Origin: Escherichia coli | GTDB lineage: Bacteria; Pseudomonadota; Gammaproteobacteria; Enterobacterales; Enterobacteriaceae | Assembly: GCF_044324875.1 (NCBI RefSeq) | Contig: NZ_CP172185.1 | Length of the DNA: 64,000 nt | Strand: one strand, 5' to 3' | Shown here: piece by piece, positions 1 through 64,000 of the stretch | Layout of the letters: each line of letters begins with the position of its first letter | Position numbering within the stretch: position 1 is the stretch's first letter | Notes under the pieces: model-generated | What the model saw: the letters and a program-made list of their open reading frames with translations, nothing else | The model's database searches: none | Told to the model about the DNA's origin: nothing | Translations under genes and position numbers: made by a program

Positions 1-1
1 G

Positions 2-439
2 AACTGCCTTTCCGTGGTTCAGTATGCAGTGGATGTACTCGAAGTTGAACACATTATTATCTGTGGTCACTACGGTTGCGGCGGCGTACAAGCCGCAGTT
101 GAAAACCCGGAACTGGGGCTTATCAACAACTGGCTGCTGCATATCCGCGATATCTGGTTCAAACATAGCTCATTGCTCGGCGAAATGCCGCAAGAGCGCC
201 GTCTGGATACCTTGTGTGAACTGAACGTCATGGAACAGGTGTATAACCTGGGCCACTCCACCATTATGCAATCAGCGTGGAAACGCGGGCAGAAAGTCAC
301 CATTCACGGCTGGGCCTACGGCATTCACGACGGCTTGCTGCGTGATCTGGATGTCACAGCGACCAACCGCGAAACTCTTGAGCAACGTTACCGTCACGGG
401 ATTTCCAATCTCAAGCTGAAACACGCCAACCACAAATAA
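2..439 (+). CDS. can: beta-class carbonic anhydrase, 5' partial (N-terminus lies upstream of the window)
   Basis: Frame open from window edge; translation ...[28 protein letters not shown]...KLKHANHK matches the C-terminal ~145 aa of E. coli Can as I recall it. Confidence 0.9.
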
Positions 440-447
440 AAATGCCA

Positions 448-470
448 TGCCGGATGCAACACATCCGGCA
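448..470. terminator. Inverted repeat (tgccggatg / catccggca) between convergent can and hpt; likely bidirectional terminator
   Basis: Perfect 9-bp stem seen in sequence, located between two convergent stop codons. Confidence 0.45.
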
Positions 471-479
471 ACTTCACAC

Positions 480-1016
480 TTACTCGTCCAGCAGAATCAC
501 TTTGCCGATATACGGCAGATGACGGTAACGCTGTGCGTAATCAATGCCGTAACCCACCACAAACTCATCCGGGATCGAGAAACCGATGAATTCTACCGGG
601 ACGTTCACTTCACGACGGGACGGTTTATCCAGCAGCGTACAAATCGCCAACGACTTCGGTTCGCGCAGGCTTAAGATCTCACGCACTTTCGACAGTGTAT
701 TACCCGAGTCGATGATATCTTCAACAATCAGCACGTCCTTGCCACGGATATCTTCATCCAGATCTTTGAGGATTTTCACATCACGGGTGGTGGACATGCC
801 GCTACCGTAGCTGGAGGCGGTCATAAAATCGACTTCATGAGATACCTGAACTTCACGACACAGGTCCGCCATAAACATAAATGAGCCACGCAGCAGACCC
901 ACCAGCACCATATCGCTGCCGCTGTCTTTGTAACGCTCAGTAATCTGACGACCCAGTTCGGCGATACGCGCTTTAATCTCCGCTTCGGGGATCATTACTT
1001 CTACAGTATGTTTCAT
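480..1016 (-). CDS. hpt: hypoxanthine phosphoribosyltransferase
   Basis: ORF 480..1091; start moved to conserved [18 protein letters not shown] (ATG at 1014-1016 on the minus strand) giving 178 aa; PRTase motif [13 protein letters not shown]. Confidence 0.9.
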
Positions 1017-1221
1017 ATCTCTAACCATATGATTTAAAAACAAATCACTTCGCACGGGCAGGTTTTGGCACCGTAACAAAGCGCAAGACACGCAGTATAC
1101 CAGTAAAACTATTCATTCGCGGAATCTGTTAATAAAGCTCGAATTGTGATGACGATCACACATGTTAAAACCTATAATTAATTGCTACTAAAATATTAAT
1201 GAATTGAAATGGTGTCTCTTT

Positions 1222-3612
1222 ATGGCAATTAACAATACAGGCTCGCGACGATTACTCGTCACGCTAACAGCCCTTTTTGCAGCGCTTTGCGGGCTGTATC
1301 TACTCATTGGCGGAGGCTGGCTGGTCGCGATTGGCGGCTCCTGGTACTACCCTATCGCTGGTCTTGTGATGCTCGGCGTCGCCTGGATGCTGTGGCGCAG
1401 TAAACGTGCTGCGCTTTGGCTGTACGCCGCCCTGCTGCTCGGCACCATGATTTGGGGCGTCTGGGAAGTTGGTTTCGACTTCTGGGCGCTGACTCCGCGC
1501 AGCGACATTCTGGTCTTCTTCGGCATCTGGCTGATCCTGCCGTTTGTCTGGCGTCGCCTGGTCATTCCTGCCAGCGGCGCAGTTGCCGCACTGGTGGTGG
1601 CACTGTTGATTAGCGGTGGTATCCTGACCTGGGCCGGATTTAACGATCCGCAGGAAATCAACGGCACCTTAAGCGCCGATGCCACACCTGCCGAAGCCAT
1701 CTCCCCCGTTGCCGATCAGGACTGGCCTGCCTATGGTCGCAATCAGGAAGGTCAACGCTTTTCACCTCTGAAACAAATTAACGCTGATAACGTCCACAAC
1801 CTTAAAGAAGCCTGGGTGTTCCGGACTGGCGATGTGAAGCAGCCGAACGATCCAGGTGAAATCACCAATGAAGTGACGCCAATTAAAGTGGGCGACACCC
1901 TTTACCTGTGTACCGCGCACCAGCGCCTGTTTGCGCTCGATGCCGCCAGCGGCAAAGAGAAATGGCATTACGATCCTGAGCTGAAGACCAACGAGTCTTT
2001 CCAGCACGTAACCTGTCGTGGCGTCTCTTATCATGAAGCCAAAGCAGAAACCGCTTCGCCGGAAGTGATGGCGGATTGCCCGCGTCGTATCATTCTTCCG
2101 GTCAATGATGGTCGCCTGATTGCGATTAACGCTGAAAACGGCAAGCTGTGCGAAACCTTCGCTAATAAAGGCGTGCTCAATCTGCAAAGCAATATGCCGG
2201 ACACCAAGCCGGGTCTGTATGAGCCGACTTCGCCGCCGATTATCACCGATAAAACCATCGTGATGGCCGGTTCAGTCACCGATAACTTCTCAACCCGCGA
2301 AACGTCTGGCGTGATCCGTGGTTTTGATGTCAACACCGGGGAGCTGCTGTGGGCTTTTGATCCGGGCGCGAAAGATCCGAACGCAATCCCGTCTGACGAA
2401 CACACCTTTACCTTTAACTCACCAAACTCGTGGGCACCAGCGGCCTATGACGCGAAGCTGGATCTGGTCTATCTGCCGATGGGCGTGACCACGCCGGATA
2501 TCTGGGGCGGTAACCGCACACCGGAACAGGAACGTTATGCCAGCTCGATTCTGGCGCTGAATGCCACTACCGGGAAACTGGCGTGGAGCTACCAGACCGT
2601 TCATCACGACCTGTGGGATATGGATCTTCCGGCACAGCCGACGCTGGCGGACATCACCGTTAACGGTCAAAAGGTTCCGGTCATTTATGCTCCAGCGAAA
2701 ACCGGTAACATTTTTGTGCTCGATCGTCGTAACGGCGAACTGGTGGTTCCGGCACCGGAAAAACCGGTTCCCCAAGGTGCTGCCAAAGGCGATTACGTAA
2801 CCCCAACTCAACCGTTTTCTGAACTGAGCTTCCGTCCGACGAAAGATTTGAGCGGTGCGGATATGTGGGGAGCCACCATGTTTGACCAGCTGGTGTGCCG
2901 CGTGATGTTCCACCAGATGCGCTATGAAGGCATTTTCACCCCGCCATCTGAACAGGGTACGCTGGTCTTCCCGGGCAACCTGGGGATGTTCGAATGGGGC
3001 GGGATTTCCGTTGATCCGAATCGTGAAGTGGCAATTGCCAACCCAATGGCACTGCCGTTTGTTTCGAAACTGATCCCACGCGGTCCTGGTAACCCGATGG
3101 AGCAGCCGAAAGATGCCAAAGGCACGGGTACGGAATCCGGCATTCAGCCGCAGTACGGTGTACCGTATGGCGTCACGCTCAATCCGTTCCTCTCACCGTT
3201 TGGTCTGCCATGTAAACAGCCAGCATGGGGTTATATTTCGGCGCTGGATCTGAAAACCAATGAAGTGGTGTGGAAGAAACGTATTGGTACGCCGCAGGAC
3301 AGTATGCCGTTCCCGATGCCGGTTCCGGTGCCGTTCAATATGGGGATGCCGATGCTGGGCGGGCCAATCTCCACAGCGGGTAACGTACTGTTTATCGCCG
3401 CTACGGCAGATAACTACCTGCGCGCTTACAACATGAGCAACGGTGAAAAACTGTGGCAGGGTCGTTTACCAGCGGGTGGTCAGGCTACGCCAATGACCTA
3501 TGAAGTGAATGGTAAGCAGTATGTGGTGATCTCCGCAGGCGGTCACGGTTCATTTGGTACGAAGATGGGCGACTATATTGTGGCTTATGCGCTGCCGGAT
3601 GATGTGAAGTAA
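1222..3612 (+). CDS. gcd: membrane-bound PQQ-dependent glucose dehydrogenase
   Basis: ORF 1204..3612; conserved start MAINNTGSRRLL at 1222 gives 796 aa; N-terminal TM helices then PQQ beta-propeller domain. Confidence 0.9.
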   Translation: MAINNTGSRRLLVTLTALFAALCGLYLLIGGGWLVAIGGSWYYPIAGLVMLGVAWMLWRSKRAALWLYAALLLGTMIWGVWEVGFDFWALTPRSDILVFFGIWLILPFVWRRLVIPASGAVAALVVALLISGGILTWAGFNDPQEINGTLSADATPAEAISPVADQDWPAYGRNQEGQRFSPLKQINADNVHNLKEAWVFRTGDVKQPNDPGEITNEVTPIKVGDTLYLCTAHQRLFALDAASGKEKWHYDPELKTNESFQHVTCRGVSYHEAKAETASPEVMADCPRRIILPVNDGRLIAINAENGKLCETFANKGVLNLQSNMPDTKPGLYEPTSPPIITDKTIVMAGSVTDNFSTRETSGVIRGFDVNTGELLWAFDPGAKDPNAIPSDEHTFTFNSPNSWAPAAYDAKLDLVYLPMGVTTPDIWGGNRTPEQERYASSILALNATTGKLAWSYQTVHHDLWDMDLPAQPTLADITVNGQKVPVIYAPAKTGNIFVLDRRNGELVVPAPEKPVPQGAAKGDYVTPTQPFSELSFRPTKDLSGADMWGATMFDQLVCRVMFHQMRYEGIFTPPSEQGTLVFPGNLGMFEWGGISVDPNREVAIANPMALPFVSKLIPRGPGNPMEQPKDAKGTGTESGIQPQYGVPYGVTLNPFLSPFGLPCKQPAWGYISALDLKTNEVVWKKRIGTPQDSMPFPMPVPVPFNMGMPMLGGPISTAGNVLFIAATADNYLRAYNMSNGEKLWQGRLPAGGQATPMTYEVNGKQYVVISAGGHGSFGTKMGDYIVAYALPDDVK

Positions 3613-3617
3613 CCATA

Positions 3618-3639
3618 ATGCCCGGAGAGATCCGGGCAT
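3618..3639. terminator. Hairpin (atgcccgga / tccgggcat) between convergent gcd and cueO
   Basis: 9-bp inverted repeat seen in sequence immediately after the gcd stop. Confidence 0.4.
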
Positions 3640-3658
3640 ATTTCCGAATACGGTCTTT

Positions 3659-5209
3659 TTATACCGTAAACCCTAACATCATCCCCGTATCTTCATGCTC
3701 CAGCAGATGGCAGTGCGCCATATAAGCATGTTCTTTCGGTGCATCGTGATTAAACTTCACCAGCACTTCGCTGACATTACCTTCTACCTTAACGGTATCT
3801 TTCCAGCCCGCGCGATGAGCGGCTGGCGGTTTGCCATTTTCTGACAAGATACGGAACTGCGTGCCGTGAATATGGAACGGATGCAGCATCATGTCGCCCA
3901 CGCCAGAGATAACCCAACGTTCGTACTGCCCTTTCGCCGCCGCAAACATCGGCTTATTCATATCAAACGCCTGACCGTTGATTTTATTGGCATGGTGGAA
4001 ATCGAACTTCCCGCCGTGGTTCATATGATTCATATTGCCGTGCCCCATATGGCCCATCATCTGGCTGTGATCCATCCCGGCCATCGCCTGATCGCCATAT
4101 TTCTCCATCAGCATCTGCATCCCCATCATATCGAGCATCGGGTCCATAGAGAGTTGCAGCTTACGTACCGTCAGCCCTTCCAGCGAAGGTAATGCTGGCA
4201 GGCTACTTAATGTGTCTGGCAAAGCACCAGAGGCACTAATGGCAATCGGCTGAATCCGCATTACCGGATGCGGCTTATCAAAAGGCGCAATCGCCATTCC
4301 CATCTGGCTGACCGGCAGCGTCACCAGGTCAAAGGGGTTGTTGTCGTTAACCTCCACCAGCACTTCAAAACGCTCGCCCATCAGCACGGGAAGCTCGCTC
4401 ACCTTCACCGGTTCAGGTAGCAGACCACCGTCGCTGGCAATCACATACAGCGGGCGATTGTCGCTGGTGGCGAAATTGAGCGAGCGGGCGTTACAGCCAT
4501 TGAGCAAACGCAGGCGCAGCCAACCACGCGGGGCAGCGTGTTGTGGGTAGATTGCACCGTTGGTCAGCAACGTATCGCCAAACCAGCCCACGGCGGCGGT
4601 CATCACATCCAGTTGATAATCAATCTGCCCGTCAGCGCTAAATTTCTTATCCTGAACGATCACCGGAACATCATCGATACCCCACTGTTTTGGCAACATT
4701 AATTTCAGGATCTCGTCATCTTCAATCACCACCAGACCAGCCAGCCCCATCGCCACCTGTCGCCCGGTCTTGCCATGTTGATGTGGATGGAACCAGCAGG
4801 TAGCGGCAGGTTGATCAACGTTCAACGTCACCGAGCGCTTGCCACCTGGCGGAATGATTCCCTGCGGGCCGCCGTCGACTTCACCCGGTACTTCCAGCCC
4901 GTGCCAGTGCAACGTCGTCTCTTCCGTCAGTTGGTTATAGATATCAACCGTTACCGCTTTGCCGCGCTGTAATTTCACCGCCGGCCCCAGCAGATTGCCG
5001 TTATAGCCCCAGGTAGTTGCAGTTTTCTCGCCAAAGGTGGACTGACCTGCGCCAATAGTTAACTGAATGCGATTACGGGCATCGGTCGTGAGCAAATCAG
5101 GGATCGGTAACGTTGGGCGTTCCGCCGCAAATACTGCGCGGCTCCACAGCGGTAAGGCTGAAGCCACGCCCAGCGCGACGGAATATTTTAAGAAATCACG
5201 ACGTTGCAT
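3659..5209 (-). CDS. cueO: periplasmic multicopper oxidase (cuprous oxidase)
   Basis: ORF 3659..5248; conserved start [28 protein letters not shown] (Tat signal, twin-Arg) gives 516 aa; Met/His-rich segment and [13 protein letters not shown] copper site. Confidence 0.9.
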
Positions 5210-5374
5210 AGTTATTTCCTTATTCTTAAGCAGGCGAAACAAAATCAAACGTTGAGCATAGTCCTTCCCCTTACGGGAAGGTCAAGCCGCAGACACAATT
5301 TAATCGACAATAATGGTCGTCGCCTCGCTCGCAGTGTGCTAACGTTTATCTTCTTTAAGCCCCTGGTAGAAGCA

Positions 5375-5722
5375 ATGAAGACGTTTTTCAGAACAGTGTT
5401 ATTCGGCAGCCTGATGGCCGTCTGCGCAAACAGTTACGCGCTCAGCGAGTCTGAAGCCGAAGATATGGCCGATTTAACGGCAGTTTTTGTCTTTCTGAAG
5501 AACGATTGTGGTTACCAGAACTTACCTAACGGGCAAATTCGTCGCGCACTGGTCTTTTTCGCCCAGCAAAACCAGTGGGATCTCAGTAATTACGACACCT
5601 TCGACATGAAAACCCTCGGTGAAGACAGCTACCGCGATCTCAGCGGCATTGGCATTCCCGTCGCTAAAAAGTGCAAAGCCCTGGCTCGCGATTCCTTAAG
5701 CCTGCTTGCCTACGTCAAATAA
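5375..5722 (+). CDS. yacC: periplasmic protein YacC (DUF1496-like)
   Basis: ORF 5204..5722 overlaps the cueO start; internal ATG at 5375 gives 115 aa with signal peptide MKTFFRTVLFGSLMAVCANSYA, matching YacC. Confidence 0.8.
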   Translation: MKTFFRTVLFGSLMAVCANSYALSESEAEDMADLTAVFVFLKNDCGYQNLPNGQIRRALVFFAQQNQWDLSNYDTFDMKTLGEDSYRDLSGIGIPVAKKCKALARDSLSLLAYVK

Positions 5723-5827
5723 TCCCTGATACCTTTTTGTAGAAATATTGACCGTGCATCCGCGGTCAATGTTAGCTATTATGTTGCGCCCTTTTTTTAC
5801 GGGTGTTAACAAAGGAGGTATCAACCC

Positions 5828-6694
5828 ATGGCCGAAAAAAAACAGTGGCATGAAACGCTACACGACCAGTTTGGGCAGTACTTTGCGGTAGATAACGTTC
5901 TGTATCATGAAAAGACCGATCACCAGGATCTGATCATTTTTGAGAACGCTGCATTTGGCCGCGTAATGGCGCTGGATGGCGTAGTACAAACCACCGAGCG
6001 CGACGAGTTTATCTATCATGAGATGATGACCCATGTTCCGCTACTGGCCCACGGTCACGCGAAACATGTGCTGATTATCGGCGGCGGCGACGGTGCCATG
6101 CTGCGTGAAGTGACCCGACATAAAAACGTTGAGTCAATCACGATGGTGGAAATCGATGCGAGTGTCGTGTCGTTCTGCCGTCAGTATCTACCCAACCATA
6201 ACGCTGGTAGCTACGACGATCCGCGCTTTAAACTGGTGATCGACGATGGCGTCAATTTCGTTAATCAAACCAACCAGACTTTTGATGTCATTATCTCCGA
6301 CTGCACCGATCCTATCGGTCCCGGCGAAAGTCTGTTCACCTCAGCATTTTATGAAGGTTGTAAACGCTGCCTGAATCCTGGCGGTATCTTCGTCGCACAA
6401 AACGGCGTCTGCTTTTTACAGCAGGAAGAGGCTATCGACAGTCATCGCAAACTCAGCCATTACTTCAGCGACGTTGGCTTTTATCAGGCGGCGATCCCGA
6501 CCTATTACGGCGGCATCATGACCTTTGCATGGGCGACAGATAACGATGCCTTACGCCATCTCTCAACCGAAATTATTCAGGCGCGTTTTCTCGCTTCTGG
6601 CCTGAAATGCCGTTATTACAATCCGGCAATCCATACGGCAGCTTTTGCCTTACCTCAGTATCTGCAAGACGCACTGGCTTCACAGCCGTCCTAA
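5828..6694 (+). CDS. speE: spermidine synthase
   Basis: 288 aa, [19 protein letters not shown]..., [11 protein letters not shown] motif; conserved position upstream of speD. Confidence 0.92.
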
Positions 6695-6709
6695 GGAGAA
6701 GATAAGAAA

Positions 6710-7504
6710 TTGAAAAAACTGAAACTGCATGGCTTTAATAATCTGACCAAAAGTCTGAGTTTTTGTATTTACGATATCTGCTACGCCAAAACTGCCGAAG
6801 AACGCGACGGTTATATTGCTTATATCGATGAACTCTATAATGCCAACCGTCTGACCGAAATCTTGTCAGAAACCTGTTCCATTATCGGGGCCAATATTCT
6901 TAACATCGCCCGCCAGGATTACGAACCACAGGGTGCCAGCGTCACTATTCTGGTGAGTGAAGAACCGGTTGACCCGAAACTCATCGACAAAACAGAACAC
7001 CCCGGCCCACTGCCAGAAACGGTCGTTGCCCATCTCGATAAAAGTCATATTTGCGTACATACCTACCCGGAAAGTCATCCTGAAGGCGGTTTATGTACCT
7101 TCCGCGCCGATATTGAAGTCTCTACCTGCGGCGTGATTTCTCCGCTGAAGGCGCTGAATTACCTGATCCACCAGCTTGAGTCCGATATCGTAACCATTGA
7201 TTATCGCGTGCGCGGTTTTACTCGCGACATTAACGGTATGAAGCACTTTATCGACCATGAGATTAATTCGATTCAGAACTTTATGTCTGACGATATGAAG
7301 GCGCTGTATGACATGGTGGATGTAAACGTCTATCAGGAAAATATCTTCCATACCAAGATGTTGCTTAAAGAGTTCGACCTTAAGCACTATATGTTCCACA
7401 CCAAACCGGAAGATTTAACCGACAGCGAGCGCCAGGAAATTACCGCTGCGCTGTGGAAAGAAATGCGCGAGATTTATTACGGGCGCAATATGCCCGCTGT
7501 TTAA
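6710..7504 (+). CDS. speD: S-adenosylmethionine decarboxylase proenzyme
   Basis: 264 aa, [22 protein letters not shown]...; apparent TTG start at 6710; 15 bp after speE. Confidence 0.92.
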
Positions 7505-7509
7505 CGGCT

Positions 7510-7540
7510 CTGGCGGAGCTCGCGGGCTCCGCCAGATTTA
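7510..7540. terminator. Hairpin (ctggcggagc / gctccgccag) followed by T-run; speD terminator, abuts the yacL stop
   Basis: 10-bp perfect inverted repeat plus atttatttactttt seen in sequence. Confidence 0.5.
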
Positions 7541-7541
7541 T

Positions 7542-7904
7542 TTACTTTTGCTGCACGAAATTACGATAAGCAGCCACCACCTGCAGAAAATCCTCAACGC
7601 CGCATAGCGACAGGCTTTCTTCGTCGTAGTAGTTCATCCCCTCTTCCATTTCATCGCCAGCGAATTCCAGTTGATTGGCGCGAACCATCACTTCTTCGCC
7701 GTCCATCCATAGCGTGTACTCATGCCCTGCCCGCTGCCAGGAACGTTCGCTACCTTTGAGCGTGCGCGCGGCGTCTTCTACTTCATCAAGCAAGGCCAGG
7801 TTTTCTTTCACCTCTTCGTTAAACCAGTGCCCGACCACTTCATGCCCCATGGACATACGCACCTTTACCACTCCGGTAATATCACGCAGAAATTCGTAAT
7901 CCAT
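7542..7904 (-). CDS. yacL: UPF0231 family protein YacL
   Basis: ORF 7542..7979; conserved start [15 protein letters not shown] (ATG at 7902-7904 on the minus strand) gives 120 aa. Confidence 0.8.
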
Positions 7905-8003
7905 AGTGTGTTCCTCTGCTCCCGGCAATGCGCCATTACTGCATTGCACCTTAGGTTTAATTATCACAGCACTATGCAAGATTAAAAGGTGGAAAAGAAT
8001 AAG

Positions 8004-8035
8004 GAATAAAAATAAACCCCCTTTCCTTGAGCAGA
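8004..8035 (-). terminator. Rho-independent terminator of acnB
   Basis: 12-bp stem aaaccccctttc / gaaagggggttt, followed on the minus strand by a T-rich run; 66 bp after the acnB stop. Confidence 0.55.
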
Positions 8036-8100
8036 AAGGGGGTTTAAAGAAGTGTTACTTGTCAGGTATTCAGGAGAACACCTGAGCTATTTTCAGGCTG

Positions 8101-10698
8101 TTACACCGCAGTCTGGAAAATCACCCCGTCCGCTTTTTCGGTGTACTGAGAAAGCTGGTTGAAGTTCAGGTAACGGTAAGTATCAACGGCAGTTTTATCC
8201 ACCTGTGCCACGTAGGTCTGGTACTCTTCCGGCGTCGGTAGTTTGCCAATCAGCGCCGCAACAGCAGCCAGTTCCGCAGAAGCCAGGAAGACATTCGCGC
8301 CAGTACCCAGACGGTTCGGGAAGTTACGGGTAGAGGTGGAAACCACCGTCGCACCGTCTGCTACACGCGCCTGGTTACCCATACACAGGGAACAGCCAGG
8401 GATCTCGATACGCGCACCGCTCTTACCGAAGACGCTGTAGTAGCCTTCTTCGGTCAACTGCGCGGCGTCCATACGGGTTGGCGGTGCCACCCACAGGCGG
8501 GTCGGCAACTGGCCTTTATGCGCATCCAGCAGTTTACCCGCAGCACGGAAGTGACCGATGTTGGTCATGCAGGAACCGATAAACACTTCGTCGATCTTCT
8601 CACCCTGTACCGCAGACAGCGGACGTGCGTCATCCGGATCGTTCGGAGCACACAGGATTGGCTCTTTAATATCCGCCAGATCGATGTCGATCACTGCCGC
8701 GTATTCCGCATCTGCATCGGCTTCCAGCAGCTCAGGATTCGCCAGCCATTTTTCCATGCCCTGAATACGACGTTCCAGGGTACGACGATCGCCGTAACCT
8801 TCCGCGATCATCCACTTCAGCAGGACGATGTTGGAGTTCAGGTATTCGATGATCGGTTCTTTGTTCAGCTTGATAGTACAACCAGCGGCAGAACGCTCGG
8901 CGGACGCATCGGTCAGCTCAAAGGCCTGCTCAACTTTCAGATCCGGCAGACCTTCAATTTCCAGAATGCGACCAGAGAAGATGTTTTTCTTGCCTTTCTT
9001 CTCAACGGTCAGCAGACCTTGTTTGATCGCATACAGCGGAATAGCGTGTACCAGATCGCGCAGGGTGATGCCCGGCTGCATTTTGCCTTTGAAGCGCACC
9101 AGAACGGATTCCGGCATATCCAGCGGCATTACGCCTGTTGCGGCTGCAAATGCCACCAGACCAGAACCCGCCGGGAAAGAAATGCCGATCGGGAAACGGG
9201 TATGGGAGTCACCACCGGTACCGACGGTATCCGGCAGCAGCATACGGTTCAGCCAGGAGTGGATTACGCCGTCACCCGGACGCAGCGACACACCACCACG
9301 GTTCATAATGAAGTCCGGCAGCGTGTGGTGCGTGTTCACGTCAACTGGCTTCGGATACGCCGCGGTGTGGCAGAAAGACTGCATCACCAGGTCAGCCGAG
9401 AAGCCCAGGCACGCCAGGTCTTTCAGTTCATCACGGGTCATCGGGCCGGTGGTGTCCTGGGAACCTACAGAAGTCATTTTCGGTTCGCAGTACGCGCCCG
9501 GACGAATGCCTTTCACGCCGCAGGCACGACCTACCATTTTCTGCGCCAGCGAGAAGCCGCGGTCGCTCTCAGCGACATCTTTCGCCTGACGGAACACATC
9601 GCTGTGCGGCAGACCAAGTGCTTCACGCGCTTTGGTGGTCAGGCCACGCCCGATAATCAGCGGAATACGACCACCGGCACGCACTTCATCAATCAGCACG
9701 TCGGTTTTCAGTTCGAAGGTCGCCAGCAGTTCGCCGGTTTCGTGGTTACGCACTTCACCTTTGTACGGGTAAACGTCAATTACGTCACCCATGTTCAGGT
9801 TAGAGACGTCCACTTCAATTGGCAGTGCACCCGCATCTTCCATCGTGTTAAAGAAGATGGGTGCAATTTTACCGCCGAGGCACAAACCACCGCCGCGTTT
9901 GTTCGGCACATGTGGAATATCATCGCCCATAAACCACAGAACGGAGTTCGTGGCGGATTTACGCGATGAACCCGTACCCACAACGTCACCGACGTACGCC
10001 AGCGGGAAACCTTTCTGTTGCAGAGCTTCAATCTGTTTGATCGGACCAACAACACCAGGCTGATCTGGCTCAATACCTTCACGGGCGTTTTTCAGCATCG
10101 CCAGCGCGTGCAGTGGGATATCCGGGCGTGACCACGCATCCGGTGCCGGAGAAAGGTCATCGGTGTTGGTTTCGCCTGTGACTTTGAAGACGGTAACGGT
10201 CAGTTTTTCAGCCAGTGCCGGGCGATTCAGGAACCATTCGGCATCCGCCCAGGACTGCATTACCTGCTTCGCATATTCGTTGCCTGCTTTGGCTTTCTCT
10301 TCTACGTCATAGAAGTTATCGAACATCAGCAGCGTGTGAGAAAGTGCTTTGGCAGCGATCGGTGCCAGTTTGGCATCATCCAGCGCGTCGATCAGCGGAT
10401 GAATGTTGTAACCACCCTGCATAGTGCCCAGCAGTTCGATGGCTTTTTCCGGAGTCAGCAGAGGGGATTTGGCTTCGCCTTTAGCAATAGCAGCCAGGAA
10501 GCCTGCTTTTACATAGGCGGCTTCATCGACGCCTGGGGGAACACGGTTGGTTAACAGATCTAACAGGAATTCTTCTTCGCCCGCGGGCGGGTTTTTCAGC
10601 AGCTCTACAAGCGCGGCCATTTGGTTTGCATCCAGGGGTTTGGGCGCAATCCCCTCAGCGGCACGCTCAGCTACGTGCTTACGGTATTCTTCTAGCAC
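8101..10698 (-). CDS. acnB: aconitate hydratase B (bifunctional aconitase / 2-methylisocitrate dehydratase)
   Basis: ORF 8101..10851; conserved start (V)[15 protein letters not shown] with GTG at 10696-10698 gives 865 aa; Fe-S aconitase motifs. Confidence 0.92.
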
Positions 10699-11052
10699 GA
10701 CGGTTCTCCTCGCTCTCATTGTCATAGTGCGGCAGGCGATTCTCTTCACGCTCCTGTGAGACAGCAGTTTGTAGGGTAAATGCCCAGTACCGCAACGGGC
10801 AGAATAGCAGGATTTTGATGATGTGTTAATCCGTTTACAAAAAAGCAACATAAAAAAGTGGCTGAATCGTTAAGGATGGTCTAGAGATTGTTTCCCTCCG
10901 TAAAAACTTCGTTAATTCGCATGGTTATAATCACCTTTCTCAACAAATCCCAAGATTAGTCAAAATTTAAACTACCGCCTCTTTATACTCGGATTCACAG
11001 CACCTGCGGGTGGCAGTTCGCCGACCATTGCGATTTCCTTGAGATCCGAATT

Positions 11053-22177: not shown

Positions 22178-23032
22178 TTACACCAACGCCCCGTAAATCG
22201 TCAGTAGCGCAATCACCACCACGACCACGAACGAGGTTTTCTTCGCCATTGAAACCGCTGCCTTCGGCGTCTCCAGCTTATCGACATGCGGTTCACGCGC
22301 CAGAGAGAACTGCGCCAGACGCGTTAATACCTGATATTGCGAAGTATGGAAATCACCCAGCGAAGCAAACCAGGCCGGTAACGCTTTCTCACCATGACCG
22401 ATCAAGGCATATACCACACCCGCAAGACGAACCGGCACCCAATCCAGTACATGAAGCATTGCATCGATGCTGGACTGTAAACGATGATGCGGCGTCTGGT
22501 ATCGCGCCAGCCAGTATTGCCATGCACGCAAAAACGCATACCCCATCAGCGTAACGGGTCCCCAGGTTCCCCCCACAATCAGCCAGAACAGCGGTGCAAG
22601 ATAAAAACGAAAGTTAATCCACAGCAATGCATTTTGCAGCTCACGCAAATACTCACGTTCATCGCAGCCTGCCGGGACGCCGTGAATCATGGTGAGTTCG
22701 CCAGCCATCGTGGCACGGGCATGGCTATCATTACGTGAAGCAGCTGTCAGATAAGCATGATAATGAAGACGAACTTTACCTGCGCCAATACACAGCAAAC
22801 CAATCAGCAGCCACACCAGCAGCGTGGGAACGTTGAATAATACTCCCTGCAATGTGCGTAACAGTAAAAAAGTCACGCCCATCGCAATAATGGTCATGCC
22901 TAATGTGCGCCCGAGAGAAAAATGTTTCACCCGCCGAAAGAACGCTTCAAGACGATGATCAAGCTGCCAGTGCTCGCCCAACTTAAACAGGCGCTCGAAA
23001 ATTAACACCAGTAAGGTTGTAAATAGCGTCAT
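22178..23032 (-). CDS. ampE: AmpE inner-membrane protein
   Basis: ORF 22178..23071; conserved start [23 protein letters not shown] gives 284 aa; start overlaps the ampD stop (ATGA). Confidence 0.88.
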
Positions 23033-23580
23033 GTTGTCTCCTTGCTGACCAGTGCACGAAACCGTGCCCAATCAAATGCAGGACCGGGATCGGTTTTCCG
23101 ATCCGGCGCAATATCACAATGGCCCGTCATGTTTTTAGCGATATCTGGATAGCGATCAATCAGTGCCCGCGTAACCGCCGCAAGCTGTTGATACTGCGCA
23201 TCGGTATACGCCAGCGTATCGGTGCCTTCCAGCTCAATCCCAATAGAAAAATCATTGCAGCGTTCGCGCCCCTGATACTGAGAGACTCCGGCATGCCAGG
23301 CACGTTTATCGAAAGGAACATACTGGACTATTTCACCATCGCGGCGAATCAAACAGTGAGCGGAGACGCGCAAATGGGCGATCTCAGCAAAGAAAGGATG
23401 TGCCTGCGGATCAATAGTTCCAGTGAATAATGCGTCGATCCACGGACCACCAAACTCGCCTGGCGGCAGGCTAATATTGTGCACCACCAGCAGGGTGGGT
23501 GTTTCGTCATCCGGGCGGCAATCGTAATGTGGTGAGGGAACGCGGCGCGCGCCAACCAGCCACCCCTGTTCTAACAACAT
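23029..23580 (-). CDS. ampD: 1,6-anhydro-N-acetylmuramyl-L-alanine amidase
   Basis: 183 aa, [26 protein letters not shown]...; amidase_2 family. Confidence 0.9.
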
Positions 23581-23607
23581 GCAGGATCTCCTTATATGTG
23601 GTGCTAA

Positions 23608-24561
<954 letters not shown>

Positions 24562-24574
24562 TTGCTGACAGATT

Positions 24575-24598
24575 TATCCGCTCCATCGCGGGCGGATA
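24575..24598 (+). terminator. Hairpin downstream of nadC
   Basis: tatccgc-tccatcgcgg-gcggata inverted repeat 14 bp after the nadC stop. Confidence 0.35.
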
Positions 24599-24763
24599 AT
24601 CTCCCCTTTCCCAATTTTCTTCGTAACGCCTCGCAAATTTCTTGTCTTTCGCTGTAACGTAATAAAAAACTCCGGAAGCTGCTTTCCCGTTTCGTTTTTT
24701 GCCCCTCGCTTGTGCTGATGGCGTTTGCCAAAGTAGCGCCAACCAAATCAAGGAGCGAAACAA

Positions 24764-24847
24764 ATGGACAAGCAACGCGGTTTTACACTTATCGAACTGA
24801 TGGTGGTCATTAACAGTAAATTACTGTACAAATACCGCATCTGTTAA
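24764..24847 (+). pseudogene. ppdD: ppdD 5' fragment: first 15 codons of the type IV prepilin (MDKQRGFTLIELMVV) fused to 12 island-derived codons, then stop
   Basis: ATG at 24764; the N-methyl-Phe prepilin leader GFTLIELM is intact up to codon 15; frame then runs into AT-rich island DNA (INSKLLYKYRIC*). Confidence 0.75.
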
Positions 24848-25181
24848 TTCATCTCTCTCCCACAATGCCACAATCCATAACATATTGATTTTAATACATA
24901 ATGATATCAAAAGGATTTGAACCATCTTAACCATCACTTCCCATTTTTAGACCCCCTTCTACTATATTTCTCGTCAGTAGAGATCTAATGGCATCTTTTC
25001 ACCTACGCACTAATAACGTATCCTTTGCTTTCGCCAAAATGGTGGTAATCATCTTTAGAACATAGTAAAAATACTGTTGATTTCTATATAGTTCTACCTC
25101 TCCTTTAGTTGTTATTAAGATGGCAGTTTCAAATCAGGAACACATAGGTATCATGTACTAACAGCTTTATAACTTAATCAG

Positions 25182-26468
25182 GTGCTAACCATGGACTCGA
25201 AATCTCTTGTTGAACTTTCCCATGATATACAATCCGGACTAGGAAACATTGACGTTCCAGATTTTGATAACATCAAAACTATCGGAATGGCATCAATACT
25301 AGCAATGCATATACGCGGATTGGGAGAAATTGATTATGAAGTTTTAAGGAAAGTCAGTGACTTCTTTTTCAACATACCTTCATATGCTTTAAAAAGCGTA
25401 TTGGAAGTACTGGCTGAGATAGAATATGTAGATTTAATAACGAAAGACAAAAAAATATTGTCAGTAATTCCAAACGTTCCTCGATTCAAAGATCTCTATC
25501 AAGGTGTTGGTGATTATTTCACATTTAGCGATCTCAACGAACATGAGCAAGGCACATTGATAATATTATCTAATCTTCAAAACAAACCCGAAAACAGAGA
25601 CAAACTAATTCATTCTACAGGCATCGACAATACTCTTTTTTCTCGTTGTTTAGAGATTGGTGAAAAAGGTAACTATTTTAGAAATTATAGAGCTAGAGGA
25701 AAAAACATCATAGCTAGCCCATTTTATTTTGCCGATAATTTAGAGTCACTTGTCGATATTTCAGCCAAAATTGGTTCGAATGATATTGATGCTGTTTTAA
25801 AAATTATAAAAGATAATCAGGGATGGCCTCTCTCACTGATCGAATCACAATTAGAAATCGGTGGAAAAAAGCTAACAAAAGTACAAAAAGAACTTTTAAT
25901 TGGTTTTTGCCAAGAGGGTGTACTCAAACCCCCTTCAATTGATTTCGGAAACCAAAAACAAGAAACATTCATATTCACACCGAGGCCCGGAAATATAAAA
26001 TTGAATGCAGCTAACAGAGAGATTTATGAACGAGCAATGGCGTTAGTTTCTTGCGTTAGGAAAGGACAATTACTGCACGACAAATATAGAATAAGGCTTC
26101 CAGTTAGGATATTGGAATCATTAAAAGAAAAAGGTTATCTTAATCAAAATTCAGAAGCTGCATCCCAGTATAGGAATCTGGTGTTTTTGAAGGTTGGAAT
26201 GCTAAAAGCTAAGGATCATAACAAGTGGGAATTTCATTTAATAAAAACAGAAGAAAACATTGAAGCATTAGATTTAGCAATAAGTCTCTTAAAAACAGGA
26301 GAACTTGCAAATTTAGAAGTTGATCAAAATGCAAAAATAGCATTAACACAAGATGAAAAATACATTCAATCGATCATTAGCTCCGCAGAACTTAGAACTA
26401 GAGAGAAGATAAAACAAAGCGAGGAAGCAAAAGAACAATTTGAACAACTGATTTTCGAAATGGAGTAA
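25182..26468 (+). CDS. uncharacterised protein, island cargo gene A (no recognisable motif)
   Basis: 428-aa ORF from GTG at 25182; more likely ATG at 25191 (MDSKSLVELSHD...) preceded by AGGTG; AT-rich codon usage; first gene of a coupled pair. Confidence 0.6.
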   Translation: MLTMDSKSLVELSHDIQSGLGNIDVPDFDNIKTIGMASILAMHIRGLGEIDYEVLRKVSDFFFNIPSYALKSVLEVLAEIEYVDLITKDKKILSVIPNVPRFKDLYQGVGDYFTFSDLNEHEQGTLIILSNLQNKPENRDKLIHSTGIDNTLFSRCLEIGEKGNYFRNYRARGKNIIASPFYFADNLESLVDISAKIGSNDIDAVLKIIKDNQGWPLSLIESQLEIGGKKLTKVQKELLIGFCQEGVLKPPSIDFGNQKQETFIFTPRPGNIKLNAANREIYERAMALVSCVRKGQLLHDKYRIRLPVRILESLKEKGYLNQNSEAASQYRNLVFLKVGMLKAKDHNKWEFHLIKTEENIEALDLAISLLKTGELANLEVDQNAKIALTQDEKYIQSIISSAELRTREKIKQSEEAKEQFEQLIFEME

Positions 26469-27571
26469 TGGTAATGGCTAACTTAGATAAAGACCTAGGT
26501 TTGAAGCAAGACGCTATAAGGTTTTGCTTGATAAATGGTTACTTGCCATTTTTAGAAGTTAACGTTGAAAACTATAGGGAACTTTCTGATACATCTACAA
26601 TTATAACAGATGTAGATGTTTTAGGGGTTGCTTTTGATATAACTGGAAAAACCAGAAAGATAATTTTCGATTGTAAAACCATTAAAAATACCAGCCCTAT
26701 TAATAGAGCGTTTTGGGCTTCCGGTGTTATGAATTTTTTAGGCTATGATGAAGCATTCATCATATTAAGAAAGAAAGCAAGTGAGGCCCATAGACTTTCC
26801 GCAAAAACAATTAATGTCCACCTTTTTGATGAAGATCAAATGAAAGGATATGCTCAATCATTTTCAATGAATTTCAATATTGATTTAAGCTACTCTACGG
26901 ACATTAATAATTGGATAAGTATACAGGAAGTATATAAAACAGATAAAACCATCCAAAAATATGGCGAATTTTTAGCAAGTTCGGTTCCTACAGAAAATGA
27001 TCCAGCGAAGAATTTGAGAAGATTTATTGCTGCTTTACAAAAAGTGAAGAATGAACTAGACCCTCAAAAAAATAAACACAGAGCAATTTACTTGCATAGT
27101 CTAATGACATTCTCATATATTATGGCATGCTTAGTGCAGCAACTAAGAGGGTTAATTGATTTTGATTATAATCAGAATGAATTCACAAGACTTCTCAAAT
27201 ATTATATCTGGGGAGGGAAGGATAGCTTTATATTAAGACATAAGATGAGAGAACTAATCTCATCTAATGACAGTTCGATTCAAAATATAGAGCCAGAGTT
27301 AAGGAATTGGGATGACTTTATTGAACTCACAAGGAGTCTACTTGACTCTCCTAATGATATAATTAAATGTTGCCATGTGTTACGTGAATTTAGTTTTTTA
27401 GAACTATCCATGCATGACATTAAAAAGGATGAGCAACTATCCACTCTAATTTCAGATAATTCAAGAATTCGTCAATTTATAATGATAATGGCTAGATACT
27501 TAACCAACTCGATGAAAATGCCAAAAGATTTCATTAACGATCTAGTATCAATATTTGATAGATTGAGATAA
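26468..27571 (+). CDS. uncharacterised protein, island cargo gene B, with N-terminal PD-(D/E)xK-like nuclease motif
   Basis: 367-aa ORF; ATG overlaps the stop of gene A (TAATG); alternative ATG at 26474 has better GGAG spacing; motif TDVDVLGV...(18 aa)...IIFDCK. Confidence 0.6.
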   Translation: MVMANLDKDLGLKQDAIRFCLINGYLPFLEVNVENYRELSDTSTIITDVDVLGVAFDITGKTRKIIFDCKTIKNTSPINRAFWASGVMNFLGYDEAFIILRKKASEAHRLSAKTINVHLFDEDQMKGYAQSFSMNFNIDLSYSTDINNWISIQEVYKTDKTIQKYGEFLASSVPTENDPAKNLRRFIAALQKVKNELDPQKNKHRAIYLHSLMTFSYIMACLVQQLRGLIDFDYNQNEFTRLLKYYIWGGKDSFILRHKMRELISSNDSSIQNIEPELRNWDDFIELTRSLLDSPNDIIKCCHVLREFSFLELSMHDIKKDEQLSTLISDNSRIRQFIMIMARYLTNSMKMPKDFINDLVSIFDRLR

Positions 27572-27577
27572 AAAGAA

Positions 27578-27609
27578 GAGCAGGCTCGAATTAAATTTCG
27601 TGCCTGCTC
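27578..27609 (+). terminator. Hairpin after cargo gene B
   Basis: gagcaggc-(16 nt)-gcctgctc inverted repeat 7 bp after the stop at 27571; no clear T-run. Confidence 0.35.
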
Positions 27610-27708
27610 ACCATATAAACAAATGATAATAACTCATTCAACTAGATTATCTTTAATTCAGAGCAGTAATGATTTTCTTAATAACAATTCCCCTTTCTGA
27701 ATCCCATC

Positions 27709-28266
27709 TCAGGAGGCATTCATTTCTTTTTTCACGCGAAACACTGTAGCCCTGCCACAATCGCACAACTTTGCAATCTCATCCGGTGTGTTCTTCCCAG
27801 CTTGAAGCATCTCAATGATTTTACTGTGTAATTCTTTGTTCTTTTGCTTTCCTTTATACTTCTTAGCCTCTTTAGCAAGGGCAATTCCTTCGTTGCGACG
27901 TGATGCGATCATTCCCCGCTCAAATTCTGCAACGGCTCCCATCATGGTTAAGATTAAACGAGATTGTGGGGAGTTATCGAAACTCATTGAGTTAGCAAGG
28001 AACTGAACAGTGATCCCGCGAGCAACGAGGCTATCAATCATTTCCAGCAAATCGCGGGTATTACGTGCAAGGCGATCAATCGAGTGAGTCATGAGCGTAT
28101 CACCTTCGCGGAGGTGTGAAAGCAGGTTCAACAATTCAGGTCTCTCGCTGGTGGACTTACCTGATTCTTTCTCGGTGACGATTTTGTCACAAACAGGTTC
28201 CAGTACTGCCAACTGACGCTCAAGATTCTGATCCTTTGTTGAGACTCTCGCGTAACCAAAAATCAT
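27709..28266 (-). CDS. small serine recombinase (resolvase/invertase family)
   Basis: ORF 27709..28296; likely start MIFGYARVSTKDQNLERQ (ATG at 28264-28266 on the minus strand, preceded by GAGGGCAGGGAA); catalytic Ser in the YARVST motif; C-terminal HTH. Confidence 0.8.
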   Translation of the reverse strand: MIFGYARVSTKDQNLERQLAVLEPVCDKIVTEKESGKSTSERPELLNLLSHLREGDTLMTHSIDRLARNTRDLLEMIDSLVARGITVQFLANSMSFDNSPQSRLILTMMGAVAEFERGMIASRRNEGIALAKEAKKYKGKQKNKELHSKIIEMLQAGKNTPDEIAKLCDCGRATVFRVKKEMNAS

Positions 28267-28285
28267 TTCCCTGCCCTCACCGCTG

Positions 28286-28356
28286 ATAAGTATCATTTAA
28301 ATTAACTGAATGATACAGTATCATTTAAATTCTTTCAATGTCTAAATGATACTAAA
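28286..28356. repeat. res-like recombination site: two adjacent palindromes built from four GTATCATT(T) half-sites
   Basis: GTATCATT(11 bp)AATGATAC at 28290-28316 and GTATCATTT(17 bp)AAATGATAC at 28318-28352, directly upstream of the resolvase start. Confidence 0.5.
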
Positions 28357-28814
28357 CGAGACAAGAAAAACGGGTATCGTTAGGGAGTACCCAAAAGAGA
28401 TTTTTGATCGTGCGTTTTTTAGTCAATGTAGGGTTAGTGAAAAGTTCAGTACCGAGATCTGAGTTCACGGCATTTTGTCGACGGGGTTGAACCTGATTAG
28501 GCGAACGAGATTTTAAATCAGGCGGAATAAAACAAGTTGTACTTTTATCTGAGTAAACGATCCCTTTAACTTTTTAGTCAGAAATCGTGATACTAGGGGT
28601 TTGGTTATTTTGTGTCCTTAAGGCCAGTACTTTTAGCGAGGACGAAAAAACGGCCTACATGAGAACGCTTACAGTAACTTAAGTATATTATCCAAAAAGT
28701 CACTTAACTTAAATCAATTTGGATGCAAAATCGCCACACTTTGCAAGTGAACACATACCGGGCAACAAGCAAATAAAAAAGGCCACTTTCGCGACCTTGT
28801 ACCAGTACAAACAC

Positions 28815-29174
28815 TCATTCAGAACGATCAAGTACCATATATGCTGGCTGACACATGCTGCCCCGCTCCTGTAGCCAGTAGTAATCAAGATCGGCAACAC
28901 GCACGTCCAATCCAGAATCTACACGGTTGATCTGTAACCGTAGCCCTACAGTATCCTTGTACGATAAACCAGATTTAACATTGTATTTGTACTTAACACC
29001 GTTTTCCTGTTCAAACTGTTTAAGGAAAGGCGTCATTTGTTTCTGAATTTCTTTCAAACAAATAACCTCATTATCAATAGCAAAGGGGGGTTCTGTTTTT
29101 CCATCAGGTACAGCAGCCTGTAAATGAAAGGAAGTACTCAACAATAACAGCATTGCAACAGAAGTCTTTTTCAT
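28815..29174 (-). CDS. small secreted or periplasmic protein of unknown function
   Basis: 119-aa ORF with signal peptide MKKTSVAMLLLLSTSFHLQA; 43 bp downstream of the membrane protein gene on the same strand. Confidence 0.5.
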   Translation of the reverse strand: MKKTSVAMLLLLSTSFHLQAAVPDGKTEPPFAIDNEVICLKEIQKQMTPFLKQFEQENGVKYKYNVKSGLSYKDTVGLRLQINRVDSGLDVRVADLDYYWLQERGSMCQPAYMVLDRSE

Positions 29175-29217
29175 TTTAATTCCTTATTAAAGAACAGTAC
29201 ATTATATTTCAATGGAC

Positions 29218-30258
29218 TTAATAACAATATTTTATATTTCCTTCGGGTTTTCTCATGCATTTAATTCCTTCAGGAATATAATCAGTTACGGGAGCAGGTC
29301 TGGCATCAGGTCTTGAAAGACGATTGGATATAGAAGACAACAGACTGAAAACACACTCATTAAATGATTTTTGATATTTATTTTTTTCATAAAAGTACTG
29401 CATGGTGATTTTATCTCTTTCGTATTGCAATTCTTTGCCAAGCTGAATCCTATCCATATCAATTCCATTTCTCATAGCATTAAATCTTTCGTTCAATAAA
29501 TTAAATTGAGATTTATTCCATTCATTTAAAGGAAATAAAGAATTGTTAAGCCTTTGCCTACAATTAGATTGCTCGATAGCTGACATGTATTCTTTCATAC
29601 TAACGCCAATATCTAAGTATGTGAGTTGTCCAGCAGTTCTATCAACTGAGTTATTAGGGTAAGATTTAATTTCAGTAAGTATTGACTCTGTTAATACTGC
29701 ATTTTCTTCTAAATCTTTGCTAATAGTTATTTGAGCTTGTTCTCTTTTATCCTTATCAAATATTGAAATGTATTTCTTTACTATATCCTGATTAGCTTTC
29801 TCGGCTGCTACTAACGCATCTTGAACCTTCTTTTCCGCCGCTTTAACTCGTTGTTCTTCTACAAATTTCGCGTAGTCATCAGTATTTGTAATGTGATTTT
29901 CACGAGCGATAGAAAACTCTTTACTATCTTTAAAACCAAGTTTTTGTGCTCTGGCTCCATCGCTTGAAGATCGGGCAGAACTTGCCACGAAAGCGAGCAC
30001 AATGATCAGTACAGGAACCGTATAATTATTAACGAGTTTATAGGGTAAGAACTTCGCTTTAAGCGTACCATAACCCAAAACAGCCCAGCCTATCGCGGCA
30101 GTACTTGCCAGTAGCTGGCACAATCCAGCGACGGAAAGCATGATTACCGACCAGAAGCCTGTACCGACTGCGAAAAGATCACCAAATTTCTCCATTGACG
30201 CAAGGAATAAAAACACTCCCCAAATGCCATAAAATCCTATTTTCAAATATTTACTCAC
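29218..30258 (-). CDS. membrane protein of unknown function (three N-terminal TM helices, coiled-coil soluble domain)
   Basis: 346-aa ORF; hydrophobic segments at about residues 7-22, 36-64 and 81-95; Lys/Glu-rich predicted coiled coil; AT-rich. Confidence 0.55.
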   Translation of the reverse strand: MSKYLKIGFYGIWGVFLFLASMEKFGDLFAVGTGFWSVIMLSVAGLCQLLASTAAIGWAVLGYGTLKAKFLPYKLVNNYTVPVLIIVLAFVASSARSSSDGARAQKLGFKDSKEFSIARENHITNTDDYAKFVEEQRVKAAEKKVQDALVAAEKANQDIVKKYISIFDKDKREQAQITISKDLEENAVLTESILTEIKSYPNNSVDRTAGQLTYLDIGVSMKEYMSAIEQSNCRQRLNNSLFPLNEWNKSQFNLLNERFNAMRNGIDMDRIQLGKELQYERDKITMQYFYEKNKYQKSFNECVFSLLSSISNRLSRPDARPAPVTDYIPEGIKCMRKPEGNIKYCY

Positions 30259-30493
30259 CGCAATTATCCTTTAATAATTTTCCAAATCGATGGTTCGTTC
30301 TATTTGTATTATCGACAATAATTCGTTTGCCTTTAGGTAGATCCCTTAAAAAGGAATCCCCCCAAAATTTATAGATTAGCAGTTGTACCACTCTCACTGT
30401 TTTGTCACTCCCATTATCTTCTCTCAGGTCAAAAGTACGGACTTAAAGCCGTCCGTGTTCAGGTGCTCAAGAGTAGCACGCATATCAATAAAT

Positions 30494-30584
30494 GATCGAT
30501 AAAAACGATCAATTAATGGATTATTGATTGCTATAATCGATCAATTACTATTAATTCAATACAAATCAATAGGTAAAATCGATC
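30494..30584. repeat. Cluster of four GATC-centred (A)TCGATCAA(T/G) motifs in an ORF-free island segment
   Basis: GATC at 30494, 30507, 30539 and 30581 within 90 bp of AT-rich DNA, each in a similar CGATCAA context. Confidence 0.4.
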
Positions 30585-31241
30585 AAGAGGATTCGTCATC
30601 CATGAAAGGGGTTATGTATCTGATTTCAATACAGGGAGTATTAGCGATACCATCACGCAAACGCTCTTAAAGCGTAGCTACGGCGTTTTGTAGGGTTTTG
30701 GTCATTCATGTGTGTCAGTAATGAACATCGCATTCAGGGGCTTCCTGTGCGTTTTGTCCGAAACACCATCATGAAGGGGGACAGATCGGATCGGGGTCGC
30801 TTCGCTCTGGTCAGTACTGGATAGTTCTTTTCCAGTAACTGAAACCGCAGATCCCCCACTAAGTACACAAAGGAATCAGTAGTATAATAAGTAATTAAAT
30901 AGCAATCAGTTATGTACTGAATGACAGAACAGAAAAACGCGATTGGTTCGCTCTGCCAGTGACTGAAAGGAACGAAGCAGTAGAACCTAATCCAGCGAAC
31001 AGTACACGCAAAGCGGGTACTGTTTAATTGTTTTATCTATGTAAACAATGGGATAGCTATCAAGTACTCACTGCGTGAGCACTCTCACTAACTACCCGAA
31101 ACAGTTCGCTTGCTTCGCCGCTCCTACTTTCAGGTAGTTAATTCGCTTTCGCTCGTTGTGATGTCCGAAATTTATTACCTATAGTATTATAAGGTATTAT
31201 TTTCCGGACATTTATGTATTTTTATGATGGTGTTCTGGACA

Positions 31242-40806: not shown

Positions 40807-43512
40807 TTATTGCAGGCGACCATGGCACTGCTTGTATTTTTTACCAGAACCGCACGGGCAAGGATCGTTACGTCCTACTTTGCGTTCACCGGTTTGCGCC
40901 GCCAGTGCAGCTGCGGCTGCAGAGTCGTCATCCTGATGGCTAAGCTGCTGCATTTGCGCTAAACGCTCGGCTTCCATACGACGCTGTTGTTCCAGCTCCT
41001 CAACCTCTTCAGGCATACGTACCTGAACTTTGCTCAGCGTGCTGATAACTTCATATTTCAACGACTCCAGCATCGCTGCAAACATGGAGAACGATTCACG
41101 TTTGTATTCCTGCTTCGGATCTTTCTGTGCATAGCCACGCAGGTGGATACCCTGACGCAGATAGTCCATCGCCGCCAGGTGCTCTTTCCACAGAGAGTCG
41201 AGAGTTTGCAGCATGACGCCTTTTTCGAAGTGACGCATCATCTCAGCACCAACCACTTCTTCTTTACGCTGATACACTTCGATGGACTGCGCCAGAATGC
41301 GCTCACGCAGCGTCTCTTCATGCAGTTCTGGTTCTTTATCCAGCCACTCGGCAATTGGCAAATCGAGGTCGAAATCGTTCTTCAGACGTTCCTGCAGCCC
41401 CGGAATATCCCACATTTCTTCCAGCGACTGTGGCGGAATGTAGGCATCAATGGTCACTTTGAACACATCTTCACGAATGCTGTTGATGGTTTCGCTCACA
41501 TCGCTGACATCCAGCAGTTCGTTACGCTGGGAGTAAATGGCGCGACGCTGATCGTTAGCCACGTCATCATATTCCAGCAGTTGCTTACGAATGTCGAAGT
41601 TACGACTTTCAACTTTACGCTGGGCGTTGGCAATCGCTTTAGTCACCCACGGGTGTTCAATGGCTTCGCCTGGCTTCATACCCAGTTTACGCATCATGCC
41701 GGATACTCGGTCGGAGGCAAAAATACGCATCAGCGCATCTTCCATCGACAGGTAGAAACGGGAAGAACCAGCATCCCCCTGACGACCAGAACGACCGCGC
41801 AACTGGTTATCGATACGACGGGATTCGTGACGTTCAGTACCGATGATATGCAGGCCACCTGCTGCCAGTACCGCATCGTGACGAACCTGCCAGTCGGCCT
41901 TAATTTTTTCAATTTGCTCTGCGGTCGGATTTTCCAGCGCGGCAACTTCTGCCTGCCAGCTACCACCGAGCACAATATCTGTACCACGACCCGCCATGTT
42001 GGTCGCGATAGTCACCGCAGCCGGATAACCTGCCTGAGCAACAATCGCCGCTTCGTTGGCGTGGAATTTGGCGTTAAGGACGTTGTGCTTAATACCGGCT
42101 TTGGTCAGTTCGTTTGACACCAGCTCCGATTTTTCGATGGAGATAGTACCCACCAGCACCGGCTGGCCTTTCGCAGTACGTTCTTTGATATCTTCAATGA
42201 TCGCCTGAATTTTTTCCGCTTCAGTCATGTAGACCAGGTCCGGCAGATCTTTACGAATCATTGGACGGTTGGTCGGAACAACGACGGTATCCAGCTTGTA
42301 GATGGAGCTAAATTCGAAAGCTTCGGTATCAGCAGTACCGGTCATCCCCGCCAGTTTTTCATACAGACGGAAGTAGTTCTGGAAGGTGATCGACGCCAGC
42401 GTCTGGTTTTCGTTCTGGATCTGTACACCTTCTTTCGCTTCCACTGCCTGATGCAGGCCATCGGACCAACGACGTCCCTGCATGGTACGACCGGTGTGTT
42501 CGTCAACGATGATAACTTCACCATCTTTAACGATGTAGTCGACGTCTCGGGTAAACAGCGCATGAGCGCGCAGCGCCGCCGTTACGTGGTGCATCAGCAT
42601 GATGTTGGCCGGAGAGTACAGAGACTCCCCTTCATCCATGATGCCTTCTTTCACCAGCAGTTCTTCAATCAGCACCAGACCACGTTCGGTCAGGTTCACC
42701 TGGCGAGATTTTTCGTCCACCGAGAAGTGGCCTTCGCCCTGGAAGGTTTCGGAGTCTTCTTTTTCCTGACGGATCAGGTGCGGAATAATTTTATTCACGC
42801 GTTTATACATTTCCGAGCTGTCTTCTGCCGGGCCGGAAATGATCAGCGGTGTACGCGCTTCATCGATCAGGATGGAGTCCACTTCGTCCACCAGCGCATA
42901 GTGCAGTTTACGCTGTACACGTTCTTCAGGGCTGAACGCCATGTTATCGCGCAGGTAGTCAAAGCCGTATTCGTTGTTCGTACCGTAAGTGATGTCAGCT
43001 GCGTAAGCTTCACGCTTCGCCGGTGCTGGCATGCCCGGCAGGTTGATACCGACAGTCAGGCCAAGGAATTCAAACAGCGGACGGTTGTTTTCGGCGTCAC
43101 GTTGCGCCAGGTAGTCGTTGACGGTAACAACGTGTACGCCCTTACCGGTTAATGCGTTCAGGTAAGCAGGCAGCGTTGCGGTCAGGGTTTTACCTTCACC
43201 GGTACGCATTTCGGCGATGCAGCGTTCGTTAAGAACCATACCGCCGAGTAACTGAACGTCGAAGTGACGCATACCAAAGACGCGCTTACTTGCCTCACGC
43301 ACCACGGCGAAAGCTTCCGGGATCAGATTTTCCAGCACTTCGCCTTTTTCAAGACGTGCACGAAACTCTGCAGTTTTCCCTTTCAGTTCTTCGTCGGAGA
43401 GTTTTTCCATCTCCGGTTCCATGGCATTGATGATGTTGACCACTTTGCGCATCCGGCGCAGGGTGCGATCGTTACGACTACCGAAAACTTTAGTTAATAA
43501 TTTGATTAGCAT
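40807..43512 (-). CDS. secA: preprotein translocase ATPase SecA
   Basis: 901 aa, [25 protein letters not shown]..., C-terminal zinc site [14 protein letters not shown]. Confidence 0.95.
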
Positions 43513-43573
43513 AATAAAATCTCAAACGCCCCGCGTTGCGGAGTCAATAAAATGAAGTAAAGGTTTATTGTTG

Positions 43574-45256
<1,683 letters not shown>

Positions 45257-45335
45257 CTATCCAACCGAAGTGTACTATACATTCGGCGGGCCAGTTTAGC
45301 ACAAAGAGCCTCGAAACCCAAATTCCAGTCAATTC

Positions 45336-46487
45336 TTAATCAGCTTGCTTACGCAGGAATGCTGGGATATCCAGATAATCCGGCTCTTTCGCAGTTTGCG
45401 GCGCATTGTCATTCACGACTTTAGCAACCGGCTTCTGCTCCTGGGTCAGCGGAGCCATCCCGTGCTGCTGGTAGCGATCCATCACTGGCTGCTGAACCTG
45501 CTTATTGGTCACCAGAGTGATTTCAGGACGTTTGTCCATGCCGATACCTGTCGCAACAACAGTTACGCGCAGCTCGTCATTCATATCCGGGTCAAGAGAA
45601 GTACCAATAACCACAGTCGCGTTGTCGGAAGCAAATGCACGGATGGTGTTACCTACCGTTTCAAACTCATCCAGACGCAGGTCGAAGCCCGCCGTGATGT
45701 TAACCAGCACGCCGCGTGCGCCAGACAGGTCGATATCTTCCAGCAGCGGAGAAGAGATAGCCATTTCAGCAGCTTCTTCCGCACGGTCTTCACCACTCGC
45801 CACGCCAGAACCCATCATTGCGTAGCCCATTTCAGACATTACGGTGCGTACGTCTGCAAAGTCCACGTTCATCAAACCCGGACGAGTAATCAGTTCGGCG
45901 ATACCTTGCACTGCGCCTTTCAGTACATCGTTCGCTGCGCCAAACGCATCCAGCAGGGAGATACCGCGGCCCAGAACTTTCAGCAGTTTGTCGTTCGGGA
46001 TAGTGATCAGAGAGTCCACATGTTTGGACAGTTCAGTGATCCCCTGCTCCGCGAATGCCATACGCTTCTTGCCTTCAAAGTTGAAAGGCTTAGTGACGAC
46101 AGCAACGGTCAGGATACCCAAATCTTTTGCCACTTCAGCGACGACTGGAGCTGCGCCTGTACCGGTACCACCACCCATACCCGCAGCAATAAAGACCATG
46201 TCTGCACCTTCCAGCGCCGCACGCAGTGCATCGCGATCCTCATCAGCCGCATTACGGCCAACTTCTGGATTAGCGCCAGCGCCCAGTCCTTTGGTGATAC
46301 CGCTACCGATTTGAATCGTCTGTCCAACCGCTGTTTTACGCAGCGCTTGTGCATCGGTATTTACCGCGAAGAATTCAACACCTTCAATGCGCTCGCGCAC
46401 CATGTGTTCAACAGCATTACCGCCGCCGCCGCCGACGCCGATGACTTTAATCACCGCGTCATTGGTAAGTTCCATTGGTTCAAACAT
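45336..46487 (-). CDS. ftsZ: cell division GTPase FtsZ
   Basis: 383 aa, tubulin signature GGGTGTG. Confidence 0.95.
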
Positions 46488-46547
46488 AGTTTCTCTCCGA
46501 TTTGTGCCTGTCGCCTGAGGCCGTAATCATCGTCGGCCTCATAAAAA

Positions 46548-47810
46548 TTAAAACTCTTTTCGCAGCCAACTATTGAGTCGCTTGATCCACGAGCCAACTG
46601 ATGCTGTAACACGTTTTTCTACTTCAGCTTCACCGTTAAGATGTGACTCTTTTCCATAGTGAAGCAATCCCACCGCCGTCGAATAATACGGCTCCTGAGC
46701 ATAATCCGTTAAACCGGTAATGTTCAGCGGCGCGCCGATACGCACTTGCGTATGAAACACGCGCTGAGCACAGGCTGCAAGACCTTCGATCTGCGCTGCG
46801 CCACCAGTTAAAACAATGCCTGCCGCCAGGTGATGTTTAACCCCTTGTTGGCGAAGCTTTTCCTGCAACTGCAATATCTCTTCGTTGACCAAGTTGAGCA
46901 GCTCGGTATAGCGCGGCTCGATCACCTCTGCCAGGGTCTGACGTTGCAGACTCCGCGGTGGACGACCGCCTACGCTCGGCACTTCCACGCTCTCATCTTT
47001 TCCAACGATGGAACCCAGCGCACAACCGTGGCGAACTTTAATCGCTTCGGCGTCGCTTGGCGGCGTGCCAAAGGCGTAAGCGATATCACTGGTCACGACA
47101 TTGCCAGCATAAGGAATTACCTTAGTGTGGCGCAATGCCCCACCGGTATAAACGGCGATATCCATTGTACCACCACCGATATCGACGACGCAGACACCCA
47201 GTTCACGTTCATCTTCCGTCAATACCGAATAACTTGATGCCAGTCCGGCAAATATCAGTTGGTCAACTTTCAGCCCACAACGTTCAACCGCTTTGACGAT
47301 GTTTTTCGCCATATCGTTGTGACATGTGATCAGGTGCACTTTTGCCTGCATCCGCACGCCCGAAAGTCCTACCGGATTCTTGATCCCTTCCTGATAGTCA
47401 ATCGCATACTCTTGCGGGATCACATGCAGCACACGATGCTCATCGCGCACACGCACCGATTTCGCGGTATGGACGACGTTTTCCACATCTTCTTGCGTCA
47501 CTTCTTCTTCAGAAATAGGCACCATACCAATTTCATTCTGGCAGCTGATGTGCTTACCAGAAAGCGCCAGATATACCGAAGAGATCTGACAATCTGCCAT
47601 CAATTCTGCCTGGTCAATGGCGCGTTGTACGCACTTGACCACGGATTCGAGGTCGTTCACCCCGCCTTTATCCATACCACGCGACGGGCAGCTGCCCACG
47701 CCAATGATATTGACCATACCGTCGGGCAGAACTTCCCCTACTAAAGCGGCAACCTTCGCGGTACCAATCTCCAGTCCTACTACCAGTTTTCTGTCCGTCG
47801 CCTTGATCAT
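46548..47810 (-). CDS. ftsA: cell division protein FtsA (actin-like ATPase)
   Basis: 420 aa, [27 protein letters not shown]... Confidence 0.95.
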
Positions 47811-48637
47811 TGTTGTTCTGCCTGTGCCTGATTTTGTTGCTGAGTAGATTCCTCTGGCGGCAAGGGCGCCCAGCCTACTGCCGCTCCAGAGTCATAACGC
47901 AAATCAACGTAGCTAATCCGTTTGCCATCGGTTTGCGCCTGCTGCTGTAAAACCGGATAAAGTTCTACAAAGCGAGCCAAACGTTTCATCGTATCGCCCC
48001 GGCCAAGATTGAGCTTAATATCGTTATTCAGCGTCAACTGCCAGGAACGCCGCGCGGTCATCGCCGCTTCCTTCAGAGTAAATCTGTCCTTTGCCAGCAT
48101 CTGCCCCATTTCGCGATAGCCCTGCAACACTTCATTGGCGCTGCCTTCCGGGCCATACAGCATTGGAAGCACCTGCTTGCTGGTGCGATCTGGAGGCACG
48201 CTGAAAGTGTTTCCTTCCGCGTCTACCATATGTTGATCATTCCACCGCGCAATCGGCACATATTCAACCAGATGAATCTTCAATTCATCAGGCCACTGCT
48301 TTCTGACGCTCACCTGCTTAATCCACGGCAGGCGTTGTTCTATTTGCGTCTGGATGATGTTGACATCCTGGGTCATAAAGGTACCTGGCTCACCCAATGC
48401 CAGGATCGACTGCCGGATATCGTCATTACGCGTGTAATGGCGTTCACCGGTCAACACCAGCTTTGAGAGCGGCAGGCGTTGCGCATCTTCCATCCAGCCC
48501 AACACGACCCAGCCGCTCACCAACACTGTCGTTAAAACGGTCAGCAGGAAAAGGATCCCCGCCAGACGCGTTCCATTATTGCGGCGAGAAGAAACCTCTT
48601 CTTCGCTGTTTCGCGTGTTCAGAGCAGCCTGCGACAT
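47807..48637 (-). CDS. ftsQ: cell division protein FtsQ
   Basis: 276 aa, single TM then POTRA domain; stop overlaps the ftsA start. Confidence 0.92.
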
Positions 48638-48638
48638 A

Positions 48639-51027
<2,389 letters not shown>

Positions 51028-51080
51028 TCTTTACGCCATTAACTTCTTAAATTCATACGATGCAAAAGGCATCGCTACAA

Positions 51081-52148
51081 TTACGCCCGGGCAGCCCGGC
51101 TCACTTCATTTGCCACTCGCTCGGTGGCATCCGGAATGGATGCAGCGCGGGCGCGTTCTGCCATGGTTAATAAGGTTTCTCGCGACCACCCGGCCAGGGT
51201 GTTGGCGACAGCATCCACGCTAAGCTGTGGCTGCTCGATAATTTTGGCTGCGCCCGCTTTTTCCAGCGGTAGAGCATTCCAGTATTGCTGGCGGTCTTTA
51301 TGTTGAAACGGCACAAACAACGCCGGTAGTCCTGCCGCAGCGATTTCACTCACCGTTAACGCACCGGAGCGGCAAACGACGACATCCGCCCACGCATACG
51401 CCGCCGCCATATCATCAATAAATTCCGTCACTTTATGCTGCGGTTGCCCCGCTTCGGCATATGCCTGTTCAACGGATTGTTGCGAACCTTTACCGCTCTG
51501 ATGCCAGATAGTGACTGAATCACCCAGTTTCGCAGCAACCTGCGGCATTGTCTGGTTAAGAATGCGTGCGCCCTGGGAACCACCCACTACCAACACACGA
51601 ACCGGACCTTCACGTCCAGCCAAACGTTGCTGCGGCAACGGCAGCGCCAGCACATCGGTACGCACCGGGTTACCCACCACTTCCGCATTAGGGAAAGCGC
51701 CTGGAAACGCCTGCATCACTTTGGTAGCAATCTTCGCCAGCCATTTATTGGTTAAGCCCGCAATACCGTTTTGTTCATGAAGCACAACCGGAATGCCTAA
51801 CGACCACGCGGCCAGACCACCTGGACCTGATACGTAGCCGCCCATACCGAGCACCACGTCAGGTTTGTACGCTTTCATAATCGCCCGCGCCTGACGCCAG
51901 GCGTTGAAGATACGCAGCGGGGCAGCTATCAGTGCTTTTATACCTTTTCCACGCAGACCAGAGATACGAATGAAATCAATTTCGATGCCATGTTTTGGCA
52001 CTAAGTCCGCTTCCATACGGTCGGCAGTCCCCAGCCAGCGAACTTGCCAACCCTGAGCCATTAGATGGTGCGCAACCGCCAGCCCCGGGAATACATGTCC
52101 ACCGGTTCCGCCTGCCATCACCATTAATCGCTTTCCTTGACCACTCAT
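51081..52148 (-). CDS. murG: undecaprenyl-PP-MurNAc-pentapeptide-UDP-GlcNAc GlcNAc transferase
   Basis: 355 aa, [26 protein letters not shown]... Confidence 0.93.
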
Positions 52149-53389
52149 CGTGAACCTCGTACAAACGCCTGCGCTTTCTCCAGACGCGTTTCATAATCAA
52201 TACGCAACAGCATCATGATGGCTGTCGACATAATCAGTAAGCTCGAACCACCGTAACTGATCAGCGGCAATGTCAGACCTTTGGTCGGTAACATCCCCGC
52301 CGCCGCGCCTACGTTAACCAGCGCCTGGAAGCTAAACCAGATGCCAATGGAACAGGCGAGAAAACCGGAAAAACGATGGTCAATTTCTAATGCTTTACGG
52401 CCAATCGACATCGCACGAAAAGCGACGAAGAATACCATTAAAAGTGCTAGTACCACACCGACATAACCTAATTCTTCGCCGATAATGGCGAAAATAAAGT
52501 CAGTGTGCGCTTCCGGCAGATACTCCAGTTTTTGTACCGAGTTACCTAAACCTTGCCCCCAAAGTTCGCCGCGACCAAACGCCATCAGCGATTGCGTTAA
52601 CTGATAGCCGCTGCCAAAGGGATCTTCCCACGGGTTCCAGAATGCGGTAACACGGCGGATACGGTACGGTTCGGCGAGGATCAGCAACACAACCGCTGAA
52701 ATGCCCATACCGATAATGGCAATGAACTGCCACAATTTCGCTCCCGCCAGGAATAACATCGCCAGCGTAGTCACAAACAACACCACCACCGTACCAAGGT
52801 CTGGCTGTGCCAGCAGTAATACTGCTAACACCAGAATCACGCCCATCGGTTTCAGGAAGCCGCGCAGGTTATTACGTACTTCGTCGCCTTTACGCACCAG
52901 ATAGTTGGCGATATAGCAAAACAACGACAGTTTTGTCAGCTCCGCAGGCTGGATACGCAGCAAGCCGAGATCGATCCAACGCGATGCCCCTTTAACAGAG
53001 CTACCCACTACCAGAACGATCATCAACAGGATGATTGATCCGAGTAGCATCGTAGCGCTGTAACGTTGCCAGAACTCCATCGGCAGACGCAGCGTAATGA
53101 TCGCCAGAATGAATGCCAGGATCAGATAGACGCCATCACGCTTCGCGAAGAAGAACGGATCGTTGGTTAAGCGTTGCCCTATGGGCATTGACGCCGAGGT
53201 CACCATGATAAAGCCAATCGCCGCGAGGCCGAAGGTCAGCCACAGTAAGGTGCGATCGTACATGATCAGGCTGTCGGTATCTTTTTCCCGCGAGCCCATC
53301 ACCCAGCCCTTTAGCGCCGTGGAGATCCAGACCAGAATACTGAATCCTGGCAGGCGCGGCATTTTCAGGCGAGGGAGAGATAAACGCAT
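52145..53389 (-). CDS. ftsW: peptidoglycan glycosyltransferase / lipid II flippase FtsW (SEDS family)
   Basis: ORF 52145..53392 begins at TTG; ATG at 53387-53389 ([16 protein letters not shown]) gives 414 aa; overlaps the murD stop by 1 nt. Confidence 0.9.
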
Positions 53390-54705
53390 CAACCTAACTC
53401 CTTCGCCAGACGGGCAAACTCATTGCCTCGTTGTTCAAAGTTCTTGAACTGATCAAGGCTGGCACATGCCGGGGAGAGCAGAACCATATCGCCCGGCTGA
53501 ACACGCGGAGCCAGCAAGCGCATCGCCTGTTCCATGGTTTCGGTTTGTTCTGCCACTTCCGGGCGTAGCGCCGCCAGCTGCGCGCCGTCCCGACCGAAAC
53601 AATACAGACGTACGTTATCGCCATTCAGGTAACGCGCCAGTGGGCTAAAATCTGCCGATTTACCATCGCCGCCCAGCAACAAATGCAGCGTGCCGTCTAC
53701 GTGCAGGCCATTCAGTGCCGCTTCCGTACTGCCGACGTTGGTCGCTTTTGAATCGTTAATCCAGCGCACACCGTTATGCTCCAGCACAACTTCAAAGCGA
53801 TGCGGCAGACCAGTGAATGTGGTTAACGCTTTCAGGCTGCTGGCGCGCGGCAAATCAGCGGCATCTGCCAGTGCCAGAGCTGCCAGTGCATTGGTGTAGT
53901 TATGCTGCCCGGAAAGTTTCATTTCTTTCACGTTCAGCACTTTCTCGCCCTTCACCCGCAGCCAGGTTTCACCCTGCTGATGATTCAGGTGATAGTCACC
54001 CATGTTGACGCCAAAGCTGACACAGCGTTCATCCGCACCGCGAATCGGCATTGTTAAGGCATCATCAGCATTAACCACGCAAATTTTTGCGTTTTCGTAA
54101 ATGCGCAGTTTTGCTGCACGATACTGTTGTAAACCAAACGGATAGCGATCCATATGATCTTCAGTCACGTTCAGAATGGTCGCTGCTACCGCCTGTAAAC
54201 TGGAGGTGGTTTCAAGCTGGAAGCTCGACAGCTCCAGCACGTACAGTTCGCACTCATCATCCAGCAGCATCAACGCAGGCAGGCCAATATTGCCACCCAC
54301 ACCAACGTTAACCCCCGCCGCTTTCGCCATTTCACCCACTAGCGTGGTGACCGTGCTTTTGCCGTTAGAACCGGTGATCGCCACAATCGGTGCTTGTGCT
54401 TCACGACAGAACAGCTCGATATCGCCAACGATTTCGATTCCGGCATCAGCGGCAGCGCTTAAGGATGGATGCGCCAGTGCAATACCGGGACTGGCGACAA
54501 TCAGATCGGCCGCCATCAGCCATTCATCATTCAGACCGCCCGTGTGGCGTTCTACAGCTTCGGGTAATTTATCCAGGCCAGGCGGTGTCATACGCGTATC
54601 CATAACGCGCGGCGTCACACCGCGAGCGAGGAAAAAGTCCACGCAAGAAAGCCCGGTGAGGCCCAGGCCGATAATGACGACATTTTTACCCTGGTAATCA
54701 GCCAT
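53389..54705 (-). CDS. murD: UDP-N-acetylmuramoylalanine--D-glutamate ligase
   Basis: 438 aa, [25 protein letters not shown]... Confidence 0.93.
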
Positions 54706-54707
54706 GA

Positions 54708-55790
54708 TTAACGTACCTTCAGCGTTGCCAGACCAATCAGGACCAGCATCAGCGAAATAATCCAGAAACGTACAATGACGCGCGGTTCCGGCCAGCCTTT
54801 CAGTTCATAGTGGTGATGAATCGGTGCCATGCGGAAAATACGTTGTCCGCGCAGTTTAAAGGAGCCGACCTGCAGGATGACGGAAAGTGTTTCTACCACG
54901 AACACGCCCCCCATAATCACCAGCAGGAATTCCTGACGCAGCAGTACGGCGATAATACCTAACGCACCACCTAACGCCAGCGAACCGACATCGCCCATAA
55001 AGACCTGCGCCGGATAGGTGTTAAACCACAGGAAGCCCAGCCCTGCCCCGACTATCGCGGTACAGACAATGACCAGTTCCCCGGCGTGTCGTAGATACGG
55101 TATGTGTAAATAGCTGGCAAAGTTCATGTTGCCGGTCGCCCACGCCACCAGCGCAAAACCACCGGCGACAAATACGGTCGGCATAATTGCCAGACCGTCG
55201 AGACCATCGGTCAGGTTTACCGCGTTGCCTGTACCCACAATGACGAAGTAAGCCAGCAGAATGTAGAACAGCCCCAGTTGCGGCATCACATCTTTAAAGA
55301 ACGGAACCACCAGCTGCGTTGCGGGCGTGTCTTTGCCGGCAAGGTACAGCGCGAAGGCTACACCCAGCGCAATGACCGACATCCAGAAATACTTCCAACG
55401 AGCGATCAACCCTTTGGTGTCTTTACGCACCACTTTGCGATAGTCATCAACAAAGCCAATGATGCCGTAACCTACCAGCACCACCAGTACGCACCAGACG
55501 TACGGATTGGATGGATAAGCCCACAGCAGCACGGAGATCACAATCGCTGTCAGGATCATAATCCCGCCCATGGTCGGCGTACCGCGCTTGCTGAAGTGTG
55601 ATTCAGGACCGTCGTTACGCACTACCTGACCAAAGGAAAGTTTTTGCAAATGAGCAATCATACGCGGGCCCATCCACAATGAGATGAACAGCGCGGTCAG
55701 CAGGCTGACGATGGCGCGAAACGTCAGATAGGAAAAGACGTTAAAGCCGGAATAATATTTGACCAAATGTTCGGCCAGCCAAACTAACAT
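54708..55790 (-). CDS. mraY: phospho-N-acetylmuramoyl-pentapeptide transferase
   Basis: 360 aa, [27 protein letters not shown]..., polytopic membrane protein. Confidence 0.93.
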
Positions 55791-57142
55791 GTCCCATTCT
55801 CCTGTAAAGCGCGTACTACCTCTTCCATGGCGGCACTACGTGAACCCTTAACTAAAATCGTAATTACCTGTTGCTCAGCAATCAGTGATTTAATACGCGC
55901 GATAAGCGCTGTTTTATCTGCAAAATGTTCGCCAACGCCGCTGGCGGTGCTGATAGCATGGCTTTGTTTACCCACGCTTAACACGCGGTCAATACCAGCA
56001 GCTTTTGCCGCCTCGCCCACCTGTACATGGCAGGCTTCGCTTTCAGCGCCCAATTCCGCCATATCGCCCACCACCAGCACGCGGTAGCCCGGCATTTCAG
56101 CCAGTACCTGGACTGCTGCGGTCATTGAACCGACATTGGCGTTGTAGGAGTCGTCGAGCAGCAACTGGTTTTCCGCCAGTTGGATGGGGAACAGACGGCC
56201 TGGAACAGCTTTCAGATTTGCCAGCCCCGCTTTGATAGCATCAAGCGTTGCGCCCACGGACATGGAGAGCGCAGCGGCTGCCAGCGCATTCGCAATATTG
56301 TGACGCCCTGGAAGCGGCAGCAGAACATCGACGCTACCTGTTGGGGTTTGGAGGGTAAATTCCGTACCGTGCGAAGTCACATGGATGTTGGTGGCGGTGA
56401 AATCGCTGTTGGCGGCATTGGGTGAGAAACGCCACACTTTGCGTGAGCCAATTACGCTCTGCCAGTTCAGCCAGTCGTTGTTGTCAGCGTTCATGATGGC
56501 GATACCGTTTTCCGGCAGGCCGCTAAAGATTTCACCTTTCGCTTTCGCGACACCCGCAAGCGAGCCAAAACCTTCCAGATGTGCCGCTGCCAGGTTGTTG
56601 ACCAGCGCCGCTTCCGGGCGAGTCAGACTCACAGTCCAGGCAATTTCGCCCTGATGGTTCGCGCCAAGTTCAATAACTGCGAAATCGTATTCCGGCGTTA
56701 AGCGCAGCAGCGTCATCGGTACACCGATGTCGTTGTTGAGATTGCCTGCCGTATAAAGTGTGTTGCCGCACTGGCTTAAAATTGCCGCCGTCATCTCTTT
56801 AACAGAGGTTTTGCCGGAGGAGCCCGTCAGAGCAACCACGCGCGCCGGAACTTGCTGGCGAACCCATGCAGCCAGTTCACCAAACGCCAGACGCGTATCC
56901 TTGACGATTAACTGCGGCAGATCGATATCCAGCGGACGGCTGACCAGTAGTGCGCCCGCGCCGCCAGCTTTCGCCTGGTCGGCAAAATCATGAGCATCGA
57001 AACGTTCGCCTTTCAGAGCAACAAACAGGCAGCCCGGCGTCAGTTTTCGCGTGTCAGTGGTTACAGCATCAAGGGTGATATCTGCACCTTGCAGTTCACC
57101 GTTGAGAATATCGGTAAGTTGGCTAAGGGTTACGCTAATCAT
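55784..57142 (-). CDS. murF: UDP-MurNAc-tripeptide--D-alanyl-D-alanine ligase
   Basis: 452 aa, [30 protein letters not shown]... Confidence 0.92.
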
Positions 57143-58626
57143 GCAATCACCCCCAGCAGACGCGCCACCGTGACGCGATCGGAGTAGTCCAGACGCTGAT
57201 TGCCAACAATCTGGTAATCCTCATGGCCTTTGCCCGCGACCAGTACCACATCATTCTCTTTAGCCTGCATAACGGCGCAAGTCACCGCTTCAGCACGGCC
57301 TTCCATCACTTTGGCATGTCCGGCATCTAACATTCCCGCCAGAATATCGTTGATGATGGCACGCGGTTCTTCGGTACGCGGGTTATCGTCCGTTACCACC
57401 GCCACGTCAGCAAACTCTTCAGCAATTGCGCCCATCAGTGGACGTTTGCCTTTATCACGATCGCCACCACAGCCAAAGACGCACCACAGCTTGCCCGCAC
57501 AGTGCAGGCGCGCCGCCTGTAAGGCTTTTTCCAGTGCATCCGGCGTATGCGCGTAATCCACCACTACCGTCGGTTTGCCTGGCGCAGTGAACACTTCCAT
57601 ACGTCCACAAACCGGCTGCAGGCGTGCGGCAGTTTTCAGCAAGTCAGACAACGGATAGCCCAGCGCCAGCAGCGTCGCCAGCGCCAGCAGCAAGTTGCTG
57701 ACGTTAAAAGCGCCCATCAGATGGCTTTCAATTTCGCCATCGCCCCAGCTTGAGCTAAAGCGAATCGTCGCACCGCTGTCGTGATAGTTCACTTCGGTCG
57801 CTTTCAACCAGCGTCCGTGACAGTTCGGATTGATATGATCTTCCATTGATACCGCAACCGCGTCTGGCAGTTTTGCCAGCCAGCGGCGACCCACTTCATC
57901 GTCGGCGTTAACAATCGCCTGACCGCAATGATGTGCAGAATAAAGCAGCCATTTCGCGGCTTCGTAGTGTTCCATATCACCATGATAATCAAGGTGATCG
58001 CGGCTTAAGTTGGTAAAGACCGACGCCGCAAATTTCAATGCCGCCACACGGTGCTGTACCAGCCCGTGGGAGGAAACTTCCATTGCGCAAAAAGTCGCGC
58101 CATGATCCACCAGCCCCGCCAGCTCATGCTGAACATCGACTGCCGAACCGGTTGTATTTTCTGTCGGGATCACTTTCCCCAGGAGGCCGTTACCAACGGT
58201 GCCCATTACCGCGCTGGTTTCGCCAAGCAGTTGGCTCCACTGTGCCAGCAGCTGGGTCGTCGTGGTTTTGCCGTTGGTGCCCGTTACGCCCACGAGACGT
58301 AAATTGTCAGAGGGTTCATGGTAAAAGCGGCCCGCCAGTGCAGATAAACGCTCGTTGAGCTGGCTGAGATAGATGACCGGTACGCCGTGCATTTCACGGA
58401 TTTCACCGTCGGTCGCCTCATCTTTCGCCTCTGCAATAATGGCAGCCACACCTTGCGCTATCGCCTGCGGGATATATCGACGCCCGTCCGCCTGATGACC
58501 TACTACAGCTACAAAGAGATCGCCCGCCGCAGCCACACGGCTGTCGAGTGTCATCTCTCGCAGTGCTCGCGAAGGTGCGTCTGGCACCCACGGAGCAAGA
58601 AGGTCGCGCAAATTACGATCTGCCAC
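57139..58626 (-). CDS. murE: UDP-MurNAc-L-Ala-D-Glu--2,6-diaminopimelate ligase
   Basis: 495 aa, [30 protein letters not shown]... Confidence 0.92.

Positions 58627-64000: not shown

What the first reader, a model, noticed from the sequence alone, without database searches (positions are those of the whole stretch)
25182..27571. Translationally coupled two-gene operon of uncharacterised proteins: candidate novel defence system
Two same-strand ORFs (about 425 and 367 aa) overlap as TAATG, indicating co-expression. I recognise neither protein: no Walker motifs, no obvious HTH, no match to families I can recall (not Gabija, Septu, Kiwa, AbiE, Hachiman-like by size or motif). Gene B has a nuclease-like N-terminus. 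The pair sits as cargo on a recombinase-bearing island next to a resolvase and res site, the usual context of anti-phage and abortive-infection modules. A 370-bp AT-rich leader precedes gene A and a hairpin follows gene B.
Basis: inference. Interest (0 to 1): 0.9.

Follow-up and report, generated by a model that had tools for sequence, protein, structure and literature searches.

The report
Untested two-gene nuclease defence candidate
Two tightly linked genes of unknown function, one a predicted DNA-cutting enzyme and the other a chain of predicted DNA-binding modules, occupy the slot of a mobile E. coli island where sister islands carry known anti-virus systems, so they are very probably an undescribed and still untested bacterial immune system.

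Summary
Gene A (25191-26468, 425 aa) and gene B (26474-27571, 365 aa; alternative start 26468 in the TAATG overlap) form a tight operon on a 9.6-kb, low-GC island inserted in ppdD.

Pfam, NCBIfam, PHROGs, PADLOC 2.0 and PDB sequences recognise neither protein. The A-then-B pair persists from Proteobacteria to Streptomyces and Priestia, and the two co-diverge (r = 0.91). Neither occurs in 50,697 phage genomes.

The main evidence is context. In all eight sampled sister islands (six cargo configurations), the cargo beside the small recombinase scores as known or candidate defence: Hachiman, Lamassu, CBASS, TIR+NACHT and others. Here the outer slot holds A/B. DefensePredictor (Science 2026) lists B as a predicted defence gene (log-odds 8.8), but I found no matching unit in the parts of its cloned-unit table that I read.

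Verdict: a well-supported but unvalidated candidate defence system, a new variant of nuclease-based immunity. The mechanism is inferred.

The parts
24764..24811 (+). 5' fragment of ppdD (codons 1-16, MDKQRGFTLIELMVVI) ending in the left island junction. The 12-nt repeat ATGGTGGTCATT recurs as ATGGTGGTTATT at the right end.
   Evidence: Sequence. PGAP annotates a short prepilin N-terminal fragment here.
24812..25190 (+). 379-bp non-coding leader of the cargo module, 34% GC. No ORF of 60 aa or more. The promoter has not been identified.
   Evidence: no consensus sigma-70 site on the + strand; no Rfam match; GC.
25191..26468 (+). Gene A, 425 aa. Predicted array of about four winged-helix modules (approx. 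residues 49-94, 117-175, 197-261, 304-350). Then a conserved but predicted-disordered segment (residues 372-407, with invariant Y391-I-Q-S394) and a C-terminal helix (411-424).
26474..27571 (+). Gene B, 365 aa (367 aa if started at 26468 within TAATG). In 367-aa numbering, residues 10-121 form a PD-(D/E)xK (Mrr-like) nuclease domain and residues 122-366 form a helical domain with no match. Catalytic codons: E30 26555-26557, D48 26609-26611, D50 26615-26617, D68-C-K70 26669-26677.
27578..27609 (.). Stable hairpin between the convergent B and recombinase genes. The T-run follows it on the minus strand, so it is terminator-like for the recombinase and possibly bidirectional.
   Evidence: -21.9 kcal/mol, z -7.3; minus strand followed by UUCUUUUUAU; inverted repeat I3.
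24812..27715 (+). The exchangeable cargo module as a whole: leader, A, B and hairpin. Similarity to sister islands begins only at about 27715-27721, at the 3' end of the small recombinase gene.
   Evidence: matches of other E. coli genomes start at query 3016-3022, which is window 27715-27721.
27709..28296 (-). Small serine recombinase (invertase/resolvase-like). It is the first gene of the conserved island backbone, and cargo slots lie on either side of it in sister islands.
   Evidence: XisF/Mpi/resolvase-type matches, all below curated cut-offs.
28289..28340 (.). Two 24-nt direct repeats (83% identical) forming an imperfect palindrome just upstream of the recombinase gene. A 29-nt imperfect inverted repeat (27621-27649 / 28298-28326) brackets the gene. 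These are candidate recombinase binding sites, unproven.
   Evidence: families D2, I1, I2.
28815..34355 (-). Rest of the island backbone: 119-aa protein with a hydrophobic N-terminus that may be a signal peptide (28815-29174); 346-aa protein with a hydrophobic N-terminus (29218-30258); conserved ORF-free 983 bp (30259-31241); 491-aa P-loop protein with a weak ResIII/DEAD N-terminus (31242-32717); 520-aa large serine recombinase (32793-34355).
   Evidence: The signal-peptide and membrane readings come from the sequences by eye and were not tested.
34379..34408 (+). Right island junction. AACAGTAAA is followed by ATGGTGGTTATT, where the remainder of ppdD resumes.
   Evidence: compared.

Best explanation
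A and B form a self-contained two-protein anti-phage (or anti-mobile-DNA) system carried as exchangeable cargo on a family of integrative islands.

**B** is the effector. It is an Mrr-like PD-(D/E)xK nuclease whose metal-binding and catalytic residues (E30, D50, D68, K70) are intact. It is fused to a fast-evolving helical domain.

**A** is made at matching levels through tight translational coupling. It is a non-enzymatic array of about four winged-helix modules. I propose that it binds nucleic acid through its two basic modules (residues 97-176 and 263-371) and docks onto B, probably through its conserved but intrinsically disordered C-terminal segment (residues 381-425). In this model A targets or licenses cleavage.

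The module has no methyltransferase and no NTPase. Self-DNA must therefore be spared by what the complex recognises: a modified base, a DNA structure or a phage-specific feature. That would make it a split, Type IV-like, methyltransferase-less restriction enzyme.

**Shown:** gene pairing, co-divergence, nuclease fold and catalytic residues, winged-helix content, and cargo-slot equivalence with known defence systems.

**Inferred:** the defence function itself, A-B contact, DNA as the substrate, and the mode of self/non-self discrimination.
For: **1. Cargo-slot equivalence.** The island backbone is shared with sister islands at thiM, yggR, ffs/ybaA and ybhA: the same or related small recombinase, identical 119-aa and 346-aa proteins, and a 97%-identical 983-bp ORF-free stretch. 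In sister islands the cargo beside the small recombinase is:
- Hachiman, HamA 2.4e-120 and HamB 8e-296
- ThsB-like TIR + PDC-S60 NACHT
- NsnB-like ATPase + partner
- Lamassu LmuA/C/B
- CBASS cyclase + 2TM effector, plus PDC-S20
- an mREase_II-like protein with an adjacent HNH gene, and PDC-M45A

A/B sits in the same place and orientation as HamAB.

**2. Defence genes near the pair in unrelated taxa.**
- NsnB-like ATPase directly adjacent in Duganella
- DRT UG35 reverse transcriptase + helicase 3 kb away in Nostoc
- Methyltransferase + DpdJ/MkoA-like helicase about 1.2 kb away in Pseudomonas
- A TIR protein about 2 kb away in a metagenomic contig

**3. Mobile, patchy distribution.**
- 6 of 5,426 E. 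coli genomes
- Cargo on tyrosine-integrase islands in P. aeruginosa and on a P4-like int/AlpA/primase element in Marinobacter
- 10 plasmids
- None of 50,697 phage genomes

**4. B is a nuclease by fold and residues**. Pfam gives faint Mrr_cat matches. HHblits reports an Mrr-type Type IV REase hit at probability 96.8 over 35% of B.

**5. Obligate pairing.**
- A-then-B order with a 4-nt overlap to 6-nt gap persists down to 22-33% identity, including in Actinomycetota and Bacillota.
- Distances across 49 same-contig pairs correlate at r = 0.91; the best of 1,000 partner shuffles reached 0.34.

**6. Independent machine-learning prediction.** DefensePredictor gives B a mean log-odds of 8.80. The paper reports 45% validation overall and a strong correlation (r = 0.95) between validation rate and log-odds.

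**7. No methyltransferase or NTPase in the module.** The other island ORFs gave no significant PADLOC hit, and NCBIfam matched only the two recombinases.

**8. A's block at residues 381-400** is among its most conserved (0.83) yet has pLDDT below 50. That pattern is typical of a motif that folds on a partner.
Against: - There is no experimental evidence of phage protection, toxicity, nuclease activity or A-B binding.
- I found no matching unit among the DefensePredictor cloned units I read (parts 1-2 of 3 of Table S6). That study validated 45% of its tested predictions.
- PADLOC 2.0 does not list either protein, even among its candidate (PDC) systems.
- A is more conserved than B (mean p-distance 0.36 against 0.49). 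That is unusual for a component that recognises fast-evolving phage features. The fastest-evolving part is B's helical domain, which may be the real specificity element.
- A is acidic overall (pI 5.7), and its model has only moderate confidence (pLDDT 74).
- Several loci (Aeromonas, Thalassotalea) show no neighbouring defence genes.
- No promoter was identified in the leader.
- Winged-helix modules also mediate protein-protein contacts, so DNA binding by A is not established.
Confidence: 0.55

Rival explanations
1. Abortive-infection or toxin-antitoxin logic. B is a constitutively dangerous nuclease. A, translated first and in step with it, is a stoichiometric inhibitor. A phage product or phage-induced loss of A releases B, which degrades host and phage nucleic acid indiscriminately. 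This is still a defence system, but A acts as a guard or inhibitor rather than as a targeting subunit.
For: - Gene order (putative inhibitor first) and tight coupling resemble type II toxin-antitoxin operons.
- Co-divergence is strict, with no partner swapping.
- There is no methyltransferase to protect self DNA.
- B's nuclease core resembles indiscriminate effector nucleases of abortive systems such as Can2, Card1, Cap4 and NucC.
- A has a conserved, predicted-disordered C-terminal segment that could occupy a site on B.
Against: - A is larger than B (425 against 365 aa), has about four folded modules, and is the more conserved of the two. That is unlike typical small, labile antitoxins.
- No protease or other trigger component is encoded.
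- No direct data exist either way.
Confidence: 0.2
2. A mobile-element function rather than anti-phage immunity. The pair would serve the islands that carry it, for example as an addiction or stabilisation module, as an exclusion system against competing islands or plasmids, or as a DNA-processing accessory for excision or transfer.
For: - The pair is nearly always on or beside integrative elements, IS elements or plasmids.
- Winged-helix proteins and PD-(D/E)xK nucleases both occur in transposition and recombination machinery, for example TnsA-type nucleases (general knowledge).
Against: - The carriers are unrelated: serine-recombinase islands, tyrosine-integrase islands, a P4-like element, and plasmids of several phyla. 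The pair is therefore not tied to any one mobility machinery.
- In Duganella and Nostoc the Pfam-annotated genes within 10 kb include no integrase or transposase.
- In the E. coli island family the pair is the variable part, not the backbone, and its slot otherwise holds defence systems.
Confidence: 0.12
3. A host DNA repair or recombination factor, that is a structure-specific nuclease with a DNA-binding partner similar in kind to NucS/EndoMS, that happens to be horizontally mobile.
For: - A few relatives of A carry an 'XPB/Ssl2 N-terminal domain' label in UniProt.
Against: - The distribution is extremely patchy (6 of 5,426 E. coli).
- The GC content is foreign, 32-34% against 51-52% in the flanks.
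- It sits in a defence cargo slot.
- It has no conserved chromosomal position in any taxon examined.
Confidence: 0.04

Closest known systems
Mrr-family Type IV (modification-dependent) restriction endonucleases, including winged-helix-nuclease fusions such as DpnI and HhiV4I-type enzymes (PMC11037411)
   Same: - Winged-helix modules are the presumed nucleic-acid reader.
- No cognate methyltransferase and no NTPase in the module.
   Different: - The winged-helix part is a separate 425-aa protein with about four modules, not one fused domain.
- B carries an extra 245-residue helical domain with no known counterpart.
- Pfam Mrr_cat is not reached at threshold.
- Modification dependence is untested.
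Heterodimeric or split Type IIS restriction enzymes (R.BspD6I large and small subunits; FokI with its recognition domain and separate cleavage domain)
   Same: - The DNA-recognition part and the cleavage part are separate units.
   Different: - There is no methyltransferase partner.
- In BspD6I the large subunit also carries a catalytic domain, whereas A shows no catalytic motif.
Hachiman (HamA DUF1837 nuclease + HamB helicase)
   Same: - A two-gene, nuclease-based system.
- In sister islands it occupies exactly the same cargo slot and orientation as A/B.
   Different: - There is no helicase or ATPase partner.
- There is no PADLOC HamA or HamB match.
- The gene order differs: here the non-nuclease gene comes first.
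Shedu (SduA, DUF4263)
   Different: - Shedu is a single-gene system.
- There is no sequence match in PADLOC.
- B's accessory domain is C-terminal and unrelated.
END nucleases (Type IIS-like nuclease fused to an inactive EndoIII sensor; bioRxiv 2025, PMC12191111)
   Same: A precedent for a methyltransferase-less restriction-type nuclease that spares self DNA by sensing hypermodified phage DNA through an attached all-helical sensor domain.
   Different: - END is a single polypeptide.
- I could not show any similarity between B's helical domain and EndoIII (no such match).
- END has no winged-helix partner.
DefensePredictor 'predicted novel defense gene' set (Science 2026, PMC13092281, Table S10)
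   Same: The exact protein B (WP_129560323.1) is listed there, with mean log-odds 8.80 and a remote Mrr hit.
   Different: - It is a prediction only.
- No matching unit appears in the parts of the cloned-unit table that I read (Table S6, parts 1-2 of 3), which include all the named DS systems.
- A was not found in the stored, truncated tables.

Membership tests
PD-(D/E)xK (restriction-endonuclease-like) nuclease superfamily: protein B, N-terminal domain | Alpha-beta-beta-beta-alpha-beta core fold | tested here: met
   [not shown]
PD-(D/E)xK (restriction-endonuclease-like) nuclease superfamily: protein B, N-terminal domain | Catalytic D...(D/E)xK motif on strands 2 and 3, plus an upstream acidic residue | tested here: met
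   D50 and D68-C-K70 are invariant among 40 relatives. In 55 relatives at 18-28% identity: D50 55/55, D68 54/55, K70 49/55, E30 47/55.
Mrr-type Type IV restriction endonuclease | Match to the Mrr_cat catalytic domain (Pfam PF04471) | tested here: inconclusive
   No Pfam hit for the E. coli protein. Only 2 of 55 distant relatives match, at E 0.0016-0.1. DefensePredictor's HHblits run reports probability 96.8 over 35% of B.
Mrr-type Type IV restriction endonuclease | DNA-binding (winged-helix) domain and nuclease in one polypeptide | tested here: not met
   The winged-helix modules are on the separate protein A. B has no N-terminal DNA-binding domain.
Mrr-type Type IV restriction endonuclease | Cleavage only of modified DNA | not testable with these tools
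   This needs in vitro or in vivo assays with modified and unmodified substrates.
Classical restriction-modification (Type II/IIS) | Cognate methyltransferase encoded with the nuclease | tested here: not met
   No significant PADLOC hit for any other island ORF; NCBIfam matched only the two recombinases. The pair stands alone in most loci.
Hachiman | HamA (DUF1837) nuclease together with a HamB DEAD-box helicase | tested here: not met
   PADLOC gives no HamA or HamB match for A or B. The same library gives E 2.4e-120 and 8e-296 for the true Hachiman genes in the sister island.
Shedu / Gabija / Septu / Lamassu / Kiwa and the other PADLOC 2.0 systems, including PDC candidates | Significant match to any component model | tested here: not met
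   A has 0 families. B's only match is PD-T4-9_C at E 0.0093 over 62 residues of the helical domain, which I treat as noise.
Type II toxin-antitoxin module | Small labile antitoxin that neutralises the toxin; the toxin is toxic alone | not testable with these tools
   Gene order fits, but A is 425 aa, multi-domain and more conserved than B. Toxicity is untested.
Defence-island cargo (operational criterion used in defence discovery) | Occupies a variable slot of a mobile element, or a neighbourhood, that otherwise holds known defence systems | tested here: met
   All eight sampled sister islands (six cargo configurations) carry PADLOC-recognised known or candidate defence genes in the cargo positions. 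Three unrelated genomes have defence genes within 3 kb of the pair.
Winged-helix (wHTH) DNA-binding fold: protein A | Three-helix bundle followed by a beta-hairpin wing | tested here: met
   [not shown]

The most novel reading that the evidence does not exclude
A/B is a minimal restriction system of a new architecture, with no NTPase and no methyltransferase. A free-standing four-winged-helix protein from a phylum-spanning family with no characterised member reads a feature of invading DNA (a hypermodified base or a replication or packaging structure). Through a short conserved C-terminal peptide it switches on a dedicated Mrr-like nuclease, and that nuclease's fast-evolving helical domain is the target of phage counter-defence. 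If so, the A family (with remote structural relatives in Bacteroidota, Bacillota, Actinomycetota and others) would be a new, widespread class of immune sensor or adaptor.
Probability: 0.3. Interest if true: 0.7.

Novelty: new variant of a known kind. Interest (0 to 1): 0.6.

Why it matters
If validated, this would add a compact (2.4 kb) two-protein immune system that spans many phyla. Its non-nuclease partner belongs to a large protein family with no characterised member.

It would also give a testable case of how a restriction-type nuclease avoids self-damage without a methyltransferase or an ATPase.

The context finding matters separately. A family of E. coli integrative islands inserts at five or more chromosomal sites and shares a fixed backbone. 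These islands swap defence cargo next to an internal small serine recombinase. Eight sampled sister islands carried recognised or candidate defence systems there. That slot is therefore a practical place to look for further unknown systems.

Tried and rejected
**Library searches that found nothing significant**
- Sequence libraries for A and B: PADLOC 2.0, NCBIfam, PHROGs, Pfam.
- Profile search of PDB sequences.
- B's PD-T4-9_C hit (E 0.0093) covers 62 residues of the helical domain. The YpfM, Hemocyanin_N and phrog hits are all above E 0.1. I treat all of these as noise.
- Rfam over the whole island gave only an L20_leader match at E 0.29, far below its gathering score and lying over the terminator hairpin. 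I treat it as chance.
- The promoter scan found fewer sites than shuffled controls and none in the leader on the + strand.

**Structure searches**
- For A, only single winged-helix matches appeared and no whole-architecture match.
- AFDB50 returned mainly unnamed relatives.

**Family membership**
- I rejected membership of Hachiman, Shedu, Gabija, Septu, Lamassu and CARF-nuclease (Can2/Card1) families. There are no sequence matches, and the required partner or sensor domains (helicase, ATPase, CARF) are absent.

**Literature**
- Protein accessions gave no hit in paper main texts.
- The E. coli defence-island survey (PMC10121019) does not mention ppdD, thiM, yggR, ybhA or serine recombinases.
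- The domain-centric discovery paper (PMC13069673) mentions neither Mrr nor winged helix.
- END nucleases (PMC12191111) are a mechanistic precedent only.
- DefensePredictor Table S6, parts 1-2 of 3: no two-gene unit of about 2.38 kb and neither accession appears. Part 3 was not read; I assumed it holds the low-scoring control units.

**Other checks**
- Phage genomes contain no homologue of A or B, which argues against a phage-encoded function.

- Fetching the DS protein sequences or the DUF3883-fused relative of A for direct comparison.
Full report
**1. The observation**

The window is E. coli chromosome, running aroP-ampE-ampD-nadC | island | ppdD-gspE-hofC.

The two + strand ORFs are present at 25182..26468 and 26468..27571, and TAATG is at 26466-26470. 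Alignment with relatives and the RefSeq annotation favour ATG 25191 for A (425 aa) and ATG 26474 for B (365 aa). A GGAG at 26462-26465 lies 8 nt before the second ATG and only 2 nt before the first. The genes therefore either overlap by one base or are 5 nt apart. In every relative examined the spacing is between a 4-nt overlap and a 6-nt gap, so translational coupling is a conserved feature.

The leader (24812-25190) is 379 bp at 34% GC. That is no different from the island as a whole at 36%, against 51-52% in the flanks. It has no Rfam match and no consensus promoter on the + strand.

The hairpin at 27578-27609 is very stable (-21.9 kcal/mol, z = -7.3). Its T-run follows it on the minus strand, which makes it the likely terminator of the convergent recombinase gene, perhaps working in both directions.

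The island (about 24812-34380) splits ppdD. The first 16 codons lie at 24764-24811 and the rest resumes at 34397. A 12-nt direct repeat, ATGGTGGT(C/T)ATT, is present at both junctions. Only 6 of 5,426 complete E. coli genomes carry the pair, all at this site.

**2. What the proteins are**

No curated library recognises either protein: PADLOC 2.0, NCBIfam, PHROGs, Pfam and PDB sequence profiles all gave nothing significant. Every public source calls them hypothetical.

*Protein B* is modelled with high confidence (pLDDT 88.5, pTM 0.88).
- Residues 10-121 form the alpha-beta-beta-beta-alpha-beta core of restriction-endonuclease-like nucleases.
E30, D48, D50 and D68-C-K70 are invariant in 40 relatives. 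They are retained in 55 relatives at only 18-28% identity: D48 55/55, D50 55/55, D68 54/55, K70 49/55.
- Pfam gives only faint Mrr_cat matches in distant members. This agrees with a published HHblits hit to Mrr-type Type IV enzymes over 35% of B.
- Residues 122-366 are an all-helical domain with no informative structural match. It evolves about 1.8 times faster than the nuclease domain (mean p-distance 0.57 against 0.32).

*Protein A* is modelled with moderate confidence (pLDDT 74, pTM 0.69).
- It is predicted as about four helix-helix-helix-hairpin units (49-94, 117-175, 197-261, 304-350). These are followed by a low-confidence segment (372-407) and a terminal helix.
- A is acidic overall (pI 5.7), with two basic modules: residues 97-176 (pI 8.4) and 263-371 (pI 9.6).
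- The block at residues 381-400 (EKYIQSIISSAEL) is among the most conserved in the protein, yet it is predicted disordered. This pattern is typical of a peptide that folds on a partner.
- Foldseek against AFDB50 shows full-length relatives of about 415-440 aa in many phyla. Nearly all are unnamed. Two are labelled 'XPB/Ssl2 N-terminal domain', one ScpB, and one 666-aa protein DUF3883.

**3. The pair is one unit**

- Relatives occur in Gamma-, Beta- and Alphaproteobacteria, Cyanobacteria, Planctomycetota, Chloroflexota, Deinococcota, Myxococcota, Actinomycetota and Bacillota. An exhaustive profile search finds 454 representatives of B at 50% identity.
- Where B is 26-29% identical to the E. coli protein, an A relative (33-42% identical) still lies immediately upstream.
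- On a Streptomyces plasmid A is 22% identical, overlaps the next gene by 4 nt, and that gene matches the B profile with 99.8% probability.
- Across 49 pairs taken from the same contigs, the A and B distance matrices correlate at r = 0.91. The best of 1,000 partner shuffles gave 0.34. Partners are therefore inherited together and are not exchanged.

**4. Evidence for defence**

The most informative result came from the rest of the island.

The backbone consists of the small serine recombinase, a 119-aa protein and a 346-aa protein, a conserved 983-bp ORF-free stretch (30259-31241), a P-loop protein of about 477-518 aa, and an integrase. It recurs in roughly 50-80 E. coli genomes. It is inserted at thiM, yggR, ffs/ybaA and ybhA as well as ppdD.

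Similarity between these islands and the window begins at about 27715-27721, at the 3' end of the small recombinase gene. The segment 24812-27715 is therefore an exchangeable cargo module.

In sister islands the cargo positions beside that recombinase hold the following:
- Hachiman (HamA 2.4e-120, HamB 8e-296)
- a ThsB-like TIR protein with a PDC-S60 NACHT protein
- an NsnB-like ATPase with a partner
- Lamassu LmuA/LmuC/LmuB
- a CBASS cyclase with a 2TM effector, plus a PDC-S20 KAP NTPase
- an mREase_II-like protein with an adjacent HNH gene, plus PDC-M45A

All eight sampled sister islands (six cargo configurations) carried PADLOC-recognised known or candidate defence cargo. A/B occupies the same place and orientation as HamAB.

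Other lines of evidence:
- In unrelated taxa the pair lies beside an NsnB-like ATPase (Duganella), 3 kb from a DRT UG35 system (Nostoc), about 1.2 kb from a methyltransferase with a DpdJ/MkoA-like helicase (Pseudomonas), and about 2 kb from a TIR protein.
- It is cargo on tyrosine-integrase islands in P. aeruginosa and on a P4-like element in Marinobacter.
- It is absent from 50,697 phage genomes and present on only 10 of 72,556 plasmids.
- DefensePredictor (Science 2026) lists exactly protein B (WP_129560323.1) as a 'predicted novel defense gene' with mean log-odds 8.80.
- In the parts of that study's cloned-unit table that I read (parts 1-2 of 3, which include all named DS systems), no unit matches the pair. 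A search of its stored supplements found B's accession only in Table S10.

**5. Likely mechanism**

*Shown:* an intact Mrr-like nuclease (B); a co-translated, co-evolving partner made of winged-helix modules (A); and no methyltransferase or NTPase in the module.

*Inferred:* A binds nucleic acid through its basic modules and docks on B through its conserved C-terminal peptide. The complex would then cleave DNA that carries a feature absent from the host. This would be a split, Type IV-like, methyltransferase-less restriction enzyme.

Precedents are winged-helix-nuclease fusions that read 6mA (PMC11037411), END nucleases that sense hypermodified DNA without a methyltransferase (PMC12191111), and the split Type IIS enzyme BspD6I, whose subunits are structural matches of B.

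The main rival keeps the defence role but makes A an inhibitor that a phage cue removes, which is abortive-infection logic. One point fits neither model cleanly. A is more conserved than B, and the fastest-evolving element is B's helical domain, which may be the real specificity or counter-defence interface.

I put the probability that the pair is a defence system at about 0.75. I put the specific targeting model at about half of that.

**6. Comparison and novelty**

B is a member of the PD-(D/E)xK superfamily and is closest to Mrr-type enzymes. It fails the one-polypeptide architecture of Mrr and does not reach the Pfam threshold. The pair is not Hachiman, Shedu, Gabija, Septu, Lamassu or a CARF nuclease.

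It is best described as a new variant of nuclease-based innate immunity: a new partner family and a new accessory domain, with no name or experimental record that I could find. It is not categorically new, and B's candidacy has already been published as a machine prediction.

**7. Verdict**

Interest is moderate to high (0.6) rather than 0.9. Many such candidates exist, and function is unproven. Against that, the cargo-slot evidence, the phylum-wide conservation and the uncharacterised partner make this a good target for a simple cloning and plaque-assay test.

Noticed in passing
window 27709-34380, with sister loci L021-L028: The island belongs to a family of E. coli integrative elements with a fixed backbone: a small serine recombinase, a 119-aa protein with a hydrophobic N-terminus, a 346-aa protein with a hydrophobic N-terminus, a conserved ORF-free stretch of about 1 kb, and a P-loop protein of about 477-518 aa. 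These elements sit at five or more chromosomal sites (ppdD, thiM, yggR, ffs/ybaA, ybhA). They use different integrases (large serine or tyrosine) and carry different defence cargo on either side of the small recombinase. I found no description of this family in the one E. coli defence-island survey I checked.
   Followed up: partly
window 30259-31241: A 983-bp stretch has no ORF longer than 59 aa and no Rfam match, yet it is conserved at 97-100% in islands at different chromosomal sites (49 genomes with at least 80% coverage) and is unannotated in all of them. It could be an origin, a large non-coding RNA or a packaging or recombination site of the element. It remains unexplained.
   Followed up: partly
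window 27621-27649, 28289-28340: The small recombinase gene is bracketed by a 29-nt imperfect inverted repeat (72% complementary). It is preceded by two 24-nt direct repeats that form a near-palindrome. These may be recombinase binding sites (a res- or hix-like site). Similarity breakpoints between sister islands fall right at this gene, so the recombinase might take part in cargo exchange or inversion. This is speculative.
   Followed up: partly
window 31242-32717 (minus strand): A 491-aa backbone protein is annotated in RefSeq as 'type III restriction endonuclease subunit R'. It shows only a weak N-terminal P-loop match (ResIII E 1.6e-4 over about 50 residues) and no PADLOC match. The annotation looks over-specific, and the protein's role in the element is unknown.
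   Followed up: partly
window 24764-24811 and 34397-34801: The insertion splits ppdD. The first 16 codons, which by general knowledge encode the prepilin leader and cleavage motif, are left 9.6 kb upstream. The annotated downstream 'ppdD' (134 aa) starts at an internal Met and lacks them. The pilin gene is therefore probably inactivated in island carriers.
   Followed up: no
AFDB entry A0A7C3I3D2 (rank 37): A 666-aa protein labelled 'DUF3883 domain-containing' aligns with protein A over about 434 columns. From memory (not checked here), DUF3883 is a restriction-endonuclease-like domain. If that is right, this would be a natural fusion of an A-like array to a nuclease, which would support the view that A-type proteins work with nucleases. 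The sequence could not be fetched with these tools.
   Followed up: no
L012-L015 (P. aeruginosa) 11213-12762; L002 11232-13258: In Pseudomonas the pair is followed, on the same strand, by two further conserved genes with no Pfam or PADLOC match (267 + 248 aa in P. aeruginosa; 205 + 444 aa in strain LRP2-20). These may be additional cargo or lineage-specific accessory components.
   Followed up: partly
L025/L026 (E. coli SBF45, O68:H12 97.3), cargo region: One sister-island variant carries a trio of dual-OB-domain (PDC-M45A), DUF488 and DUF4326 genes, plus an HNH endonuclease next to a DUF6998 protein that matches methyl-directed Type II REase models (8.6e-62). These combinations are candidate defence modules that I did not examine further.
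   Followed up: no

What the first reader, a model, noticed from the sequence alone, without database searches (positions are those of the whole stretch)
26609..26680. PD-(D/E)xK-like catalytic motif in cargo gene B
Residues 48-70 of gene B read TDVDVLGVAFDITGKTRKIIFDCK: an acidic residue at the end of a hydrophobic beta-strand-like segment (DVDVLGV) followed 18 residues later by hhhFDCK, the classic D...(D/E)xK arrangement of restriction-endonuclease-fold nucleases, with upstream glutamates (E30, E34) that could supply the first acidic residue. The remaining roughly 290 aa look helical and unrelated.
Basis: inference. Interest (0 to 1): 0.7.

Follow-up and report, generated by a model that had tools for sequence, protein, structure and literature searches.

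The report
Candidate defence nuclease with winged-helix partner
The flagged motif is the conserved active site of a restriction-enzyme-type nuclease domain in an unnamed protein that always travels with a four-winged-helix partner on mobile islands, most likely an untested two-gene anti-phage system.

Summary
Gene B (26474-27571, +) carries T47-D48-x-D50 ... D68-C69-K70, numbered from the ATG at 26468. The bare pattern is common by chance. But in 44 homologues, down to about 20% identity, T47, D48, D50 and C69 are invariant, D68 is D or E in all 44, K70 is kept in 40 and E30 in 41.

No Pfam, NCBIfam, PADLOC, PHROG or PDB sequence model matches, so this is an unnamed family.

B is always preceded by gene A (about 425 aa, modelled as four tandem winged-helix domains, no enzymatic domain). 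The pair sits on varied mobile elements, in seven contexts within about 10 kb of known defence genes. A published classifier (DefensePredictor, Table S10) lists this exact protein as an uncharacterized predicted defence gene with a remote Mrr hit.

Best reading: the nuclease effector of an unvalidated two-gene, methyltransferase-less defence module. The fold and the pairing are shown computationally. The defence role and the mechanism are inferred.

The parts
25191..26468 (+). Gene A: about 425-aa partner protein, four tandem winged-helix domains plus a C-terminal helical tail. No enzymatic domain found.
26474..27571 (+). Gene B: 365-aa protein (367 aa if counted from the ATG at 26468, whose first base is the last base of gene A's TAA stop). 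N-terminal PD-(D/E)xK nuclease domain plus C-terminal helical domain.
   Evidence: At least 290 homologous 50%-identity clusters, none with a Pfam domain or an informative source name. AF2 model.
26489..26863 (+). Nuclease domain, residues about 8-132 (ORF numbering), with an alpha-beta-beta-beta-alpha-beta-alpha-beta core.
26492..26506 (+). Helix-1 residues D9 and K13, invariant in the family. Candidate extra active-site or DNA-contact residues.
   Evidence: D9 in 43 of 43 and K13 in 44 of 44. Their role is inferred only.
26555..26557 (+). E30 codon, on strand 1. Candidate first acidic residue.
   Evidence: E in 41 of 44 homologues. Lies in E26-34 of the model.
26606..26626 (+). Strand-2 motif T47-D48-V-D50-V-L-G53, the 'PD' equivalent.
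   Evidence: T47, D48 and D50 invariant in 44 of 44. Lies in strand E45-56.
26666..26680 (+). Strand-3 motif F67-D68-C69-K70-T71, the '(D/E)xK' equivalent.
   Evidence: D68 in 43 of 44 plus one E, C69 in 44 of 44, K70 in 40 of 44, T or S at position 71 in 41 of 44. Lies at the end of strand E62-69.
26864..27568 (+). C-terminal all-helical domain, about 235 aa. The fastest-evolving part of the pair. No structural counterpart stands out in PDB.
27578..27609 (.). GC-rich hairpin between convergent gene B and the invertase gene. Marks the end of the A-B operon.
   Evidence: Free energy -21.9 kcal/mol, z -6.7. On the minus strand it is followed by UUCUUUUU.
24812..34396 (.). About 9.6-kb low-GC island that carries A-B as cargo. 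It is inserted in ppdD and ends in a large serine recombinase gene (32793-34355, minus strand).
   Evidence: GC 30-42% against about 52% in the flanks. ppdD is split in the RefSeq annotation. 12-nt imperfect direct repeat at the junctions. Present in 6 of 5426 complete E. coli genomes.

Best explanation
Gene B encodes the nuclease subunit of a conserved, so far unnamed two-gene module that travels as cargo on mobile elements. The module most likely acts as an anti-phage or anti-plasmid defence system.

Shown computationally:
- Residues about 8-132 form a restriction-endonuclease (PD-(D/E)xK) fold, closest in shape to the Mrr, NucS and Can2/Card1 nuclease domains.
- The family's invariant residues are E30 on strand 1, D48 and D50 on strand 2, and D68-C69-K70 on strand 3. 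From the hairpin register, D50 faces D68 and D48 faces K70 on one face of the sheet, as expected for a metal-binding nuclease site. The register is my inference from the secondary-structure string, because I could not read the coordinates.
- B is translationally coupled to, and always found with, gene A, a protein modelled as four tandem winged-helix domains with no catalytic domain.

Inferred:
- A and B form a complex.
- A supplies nucleic-acid recognition, as the winged-helix domain does in Mrr and in DpnI-like type IV enzymes. Here it is a separate polypeptide.
- B cuts the invader's DNA, or the cell's own DNA in an abortive-infection mode.
- The fast-evolving helical C-terminal domain of B either controls the nuclease or is the surface that phages try to evade.
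- No methyltransferase belongs to the module, so self-protection must come from target specificity (a modified or otherwise non-self substrate) or from keeping the nuclease switched off until infection.
For: Fold and site:
- AF2 model with pLDDT 87.9 and the canonical topology.
- Foldseek finds full-length AFDB homologues, a few auto-named 'Cap4-like DNA endonuclease domain' or 'type IV Mrr domain' proteins.
- Weak single-member Pfam hits are only to restriction-endonuclease-fold families: Card1_endonuc at 3.6e-3 and NA-iREase1 at 0.036.
- Published HHblits hit to Mrr, probability 96.8.
- Motif residues are invariant down to about 20% identity.

Module:
- An A homologue lies directly upstream of B in Pseudomonas, Rhodoferax, Nodosilinea, Burkholderia, Vibrio, Aeromonas, Duganella, Marinobacter, Alteromonas and metagenomic contigs. 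This holds even where B is 20-22% identical, with A at 31% identity or hhalign probability 98.6%.

Defence role:
- The pair is cargo of at least five kinds of mobile element: serine-recombinase islands, tyrosine-integrase islands, a P4-like element, an ICE and plasmids.
- In seven contexts it lies within about 10 kb of known defence genes: type I RM plus Mrr, DUF262/DUF3696, AAA_21 plus RloB, AAA_15/DUF3696, GmrSD_C and KAP NTPase, BrxR/BrxB, and pAgo with SNF2 and ResIII.
- It is sporadic: 6 of 5426 E. coli genomes.
- DefensePredictor gives this exact protein a mean log-odds of 8.80, against a strict cut-off of 4.
Against: - No experiment exists. In the DefensePredictor study only 45% of cloned predictions protected against the phages tested, and this protein is not among the validated systems in the supplement text I could read.
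- K70 is replaced in 4 of 44 homologues.
- I could not superpose coordinates, so which of D48 and D50 is the metal ligand is not settled, and neither is whether E30 or D9 completes the site.
- No Pfam or PDB sequence model matches even at E = 10, so family placement rests on predicted structure.
- Several contexts show no recognisable defence neighbour.
- The A-B complex and A's DNA binding are guesses from domain type alone. Winged-helix domains also mediate protein-protein contacts, as in Vps25 and cullins.
- Gene A does not appear in the held, truncated part of Table S10.
Confidence: 0.6

Rival explanations
1. Addiction or toxin-antitoxin module. B is a toxic nuclease and A is a large winged-helix antitoxin and autorepressor that neutralises it. 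The pair stabilises the mobile element that carries it. This overlaps with abortive-infection defence and does not exclude it.
For: Antitoxin-first gene order with stop-start coupling. The pair is always on mobile elements or plasmids. Winged-helix proteins often act as antitoxins and repressors (general knowledge, for example AbiEi). The copy on Bacillus cereus pFORC13 has a truncated B and no A, which is what one expects when a toxin decays.
Against: At about 425 aa with four domains, and as conserved as the nuclease domain (58-65% against 62%), A is unlike typical small labile antitoxins. No hit to any toxin-antitoxin family in PADLOC or NCBIfam. The only PADLOC hit, to the CmdTAC chaperone, is spurious.
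Confidence: 0.2
2. Element housekeeping. The pair helps the island itself, for example as a recombination directionality factor (like XisH/XisI with the serine recombinase XisF), a junction resolvase, or a replication or partition factor.
Against: The pair keeps its form while the recombinase changes (serine, tyrosine or P4-type integrase) or no recombinase lies within the flanks examined, for example between rpoC and an ATPase gene in Duganella. A factor tied to one recombinase family should co-vary with it. XisH and XisI are much smaller single-domain proteins (about 110-130 aa, from my own knowledge).
Confidence: 0.07
3. The restriction-endonuclease fold is real but not catalytic. The domain serves only to bind DNA or a partner, as in inactive restriction-endonuclease domains fused to NTPases.
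For: One family member weakly hits the Pfam family of NACHT-associated inactive restriction endonucleases (E 0.036). K70 is lost in 4 of 44 homologues.
Against: The full acidic and lysine set is invariant or nearly so over very large distances. That is the signature of a site under selection for chemistry. Inactive derivatives typically lose these residues.
Confidence: 0.08
4. The motif is a chance match in a protein of some other fold.
For: The loose pattern occurs in 34 of 120 random reading-frame stretches of the same window. No sequence-profile library recognises the protein.
Confidence: 0.01

Closest known systems
Mrr and type IV restriction endonucleases (Pfam Mrr_cat, PF04471; structural neighbours AF1548/1y88, AspBHI, MspJI)
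   Different: The Pfam Mrr_cat model does not match the query or any of 35 family members. The nuclease is N-terminal and followed by a 235-aa helical domain not found in Mrr. The winged-helix part is a separate four-domain protein, not a fused N-terminal domain. Modification dependence is untested. The comparison of motif wording with the Mrr_cat consensus is from my memory of the family, not a test.
Can2, Card1 and VC1899 nuclease domain (Pfam Card1_endonuc, PF09002), CRISPR type III ancillary nucleases
   Different: There is no CARF sensor domain and no cyclic-oligoadenylate signalling genes nearby. The nuclease is C-terminal in Can2 and Card1 and N-terminal here.
Winged-helix-fusion type IV endonucleases (DpnI, HhiV4I; PMC11037411)
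   Same: The concept is the same: winged-helix domains read the DNA and a nuclease cuts it, without a methyltransferase (abstract seen).
   Different: Those enzymes are single polypeptides that sense 6mA in the ApT context. The hosts of this pair include E. coli, Vibrio, Aeromonas and Shewanella, which are Dam-methylated (established knowledge), so a G6mATC-dependent enzyme would attack its own chromosome. Any modification read here must be a different one.
Shedu (SduA) and Hachiman (HamA), defence nucleases of the same fold
   Different: No match to their PADLOC or Pfam models. The partner here is a winged-helix array, not a helicase (HamB). Domain order and accessory domains differ.

Membership tests
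PD-(D/E)xK (restriction-endonuclease-like) fold superfamily | alpha-beta-beta-beta-alpha-beta core with a mixed four-stranded sheet | tested here: met
   AF2 model with pLDDT 87.9: H10-22, E26-34, E45-56, E62-69, H77-91, E95-100. This is a predicted structure, not a solved one.
PD-(D/E)xK (restriction-endonuclease-like) fold superfamily | Acidic residue on strand 2 and (D/E)-x-K on strand 3, conserved in the family | tested here: met
   D48 and D50 in 44 of 44, D68 in 43 of 44 plus one E, K70 in 40 of 44. Strand assignment.
PD-(D/E)xK (restriction-endonuclease-like) fold superfamily | Significant structural similarity to solved members | tested here: met
PD-(D/E)xK (restriction-endonuclease-like) fold superfamily | Metal-dependent phosphodiester cleavage | not testable with these tools
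   Needs purified protein.
Mrr_cat (PF04471) family and type IV restriction enzymes | Match to the family's sequence profile | tested here: not met
   hmmscan against Pfam-A gives no hit for the query even at E = 10 and none in 35 members. hhalign against one Mrr_cat protein from L007 gives probability 0.2% (a single-sequence template, so a weak test). Externally, HHblits gives probability 96.8 over 35% of the query. That indicates a remote relationship, not membership.
Mrr_cat (PF04471) family and type IV restriction enzymes | Cleaves only modified DNA, with no cognate methyltransferase | tested here: inconclusive
   No methyltransferase gene belongs to the conserved pair in any of about 15 contexts. 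Modification dependence cannot be tested here.
Can2/Card1 (Card1_endonuc, PF09002) | CARF sensor domain fused to the nuclease, and a profile match | tested here: not met
   No CARF domain: the rest of B is all-helical. Pfam hit in 1 of 35 members, at E 3.6e-3 only.
Any defence system in PADLOC-DB v2.0.0 | Profile match of A or B to a system component | tested here: not met
   A has no hit. B has only PD-T4-9_C at E 0.009 in the helical domain, and that model is the SecB-like chaperone of CmdTAC, so the hit is spurious. Ten distant B homologues give one hit at E 0.005 to PDC-S02 and nothing else.
Toxin-antitoxin system | Toxicity of one product, neutralised by the other | not testable with these tools
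   Only the gene order and stop-start coupling are compatible.
XisH/XisI-type recombination directionality factors | Constant association with a large serine recombinase | tested here: not met
   The pair occurs with tyrosine integrases, and in two contexts no recombinase lies within the flanks examined.

The most novel reading that the evidence does not exclude
A-B is a genuine, mechanistically new two-component immune system. It licenses a separate Mrr-like nuclease whose fast-evolving helical domain sets specificity or is the target of phage inhibitors. This would be a 'split' type IV-like restriction or abortive-infection system, spread across Proteobacteria, Cyanobacteria, Firmicutes, Actinobacteria and other phyla, and absent from current defence catalogues.
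Probability: 0.45. Interest if true: 0.6.

Novelty: new variant of a known kind. Interest (0 to 1): 0.5.

Why it matters
The finding turns two 'hypothetical proteins' into a testable hypothesis: a compact two-gene nuclease system with defined point mutants (D48A, D50A, D68A, K70A) and a partner of unusual architecture.

If validated, it adds a defence family that Pfam, NCBIfam, PADLOC and PHROGs all miss. It would also show how a winged-helix array can be coupled in trans to a restriction-type nuclease.

The gain is bounded. PD-(D/E)xK nucleases are the commonest effector domain in bacterial immunity. Thousands of similar unvalidated predictions exist. This very protein is already listed as a predicted defence gene in the DefensePredictor supplement. 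So the domain call is correct and useful but not surprising to a specialist.

Tried and rejected
- Sequence-profile routes gave nothing. I tried Pfam on B, on A and on 35 N-terminal domains, NCBIfam, PADLOC, PHROGs, and PDB by phmmer or hmmsearch with the single sequence and three profiles.
- A profile search with the N-terminal domain alone returned only fragments of the same family and no link to a named family.
- hhalign of the domain profile against one Mrr_cat protein was uninformative.
- The weak PADLOC hit to PD-T4-9_C was rejected, because that component is a SecB-like chaperone.
- The two genes downstream of B in Pseudomonas and in an ICE (267/248 aa and 273/246 aa) looked like a possible shared extension of the module. 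They are unrelated to each other and match nothing.
- No homologue of B in 50,697 phage records. Only two IMG/VR contigs carry it, both integrative elements with the pair next to a tyrosine integrase.
- The inverted-repeat scan of the island found only AT-rich chance matches, so there is no sign of an invertible segment for the small invertase.
- The promoter scan found fewer sigma-70-like sites than shuffled sequence, and none upstream of gene A.
- I did not run the expensive genome or metagenome scans. About 15 independent contexts already answered the pairing question, and I had no way to annotate hundreds of neighbours.
- I could not read model coordinates, so no residue-level superposition on Can2, NucS or AF1548 was done.

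Full report
**Setting**

The window is E. coli chromosome (aroP-ampE-ampD-nadC ... ppdD-gspE-hofC). Between about 24812 and 34396 lies a 9.6-kb island with 30-42% GC, against about 52% in the flanks. The island interrupts ppdD. RefSeq annotates an 84-nt 5' fragment on the left and the rest of ppdD on the right. The two junctions carry ATGGTGGTCATT and ATGGTGGTTATT.

The island encodes:
- gene A (25191-26468, +)
- gene B (26474-27571, +)
- a small serine invertase
- two hypothetical proteins
- a P-loop protein annotated as 'type III restriction subunit R'
- a large serine recombinase at the right end

The A-B segment (window 25000-27700) is found in 6 of 5426 complete E. coli genomes, always on the chromosome.

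**The observation**

The quoted peptide is there. The coordinates given correspond to D48-T71, whereas the quoted string is residues 47-70. The true start codon is probably the ATG at 26474. GGAG lies 8 nt upstream of it, RefSeq and the homologues start there, and that shifts the numbering by -2.

The bare D...(D/E)xK pattern is not significant on its own. It occurs in 34 of 120 stop-free stretches of at least 100 aa in the six-frame translation of this window.

**Conservation**

B belongs to a family of proteins of about 365 aa. There are 213 clusters at 90% identity in the word-indexed search and 290 clusters at 50% identity in the exhaustive search. None has a Pfam domain or an informative name.

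In 28 homologues at 38-84% identity, E30, T47, D48, D50, G53, F67, D68, C69, K70 and T71 are invariant.

In 44 homologues reaching about 20% identity:
- T47, D48, D50, C69 and K13 are still invariant
- D9 is present in 43 of 43
- D68 is D in 43 and E in one
- K70 is kept in 40
- E30 is kept in 41

**Fold**

An AlphaFold2 model built on the 28-sequence alignment is confident (pLDDT 87.9, pTM 0.87). It gives helix 10-22, strands 26-34, 45-56 and 62-69, helix 77-91, strand 95-100, helix 106-114, strand 117-121, then helices only. This is the alpha-beta-beta-beta-alpha-beta restriction-endonuclease core. The invariant aspartates sit on strand 2 and D-C-K at the end of strand 3.

From the hairpin register, D50 should pair with D68 and D48 with K70 on one face of the sheet.

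Foldseek against AFDB50 finds full-length homologues (TM 0.7-0.96). A few are automatically named 'Cap4-like DNA endonuclease domain' or 'type IV Mrr domain' proteins.

Sequence profiles fail. There is no Pfam, NCBIfam, PADLOC, PHROG or PDB hit. The only exceptions are single-member hits to Card1_endonuc (3.6e-3) and NA-iREase1 (0.036), both restriction-endonuclease-fold families.

Independently, the DefensePredictor study (PMC13092281, Table S10) records an HHblits hit for this exact protein, WP_129560323.1. The hit is to an Mrr type IV restriction-endonuclease cluster, with probability 96.8 over 35% of the query, which is the size of the N-terminal domain.

**The partner and the module**

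An A homologue lies immediately upstream of B in every context where upstream DNA is available:
- Pseudomonas
- Rhodoferax
- Nodosilinea
- a Burkholderia glumae plasmid, with A at 47% identity
- Vibrio
- Aeromonas
- Duganella
- Marinobacter
- Alteromonas
- an ICE
- two IMG/VR integrative elements
- metagenomic contigs where B is only 20-22% identical, with A at 31% identity or hhalign probability 98.6%

Consecutive locus tags in the two homologue lists give further pairs.

A and the nuclease domain of B are about equally conserved (58-65% and 62% in the close sets). The helical domain of B evolves much faster (39%).

**Context and likely role**

The pair is cargo on several kinds of mobile element:
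- serine-recombinase islands, in E. coli in ppdD and in Vibrio in a comM-like gene
- tyrosine-integrase islands
- a P4-like element
- an ICE
- plasmids

In seven contexts, known defence genes lie within about 10 kb:
- type I RM, Mrr and YhcG
- DUF262/DUF3696
- AAA_21 plus RloB
- AAA_15/DUF3696
- GmrSD_C, KAP NTPase and an SMC-like ATPase
- BrxR/BrxB
- pAgo with SNF2 and ResIII

No methyltransferase is part of the module, and no phage genome carries it.

DefensePredictor scores the protein at a mean log-odds of 8.80, against a strict threshold of 4. It files the protein among 1,041 uncharacterized predicted defence clusters of the E. coli pangenome. That study's overall validation rate was 45%, and this system was not among those tested as far as the held supplements show.

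**Mechanism**

The best-supported reading is a two-subunit nuclease system without a methyltransferase. A binds nucleic acid through its winged-helix array, and B cleaves with an E30/D48/D50/D68/K70 site. This is analogous to Mrr or DpnI-type enzymes, but with reader and cutter on separate polypeptides. The variable helical domain of B would act as regulator or specificity element.

A G6mATC reader is unlikely, because the gammaproteobacterial hosts are Dam-methylated (established knowledge).

Steps shown by computation only: fold, conserved site, obligate pairing, mobile and defence-rich contexts.

Steps inferred: catalysis, complex formation, substrate, defence.

Rivals, with my estimates:
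- toxin-antitoxin or addiction module (0.2), which is compatible with abortive infection
- island housekeeping such as an XisH/XisI-like directionality factor (0.07), contradicted by the changing or absent recombinases
- a non-catalytic restriction-endonuclease fold (0.08), contradicted by the invariant acidic and lysine set
- chance motif (0.01)

**Comparison and novelty**

At fold level this is an ordinary member of the PD-(D/E)xK superfamily. It is nearest in shape to the Mrr/AF1548, NucS and Can2/Card1 nuclease domains. It fails the sequence-profile membership test for every named family tried.

The architecture is an N-terminal nuclease plus a novel helical domain, with a separate four-winged-helix partner. 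It matches no system in PADLOC v2. I rate it a new variant of a known kind.

Interest is moderate (0.5). But nuclease-based candidate defence genes are abundant, and this one has already been flagged, though not tested, in the literature.

Noticed in passing
window 24764-24847 and 34397-34801 (junction repeats at 24800-24811 and 34397-34408): The island is inserted inside ppdD. The first 16 codons (MDKQRGFTLIELMVVI) are separated from the rest of the gene by 9.6 kb. A 12-nt imperfect direct repeat, ATGGTGGTCATT and ATGGTGGTTATT, sits at the two junctions. The remaining ppdD ORF starts at an internal ATG and lacks the prepilin leader, so the pilin is probably inactivated.
   Followed up: partly
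L012/L013 6621-17460 (Vibrio): The same A-B pair sits in an island that splits a comM-like Mg-chelatase gene and also ends in a large serine recombinase. That island also carries a PIN_12 protein, a Phage_GPA replication protein and a Mob_Pre relaxase. So there is a family of small mobilisable islands built like the E. coli one but with different target genes.
   Followed up: no
window 27578-27609: A strong hairpin (-21.9 kcal/mol, z -6.7) lies 7 nt after the stop codon of gene B. On the minus strand it is followed by UUCUUUUU, so it looks like the intrinsic terminator of the convergent invertase gene (27709-28296, minus strand). It may also end the A-B transcript. The consensus terminator scan missed it.
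   Followed up: partly
window 27709-28296 (minus strand): A small serine recombinase of the DNA-invertase type (PHROG 125, E 7e-59) lies next to the module. No flanking inverted repeats that would define an invertible segment were found in the island.
   Followed up: partly
window 31242-32717 (minus strand): The 490-aa protein that RefSeq annotates as 'type III restriction endonuclease subunit R' matches ResIII only over the P-loop (residues 25-73, E 1.6e-4). It belongs to PHROG 2467, of unknown function. The annotation looks over-specific, and its role in the island (replication, mobilisation or defence) is open.
   Followed up: partly
window 28815-29174 and 29218-30258 (minus strand): Two further island genes (119 aa with a signal-peptide-like N-terminus, and 346 aa with N-terminal hydrophobic segments) have no hit in PADLOC or PHROGs.
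   Followed up: no
L027 1959-7086: A distant B homologue (about 22% identity) lies beside a prokaryotic Argonaute (Piwi domain, 823 aa) and SNF2 and ResIII helicases. Its gene A is split into 207-aa and 153-aa ORFs, from either a frameshift or an assembly error.
   Followed up: partly
L008 6073-6822 (Bacillus cereus plasmid pFORC13): The B homologue here is only a 249-aa ORF, although tblastn similarity spans 96% of the query. No gene A is present. This is probably a decaying copy.
   Followed up: no
DefensePredictor Table S10 (PMC13092281): A second E. coli protein, WP_250204633.1 (416 aa, log-odds 14.4), has the same remote Mrr hit over a similar fraction of its length. It may be a paralogous family with the same N-terminal-nuclease architecture.
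   Followed up: no

What the first reader, a model, noticed from the sequence alone, without database searches (positions are those of the whole stretch)
27709..28360. Resolvase with upstream res-like site but no transposase
A 185-aa small serine recombinase (YARVST catalytic motif, C-terminal HTH) is preceded by four copies of the half-site GTATCATT(T), arranged as two palindromes with 11-bp and 17-bp spacers. That is the architecture of Tn3-family res subsites with differing spacers. No transposase or terminal inverted repeats are present, so this looks like a remnant of a Tn3-family element or a stand-alone multimer-resolution or cargo-shuffling module inside the island.
Basis: partly seen in the sequence, partly recalled or inferred. 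Interest (0 to 1): 0.5.

Follow-up and report, generated by a model that had tools for sequence, protein, structure and literature searches.

The report
Island resolvase with complete res site
A small DNA-cutting-and-rejoining enzyme and its complete three-part target site sit inside a 9.6-kb mobile island in the E. coli chromosome, where they most likely keep the island in single copies and have also been the seam at which related islands swapped parts, including anti-phage cargo.

Summary
A 185-aa small serine recombinase (27709-28266, minus strand) is preceded by four GTATCATT half-sites forming a 27-bp and a 35-bp palindrome. Together they form a 112-bp res of 28/21/35/1/27 bp, matching Tn3/gamma-delta and SGI1 res layouts, with a promoter-like site embedded in sites II/III.

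This geometry holds in relatives down to about 50% protein identity, including two plasmids, and the gene is under strong purifying selection (dN/dS 0.02-0.06).

It is not a Tn3 relic. The 64-kb window has no transposase, and no plasmid in PLSDB carries a relative above 57% identity. The gene is a core part of a family of small integrative islands. These share three backbone genes, use different integrases and carry variable defence-type cargo. The window's island lies in ppdD and has a large serine recombinase.

Best reading: a Tn3-type, self-repressing resolution system that reduces island multimers or tandem arrays, as shown experimentally for SGI1.

In several close relatives homology breaks exactly at the central TA of site I, usually with a swapped outer arm. 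This is the known signature of resolvase crossover and supports module shuffling. It is a new member of a known kind; nothing has been tested experimentally.

The parts
24812..34396 (.). Integrative island (9,585 bp) inserted in the pilin gene ppdD
   Evidence: Homology to ordinary E. coli chromosomes stops at 24811 and resumes at 34397. Only 6 of 5,426 genomes are occupied at this site.
27709..28266 (-). Small serine recombinase (resolvase-type), 185 aa, with catalytic Ser9 in the YARVS motif and a C-terminal HTH
   Evidence: Pfam Resolvase E=1.4e-36. PDB matches: gamma-delta resolvase 2.5e-25, Sin 1e-24, Tn3 resolvase 1.5e-24, Gin 1.6e-22. R7, S9, Q13, D64, R65 and R68 are invariant in 14 relatives. 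dN/dS is 0.02-0.06.
28290..28316 (-). res subsite III (27 bp, GTATCATT-N11-AATGATAC), proximal to the gene; its gene-distal half-site (28309-28316, next to site II) holds the promoter -10 (TATCAT, 28310-28315)
28318..28352 (-). res subsite II (35 bp, GTATCATTT-N17-AAATGATAC); its spacer contains the promoter -35 (TTGAAA, 28333-28338)
   Evidence: The length is 35-36 bp in all relatives that match.
28353..28373 (-). 21-bp spacer between sites I and II; contains a conserved half-site-like pentamer GAGAC (28358-28362) of unknown role
28374..28401 (-). res subsite I (28 bp), the predicted crossover site. Plus strand: GTATCGTTAGGGAG-TA-CCCAAAAGAGAT, with the central TA at 28388-28389
   Evidence: Conserved in register with a central TA in 26 of 28 aligned relatives. 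Homology breakpoints among relatives fall here.
28402..28700 (.). Conserved non-coding module abutting site I; function unknown
   Evidence: 78% mean column identity across 12 islands, including islands with a different 207-aa recombinase. No ORF, Rfam hit or covariation.
28815..30258 (-). Two conserved backbone genes of the island family (119-aa secreted-type protein; 346-aa membrane-type protein), function unknown
   Evidence: No family hits.
31242..32717 (-). Conserved backbone P-loop/helicase-like protein (491-aa ORF; PGAP aa)
   Evidence: Weak Pfam ResIII/DEAD hit at the N-terminus; phrog_2467 at 6e-38; synteny.
32793..34355 (-). Large serine recombinase (520 aa), the likely integrase of the island, next to the ppdD junction
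25182..27571 (+). Variable cargo of this island: two overlapping genes (428 and 367 aa) with no recognisable domains
   Evidence: The same slot holds Hachiman, TIR+NACHT or a KAP NTPase in sister islands.

Best explanation
This is a complete, functional Tn3-type site-specific resolution system that belongs to an integrative genomic island, not to a transposon.

Proposed mechanism (inferred): resolvase dimers bind three subsites upstream of their own gene. These are site III (27 bp) and site II (35 bp), which are accessory sites that also cover the gene's promoter so the protein represses itself, and site I (28 bp), where crossover occurs at the central TA.

When two res copies lie in direct repeat on one molecule, the accessory sites assemble a synaptic complex and site I is cut and rejoined. 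This deletes the DNA between the copies. Direct repeats arise in tandem island arrays at the attachment site, in circular multimers after excision, or when two related islands sit side by side.

The day-to-day effect is to keep the island monomeric, as shown experimentally for the SGI1 island. Over evolutionary time, the same reaction between non-identical islands joins the resolvase-plus-cargo side of one island to the backbone-plus-integrase side of another. This makes site I a seam for module and cargo exchange.

Shown here: sequence architecture, conservation, selection, and breakpoints at site I. Inferred: binding, catalysis, self-repression and the multimer-resolving role.
For: 1. Protein: Resolvase domain plus HTH with conserved catalytic residues and strong purifying selection (dN/dS 0.016-0.062).

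2. Architecture: three subsites of 28/35/27 bp with 21- and 1-bp spacers, I-II centres 52.5 bp apart (five helical turns), and the 27-bp site next to the start codon. Published layouts are Tn3/gamma-delta box I 28 bp, box II 34 bp and box III 25 bp, with 22 bp between boxes I and II. SGI1 is 28/22/30/2/25, with I-II centres 51 bp apart, box III next to the gene and the promoter over box II (PMC12217951).

3. Conservation: 20 of 34 related loci pass a strict three-site pattern with the same geometry (I 27-28, spacer 21-23, II 35-36, spacer 1, III 26-27). The rest show it in the alignment apart from single core mismatches or a site III deletion. A 3.7-kb plasmid and an IncI1 plasmid with 51-57% identical proteins keep the layout.

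4. Promoter: TTGAAA-17-TATCAT lies inside sites II/III, and a -35-like hexamer recurs at the same place in distant relatives.

5. Crossover footprints:
- Window vs L002: 11% divergence through the gene and sites III/II, last mismatch at 28373, then no mismatch for about 2 kb.
- L003 vs L085: 99% identical up to the TA(C) of site I, then unrelated.
- Of 12 locus pairs at least 90% identical on the gene side of the TA, 6 are unrelated on the far side. In 5 of these the outer arm is a different sequence that still ends in GAGAC, GAGAG or a similar half-site-like pentamer.
- 4 of 7 partial-homology classes among E. coli genomes (23 of 36 records) begin or end inside the 28-bp site.
- The same signature is the accepted evidence for inter-transposon exchange at res site I in the Tn3 family (Lima-Mendez et al., 10.1101/848275).

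6. Context: the gene is a core part of an island family integrated by large serine or tyrosine integrases at ppdD, yggR/yggS, thiM/rcnR and ybhA.
Against: - No experiment: binding, cleavage, directionality and self-repression are all inferred.
- The window holds only one res, so no substrate is visible in this genome.
- It is not shown that these islands excise, replicate or form tandem arrays. A test for circular metagenomic contigs was inconclusive.
- Protein sequence alone does not separate resolvase from invertase: gamma-delta, Sin, Tn3 and Gin all score about equally, and PHROGs labels the family 'DNA invertase'.
- Site I is asymmetric. The outer arm ends ATCTC rather than GTATC, and the arms are 12 and 14 bp around the TA.
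- Some cargo junctions in relatives are not at site I (L006 about 3-14 bp outside it, L003 about 185 bp away). The window's own cargo lies on the other side, joined within the last codons of the recombinase gene. Res crossover therefore cannot explain all cargo variation.
Confidence: 0.62

Rival explanations
1. Dedicated cargo-capture system. The recombinase inserts circular gene cassettes carrying a site-I-like sequence into site I, like an integron but with a serine recombinase. It would thereby build the variable defence region.
For: In some relatives cargo starts exactly at the site I centre or outer arm. In L089 a 1.2-kb insert is followed by a second copy of TA plus an outer-arm-like sequence (TATCCAAAGTGAT). 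In L087, which has a different 207-aa recombinase, cargo lies between a left half of site I and a TA-plus-outer-arm that leads into the non-coding module. Cargo upstream of res is usually transcribed away from it.
Against: Tn3-type systems with accessory sites strongly favour intramolecular deletion; fusion is rare (PMC12217951). The far-end 'sites' have poor inner arms with no GTATC. Other cargo junctions lie outside site I. The window's own cargo is on the 3' side of the gene with no site there. No free cassette circles are known.
Confidence: 0.15
2. DNA invertase (Hin/Gin/Pin-like) that flips a segment to switch gene expression.
For: PHROG 125 'DNA invertase' scores 2.4e-58, and database names include 'DNA invertase Pin-like'. 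The half-site core TATC resembles hix/gix half-sites, but this comes from memory and was not tested. In more distant genera the recombinase-res module has the opposite orientation relative to the backbone genes.
Against: No second site in inverted orientation exists in the island or window. The best inverted-repeat candidate (32732-32768) lacks the GATAC core. The GTATC-N25-GATAC at 30616-30650 is not conserved in diverged relatives. A three-subsite array next to the gene is a resolvase feature, not an invertase one. All E. coli islands examined have the same orientation.
Confidence: 0.07
3. Decayed remnant of a Tn3-family transposon, with no present function.
For: The res layout is that of Tn3-family elements and no transposase is nearby.
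Against: The gene is intact and under strong purifying selection. All three subsites and their spacing are conserved over wide divergence. The neighbouring backbone genes are the same in many islands and genera. There are no inverted repeats. No relative above 57% identity occurs on 72,556 plasmids, where Tn3-family elements abound.
Confidence: 0.04
4. Mainly a DNA-binding repressor. The protein uses the palindromes only to control its own and neighbouring promoters, and recombination has been lost.
For: A promoter-like site is embedded in sites II/III. Tn3 resolvase is also a repressor. Three relatives lack site III yet keep the other sites.
Against: The catalytic Ser and the Arg/Asp residues are invariant. 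Site I, distal from the promoter, is conserved, and relatives show breakpoints at its central TA with swapped outer arms, which requires catalysis.
Confidence: 0.07

Closest known systems
Tn3 / gamma-delta TnpR resolvase with its 114-bp res (sites I, II, III)
   Same: Small serine recombinase with a C-terminal HTH. Three dimer-binding subsites of unequal length lie upstream of the gene, with the shortest next to the gene and the crossover site distal. The I-II centres are about five helical turns apart, the central dinucleotide is TA/AT, and the promoter lies inside res.
   Different: Protein similarity is distant: E about 1e-25 to the solved gamma-delta and Tn3 resolvases, no closer than to Sin or Gin. 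The half-site is different (GTATCATTT). Subsites are 28/35/27 bp rather than 28/34/25, and the II-III gap is 1 bp. There is no transposase and no terminal inverted repeats. The host element is an integrative island with its own integrase.
SGI1 Res/res resolution system (Veress, Szabo and Kiss 2025, PMC12217951)
   Same: A Tn3-like three-box res lies upstream of a resolvase gene inside an integrative, non-transposon island. It was shown to remove tandem island multimers, and intermolecular fusion is rare. This is the closest functional precedent.
   Different: The island family is different, with no SGI1 backbone, oriT or Mps genes recognised here. Box II is 35 bp rather than 30. The site here is intact, whereas in most SGI1 variants an integron interrupts it. 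Sequence relatedness to SGI1 Res was not tested.
Inter-transposon recombination at res site I in the Tn3 family (Lima-Mendez et al. 2020, 10.1101/848275)
   Same: Homology between related elements breaks at the central dinucleotide of site I. Passenger modules (there toxin-antitoxin pairs) sit just beyond site I and are exchanged this way. The same pattern is seen here.
   Different: Here the partners are integrative islands and the exchanged DNA includes defence-type cargo and backbone or integrase modules.
Plasmid multimer resolvases (Sin of staphylococcal plasmids; resolvase-like small recombinases of pipolins)
   Same: Stand-alone resolvase plus res serving a circular replicon or excised element. 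Pipolins pair a large serine integrase with a small resolvase-like recombinase. Plasmid-borne relatives of this protein keep the same res.
   Different: Sin uses two subsites plus a host bending protein; here there are three subsites. Whether this island has a replicating circular form is unknown.
Hin/Gin/Pin DNA invertases
   Same: Same protein superfamily, with a similar score to Gin.
   Different: Invertases act on two inverted crossover sites flanking a segment and need an enhancer. Here a single three-subsite array sits next to the gene and there is no inverted partner.

Membership tests
Small serine recombinase (resolvase/invertase) superfamily | N-terminal catalytic domain with the nucleophilic Ser in a YxRVS motif and conserved Arg/Asp residues | tested here: met
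   Pfam PF00239 E=1.4e-36. The alignment to gamma-delta resolvase pairs Y5/R7/S9/Q13/D64/R65/R68 with Y6/R8/S10/Q14/D67/R68/R71. These residues are invariant in 14 relatives.
Small serine recombinase (resolvase/invertase) superfamily | C-terminal helix-turn-helix DNA-binding domain | tested here: met
   HTH_7 E=0.001 and HTH_29 E=4.6e-4 at residues 149-184. The alignment to gamma-delta extends to residue 183.
Tn3-type res site | Three imperfect palindromic subsites of different lengths upstream of the gene, site III proximal, site I distal, total about 110-120 bp | tested here: met
   28/21/35/1/27 = 112 bp at 28290-28401. The definition is from PMC12217951.
Tn3-type res site | Site I to site II centre distance in helical phase (usually 5 turns) | tested here: met
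   52.5 bp in the window and 52.5-54 bp in 20 relatives.
Tn3-type res site | Strand exchange at the central 2 bp of site I | tested here: inconclusive
   Comparative only: homology breaks at the TA, with swapped outer arms, in several relatives. No biochemical mapping has been done.
Tn3-type res site | Resolvase binds all three subsites and resolves direct repeats only | not testable with these tools
   Needs gel-shift or footprint and two-res plasmid assays.
Tn3-family transposon | DDE transposase (TnpA) adjacent to tnpR/res | tested here: not met
   No transposase is annotated anywhere in the 64-kb window. Island ORFs give no transposase hit.
Tn3-family transposon | Terminal inverted repeats of about 38 bp bounding the element | tested here: not met
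   The longest inverted pair in the island is 37 nt at 73% complementarity, and one of its arms overlaps site II and the I-II spacer.
DNA invertase system (Hin/Gin type) | Two crossover sites in inverted orientation flanking an invertible segment | tested here: not met
   Pattern scans find no second site I, II or III in the window. The only extra GTATC-N25-GATAC (30616-30650) is not conserved in diverged relatives.
DNA invertase system (Hin/Gin type) | Fis-dependent enhancer | not tested
   No tool was used for this.
Island-borne resolution system (SGI1 type) | Intact res plus resolvase gene as part of the conserved backbone of an integrative island | tested here: met
   The gene and res are syntenic with three backbone genes and an integrase in islands at four or more E. 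coli loci and in other genera.
Island-borne resolution system (SGI1 type) | Eliminates tandem or multimeric island copies | not testable with these tools
   Needs transfer or excision assays with wild-type and recombinase-deleted islands, as in PMC12217951.

The most novel reading that the evidence does not exclude
The resolvase/res module is the engine that moves anti-phage cargo between otherwise unrelated integrative islands. When two islands of this family sit in tandem or are fused, deletion between their two res sites joins the 'recombinase + cargo' half of one to the 'backbone + integrase' half of the other. In some lineages site-I-like sequences even allow cassette-like insertion at site I. 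This would give a concrete mechanism for the recently reported but unexplained finding that small serine recombinases are reliable markers of defence systems (Andersen et al. 2025, PMC12632615).
Probability: 0.35. Interest if true: 0.7.

Novelty: new member of a known kind. Interest (0 to 1): 0.45.

Why it matters
Small integrative islands that carry anti-phage systems but have 'only recombinases' are common in E. coli, and how they move and exchange cargo is unclear (Hochhauser et al. 2023). Small serine recombinases have been proposed as markers of defence systems without a known role (Andersen et al. 2025).

This locus gives a precise, testable handle. It provides a 112-bp res with defined subsites, a predicted crossover dinucleotide, and natural mosaics whose junctions fall on that dinucleotide. 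If confirmed, it extends the SGI1 finding (island multimer control by a Tn3-like system) to a second, unrelated island family. It would also link that system to the turnover of defence cargo.

It also flags a two-gene cargo of unknown function as a candidate defence system.

Tried and rejected
1. Second site for inversion or deletion. The longest inverted repeat in the island (28333-28369 vs 32732-32768, 73%) has no GATAC/GTATC core in its second arm and was rejected. A GTATC-N25-GATAC at 30616-30650 shares TACTCCCT with site I, but becomes GATTC or GTGTC in diverged relatives, including one with a different recombinase, so it was rejected as a conserved binding site.

2. Structured RNA in the conserved non-coding module 28402-28700. 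There was no Rfam hit at E<=1 and no ORF. RNAalifold on both strands gave weak energies (-7.3 and -3.0 kcal/mol) and almost no covariation.

3. Function of the backbone genes. PHROGs, PADLOC, NCBIfam, Pfam and PDB sequence searches gave nothing beyond a weak P-loop/ResIII signal. Whether the island replicates therefore remains open.

4. Circular or episomal form. Metagenomic contigs of 11-14 kb carrying whole sister islands end in the duplicated attachment-site repeat and have no end overlap, which is inconclusive.

5. Assigning the protein to resolvases versus invertases by sequence. Solved resolvases and Gin score about equally, and no NCBIfam model passes its cut-off.

6. Tn3 relic. Rejected on selection, synteny, absence from plasmids and absence of a transposase or inverted repeats.
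Full report
**What is there**

The window is a stretch of the E. coli MSI001 chromosome: 100% identity over 27600-28700 to NZ_CP076645.1, with annotation. On the minus strand, 27709-28266 encodes a 185-aa protein beginning MIFGYARVSTKDQ. It has a Pfam Resolvase catalytic domain (E=1.4e-36) and a weak C-terminal helix-turn-helix.

The protein aligns end to end with gamma-delta resolvase (E=2.5e-25), Sin (1e-24) and Tn3 resolvase (1.5e-24), and over its catalytic domain with Gin invertase (1.6e-22). The nucleophilic serine and the conserved Arg/Asp/Gln residues are invariant in 14 relatives.

The half-site GTATCATT occurs six times in 64 kb, against 1.76 expected. Four copies lie at 28290-28352 and form a 27-bp and a 35-bp palindrome separated by one base.

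I fetched the regions upstream of homologous genes and aligned them. They came from 24 genomes spanning Enterobacterales, Aeromonas and Pseudomonas (50-97% protein identity), several E. coli islands and two plasmids.

Both palindromes are conserved in register. A third, distal site appears 21 bp further from the gene, at window 28374-28401. Its plus strand reads GTATCGTTAGGGAG-TA-CCCAAAAGAGAT, and the central TA is kept in 26 of 28 aligned sequences.

The full array is 28 bp (site I), 21-bp spacer, 35 bp (site II), 1 bp, 27 bp (site III), then 23 bp to the start codon. A strict pattern finds the same geometry in 20 of 34 loci: I 27-28, spacer 21-23, II 35-36, spacer 1, III 26-27, with I-II centres 52.5-54 bp apart. 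Most of the others fail only by a single core mismatch. Three lack site III, and two of those carry frameshifted genes.

A sigma-70-like promoter, TTGAAA-17-TATCAT (10 of 12 matches), sits with its -35 in the site II spacer and its -10 in a half-site of site III. A GAGGG ribosome-binding sequence precedes the ATG at 28266.

**Comparison with known res sites**

Veress et al. (PMC12217951) summarise Tn3-family res as follows:
- It is about 120 bp long and lies upstream of the resolvase gene.
- It has three subsites built from inverted 12-bp binding sites, with box III next to the gene.
- Box I and box II centres are usually five helical turns apart.
- Cleavage occurs at the central 2 bp of box I.
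- The promoter overlaps the boxes.

The same paper, which takes its box boundaries from alignment with Tn3 and gamma-delta, gives box II as 34 bp in those elements; the remaining Tn3/gamma-delta figures (box I 28 bp, box III 25 bp, a 22-bp gap between boxes I and II, 114 bp in all) I quote from memory. It gives SGI1 as 28/22/30/2/25. The window's 28/21/35/1/27, with 52.5 bp between the I and II centres, fits this pattern closely. On architecture this is a Tn3-type res. On sequence, the half-site (GTATCATTT) and the protein form a separate lineage.

**Where it sits**

Chromosomal homology to other E. coli stops at 24811 and resumes at 34397. The recombinase therefore lies in a 9,585-bp island that splits the pilin gene ppdD. 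Only 6 of 5,426 complete genomes carry an island there.

In the recombinase's reading direction the island holds:
- a 520-aa large serine recombinase next to one junction, the likely integrase;
- a P-loop/helicase-like gene;
- a roughly 1-kb non-coding stretch with iteron-like repeats;
- a 346-aa gene and a 119-aa gene;
- a roughly 300-bp conserved non-coding module;
- res and the small recombinase;
- two cargo genes with no recognisable domains.

The same backbone (small recombinase, 119-aa, 346-aa and helicase-like genes) recurs in other E. coli islands. These sit at yggR/yggS and ybhA with other large serine recombinases, and at thiM/rcnR with a tyrosine integrase. It also recurs in Raoultella, Pantoea, Aeromonas, Rahnella, Providencia and others.

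What varies is the DNA next to the small recombinase: Hachiman, TIR+NACHT, a KAP NTPase, SMODS+SLATT, AAA-ATPase pairs, an annotated 'anti-phage protein', and here two unknown genes.

**Why it is not a transposon relic**

- There is no transposase anywhere in the window and no terminal inverted repeats.
- The gene is under strong purifying selection (dN/dS 0.016-0.062 against ten relatives).
- Among 72,556 plasmids, the usual home of Tn3-family elements, the best relative is 57% identical. Among phages the best is 46%.

**Evidence that site I is a crossover point**

(a) Window versus the thiM island L002. The recombinase gene and sites III/II differ at 75 of 659 positions. The last mismatch is at 28373, one base before site I. 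After that there is no mismatch for about 2 kb. At that divergence a mismatch-free run longer than about 25 bp would be unlikely, so by my own arithmetic the switch lies within site I.

(b) L003 and L085, two islands at the same yggR/yggS locus, are 99% identical from the island end through the gene and res up to the TA(C) of site I. They are then unrelated until the backbone resumes. L086 behaves the same way. Their outer arms differ (CCCAAAAGAGAT, CTCTACTGAGAC, CTTCAAAGAGAG) yet each ends in a half-site-like pentamer (GAGAT, GAGAC, GAGAG).

(c) Three Serratia/Edaphovirga loci share a nearly identical inner arm and spacer but have different outer arms and unrelated DNA beyond.

(d) Of 12 locus pairs at least 90% identical over the 100 nt on the gene side of the TA, six are at random-level identity on the far side. 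Five of those have a swapped outer arm. Two further pairs are 100% identical on the far side but only 90% on the gene side.

(e) In a search of all complete E. coli genomes, 23 of 36 records with partial homology have a boundary inside the 28-bp site. This is 4 of 7 boundary classes: ending at 28390 or at 28400/28401, or starting at 28382 or 28393.

A module edge defined only by selection should fall at the outer edge of the site and leave the outer arm unchanged. Swapped arms around a fixed TA are what strand exchange at the centre produces. This is the same argument used for exchange of passenger modules between Tn3-family transposons at res site I (Lima-Mendez et al.).

A second recombinase family (207 aa) in islands at ffs has its own res-like array with different half-sites. 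That array is joined to the same non-coding module, again with identity changing inside its site I.

**Mechanism proposed**

Shown: the sequence features above. Inferred from the Tn3/gamma-delta and SGI1 literature:
- Dimers occupy sites I-III.
- Sites II and III both repress the embedded promoter and build the synaptic complex, which restricts the reaction to two res copies in direct repeat on one molecule.
- Cleavage and exchange occur at the TA of site I.

The natural substrates would be tandem island arrays or circular multimers. For SGI1, an active res system removes such multimers within a few generations, and intermolecular fusion is rare but detectable. Pipolins with a large serine integrase plus a small resolvase-like recombinase have been interpreted the same way.

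If two different islands of this family lie in tandem, the same efficient deletion would yield a chimera. The chimera would be joined at site I and would carry one island's recombinase-side cargo with the other's backbone and integrase. That matches the mosaics observed.

**Limits**

- Nothing has been tested biochemically.
- Excision, replication or tandem formation of these islands has not been shown. The backbone genes gave no informative hits, and contig-end analysis was inconclusive.
- Sequence alone does not separate resolvase from invertase.
- Not all cargo junctions are at site I. L006 has a 1-kb insert whose boundary lies roughly 3-14 bp outside it, and L003's cargo starts about 185 bp away.
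- In the window itself the cargo lies beyond the 3' end of the recombinase gene. The junction falls within the last codons, so the protein is six residues shorter than in relatives. The window also lacks a conserved 66-bp inverted repeat that follows the stop codon elsewhere.
- A cassette-insertion model has suggestive cases (L089, L087), but their far-end half-sites are weak.

**Verdict**

This is a new member of a known kind, a Tn3-type resolution system serving an integrative island, with SGI1 as the experimental precedent. Its interest is moderate. The system itself is conventional. However, the clean site-I mosaics in a family of defence-carrying islands bear on the open question of why small serine recombinases travel with defence systems.

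Noticed in passing
window 25182-27571 (+): The island's cargo is two overlapping genes (428 and 367 aa) with no Pfam, PADLOC, PHROG or NCBIfam match. They occupy the slot that holds Hachiman, TIR+NACHT or a KAP NTPase in sister islands, so they are a candidate for an undescribed defence system.
   Followed up: partly
window 28402-28700: A non-coding module abuts site I and is conserved (78% mean column identity) across 12 islands, including islands with a different 207-aa recombinase. It has no ORF, no Rfam hit and no RNA covariation on either strand. Its function is unknown.
   Followed up: partly
window 30482-30554: An inverted, iteron-like repeat (ATAAATGATCGATAAAAACGATCAATTA / ATTATTGATTGCTATAATCGATCAATTA) lies in the roughly 1-kb gap between the 346-aa gene and the helicase-like gene. 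It is detectable even in distant loci (L017, L022, L026) where the backbone proteins are not found, so it is a candidate origin of replication or transfer.
   Followed up: partly
window 30616-30650: GTATC-N25-GATAC has the same 35-bp span as site II and shares TACTCCCT with site I. Its half-sites are not kept in diverged relatives, so it is probably not a binding site.
   Followed up: yes
L003:11889-11954 and the equivalent positions in L002, L004-L010, L013 and L085-L089; absent from the window near 27709: In relatives the recombinase stop codon lies inside a conserved 66-bp imperfect inverted repeat (CTGATATAGCGGAAGGGGGTA ... GAATCCTTTCGATATC) with a variable hairpin-like centre. The repeat marks the border to downstream cargo. 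The window lacks it, and its recombinase is six residues shorter. Its role (terminator or a further site) is unknown.
   Followed up: partly
L087:9788-9920, L090:11882-12010, L091:11813-11940: Sister islands at ffs carry a different 207-aa small serine recombinase. It has its own res-like array (half-sites CAGTCTG / GGTTCATTA; site I AGGTCTGCTAGAGG-TA-TACTTAAAATGAGAA) joined to the same non-coding module. L090 and L091 are identical for 120 bp up to 9 nt past the TA and then drop to roughly 50-70% identity (estimated by eye).
   Followed up: partly
L024 and L027 (Mangrovibacter), L005: Three relatives have lost site III through a 28-bp deletion. In two of them the recombinase gene is frameshifted, showing occasional decay of the system.
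   Followed up: no
window 24764-24847 and 34397-34801: The island splits the type IV pilin gene ppdD. PGAP annotates a short N-terminal fragment on one side and a re-started ppdD ORF on the other. Only 6 of 5,426 complete E. coli genomes have this site occupied.
   Followed up: partly
window 34200-34600; window 26468-27571: The window is not everywhere identical to NZ_CP076645.1: 99.3% over 34200-34600, and one amino-acid difference in the 367-aa cargo protein. Over 27600-28700 it is 100% identical.
   Followed up: no
L092 (plasmid CP057083.1, 3,702 bp): A 3.7-kb circular replicon carries only a 51%-identical recombinase with the same 28/22/35/1/27 res, an inovirus-type Gp2 replication protein and a DUF2158 gene. 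It shows this resolvase lineage serving a small replicon.
   Followed up: partly

What the first reader, a model, noticed from the sequence alone, without database searches (positions are those of the whole stretch)
28815..30258. Membrane protein plus small secreted protein pair of unknown function
A 346-aa protein with three N-terminal TM helices and a long Lys/Glu-rich coiled-coil soluble domain ending in a Cys-containing tail is followed 43 bp downstream by a 119-aa protein with a clear signal peptide. Both are AT-rich with no family I can name. Envelope-located two-gene modules on mobile islands are often superinfection-exclusion, abortive-infection effector or toxin/immunity pairs.
Basis: inference. 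Interest (0 to 1): 0.55.

Follow-up and report, generated by a model that had tools for sequence, protein, structure and literature searches.

The report
Tethered periplasmic protein plus secreted partner
Two real but uncharacterised envelope genes, one encoding an inner-membrane protein with a swappable periplasmic head and one a small secreted protein, recur on a family of small mobile islands that carry anti-phage systems; they most likely protect the cell envelope rather than form a toxin/antidote pair.

Summary
On the minus strand, 29218-30258 encodes a 346-aa protein and 28815-29174 a 119-aa protein. Both have ribosome-binding sites, a terminator-like hairpin follows the second, and both are under purifying selection (dN/dS 0.1-0.28). 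They lie in a 9.6-kb AT-rich island bounded by a large serine recombinase and inserted in E. coli ppdD.

The 346-aa protein has three membrane helices, a conserved juxtamembrane motif, a Lys/Glu helical stalk and an all-helical head with four invariant cysteines. The head is predicted to be periplasmic. The 119-aa protein has a cleavable signal peptide and two invariant cysteines.

Neither protein matches Pfam, NCBIfam, PHROGs, PADLOC, PDB or any known fold.

In sister islands across Enterobacterales the head is exchanged as a precise cassette; I saw five or more unrelated head types. The downstream secreted gene also varies: SEC119, SEC107, or LprI/DUF1311. Head and partner combine many-to-many, and SEC119 also occurs with no membrane gene. 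This argues against a toxin/immunity pair, a spanin or a holin/antiholin complex.

Sister islands carry CBASS, DRT2 and defence-candidate systems in the adjacent slot.

My best reading (about 0.35) is independent periplasm-facing exclusion or inhibitor proteins. The function is untested.

The parts
29218..30258 (-). Gene for the 346-aa inner-membrane protein (WP_000049760.1): three-TM anchor, stalk and periplasmic head
   Evidence: ORF with RBS. RefSeq CDS. 106 homologue clusters. dN/dS 0.1-0.28. AlphaFold model with mean pLDDT 75.
29971..30258 (-). Residues 1-96: three-TM anchor, predicted N-in and C-out. Conserved G32, W58 and the NNYTVP motif before TM3
   Evidence: Hydropathy and loop charges. 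Alignments A1, A4 and A5. Distant homologues add a TM0 followed by KKRK, which fits the same topology.
29764..29970 (-). Residues 97-165: juxtamembrane motif LGF.D..EF..A..NNI.N..DY.KF and a Lys/Glu/Ala helical stalk. The recurrent recombination breakpoint lies at about 29796-29816 (codons about 148-154)
   Evidence: The motif is the best-conserved stretch across 17-30% identical homologues. DNA homology to B- and C-type loci stops at 29796-29816.
29221..29763 (-). Residues 166-346: type-A head, an all-helical domain with invariant C233/C302 and a C-terminal C334/C345 hairpin. It is exchanged as a cassette
   Evidence: pLDDT 85-95. Cys invariance. Head dS is about three times anchor dS. Homology to B-type loci resumes 7 nt after the stop codon. 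The head also occurs on other anchors or behind a signal peptide.
28815..29174 (-). Gene for the 119-aa secreted protein 'SEC119' (WP_001578623.1). Signal peptide is residues 1-20 (29115-29174); the mature alpha/beta domain has invariant C39/C108
   Evidence: ORF and RBS. 204 homologues at 70-99% identity with variable signal peptides. Model core pLDDT about 78. dN/dS 0.09-0.20.
28779..28798 (-). Terminator-like hairpin plus T-run closing the two-gene unit
   Evidence: sequence.
30259..31241 (-). Conserved roughly 1-kb non-coding region upstream of the membrane-protein gene. It has hairpins with GAGCGAAGCGA-type loops, a 21-nt inverted repeat (30755-30775 / 31221-31241) and a GATC-rich block at about 30490-30600. 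It probably holds an origin and/or the regulatory region of the unit
   Evidence: 82-91% identical across genera. Hairpins with a few compensatory changes. The TM-proximal half is replaced by a repressor/Ner switch in L022.
30251..30397 (-). Out-of-frame remnant of the alternative N-terminus (MRVVQLLIYKFWG...) of the membrane-protein family
   Evidence: ORF. Matches the start of P0081-type proteins. Aligned.
31242..32717 (-). Backbone gene: a 477-491-aa P-loop (ResIII/DEAD-like) protein that always precedes the non-coding region
   Evidence: Pfam ResIII 1.4e-4. phrog_2467 6e-38. 82-92% identical in sister islands and 32% in L009.
32793..34355 (-). Large serine recombinase at the island end
27709..28266 (-). 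Small serine recombinase (resolvase/invertase type) downstream of the unit
   Evidence: phrog_125 7e-59. RefSeq CDS. 94-96% identical in Klebsiella and Pectobacterium islands.
24812..34396 (.). The 9.6-kb AT-rich island inserted in codon about 12-16 of ppdD. A 12-bp repeat ATGGTGGTYATT lies at 24800-24811 and 34397-34408

Best explanation
The two genes encode two independent envelope proteins, not an obligate complex.

The 346-aa protein sits in the inner membrane through three helices. A helical stalk of roughly 60-100 angstroms holds a disulfide-bonded 'head' domain in the periplasm. The 119-aa protein is exported by Sec, cleaved, and is a soluble disulfide-bonded periplasmic protein.

Both genes belong to the standing equipment of a family of small integrative islands. 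The islands have a large serine or tyrosine recombinase, a P-loop protein, a conserved roughly 1-kb non-coding region and a small serine recombinase, and their variable slot carries anti-phage systems.

I infer that the head and the secreted protein are binding or inhibitor modules. They would intercept something that must cross the periplasm, most likely the DNA-delivery apparatus or tail-associated cell-wall hydrolase of an infecting phage. That would be superinfection exclusion at the envelope. Exchange of the head cassette would change what is recognised.

Shown here: gene reality, purifying selection, the modular mosaic, many-to-many pairing, the island context and the absence of any known family. 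Predicted from sequence and consistent across independent lines, but not shown experimentally: periplasmic location. Inferred only: that they bind an incoming agent and block phage entry.
For: Periplasmic location is supported by four lines.
- Positive-inside charge distribution.
- The extra TM0+KKRK variants.
- Invariant cysteine pairs.
- Head A occurs behind a signal peptide fused to an LprI-like domain (P0250), and head B occurs on a Zn-ribbon+1TM anchor in a Pseudomonas P2-like phage fragment next to tail genes gpD/gpU.

The modules are independent.
- Head A is found with SEC119, SEC107(+SEC131) or LprI.
- Head B is found with SEC119 or SEC107, and head C with LprI.
- A further head on a 2-TM anchor is found with SEC119.
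- SEC119 occurs alone after the non-coding region in Morganella.

The head is a precise cassette. DNA homology breaks at codon about 150 and resumes 7 nt after the stop codon. Head dS is about three times anchor dS with dN/dS about 0.16-0.19.

One of the interchangeable partners belongs to LprI/DUF1311. The literature implicates this family in lysozyme inhibition and in immunity to periplasm-acting T6SS effectors (PMC12135965, PMC12981562).

The island family carries defence cargo beside the unit: CBASS cyclase plus 2TM effector and PDC-M45 (L002), DRT2 at E 1.5e-201 (L008), and PDC-S51 (L021). In a minimal Klebsiella island the unit is the only payload. Small serine recombinases are reported markers of defence loci (PMC12632615).

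There is precedent for inner-membrane proteins blocking phage DNA entry: P22 SieA (PMC10461980) and membrane-bound SNIPE (PMC13190303).

Against: In two island lineages (L022, L026/27) the membrane-protein gene lies directly downstream of a Mu Ner-like gene, opposite an S24 LexA/CI-type repressor. This suggests expression on induction rather than in the resident state, which is atypical for exclusion genes.

Neither protein is found in 50,697 phage records or in IMG/VR, whereas classical exclusion genes are prophage morons.

The LprI lead fits immunity to bacterial toxins or lysozymes equally well.
Confidence: 0.35

Rival explanations
1. Life-cycle function of the island. The proteins would be made when the island is induced together with a helper prophage. 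They would act on the envelope to control lysis, for example by inhibiting the helper's endolysin, spanin or holin from the periplasmic side to delay or time lysis, or otherwise prepare the cell for transfer.
For: In Pectobacterium (L022) and in a common Yersinia island (L026/27) the membrane-protein gene starts 5-16 nt after a Mu Ner-like gene, divergent from an S24 repressor. That is the position of an early or induced operon.

The unit always follows the P-loop protein and a hairpin- and GATC-rich non-coding region that resembles an origin.

A distant version sits in an element with HNH, TerS, TerL, a head-tail joining protein and a portal (L009).

LprI-type partners are lysozyme inhibitors by family annotation (PMC12981562).
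Against: Most islands, including the window's, have no repressor/Ner switch, no packaging genes and no lysis genes. A strict life-cycle function would not be expected to tolerate five or more unrelated heads, three or more unrelated partners, and loss of the membrane gene (L028). There is no similarity to holins, antiholins or spanins in PHROGs.
Confidence: 0.2
2. Orphan immunity or inhibitor proteins against periplasm-acting antibacterial agents that are not phages. Candidates are T6SS cell-wall or membrane effectors, colicin M or pesticin-type bacteriocins, or host lysozymes. On this reading they are carried as an acquired interbacterial-defence payload.
For: All modules are small, secreted or membrane-tethered, disulfide-bonded periplasmic domains that are shuffled, fused and arrayed. 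Examples are the LprI+head A fusion P0250, the tandem SEC107+SEC131, and possibly an LprI-like+SEC107 fusion in L008 (LprI part weak, E 0.08). LprI/DUF1311 proteins are documented T6SS immunity proteins and lysozyme inhibitors (PMC12135965, PMC12981562).
Confidence: 0.2
3. Toxin/immunity, addiction or abortive-infection pair. The membrane protein would be the toxic effector, either through its head or through pore formation by its anchor, and the secreted protein its antidote.
For: The layout looks like a polymorphic toxin module: a conserved N-terminus, a swapped C-terminus and a small downstream gene. The anchor has conserved glycines and polar residues.
Against: The partner does not co-vary with the head: 77-85% identical SEC119 follows unrelated heads, and head A has three different partners. 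SEC119 exists without any membrane gene. No toxin, delivery or pre-toxin domain is detected. The anchor is interchangeable, occurring as 3-TM, 4-TM, 2-TM or signal-peptide versions.
Confidence: 0.07

Closest known systems
Superinfection-exclusion proteins of temperate and lytic phages (P22 SieA; T4 Imm and Sp; P1 Sim; HK97 gp15)
   Same: Both are small proteins without enzymatic domains, encoded by mobile elements and located in the inner membrane or periplasm. [quoted passage not shown] T4 Sp is a membrane-anchored periplasmic inhibitor of a phage tail lysozyme (my own knowledge).
   Different: There is no sequence relationship: 0 PHROG families for the membrane protein, and only a signal-peptide-level hit at E 0.029 for the partner. 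Here there is a three-TM anchor plus stalk plus cassette-exchangeable head and a separate secreted protein. The carrier is a small recombinase island rather than a prophage, and the proteins are absent from phage records. Function is untested.
LprI/DUF1311 (PF07007) lysozyme inhibitors and T6SS immunity proteins
   Same: These are secreted, cysteine-containing small periplasmic proteins. LprI-family genes occupy exactly the position of the 119-aa gene in sister islands (L006/7, L019/20), and an LprI-like domain is fused to head A in P0250.
   Different: The window's 119-aa protein has no PF07007 match even at E<=10 and a different predicted fold, one helix on a four-stranded sheet.
Polymorphic toxin/immunity modules (CdiA-CT/CdiI, Rhs-CT/RhsI and the like)
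   Same: A conserved N-terminal part, a sharply bounded exchangeable C-terminal domain and a small gene immediately downstream.
   Different: The downstream gene does not co-vary with the C-terminal domain. There is no delivery domain and no toxin domain, and the protein is anchored in the producer's own inner membrane.
Two-component spanins (lambda Rz/Rz1) and T4 holin T / antiholin RI
   Same: An inner-membrane protein with a helical, cysteine-containing periplasmic domain, followed by a small exported protein.
   Different: The partner has no lipobox cysteine and has a cleavable AXA-type signal peptide. The membrane protein has three TM helices rather than one. The island has no holin or endolysin. 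There are no PHROG hits, and the partner can occur alone.
TolA/TonB-type periplasm-spanning tethers
   Same: The architecture only: a membrane anchor, a charged Ala/Lys/Glu helical stalk and a small disulfide-bonded C-terminal globular domain (my own knowledge of TolA).
   Different: No sequence or fold similarity was detected. The anchor has three TM helices and the stalk is much shorter.

Membership tests
Polymorphic toxin/immunity module | The downstream immunity gene co-varies one-to-one with the variable C-terminal domain | tested here: not met
   Head A occurs with SEC119, SEC107 or LprI; head B with SEC119 or SEC107; head C with LprI. SEC119 is 77-85% identical behind unrelated heads.
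Polymorphic toxin/immunity module | A recognisable toxin domain and an N-terminal secretion or delivery domain | tested here: not met
   No Pfam, NCBIfam or PADLOC family for heads A, B or C, or for the anchor.
Polymorphic toxin/immunity module | The effector is toxic and the partner neutralises it | not testable with these tools
   Needs expression experiments.
Two-component spanin (Rz/Rz1) | The o-spanin is an outer-membrane lipoprotein with a lipobox cysteine | tested here: not met
   No conserved Cys in the signal-peptide region across 28 homologues. The cleavage motif is HLQA|A or IAA|VP.
Two-component spanin (Rz/Rz1) | The i-spanin has a single N-terminal TM, and the genes are linked to holin and endolysin genes | tested here: not met
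   Three hydrophobic segments. The island has no lysis genes.
Known superinfection-exclusion families (SieA, Imm, Sp, Sim, gp15, Cor/Llp) | Sequence membership in the phage protein family | tested here: not met
   PHROGs returns 0 families for the 346-aa protein. For the 119-aa protein it returns only phrog_8609 (unknown function) at E 0.029, over the signal peptide region.
Known superinfection-exclusion families (SieA, Imm, Sp, Sim, gp15, Cor/Llp) | Located in the inner membrane or periplasm and encoded on a mobile element | tested here: met
   Location is by prediction only: TM segments, signal peptide, Cys pairs and signal-peptide-fused head variants. The island is bounded by a large serine recombinase inside ppdD.
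Known superinfection-exclusion families (SieA, Imm, Sp, Sim, gp15, Cor/Llp) | Blocks DNA entry of superinfecting phage while adsorption is normal | not testable with these tools
   Needs plating, adsorption and injection assays.
LprI/DUF1311 (PF07007) | Match to the PF07007 profile | tested here: not met
   The window's 119-aa protein has no Pfam match even at E<=10. The feature is met only by the proteins that replace it in L006/7 and L019/20.
Ivy / MliC / PliC lysozyme inhibitors | Characteristic fold | tested here: not met
PADLOC-listed anti-phage systems (v2.0.0) | Match to any defence-protein model | tested here: not met
   0 families for both proteins at E<=0.1.

The most novel reading that the evidence does not exclude
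The unit is the signature payload of an undescribed family of small, probably replicative, integrative islands of Enterobacterales. It would constitute a new kind of envelope immunity. An inner-membrane 'sentinel' holds an exchangeable recognition head at the level of the cell wall, and a variable set of secreted proteins accompanies it. Together they would neutralise phage entry machinery, or other periplasm-crossing weapons, with specificity reprogrammed by cassette exchange at a fixed junction in the stalk.
Probability: 0.2. Interest if true: 0.75.

Novelty: new variant of a known kind. Interest (0 to 1): 0.55.

Why it matters
Defence at the envelope, before phage DNA reaches the cytoplasm, is much less explored than cytoplasmic immunity. 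The few known exclusion proteins were found one at a time.

This unit is present in about 1.5% of complete E. coli genomes and across Klebsiella, Enterobacter, Citrobacter, Yersinia, Serratia, Pectobacterium, Pantoea and Morganella. It always sits beside the defence-cargo slot of one island family. It also has a clear modular logic: a fixed anchor and stalk, a swappable head, and swappable secreted companions.

If it excludes phages or neutralises periplasmic weapons, three things follow. It would give a tractable system for studying how recognition specificity at the envelope is diversified. It would supply a set of new periplasmic binding folds. And it would provide a marker for finding further defence islands.

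If it instead serves the island's own life cycle, it would be a first handle on how these small islands move.

Tried and rejected
Family and fold searches that found nothing.
- Pfam, NCBIfam, PHROGs and PADLOC on both proteins, on the anchor alignment and on heads B and C gave no family.
- PDB sequence searches with profiles of both proteins, head B and an LprI partner gave nothing.

Searches in sequence collections.
- A profile search with the head-A alignment recovered only nine proteins of the same family.
- tblastn against phages and plasmids found neither window protein in phages and one megaplasmid hit for the anchor.
- IMG/VR gave none.
- The GTDB species-representative scan gave only seven loci.

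Ideas tested and dropped.
- An invertible segment served by the neighbouring invertase-type recombinase, either a Mu G-segment-like switch of the C-terminus or a promoter flip between the 21-nt inverted repeats. No suitable inverted repeats flank the head and partner. The non-coding region has the same orientation in all 54 E. coli genomes that carry it. Differences from strain C325 are a substitution patch, not an inversion.
- The Ivy-like 'CKPHDC' loop idea for head B (CFDDAHC). Neither Pfam nor PDB supports it.
- Rfam on the island gave no family.
- Literature searches by RefSeq accession and by ppdD island terms found no paper.
Full report
WHAT IS THERE. The window is E. coli chromosome. 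The stretch 28700-30400 is 100% identical to nine complete genomes and is found in 80 of 5,426 genomes, always on the chromosome. Between nadC and the body of ppdD lies a 9.6-kb island with GC 0.36 against 0.53 in the flanks. It splits ppdD after about codon 15, and a 12-bp repeat ATGGTGGTYATT lies at both junctions (24800-24811 and 34397-34408).

Read on the minus strand, the island contains the following:
- a large serine recombinase (32793-34355);
- a P-loop ResIII/DEAD-like protein (31242-32717; phrog_2467);
- 983 bp of non-coding DNA (30259-31241);
- the 346-aa gene (29218-30258);
- the 119-aa gene (28815-29174);
- a terminator-like hairpin (28798-28779);
- a small resolvase/invertase-type serine recombinase (27709-28266);
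- on the other strand, two unknown genes (25182-27571).

Both ORFs have AAGGA ribosome-binding sites and are annotated CDSs. Stop-free runs in shuffled island sequence never exceed 179 codons. Against orthologues in Klebsiella, Pectobacterium and other genera, dN/dS is 0.11-0.28 for the anchor, 0.12-0.28 for the stalk, 0.16-0.19 for the head and 0.09-0.20 for the secreted protein. Both therefore encode proteins under purifying selection.

ANATOMY OF THE 346-AA PROTEIN. Hydropathy and the AlphaFold model give three membrane helices at about residues 6-22, 28-66 and 79-95. Several lines argue for N-in, C-out.
- The N-terminus (MSKYLK) and the loop before TM3 (LKAKFLPYK) are basic, while the TM1-TM2 loop (EKFGD) is acidic.
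- Distant homologues carry an extra N-terminal helix followed by KKRK, which preserves this topology.
- The soluble part has four cysteines invariant among type-A homologues (C233, C302, C334, C345). C233 and C302 remain invariant at 20-35% identity.
- Head A also occurs behind a cleavable signal peptide, fused to an LprI-like domain (P0250).
- Head B occurs on a Zn-ribbon+single-TM anchor.

After TM3 comes the best-conserved motif of the whole family, LGF.D..EF..A..NNI.N..DY.KF. Next is a Lys/Glu/Ala-rich helix at about residues 126-164. Last is a compact all-helical domain at residues 170-310 with pLDDT 85-95, followed by a short disulfide hairpin tail.

ANATOMY OF THE 119-AA PROTEIN. It has a standard Sec signal peptide, and across 204 homologues the signal region is the only variable part. 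The mature part is 70-99% identical and has two invariant cysteines. The model shows one helix packed on a four-stranded sheet, with core pLDDT about 78.

COMPARATIVE GENOMICS IS INFORMATIVE. Homologues of the 346-aa protein fall into classes that share the first 150 or so residues at 70-89% identity but have unrelated C-termini:
- type A, like the window;
- type B, about 257 aa, with the motif CFDDAHCY...WTDG...AQNGFGA;
- type C, about 300 aa;
- at least two further types.

Head A is also found on a 2-TM anchor, on a 4-TM anchor and behind a signal peptide.

At the DNA level, homology between the window and B- or C-type loci stops at 29796-29816 (codons about 148-154, in the stalk). For B-type loci it resumes 7 nt after the stop codon and runs through the partner gene. 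Even among type-A genes the head has about three times the synonymous divergence of the anchor. The head is therefore exchanged as a precise cassette.

The downstream gene varies as well. It can be SEC119 (the window's family), SEC107, SEC107 plus SEC131, or an LprI/DUF1311 protein; all have signal peptides and paired cysteines. Pairing is many-to-many:

| Head | Partners seen |
|---|---|
| A | SEC119, SEC107, LprI |
| B | SEC119, SEC107 |
| C | LprI |
| A further head on a 2-TM anchor (Yersinia) | SEC119 |

In Morganella, SEC119 follows the non-coding region with no membrane-protein gene at all.

WHAT THIS EXCLUDES. A cognate toxin/immunity pair requires the antidote to track the toxin domain. 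A 77-85% identical SEC119 behind unrelated heads, three different partners for head A, and a stand-alone SEC119 all contradict that. The same facts, plus the missing lipobox, the three TM helices and the absence of lysis genes, argue against a spanin or a holin/antiholin complex. The two genes are better described as two independent periplasm-facing modules that travel together.

THE CARRIER. The order P-loop protein, conserved non-coding region, membrane protein, secreted protein(s), [cargo], small serine recombinase recurs in E. coli, Klebsiella, Raoultella, Enterobacter, Pectobacterium, Pantoea and others. It sits behind either a large serine or a tyrosine recombinase, at several chromosomal sites.

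The cargo slot holds bona fide or candidate anti-phage systems:
- CBASS cyclase plus 2TM effector, and PDC-M45, in L002;
- DRT2 at E 1.5e-201 in L008;
- PDC-S51 in L021.

A Klebsiella island contains nothing but the recombinases, a 184-aa protein, the membrane protein and an LprI protein. A 32%-identical version of the P-loop protein, followed by a gap, a 2-TM/head-A protein and SEC107, lies in an element with HNH, TerS, TerL, a head-tail joining protein and a portal. That points to a phage- or satellite-like ancestry.

In Pectobacterium and Yersinia islands, an S24 repressor and a divergent Mu Ner-like gene lie immediately upstream of the membrane-protein gene. In Pectobacterium they replace the TM-proximal half of the non-coding region.

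MOST LIKELY FUNCTION. Periplasmic location, autonomy of the modules and rapid cassette turnover of the head are all consistent with proteins that bind something foreign in the periplasm. So are the LprI family among the interchangeable partners (implicated in lysozyme inhibition and T6SS immunity: PMC12135965, PMC12981562), the defence-cargo carrier, and a head-B homologue in the accessory region of a Pseudomonas P2-like phage.

I favour envelope-level exclusion of phages at about 0.35. On this reading, the stalk-borne head and the soluble protein interfere with the DNA-delivery conduit or the tail lysin. This would work like P22 SieA (PMC10461980) or T4 Sp, without being a member of either family.

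Three rivals remain:
- The repressor/Ner arrangement supports a role in the island's induced life cycle, such as lysis timing or endolysin inhibition (about 0.2).
- The LprI lead fits orphan immunity to interbacterial periplasmic toxins or lysozymes equally well (about 0.2).
- Toxin/immunity or abortive infection is unlikely (about 0.07).

None of these is tested; the decisive experiments are listed separately.

NOVELTY. Both protein families, the junction-defined head cassette and the island backbone appear undescribed. Searches by accession and by locus terms found no paper. By kind, this is a new variant of the accessory envelope proteins encoded by mobile elements.

Noticed in passing
window 30259-31241: The 983-bp non-coding region between the P-loop gene and the membrane-protein gene is as conserved as the flanking genes, 82-91% across genera. 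It has four copies of a TGTCCGRAA...ACC motif: a 21-nt inverted repeat at 30755-30775 / 31221-31241 and a long hairpin near 31150-31210. It also has hairpins with GAGCGAAGCGA-type loops showing a few compensatory changes, a nearly invariant block around 30740-30790, and four GATC sites in about 110 bp near 30490-30600. It may be an origin, an oriT or a structured RNA. There is no Rfam family.
   Followed up: partly
window 30251-30397 (-): A small out-of-frame ORF beginning MRVVQLLIYKFWG is a fossil of the alternative N-terminus of the membrane-protein family. It still has its own RBS and lies just upstream of the real GTG start, which indicates a past 5'-end replacement.
   Followed up: partly
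window 25182-26468 and 26468-27571 (+): Two overlapping unknown genes (428 and 367 aa) are the island's remaining cargo. They have no significant PADLOC, PHROG or NCBIfam match; the only hit is PD-T4-9_C at E 0.009. Sister islands carry CBASS, DRT2, PDC-M45 or PDC-S51 as cargo, so this pair is a candidate new defence system.
   Followed up: partly
window 24764-24847 and 34397-34801: The island interrupts the type IV pilin gene ppdD. The leader plus the first residues remain as an 84-bp annotated CDS on the left, and the rest starts at 34397. The 12-bp repeat ATGGTGGTYATT lies at both junctions, so ppdD is probably inactivated in carriers. A 29%-identical version of the unit lies next to nadC in another species (L008).
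   Followed up: partly
window 28289-28340 and 28382-28648: Two 24-nt direct repeats (AGTATCATTTAAATT...) overlap a promoter-like site just upstream of the small serine recombinase. The 250-350 bp further upstream is conserved in islands with other partner types. It even recurs inside the cargo region of L002 (11952-12198) and in L006, so it may be a recombination or cargo-boundary site.
   Followed up: partly
window 31242-32717 (-): A backbone P-loop protein with only a weak ResIII/DEAD match at its N-terminus and phrog_2467 (unknown function). RefSeq labels it variously 'type III restriction endonuclease subunit R', 'DEAD/DEAH box helicase' or hypothetical. It is possibly the island's replication protein.
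   Followed up: partly
L022 8021-8995; L026 5419-6402; L028 11800-12760: An S24 (LexA/CI-type) repressor and a divergent Mu Ner-like HTH_35 gene occur in several island lineages. In two of them the Ner-like gene reads straight into the membrane-protein gene.
   Followed up: partly
L023 (KM389404.1) 1231-1746: A fragment of a Pseudomonas P2-like (Citexvirus) phage encodes a 171-aa protein made of a Zn-ribbon, one TM and a type-B head (41% identical). It lies between a Dam-type methyltransferase and the tail genes gpD/gpU.
   Followed up: partly
L009/L010 2523-16744: An element next to msyB carries a large serine recombinase, HNH, a 475-aa P-loop protein, a 930-bp gap with similar GAGCGGAGCGA hairpins, a 2-TM/head-A protein, SEC107, several unknown genes, and then TerS, TerL (GpA), a head-tail joining protein and a portal. 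It could be a capsid-forming satellite or a small prophage.
   Followed up: partly
L024 (NZ_CM129890.1) 2682-3910: In E. coli strain MB06101 an IS2 sits inside the conserved non-coding region. The unit there is followed by a hypothetical gene plus an AAA-ATPase gene instead of the resolvase.
   Followed up: no
window 30259-31241 versus L025: Strains whose membrane and secreted genes are 100% identical to the window still differ by about 3% in the upstream non-coding region. The differences cluster at gap positions 223-389 and at GATC sites (697-745), suggesting a gene-conversion patch and variation in Dam sites.
   Followed up: partly

What the first reader, a model, noticed from the sequence alone, without database searches (positions are those of the whole stretch)
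30260..31241. About 1 kb ORF-free structured region inside the island
No ORF of 60 aa or more on either strand, yet the segment is rich in structure. Four (A)TCGATCAA motifs each contain a Dam GATC site within 90 bp (30494-30584), plus two adjacent GATC at about 30785-30793. There is a perfect hairpin acggac-ttaaagcc-gtccgt (about 30437-30456). CCAGT(A/G)ACTGAAA is repeated at about 30831 and 30956, and TTCGCT-type short repeats occur at 31095-31155. A long imperfect hairpin (gtccgaaa ... tttccggac) at 31163-31209 lies just downstream of the P-loop gene. This could be an origin or iteron region, a Dam-sensitive regulatory switch for the adjacent membrane operon, or a non-coding RNA.
Basis: seen in the sequence. 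Interest (0 to 1): 0.55.

Follow-up and report, generated by a model that had tools for sequence, protein, structure and literature searches.

The report
Phase-switch promoter plus likely island origin
The gene-free kilobase is two separate control elements of a small mobile island of E. coli: a copy of the DNA-methylation on/off switch known from the antigen 43 gene, and a repeat-rich structured element that always follows a replication-type helicase gene and is probably the island's replication origin.

Summary
The window is E. coli MSI001. Positions 30260-31241 are an intergenic gap in a ~9.6 kb island inserted in ppdD.

Comparison with about 30 related islands shows two independent modules.

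Left part (about 30260-30590, read on the minus strand): a promoter, operator and leader for the membrane-protein operon. It aligns with the E. coli K-12 agn43 (flu) promoter and its OxyR/Dam operator. The -35, -10 and start site correspond, and three GATC sites keep the 19 and 13 bp spacing (z = 14-17 in relatives, 9.6 here). The MSI001 copy has lost GATC-I and has a mutated -10. In some relatives a CI-like repressor plus HTH gene pair sits here instead.

Right part (30755-31241): a ~490 bp element bounded by a conserved inverted repeat. It has TTCGCT and AGTAC repeats and an AT-rich core, and always abuts the 3' end of an XPD/DinG-like helicase gene. Longer relatives of that helicase are fused to primases. 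I read it as the island's replication origin, which is an inference. A structured RNA is the main rival.

Verdict: a new instance of a known epigenetic switch, plus an uncharacterised helicase-linked cis element. Moderate interest.

The parts
30259..30530 (-). Inferred 5' leader (about 270 nt) of the membrane/secreted-protein operon, running from the start site inferred by alignment with agn43/isrC (about 30530) to the GTG start at 30258.
   Evidence: cmscan aligns 30531-30427 (minus strand) with the IS102/isrC RNA, which is the agn43 leader, weakly (21 bits, E 0.55). The alignment with K-12 flu places the start-site equivalent at C30530. The leader folds at z -3.4.
30437..30456 (-). Leader hairpin (ACGGAC/GTCCGT) followed on the minus strand by ACUUUUGACC; attenuator- or terminator-like.
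   Evidence: Relatives keep the stem, with G-U wobbles on the minus strand (L008 GCGGAT/ATCCGT, L006 ACGGAT/GTCCGT). cmscan aligns the U-run with the end of isrC.
30486..30590 (-). agn43-type promoter with an OxyR/Dam operator. On the minus strand: -35 TTGTAT (30564-30559); -10 equivalent TCGATT (30540-30535; TAGATT/TAGTTT in relatives); former GATC-I now AATC (30529-30526); GATC-II 30507-30510; GATC-III 30494-30497; an extra GATC inside the -10 (30539-30542); a conserved upstream GATC (30581-30584).
   Evidence: Local alignment with the K-12 flu region gives z 9.6 for the window and 13.6-16.9 for relatives. Relatives keep the 19 and 13 bp GATC spacing, and 22/22 bases are identical over TTATCGATCGTTTATATCGATC in L013. 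GC is 0.26.
30591..30734 (.). Spacer between the two modules, function unknown. It contains an invariant TATCTGATTTCAATAC and a 22-codon ORF (30603-30671, + strand) that is not consistently intact.
   Evidence: The ORF is intact in 7 of 12 distinct variants and lost, truncated or extended in 5. The stretch is replaced by unrelated sequence in L005 and L022.
30735..30757 (+). Terminator-like hairpin CAGGGGCUUCCUG followed by UGCGUUUUGU on the + strand, at the outer edge of the right-hand module. In CI-type relatives it lies just 3' of the CI-like repressor gene.
   Evidence: Promoter/terminator scan. Conserved in 19 sequences. Gene layout of L025 and L026.
30755..31241 (.). Module A: a conserved, inverted-repeat-bounded, repeat-rich structured element directly 3' of the helicase gene. 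Inferred replication origin of the island; rival reading, a structured RNA.
   Evidence: Present in every relative next to the helicase stop codon. DNA identity is 80-92% in L014 and L022, where the helicase gene is 43-85% identical, mostly 45-70%. Base pairing is kept above controls: 16 pairs changed on both sides against 7.5 +/- 1.9 in shuffles, reached by 0 of 500.
30755..30775 (+). Distal arm of the bounding inverted repeat, TGTCCGAAACACCATCATGAA.
   Evidence: The pair is found in nearly every locus holding module A, about 427-474 bp apart, usually 465-474. A distant relative, L148, has 24-nt arms of different sequence, 92% complementary, 429 nt apart.
31221..31241 (-). Helicase-proximal arm of the inverted repeat (TGTCCAGAACACCATCAT on the minus strand), abutting the helicase stop codon.
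   Evidence: In L004, L008, L010 and L022 this arm lies inside the 3' end of the helicase coding sequence, in a different reading frame from other relatives.
30799..30965 (.). Two copies of GGTTCGCTCTG..CAGTRACTG (30799-30821 and 30945-30965) flanking an AT-rich core (30866-30940, GC 0.31).
   Evidence: The core is the least conserved part of the module and is partly deleted in L021 and L026.
30998..31024 (+). Hairpin AACAGUACACGC-AAA-GCGGGUACUGUU followed by UAAUUGUUUUAU.
   Evidence: Conserved. It shows a compensatory C-G to U-A change in Rouxiella, and U-G wobbles that pair only on the + strand.
31063..31083 (.). Palindrome AGTACTCAC-tgc-GTGAGCACT. Its 15-mer GTGAGTACTTGATAG (minus strand, 31057-31071) recurs elsewhere in relatives.
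   Evidence: one compensatory change, in Pantoea. Near-identical 15-mers lie next to the att sites and upstream of the helicase gene in tyrosine-integrase islands.
31105..31153 (+). Cluster of TTCGCT-type repeats (31105, 31112 TTCGCC, 31142, 31148).
   Evidence: nearly invariant in 19 sequences.
31161..31211 (.). Long AT-rich hairpin whose tips carry the TGTCCGAAA motif in both orientations.
   Evidence: Absent in L004, L008, L010 and L022, so it is not essential to the module.
31242..32717 (-). XPD/DinG-like SF2 helicase with a C-terminal GRP (AT-hook-like) motif and a helical tail; the proposed partner of module A.
28815..30258 (-). Two-gene operon under the switch: a 346-aa membrane protein (29218-30258) and a 119-aa secreted protein (28815-29174), ended by a terminator at 28798-28779.
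   Evidence: The gene order is conserved in all relatives.

Best explanation
The ORF-free kilobase is the non-coding backbone of a small integrative island. The same backbone occurs across Enterobacterales, with either a large serine or a tyrosine integrase and with variable, mostly defence-type cargo. The gap holds two independent modules.

(1) Positions 30259-30590, read on the minus strand, are the promoter, operator and about 270-nt leader of the membrane-protein/secreted-protein operon. This stretch is a relative of the agn43 (flu) control region: a sigma-70 promoter whose start region is covered by an OxyR site containing three Dam GATC sites. By analogy, OxyR bound to unmethylated GATCs would hold the operon OFF. 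Methylation of the GATCs would exclude OxyR and give a heritable ON state. A leader hairpin would add attenuation. The homology is shown here. OxyR binding and switching are inferred. The MSI001 copy has lost GATC-I and carries A-to-C at the second position of the -10, so its switch may be weakened or locked; this is also an inference.

(2) Positions 30755-31241 are a cis-acting element that belongs to the adjacent XPD/DinG-like helicase. It has two inverted copies of an 18-21 bp site at its ends, TTCGCT and CAGTNACTG repeats on both sides of an AT-rich core, and several conserved hairpins. I propose that it is the replication origin used by the excised island. In this model the helicase binds the repeated sites through its C-terminal domain and opens the AT-rich core. 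The small serine recombinase at the other end of the island would resolve multimers. This part is an inference from anatomy and from the domain fusions of the helicase family.

The confidence given (0.5) is for the composite: about 0.75 for part 1 as an agn43-type switch region, and about 0.4-0.45 for part 2 as an origin.
For: Module 1:
- cmscan places the agn43 leader RNA (IS102/isrC) on the minus strand at 30427-30531, though weakly.
- Direct alignment with K-12 flu covers the promoter spacer, -10, start site and all three GATCs, with identical 19/13 bp spacing in relatives. z is 13.6-16.9 in relatives and 9.6 in the window.
- It is conserved in more than 20 loci, including the distant L148.
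- It faces the operon, and the leader hairpin is kept through minus-strand G-U changes.
- At exactly this place other islands carry a divergent CI-like S24 repressor and an HTH gene, so this position is a regulatory slot.
- OxyR/Dam switches are established for agn43, gtr and opvAB, all of which encode envelope functions (PMC4856963).

Module 2:
- It is always directly 3' of the helicase gene.
- The bounding inverted repeat is kept at about 470 bp spacing in nearly every locus, and in L148 with a different arm sequence.
- Repeats are far above chance.
- The core is AT-rich (GC 0.31) between flanks of GC 0.46-0.53.
- Providencia relatives instead carry 199-bp tandem repeats at the same place.
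- The helicase has a high-confidence SF2 XPD/DinG-like fold.
- Seven of 10 long relatives have an N-terminal primase by PHROGs, and one has Pfam Prim-Pol.
- A primase-helicase relative, L149, is also followed by 710 bp of repeat-rich non-coding DNA.
- The island also encodes an integrase and a small resolvase-type recombinase.
Against: Module 1:
- No OxyR binding, methylation or expression data exist.
- The Rfam match is far below the gathering score (21 against 46 bits).
- The window copy lacks GATC-I and has a poor -10, so it may not switch at all.
- The promoter scan did not call this promoter.

Module 2:
- There is no DnaA box.
- The element has never been seen on a plasmid or phage record, and all 57 E. 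coli copies are chromosomal.
- The module is 80-92% identical between islands whose helicases are only about 55% identical, so it does not co-vary with the helicase as iterons usually do.
- Paired positions show compensatory changes above controls, and G-T mismatches favour the + strand (53 against 22 cells; 22 against 11 distinct types). This fits a single-stranded nucleic acid, possibly RNA.
- The island has no primase gene.
Confidence: 0.5

Rival explanations
1. Module A (30755-31241) encodes a structured non-coding RNA. It could be a ~490-nt + strand RNA closed by the inverted repeat, or a shorter RNA ending at the 30998-31024 hairpin. It would work with the helicase or regulate it, for example as an antisense or primer RNA.
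For: Folding z-scores are -5.6 and -6.7. Base pairing is conserved, with 16 pairs changed on both sides against 7.5 in shuffles. G-U-compatible mismatches favour the + strand in the inverted repeat and the 31161 hairpin (53 against 22 cells). Two + strand hairpins are followed by U-runs. GC is higher than in the flanking genes. The sequence is more conserved than the neighbouring gene.
Against: No Rfam family matches, even at E up to 5. No convincing conserved promoter was found on either strand. One hairpin (31063-31083) favours the opposite strand, and L148 favours the helicase-sense strand. Compact palindromes such as CAGTACTG cannot form hairpins and look like protein sites. The strand asymmetry is weak once shared ancestry is allowed for.
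Confidence: 0.25
2. Module A is an invertible DNA segment or another recombination substrate of the island's small serine recombinase, with the bounding inverted repeats as crossover sites.
For: The 21-24 bp inverted repeats flank a ~470 bp segment in every relative. The island encodes a 195-aa serine recombinase that matches the PHROG family 'DNA invertase' at E 7e-59.
Against: No inverted copy was seen. All 54 E. coli genomes align colinearly, with 48 covering at least 80% in one place. All of about 30 fetched loci, including L148, have the same internal orientation. The arms are not hix/gix-like dyads. The recombinase gene lies about 2.5 kb away.
Confidence: 0.07
3. Module A is a different kind of cis site: a packaging (pac/cos) site that lets a helper phage package the island, or an origin of transfer for mobilisation.
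For: It is a conserved non-coding element in the backbone of a mobile island. Some relatives have an SOS-type CI-like repressor, as satellites and prophages do. The structured hairpins resemble oriT or sso regions.
Against: There is no DNA similarity to any phage or plasmid record. The island has no relaxase, terminase or capsid gene. The constant partner is a helicase of a primase-fused family.
Confidence: 0.08
4. The whole kilobase, GATC cluster included, is a single Dam/SeqA-controlled origin with iterons.
For: The GATC cluster, an AT-rich stretch and repeats lie within 1 kb next to a helicase gene.
Against: The GATC cluster is separable from module A. It is replaced by a repressor gene pair in L021, L025 and L026, and it occurs without the helicase in L005. 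It also aligns base for base with the agn43 promoter/operator.
Confidence: 0.05
5. The region is decayed coding sequence or neutral spacer with chance motifs.
For: Small ORFs exist, and one 22-codon ORF is partly conserved.
Against: Conservation is at the nucleotide level, with 1-nt indels and no codon periodicity. Identity is higher than in the flanking genes. Motifs and structure are far above shuffles.
Confidence: 0.02

Closest known systems
agn43 (flu) regulatory region of E. coli, with its leader RNA isrC (Rfam RF00124 'IS102')
   Same: Same order of elements: -35 TTGTNN, a 17-18 bp spacer, -10 TAGNNT, 5 bases, then GATC-I, 19 bp, GATC-II, 13 bp, GATC-III. Identity is up to about 80% over 60 bp in relatives. 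A long leader follows, with a hairpin and U-run before the first gene.
   Different: It drives an unrelated operon (membrane protein plus small secreted protein) in a different mobile element. It has an extra conserved GATC upstream of the -35. The rest of the leader is unrelated. The MSI001 copy has lost GATC-I and altered the -10. OxyR binding has not been tested.
opvAB and gtr OxyR/Dam phase-variation loci of Salmonella
   Same: Four GATC sites in about 90 bp in front of an operon for envelope proteins. Both are horizontally acquired, and switching gives subpopulations (PMC4856963).
   Different: In opvAB and gtr the OxyR half-sites lie upstream of the promoter and OxyR also activates. Here most sites lie at and downstream of the start site, as in agn43. 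There is no sequence similarity to opvAB, and none was tested for the proteins.
Rep-adjacent origins of phage-inducible chromosomal islands (SaPI/PICI pri-rep-ori); this comparison is from my own knowledge
   Same: An integrative island in which a helicase-type initiator gene is followed directly by a non-coding origin made of repeated sites flanking an AT-rich stretch.
   Different: The helicase here has an SF2 XPD/DinG-like fold and no primase domain. The island has no packaging or capsid-redirection genes. Replication is untested. The element does not co-vary with the helicase.
Herpesvirus UL9 origin-binding protein with oriS
   Same: An SF2 helicase with a C-terminal DNA-binding part that recognises inverted sites flanking an AT-rich centre; the origin can form a hairpin. 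There is a weak N-terminal sequence match to UL9 structures (E 0.29). The UL9 box CGTTCGCACTT resembles GGTTCGCTCTG; this is recalled from memory and is probably coincidence.
   Different: No significant homology beyond the helicase core. UL9 is not among the top structural matches. The host domain is entirely different.
Invertible switches of the Hin/Gin/Cin type
   Same: A short non-coding segment bounded by ~20 bp inverted repeats in an element that encodes a small serine recombinase.
   Different: Only one orientation is seen in all genomes, and the arms lack the dyad form of hix/gix sites.

Membership tests
OxyR/Dam phase-variation switch, agn43 type | Three GATC sites with agn43 spacing (19 and 13 bp) inside the operator | tested here: met
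   More than 20 relatives keep GATC-I, -II and -III at 18-20 and 13 bp. The window keeps II and III (30507, 30494), has lost I (CAATC) and has gained a GATC at 30539.
OxyR/Dam phase-variation switch, agn43 type | Sequence similarity to the agn43 OxyR site, and its position at or just downstream of the -10 and start site | tested here: met
   Local alignment z is 9.6 (window) and 13.6-16.9 (relatives). It covers the -10, the start-site equivalent and the three GATCs.
OxyR/Dam phase-variation switch, agn43 type | OxyR binds the unmethylated site, and Dam methylation blocks binding | not testable with these tools
   Needs EMSA or footprinting, or methylome data.
OxyR/Dam phase-variation switch, agn43 type | Heritable ON/OFF expression that depends on dam and oxyR | not testable with these tools
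   Needs single-cell reporters in dam and oxyR mutants.
Rfam RF00124 (IS102/isrC RNA) | Score at or above the gathering threshold (46 bits) | tested here: not met
   21.1 and 20.1 bits, E 0.55 and 0.9. Only the first ~45 positions and the 3' U-run align. I therefore do not file the leader as an isrC family member.
Initiator-adjacent replication origin (iteron or PICI-type) | Lies next to the gene of a replication-type initiator or helicase | tested here: met
   It abuts the helicase stop codon in all loci. The helicase family is fused to primases in long relatives.
Initiator-adjacent replication origin (iteron or PICI-type) | Repeated binding sites flanking an AT-rich unwinding region | tested here: met
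   The TGTCCGAAA motif occurs four times. GGTTCGCTCTG..CAGTRACTG occurs twice, flanking a 75-bp core of GC 0.31. TTCGCT occurs six times and AGTAC nine times, in each case reached by 0 of 1000 shuffles.
Initiator-adjacent replication origin (iteron or PICI-type) | Repeats co-vary with the initiator | tested here: inconclusive
   The repeats differ in Providencia and L148, whose helicases are diverged. The same module, however, serves helicases only about 55% identical in L014 and L022.
Initiator-adjacent replication origin (iteron or PICI-type) | DnaA boxes (present in many theta origins, not all) | tested here: not met
   TTATNCACA with up to 1 mismatch is absent from 30400-31241; the nearest copy is at 30309.
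Initiator-adjacent replication origin (iteron or PICI-type) | Supports autonomous replication | not testable with these tools
   No plasmid record carries it. An experiment is needed.
Invertible DNA switch | Both orientations occur among genomes or reads | tested here: not met
   54 E. coli genomes and about 30 loci all show one orientation.
MITE / non-autonomous transposon | Many copies per genome at different sites | tested here: not met
   The median is one place per genome, always in this island context; the motif occurs only at these two sites in the window.
Any curated RNA family (Rfam 15) | Match at the gathering score within 30260-31241 | tested here: not met
   No match at gathering scores, and none better than E 0.55 in a sensitive scan.

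The most novel reading that the evidence does not exclude
Module A is neither a plain double-stranded origin nor a promoter. It would be a ~490-nt structured single-stranded nucleic acid, RNA or ssDNA, closed by the conserved inverted repeat, that the XPD/DinG-like helicase uses as a cofactor or substrate. One example would be a transcript-primed origin that stands in for the primase domain the helicase has lost. That would define a new class of helicase-associated non-coding element, shared by a widespread family of defence-carrying islands in Enterobacterales.
Probability: 0.2. Interest if true: 0.75.

Novelty: new variant of a known kind. Interest (0 to 1): 0.5.

Why it matters
If the left module switches like agn43, an uncharacterised envelope operon on a widespread defence-carrying island is expressed in only a subpopulation of cells. 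The same regulatory slot holds an epigenetic switch in some islands and an SOS-type repressor pair in others. That is a clean natural experiment in how mobile elements choose between stochastic and damage-induced expression. The MSI001 copy, with GATC-I lost and the -10 altered, offers a natural 'locked' variant for comparison.

If the right module is an origin, these islands are small integrative replicons with a previously undescribed helicase-origin pair. That would explain how they persist after excision and spread defence cargo across Enterobacterales. It would also give a minimal replicon that could be tested directly. Neither element is annotated in RefSeq.

Tried and rejected
- Rfam, at gathering scores over the whole window and as a sensitive scan of 30150-31350: no family for module A, and only a sub-threshold IS102/isrC hit. 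That hit turned out to be a useful lead.
- BLASTN of the gap against phage and plasmid collections: no match.
- tblastn of the helicase against phages and plasmids: only remote hits, in Agrobacterium phage Atu_ph07 and in Methylobacterium and Sinorhizobium plasmids. These were uninformative.
- PADLOC, NCBIfam and Pfam on the island proteins: no defence-system assignment for the helicase, the membrane protein or the 119-aa protein.
- A metagenome scan with a 15-base degenerate pattern was too permissive: only 5 of 120 stretches were real relatives.
- A whole-island BLAST was swamped by ppdD flank matches.
- DnaA-box search: negative.
- Promoter scan: no convincing sigma-70 site in module A. My hand-found -10-like TAnAAT at 30883-30888 lacks a -35 and is deleted in L021 and L026.
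- Coding hypothesis for the 22-codon ORF at 30603-30671: rejected as inconsistent across variants.
- Invertible-segment and MITE readings: rejected on orientation and copy number.
- Literature searches for the island (ppdD plus serine recombinase; protein accessions) found nothing. The agn43 paper PMC135096 is not held.
Full report
Context. The window matches the chromosome of Escherichia coli MSI001 at 100%. RefSeq annotation shows that 30260-31241 is an intergenic gap inside an island of about 9.6 kb that splits the pilin gene ppdD. In window coordinates the island holds:
- two hypothetical cargo genes (25182-27571, + strand);
- a 195-aa serine recombinase of the invertase/resolvase type (27709-28296, - strand);
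- a 119-aa secreted protein (28815-29174, -);
- a 346-aa membrane protein (29218-30258, -);
- the gap;
- a 491-aa P-loop protein (31242-32717, -);
- a 520-aa large serine recombinase next to ppdD (32793-34355, -).

Observation.
- No ORF reaches 60 aa.
- Four GATC sites lie at 30494, 30507, 30539 and 30581, and two more at 30784 and 30789.
- The hairpins at 30437-30456 and 31161-31211 and the CCAGTRACTGAAA and TTCGCT repeats are all present.
- Exact TCGATCAA occurs only twice.
- The GATC density equals the maximum in the window but is not unique. It is reached in 1.3% of shuffles of the region.
- TTCGCT (6 copies on both strands against 0.48 expected) and AGTAC/GTACT (9 against 1.7) were never reached in 1000 shuffles.

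The gap belongs to a conserved island backbone and is modular. Fifty-four of 5426 complete E. coli genomes carry the gap, always on the chromosome. The order is always small recombinase, 119-aa gene, membrane gene, gap, P-loop gene. This order recurs at thiM, ffs/ybaA, yggR/yggS and ybhA. It comes with either tyrosine or large serine integrases and with different cargo: Hachiman-like DUF1837 plus helicase, a STAND ATPase, SLATT plus SMODS, dual-OB/DUF488/DUF4326, and others. The P-loop protein occurs throughout Enterobacterales. Loci from Dickeya, Yersinia, Hafnia, Pectobacterium, Rouxiella, Morganella, Providencia, Phytobacter, Pantoea, Raoultella, Enterobacter and Tenebrionibacter have the same layout.

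BLAST and alignments split the gap into two parts:
- The part next to the P-loop gene (about 30725-31241, module A) is present in almost all loci.
- The part next to the membrane gene (about 30400-30720, module B) is replaced in Hafnia, Pectobacterium and Rouxiella by a divergent pair of genes: a CI-like repressor with a Peptidase_S24 domain, and a small HTH_35 protein.
- Module B also occurs without the P-loop gene, in E. coli NCTC86.

Module B is an agn43-type promoter/operator. A sensitive Rfam scan gave a weak hit of the IS102 RNA model to the minus strand at 30427-30531. That model is isrC, the leader of agn43 (flu) in K-12. I fetched the K-12 region and compared it directly.
- flu reads TTGTCC-N17-TAGAAT-aaaaC-GATC-N15-GATC-N9-GATC.
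- The island relatives read TTGTAT-N18-TAG(A/T/G)TT-N4-C-GATC-N15-GATC-N9-GATC.
- L013 has 22 of 22 identical bases over TTATCGATCGTTTATATCGATC.
- Local alignment scores are 13.6-16.9 standard deviations above shuffles for relatives and 9.6 for the window.
- The element points toward the membrane operon.

Relatives keep the stem through G-U-compatible changes on the minus strand. The leader folds at z -3.4.

The established model for agn43, gtr and opvAB is as follows. OxyR binds unmethylated GATC-containing sites and blocks Dam. Methylation blocks OxyR. The result is heritable OFF and ON lineages (PMC4856963). By homology I infer the same mechanism here. Binding and switching have not been shown.

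The MSI001 copy, and that of strain 94-3024, differ from the family consensus at two bases. The -10 equivalent TAGATT has become TCGATT, which creates the GATC at 30539. CGATC of GATC-I has become CAATC.

Module A. The element runs from an inverted-repeat arm at 30755-30775 to its partner at 31221-31241, which touches the helicase stop codon.
- The pair is present in nearly every locus holding module A, about 427-474 bp apart, usually 465-474. In some loci the proximal arm lies inside the coding sequence, in a different frame, so it is conserved as DNA or RNA and not as protein.
- In a distant relative from a viral contig (49% protein identity) the arms have a different sequence but are 24 nt long, 92% complementary and 429 nt apart.
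- Inside the element, two copies of GGTTCGCTCTG..CAGTRACTG flank an AT-rich core (GC 0.31, against 0.46-0.53 in the flanks).
- There are two conserved hairpins, a TTCGCT cluster and a long AT-rich hairpin.
- Providencia relatives carry two and a half 199-bp tandem repeats at this place instead.
- The module is 80-92% identical in Phytobacter and Enterobacter bugandensis, where the helicase gene is mostly only 45-70% identical at the DNA level.
- Both strands fold far better than shuffles.
- For a structure made only of the inverted repeats and hairpins, 89% of cells pair. Sixteen pairs changed on both sides, against 7.5 +/- 1.9 in shuffles (reached by 0 of 500), and the covariation score is two to five times that of slid controls.
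- Mismatches in the inverted repeat and the 31161 hairpin are more often G-T on the + strand (53 cells, 22 types) than on the - strand (22 cells, 11 types). This is a weak hint of a + strand single-stranded form. It is contradicted by the 31063 hairpin and by L148.
- No DnaA box, no Rfam family and no phage or plasmid similarity were found.
- All genomes show the same internal orientation.

Mechanism. I commit to a composite reading.
- The left third is a promoter, an OxyR/Dam operator and a leader that give phase-variable expression of the membrane and secreted-protein pair. I put about 0.75 on its being a member of this kind of switch, and less on the MSI001 copy still switching.
- The right half is the cis partner of the helicase, most likely the origin used after excision. 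The helicase would bind the inverted terminal sites and internal repeats and open the AT-rich core. The small serine recombinase would act as multimer resolvase. I put about 0.4-0.45 on this.
- The main rival for the right half is a structured RNA or single-stranded DNA element (about 0.25).
- An invertible segment, a packaging or transfer site, a single Dam-controlled origin, and neutral DNA are each unlikely, for the reasons listed under rivals.

Comparison with known systems. The left module works like the agn43 control region and is homologous to it, but it fails the Rfam isrC threshold, so I do not file its leader under that RNA family. The right module works like the rep-adjacent origins of SaPI/PICI satellites or, more loosely, like herpesvirus UL9 with oriS. 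It belongs to no described replicon family.

Novelty. This is a new instance of a known epigenetic switch in a new genetic context, where it is interchangeable with a CI-type switch. It comes with an uncharacterised helicase-linked non-coding element. Together I rate them a new variant of known kinds, of moderate interest.

Noticed in passing
L004 588-697 and 1843-1951; also L008 2291/3592, L007 12616/13917, L013 3865/5166, L014 3759/5060: In the tyrosine-integrase versions of the island at ffs, the integrase gene is flanked by perfect inverted repeats of at least 110 bp. The repeats include the last ~24 nt of the SRP RNA gene followed by GTAAGTACTTGATAG. This suggests an invertible or duplicated att-integrase cassette.
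   Followed up: partly
window 31057-31071 (-); L013 5844; L004 12636; L008 11889: The 15-mer GTGAGTACTTGATAG of the module A palindrome recurs, with 1-3 mismatches, next to the att sites and upstream of the helicase gene in tyrosine-integrase islands. It may be a shared protein-binding site, possibly for autoregulation.
   Followed up: partly
window 30603-30671 (+): A 22-codon ORF (MKGVMYLISIQGVLAIPSRKRS) with a Shine-Dalgarno-like AAGAGGA. It is intact in 7 of 12 distinct variants and broken or extended in the others. The invariant core TATCTGATTTCAATAC suggests a nucleotide-level role rather than a protein.
   Followed up: yes
window 30526-30542: The MSI001 and 94-3024 copies of the switch differ from the family consensus at two bases: the -10 TAGATT has become TCGATT, and GATC-I CGATC has become CAATC. 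This may be a naturally locked or weakened variant.
   Followed up: partly
window 28297-28814: A second ORF-free gap of about 520 bp lies between the small serine recombinase gene and the 119-aa gene. It could hold the recombinase's own res site. A strong terminator lies at 28798-28779 (- strand).
   Followed up: no
L021 13040-14012, L025 9034-10029, L026 8982-9956: In some relatives the regulatory slot holds a divergent CI-like (HTH_3 plus Peptidase_S24) repressor and an HTH_35 gene instead of the GATC switch. This implies SOS-inducible rather than phase-variable control.
   Followed up: partly
L016 7717-8198 (Providencia rettgeri); also L024: Two and a half tandem copies of a 199-bp unit follow the helicase gene in place of the E. 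coli-type module A.
   Followed up: partly
window 25182-27571: The two cargo genes (428 and 367 aa) have no match in PADLOC, PHROGs or NCBIfam. They sit where other islands carry known defence systems, so they may be an undescribed defence pair.
   Followed up: no
window 46479-46568, 19299-19412, 40762-40831, 40283-40358: Rfam matches at gathering scores elsewhere in the window: PssrA, tp2, STnc40 and naRNA4.
   Followed up: no
NZ_CP062811.1 (hit H17/H82): One E. coli genome carries an insertion of about 32 bp within the gap; the alignment is split in two pieces. Not examined.
   Followed up: no
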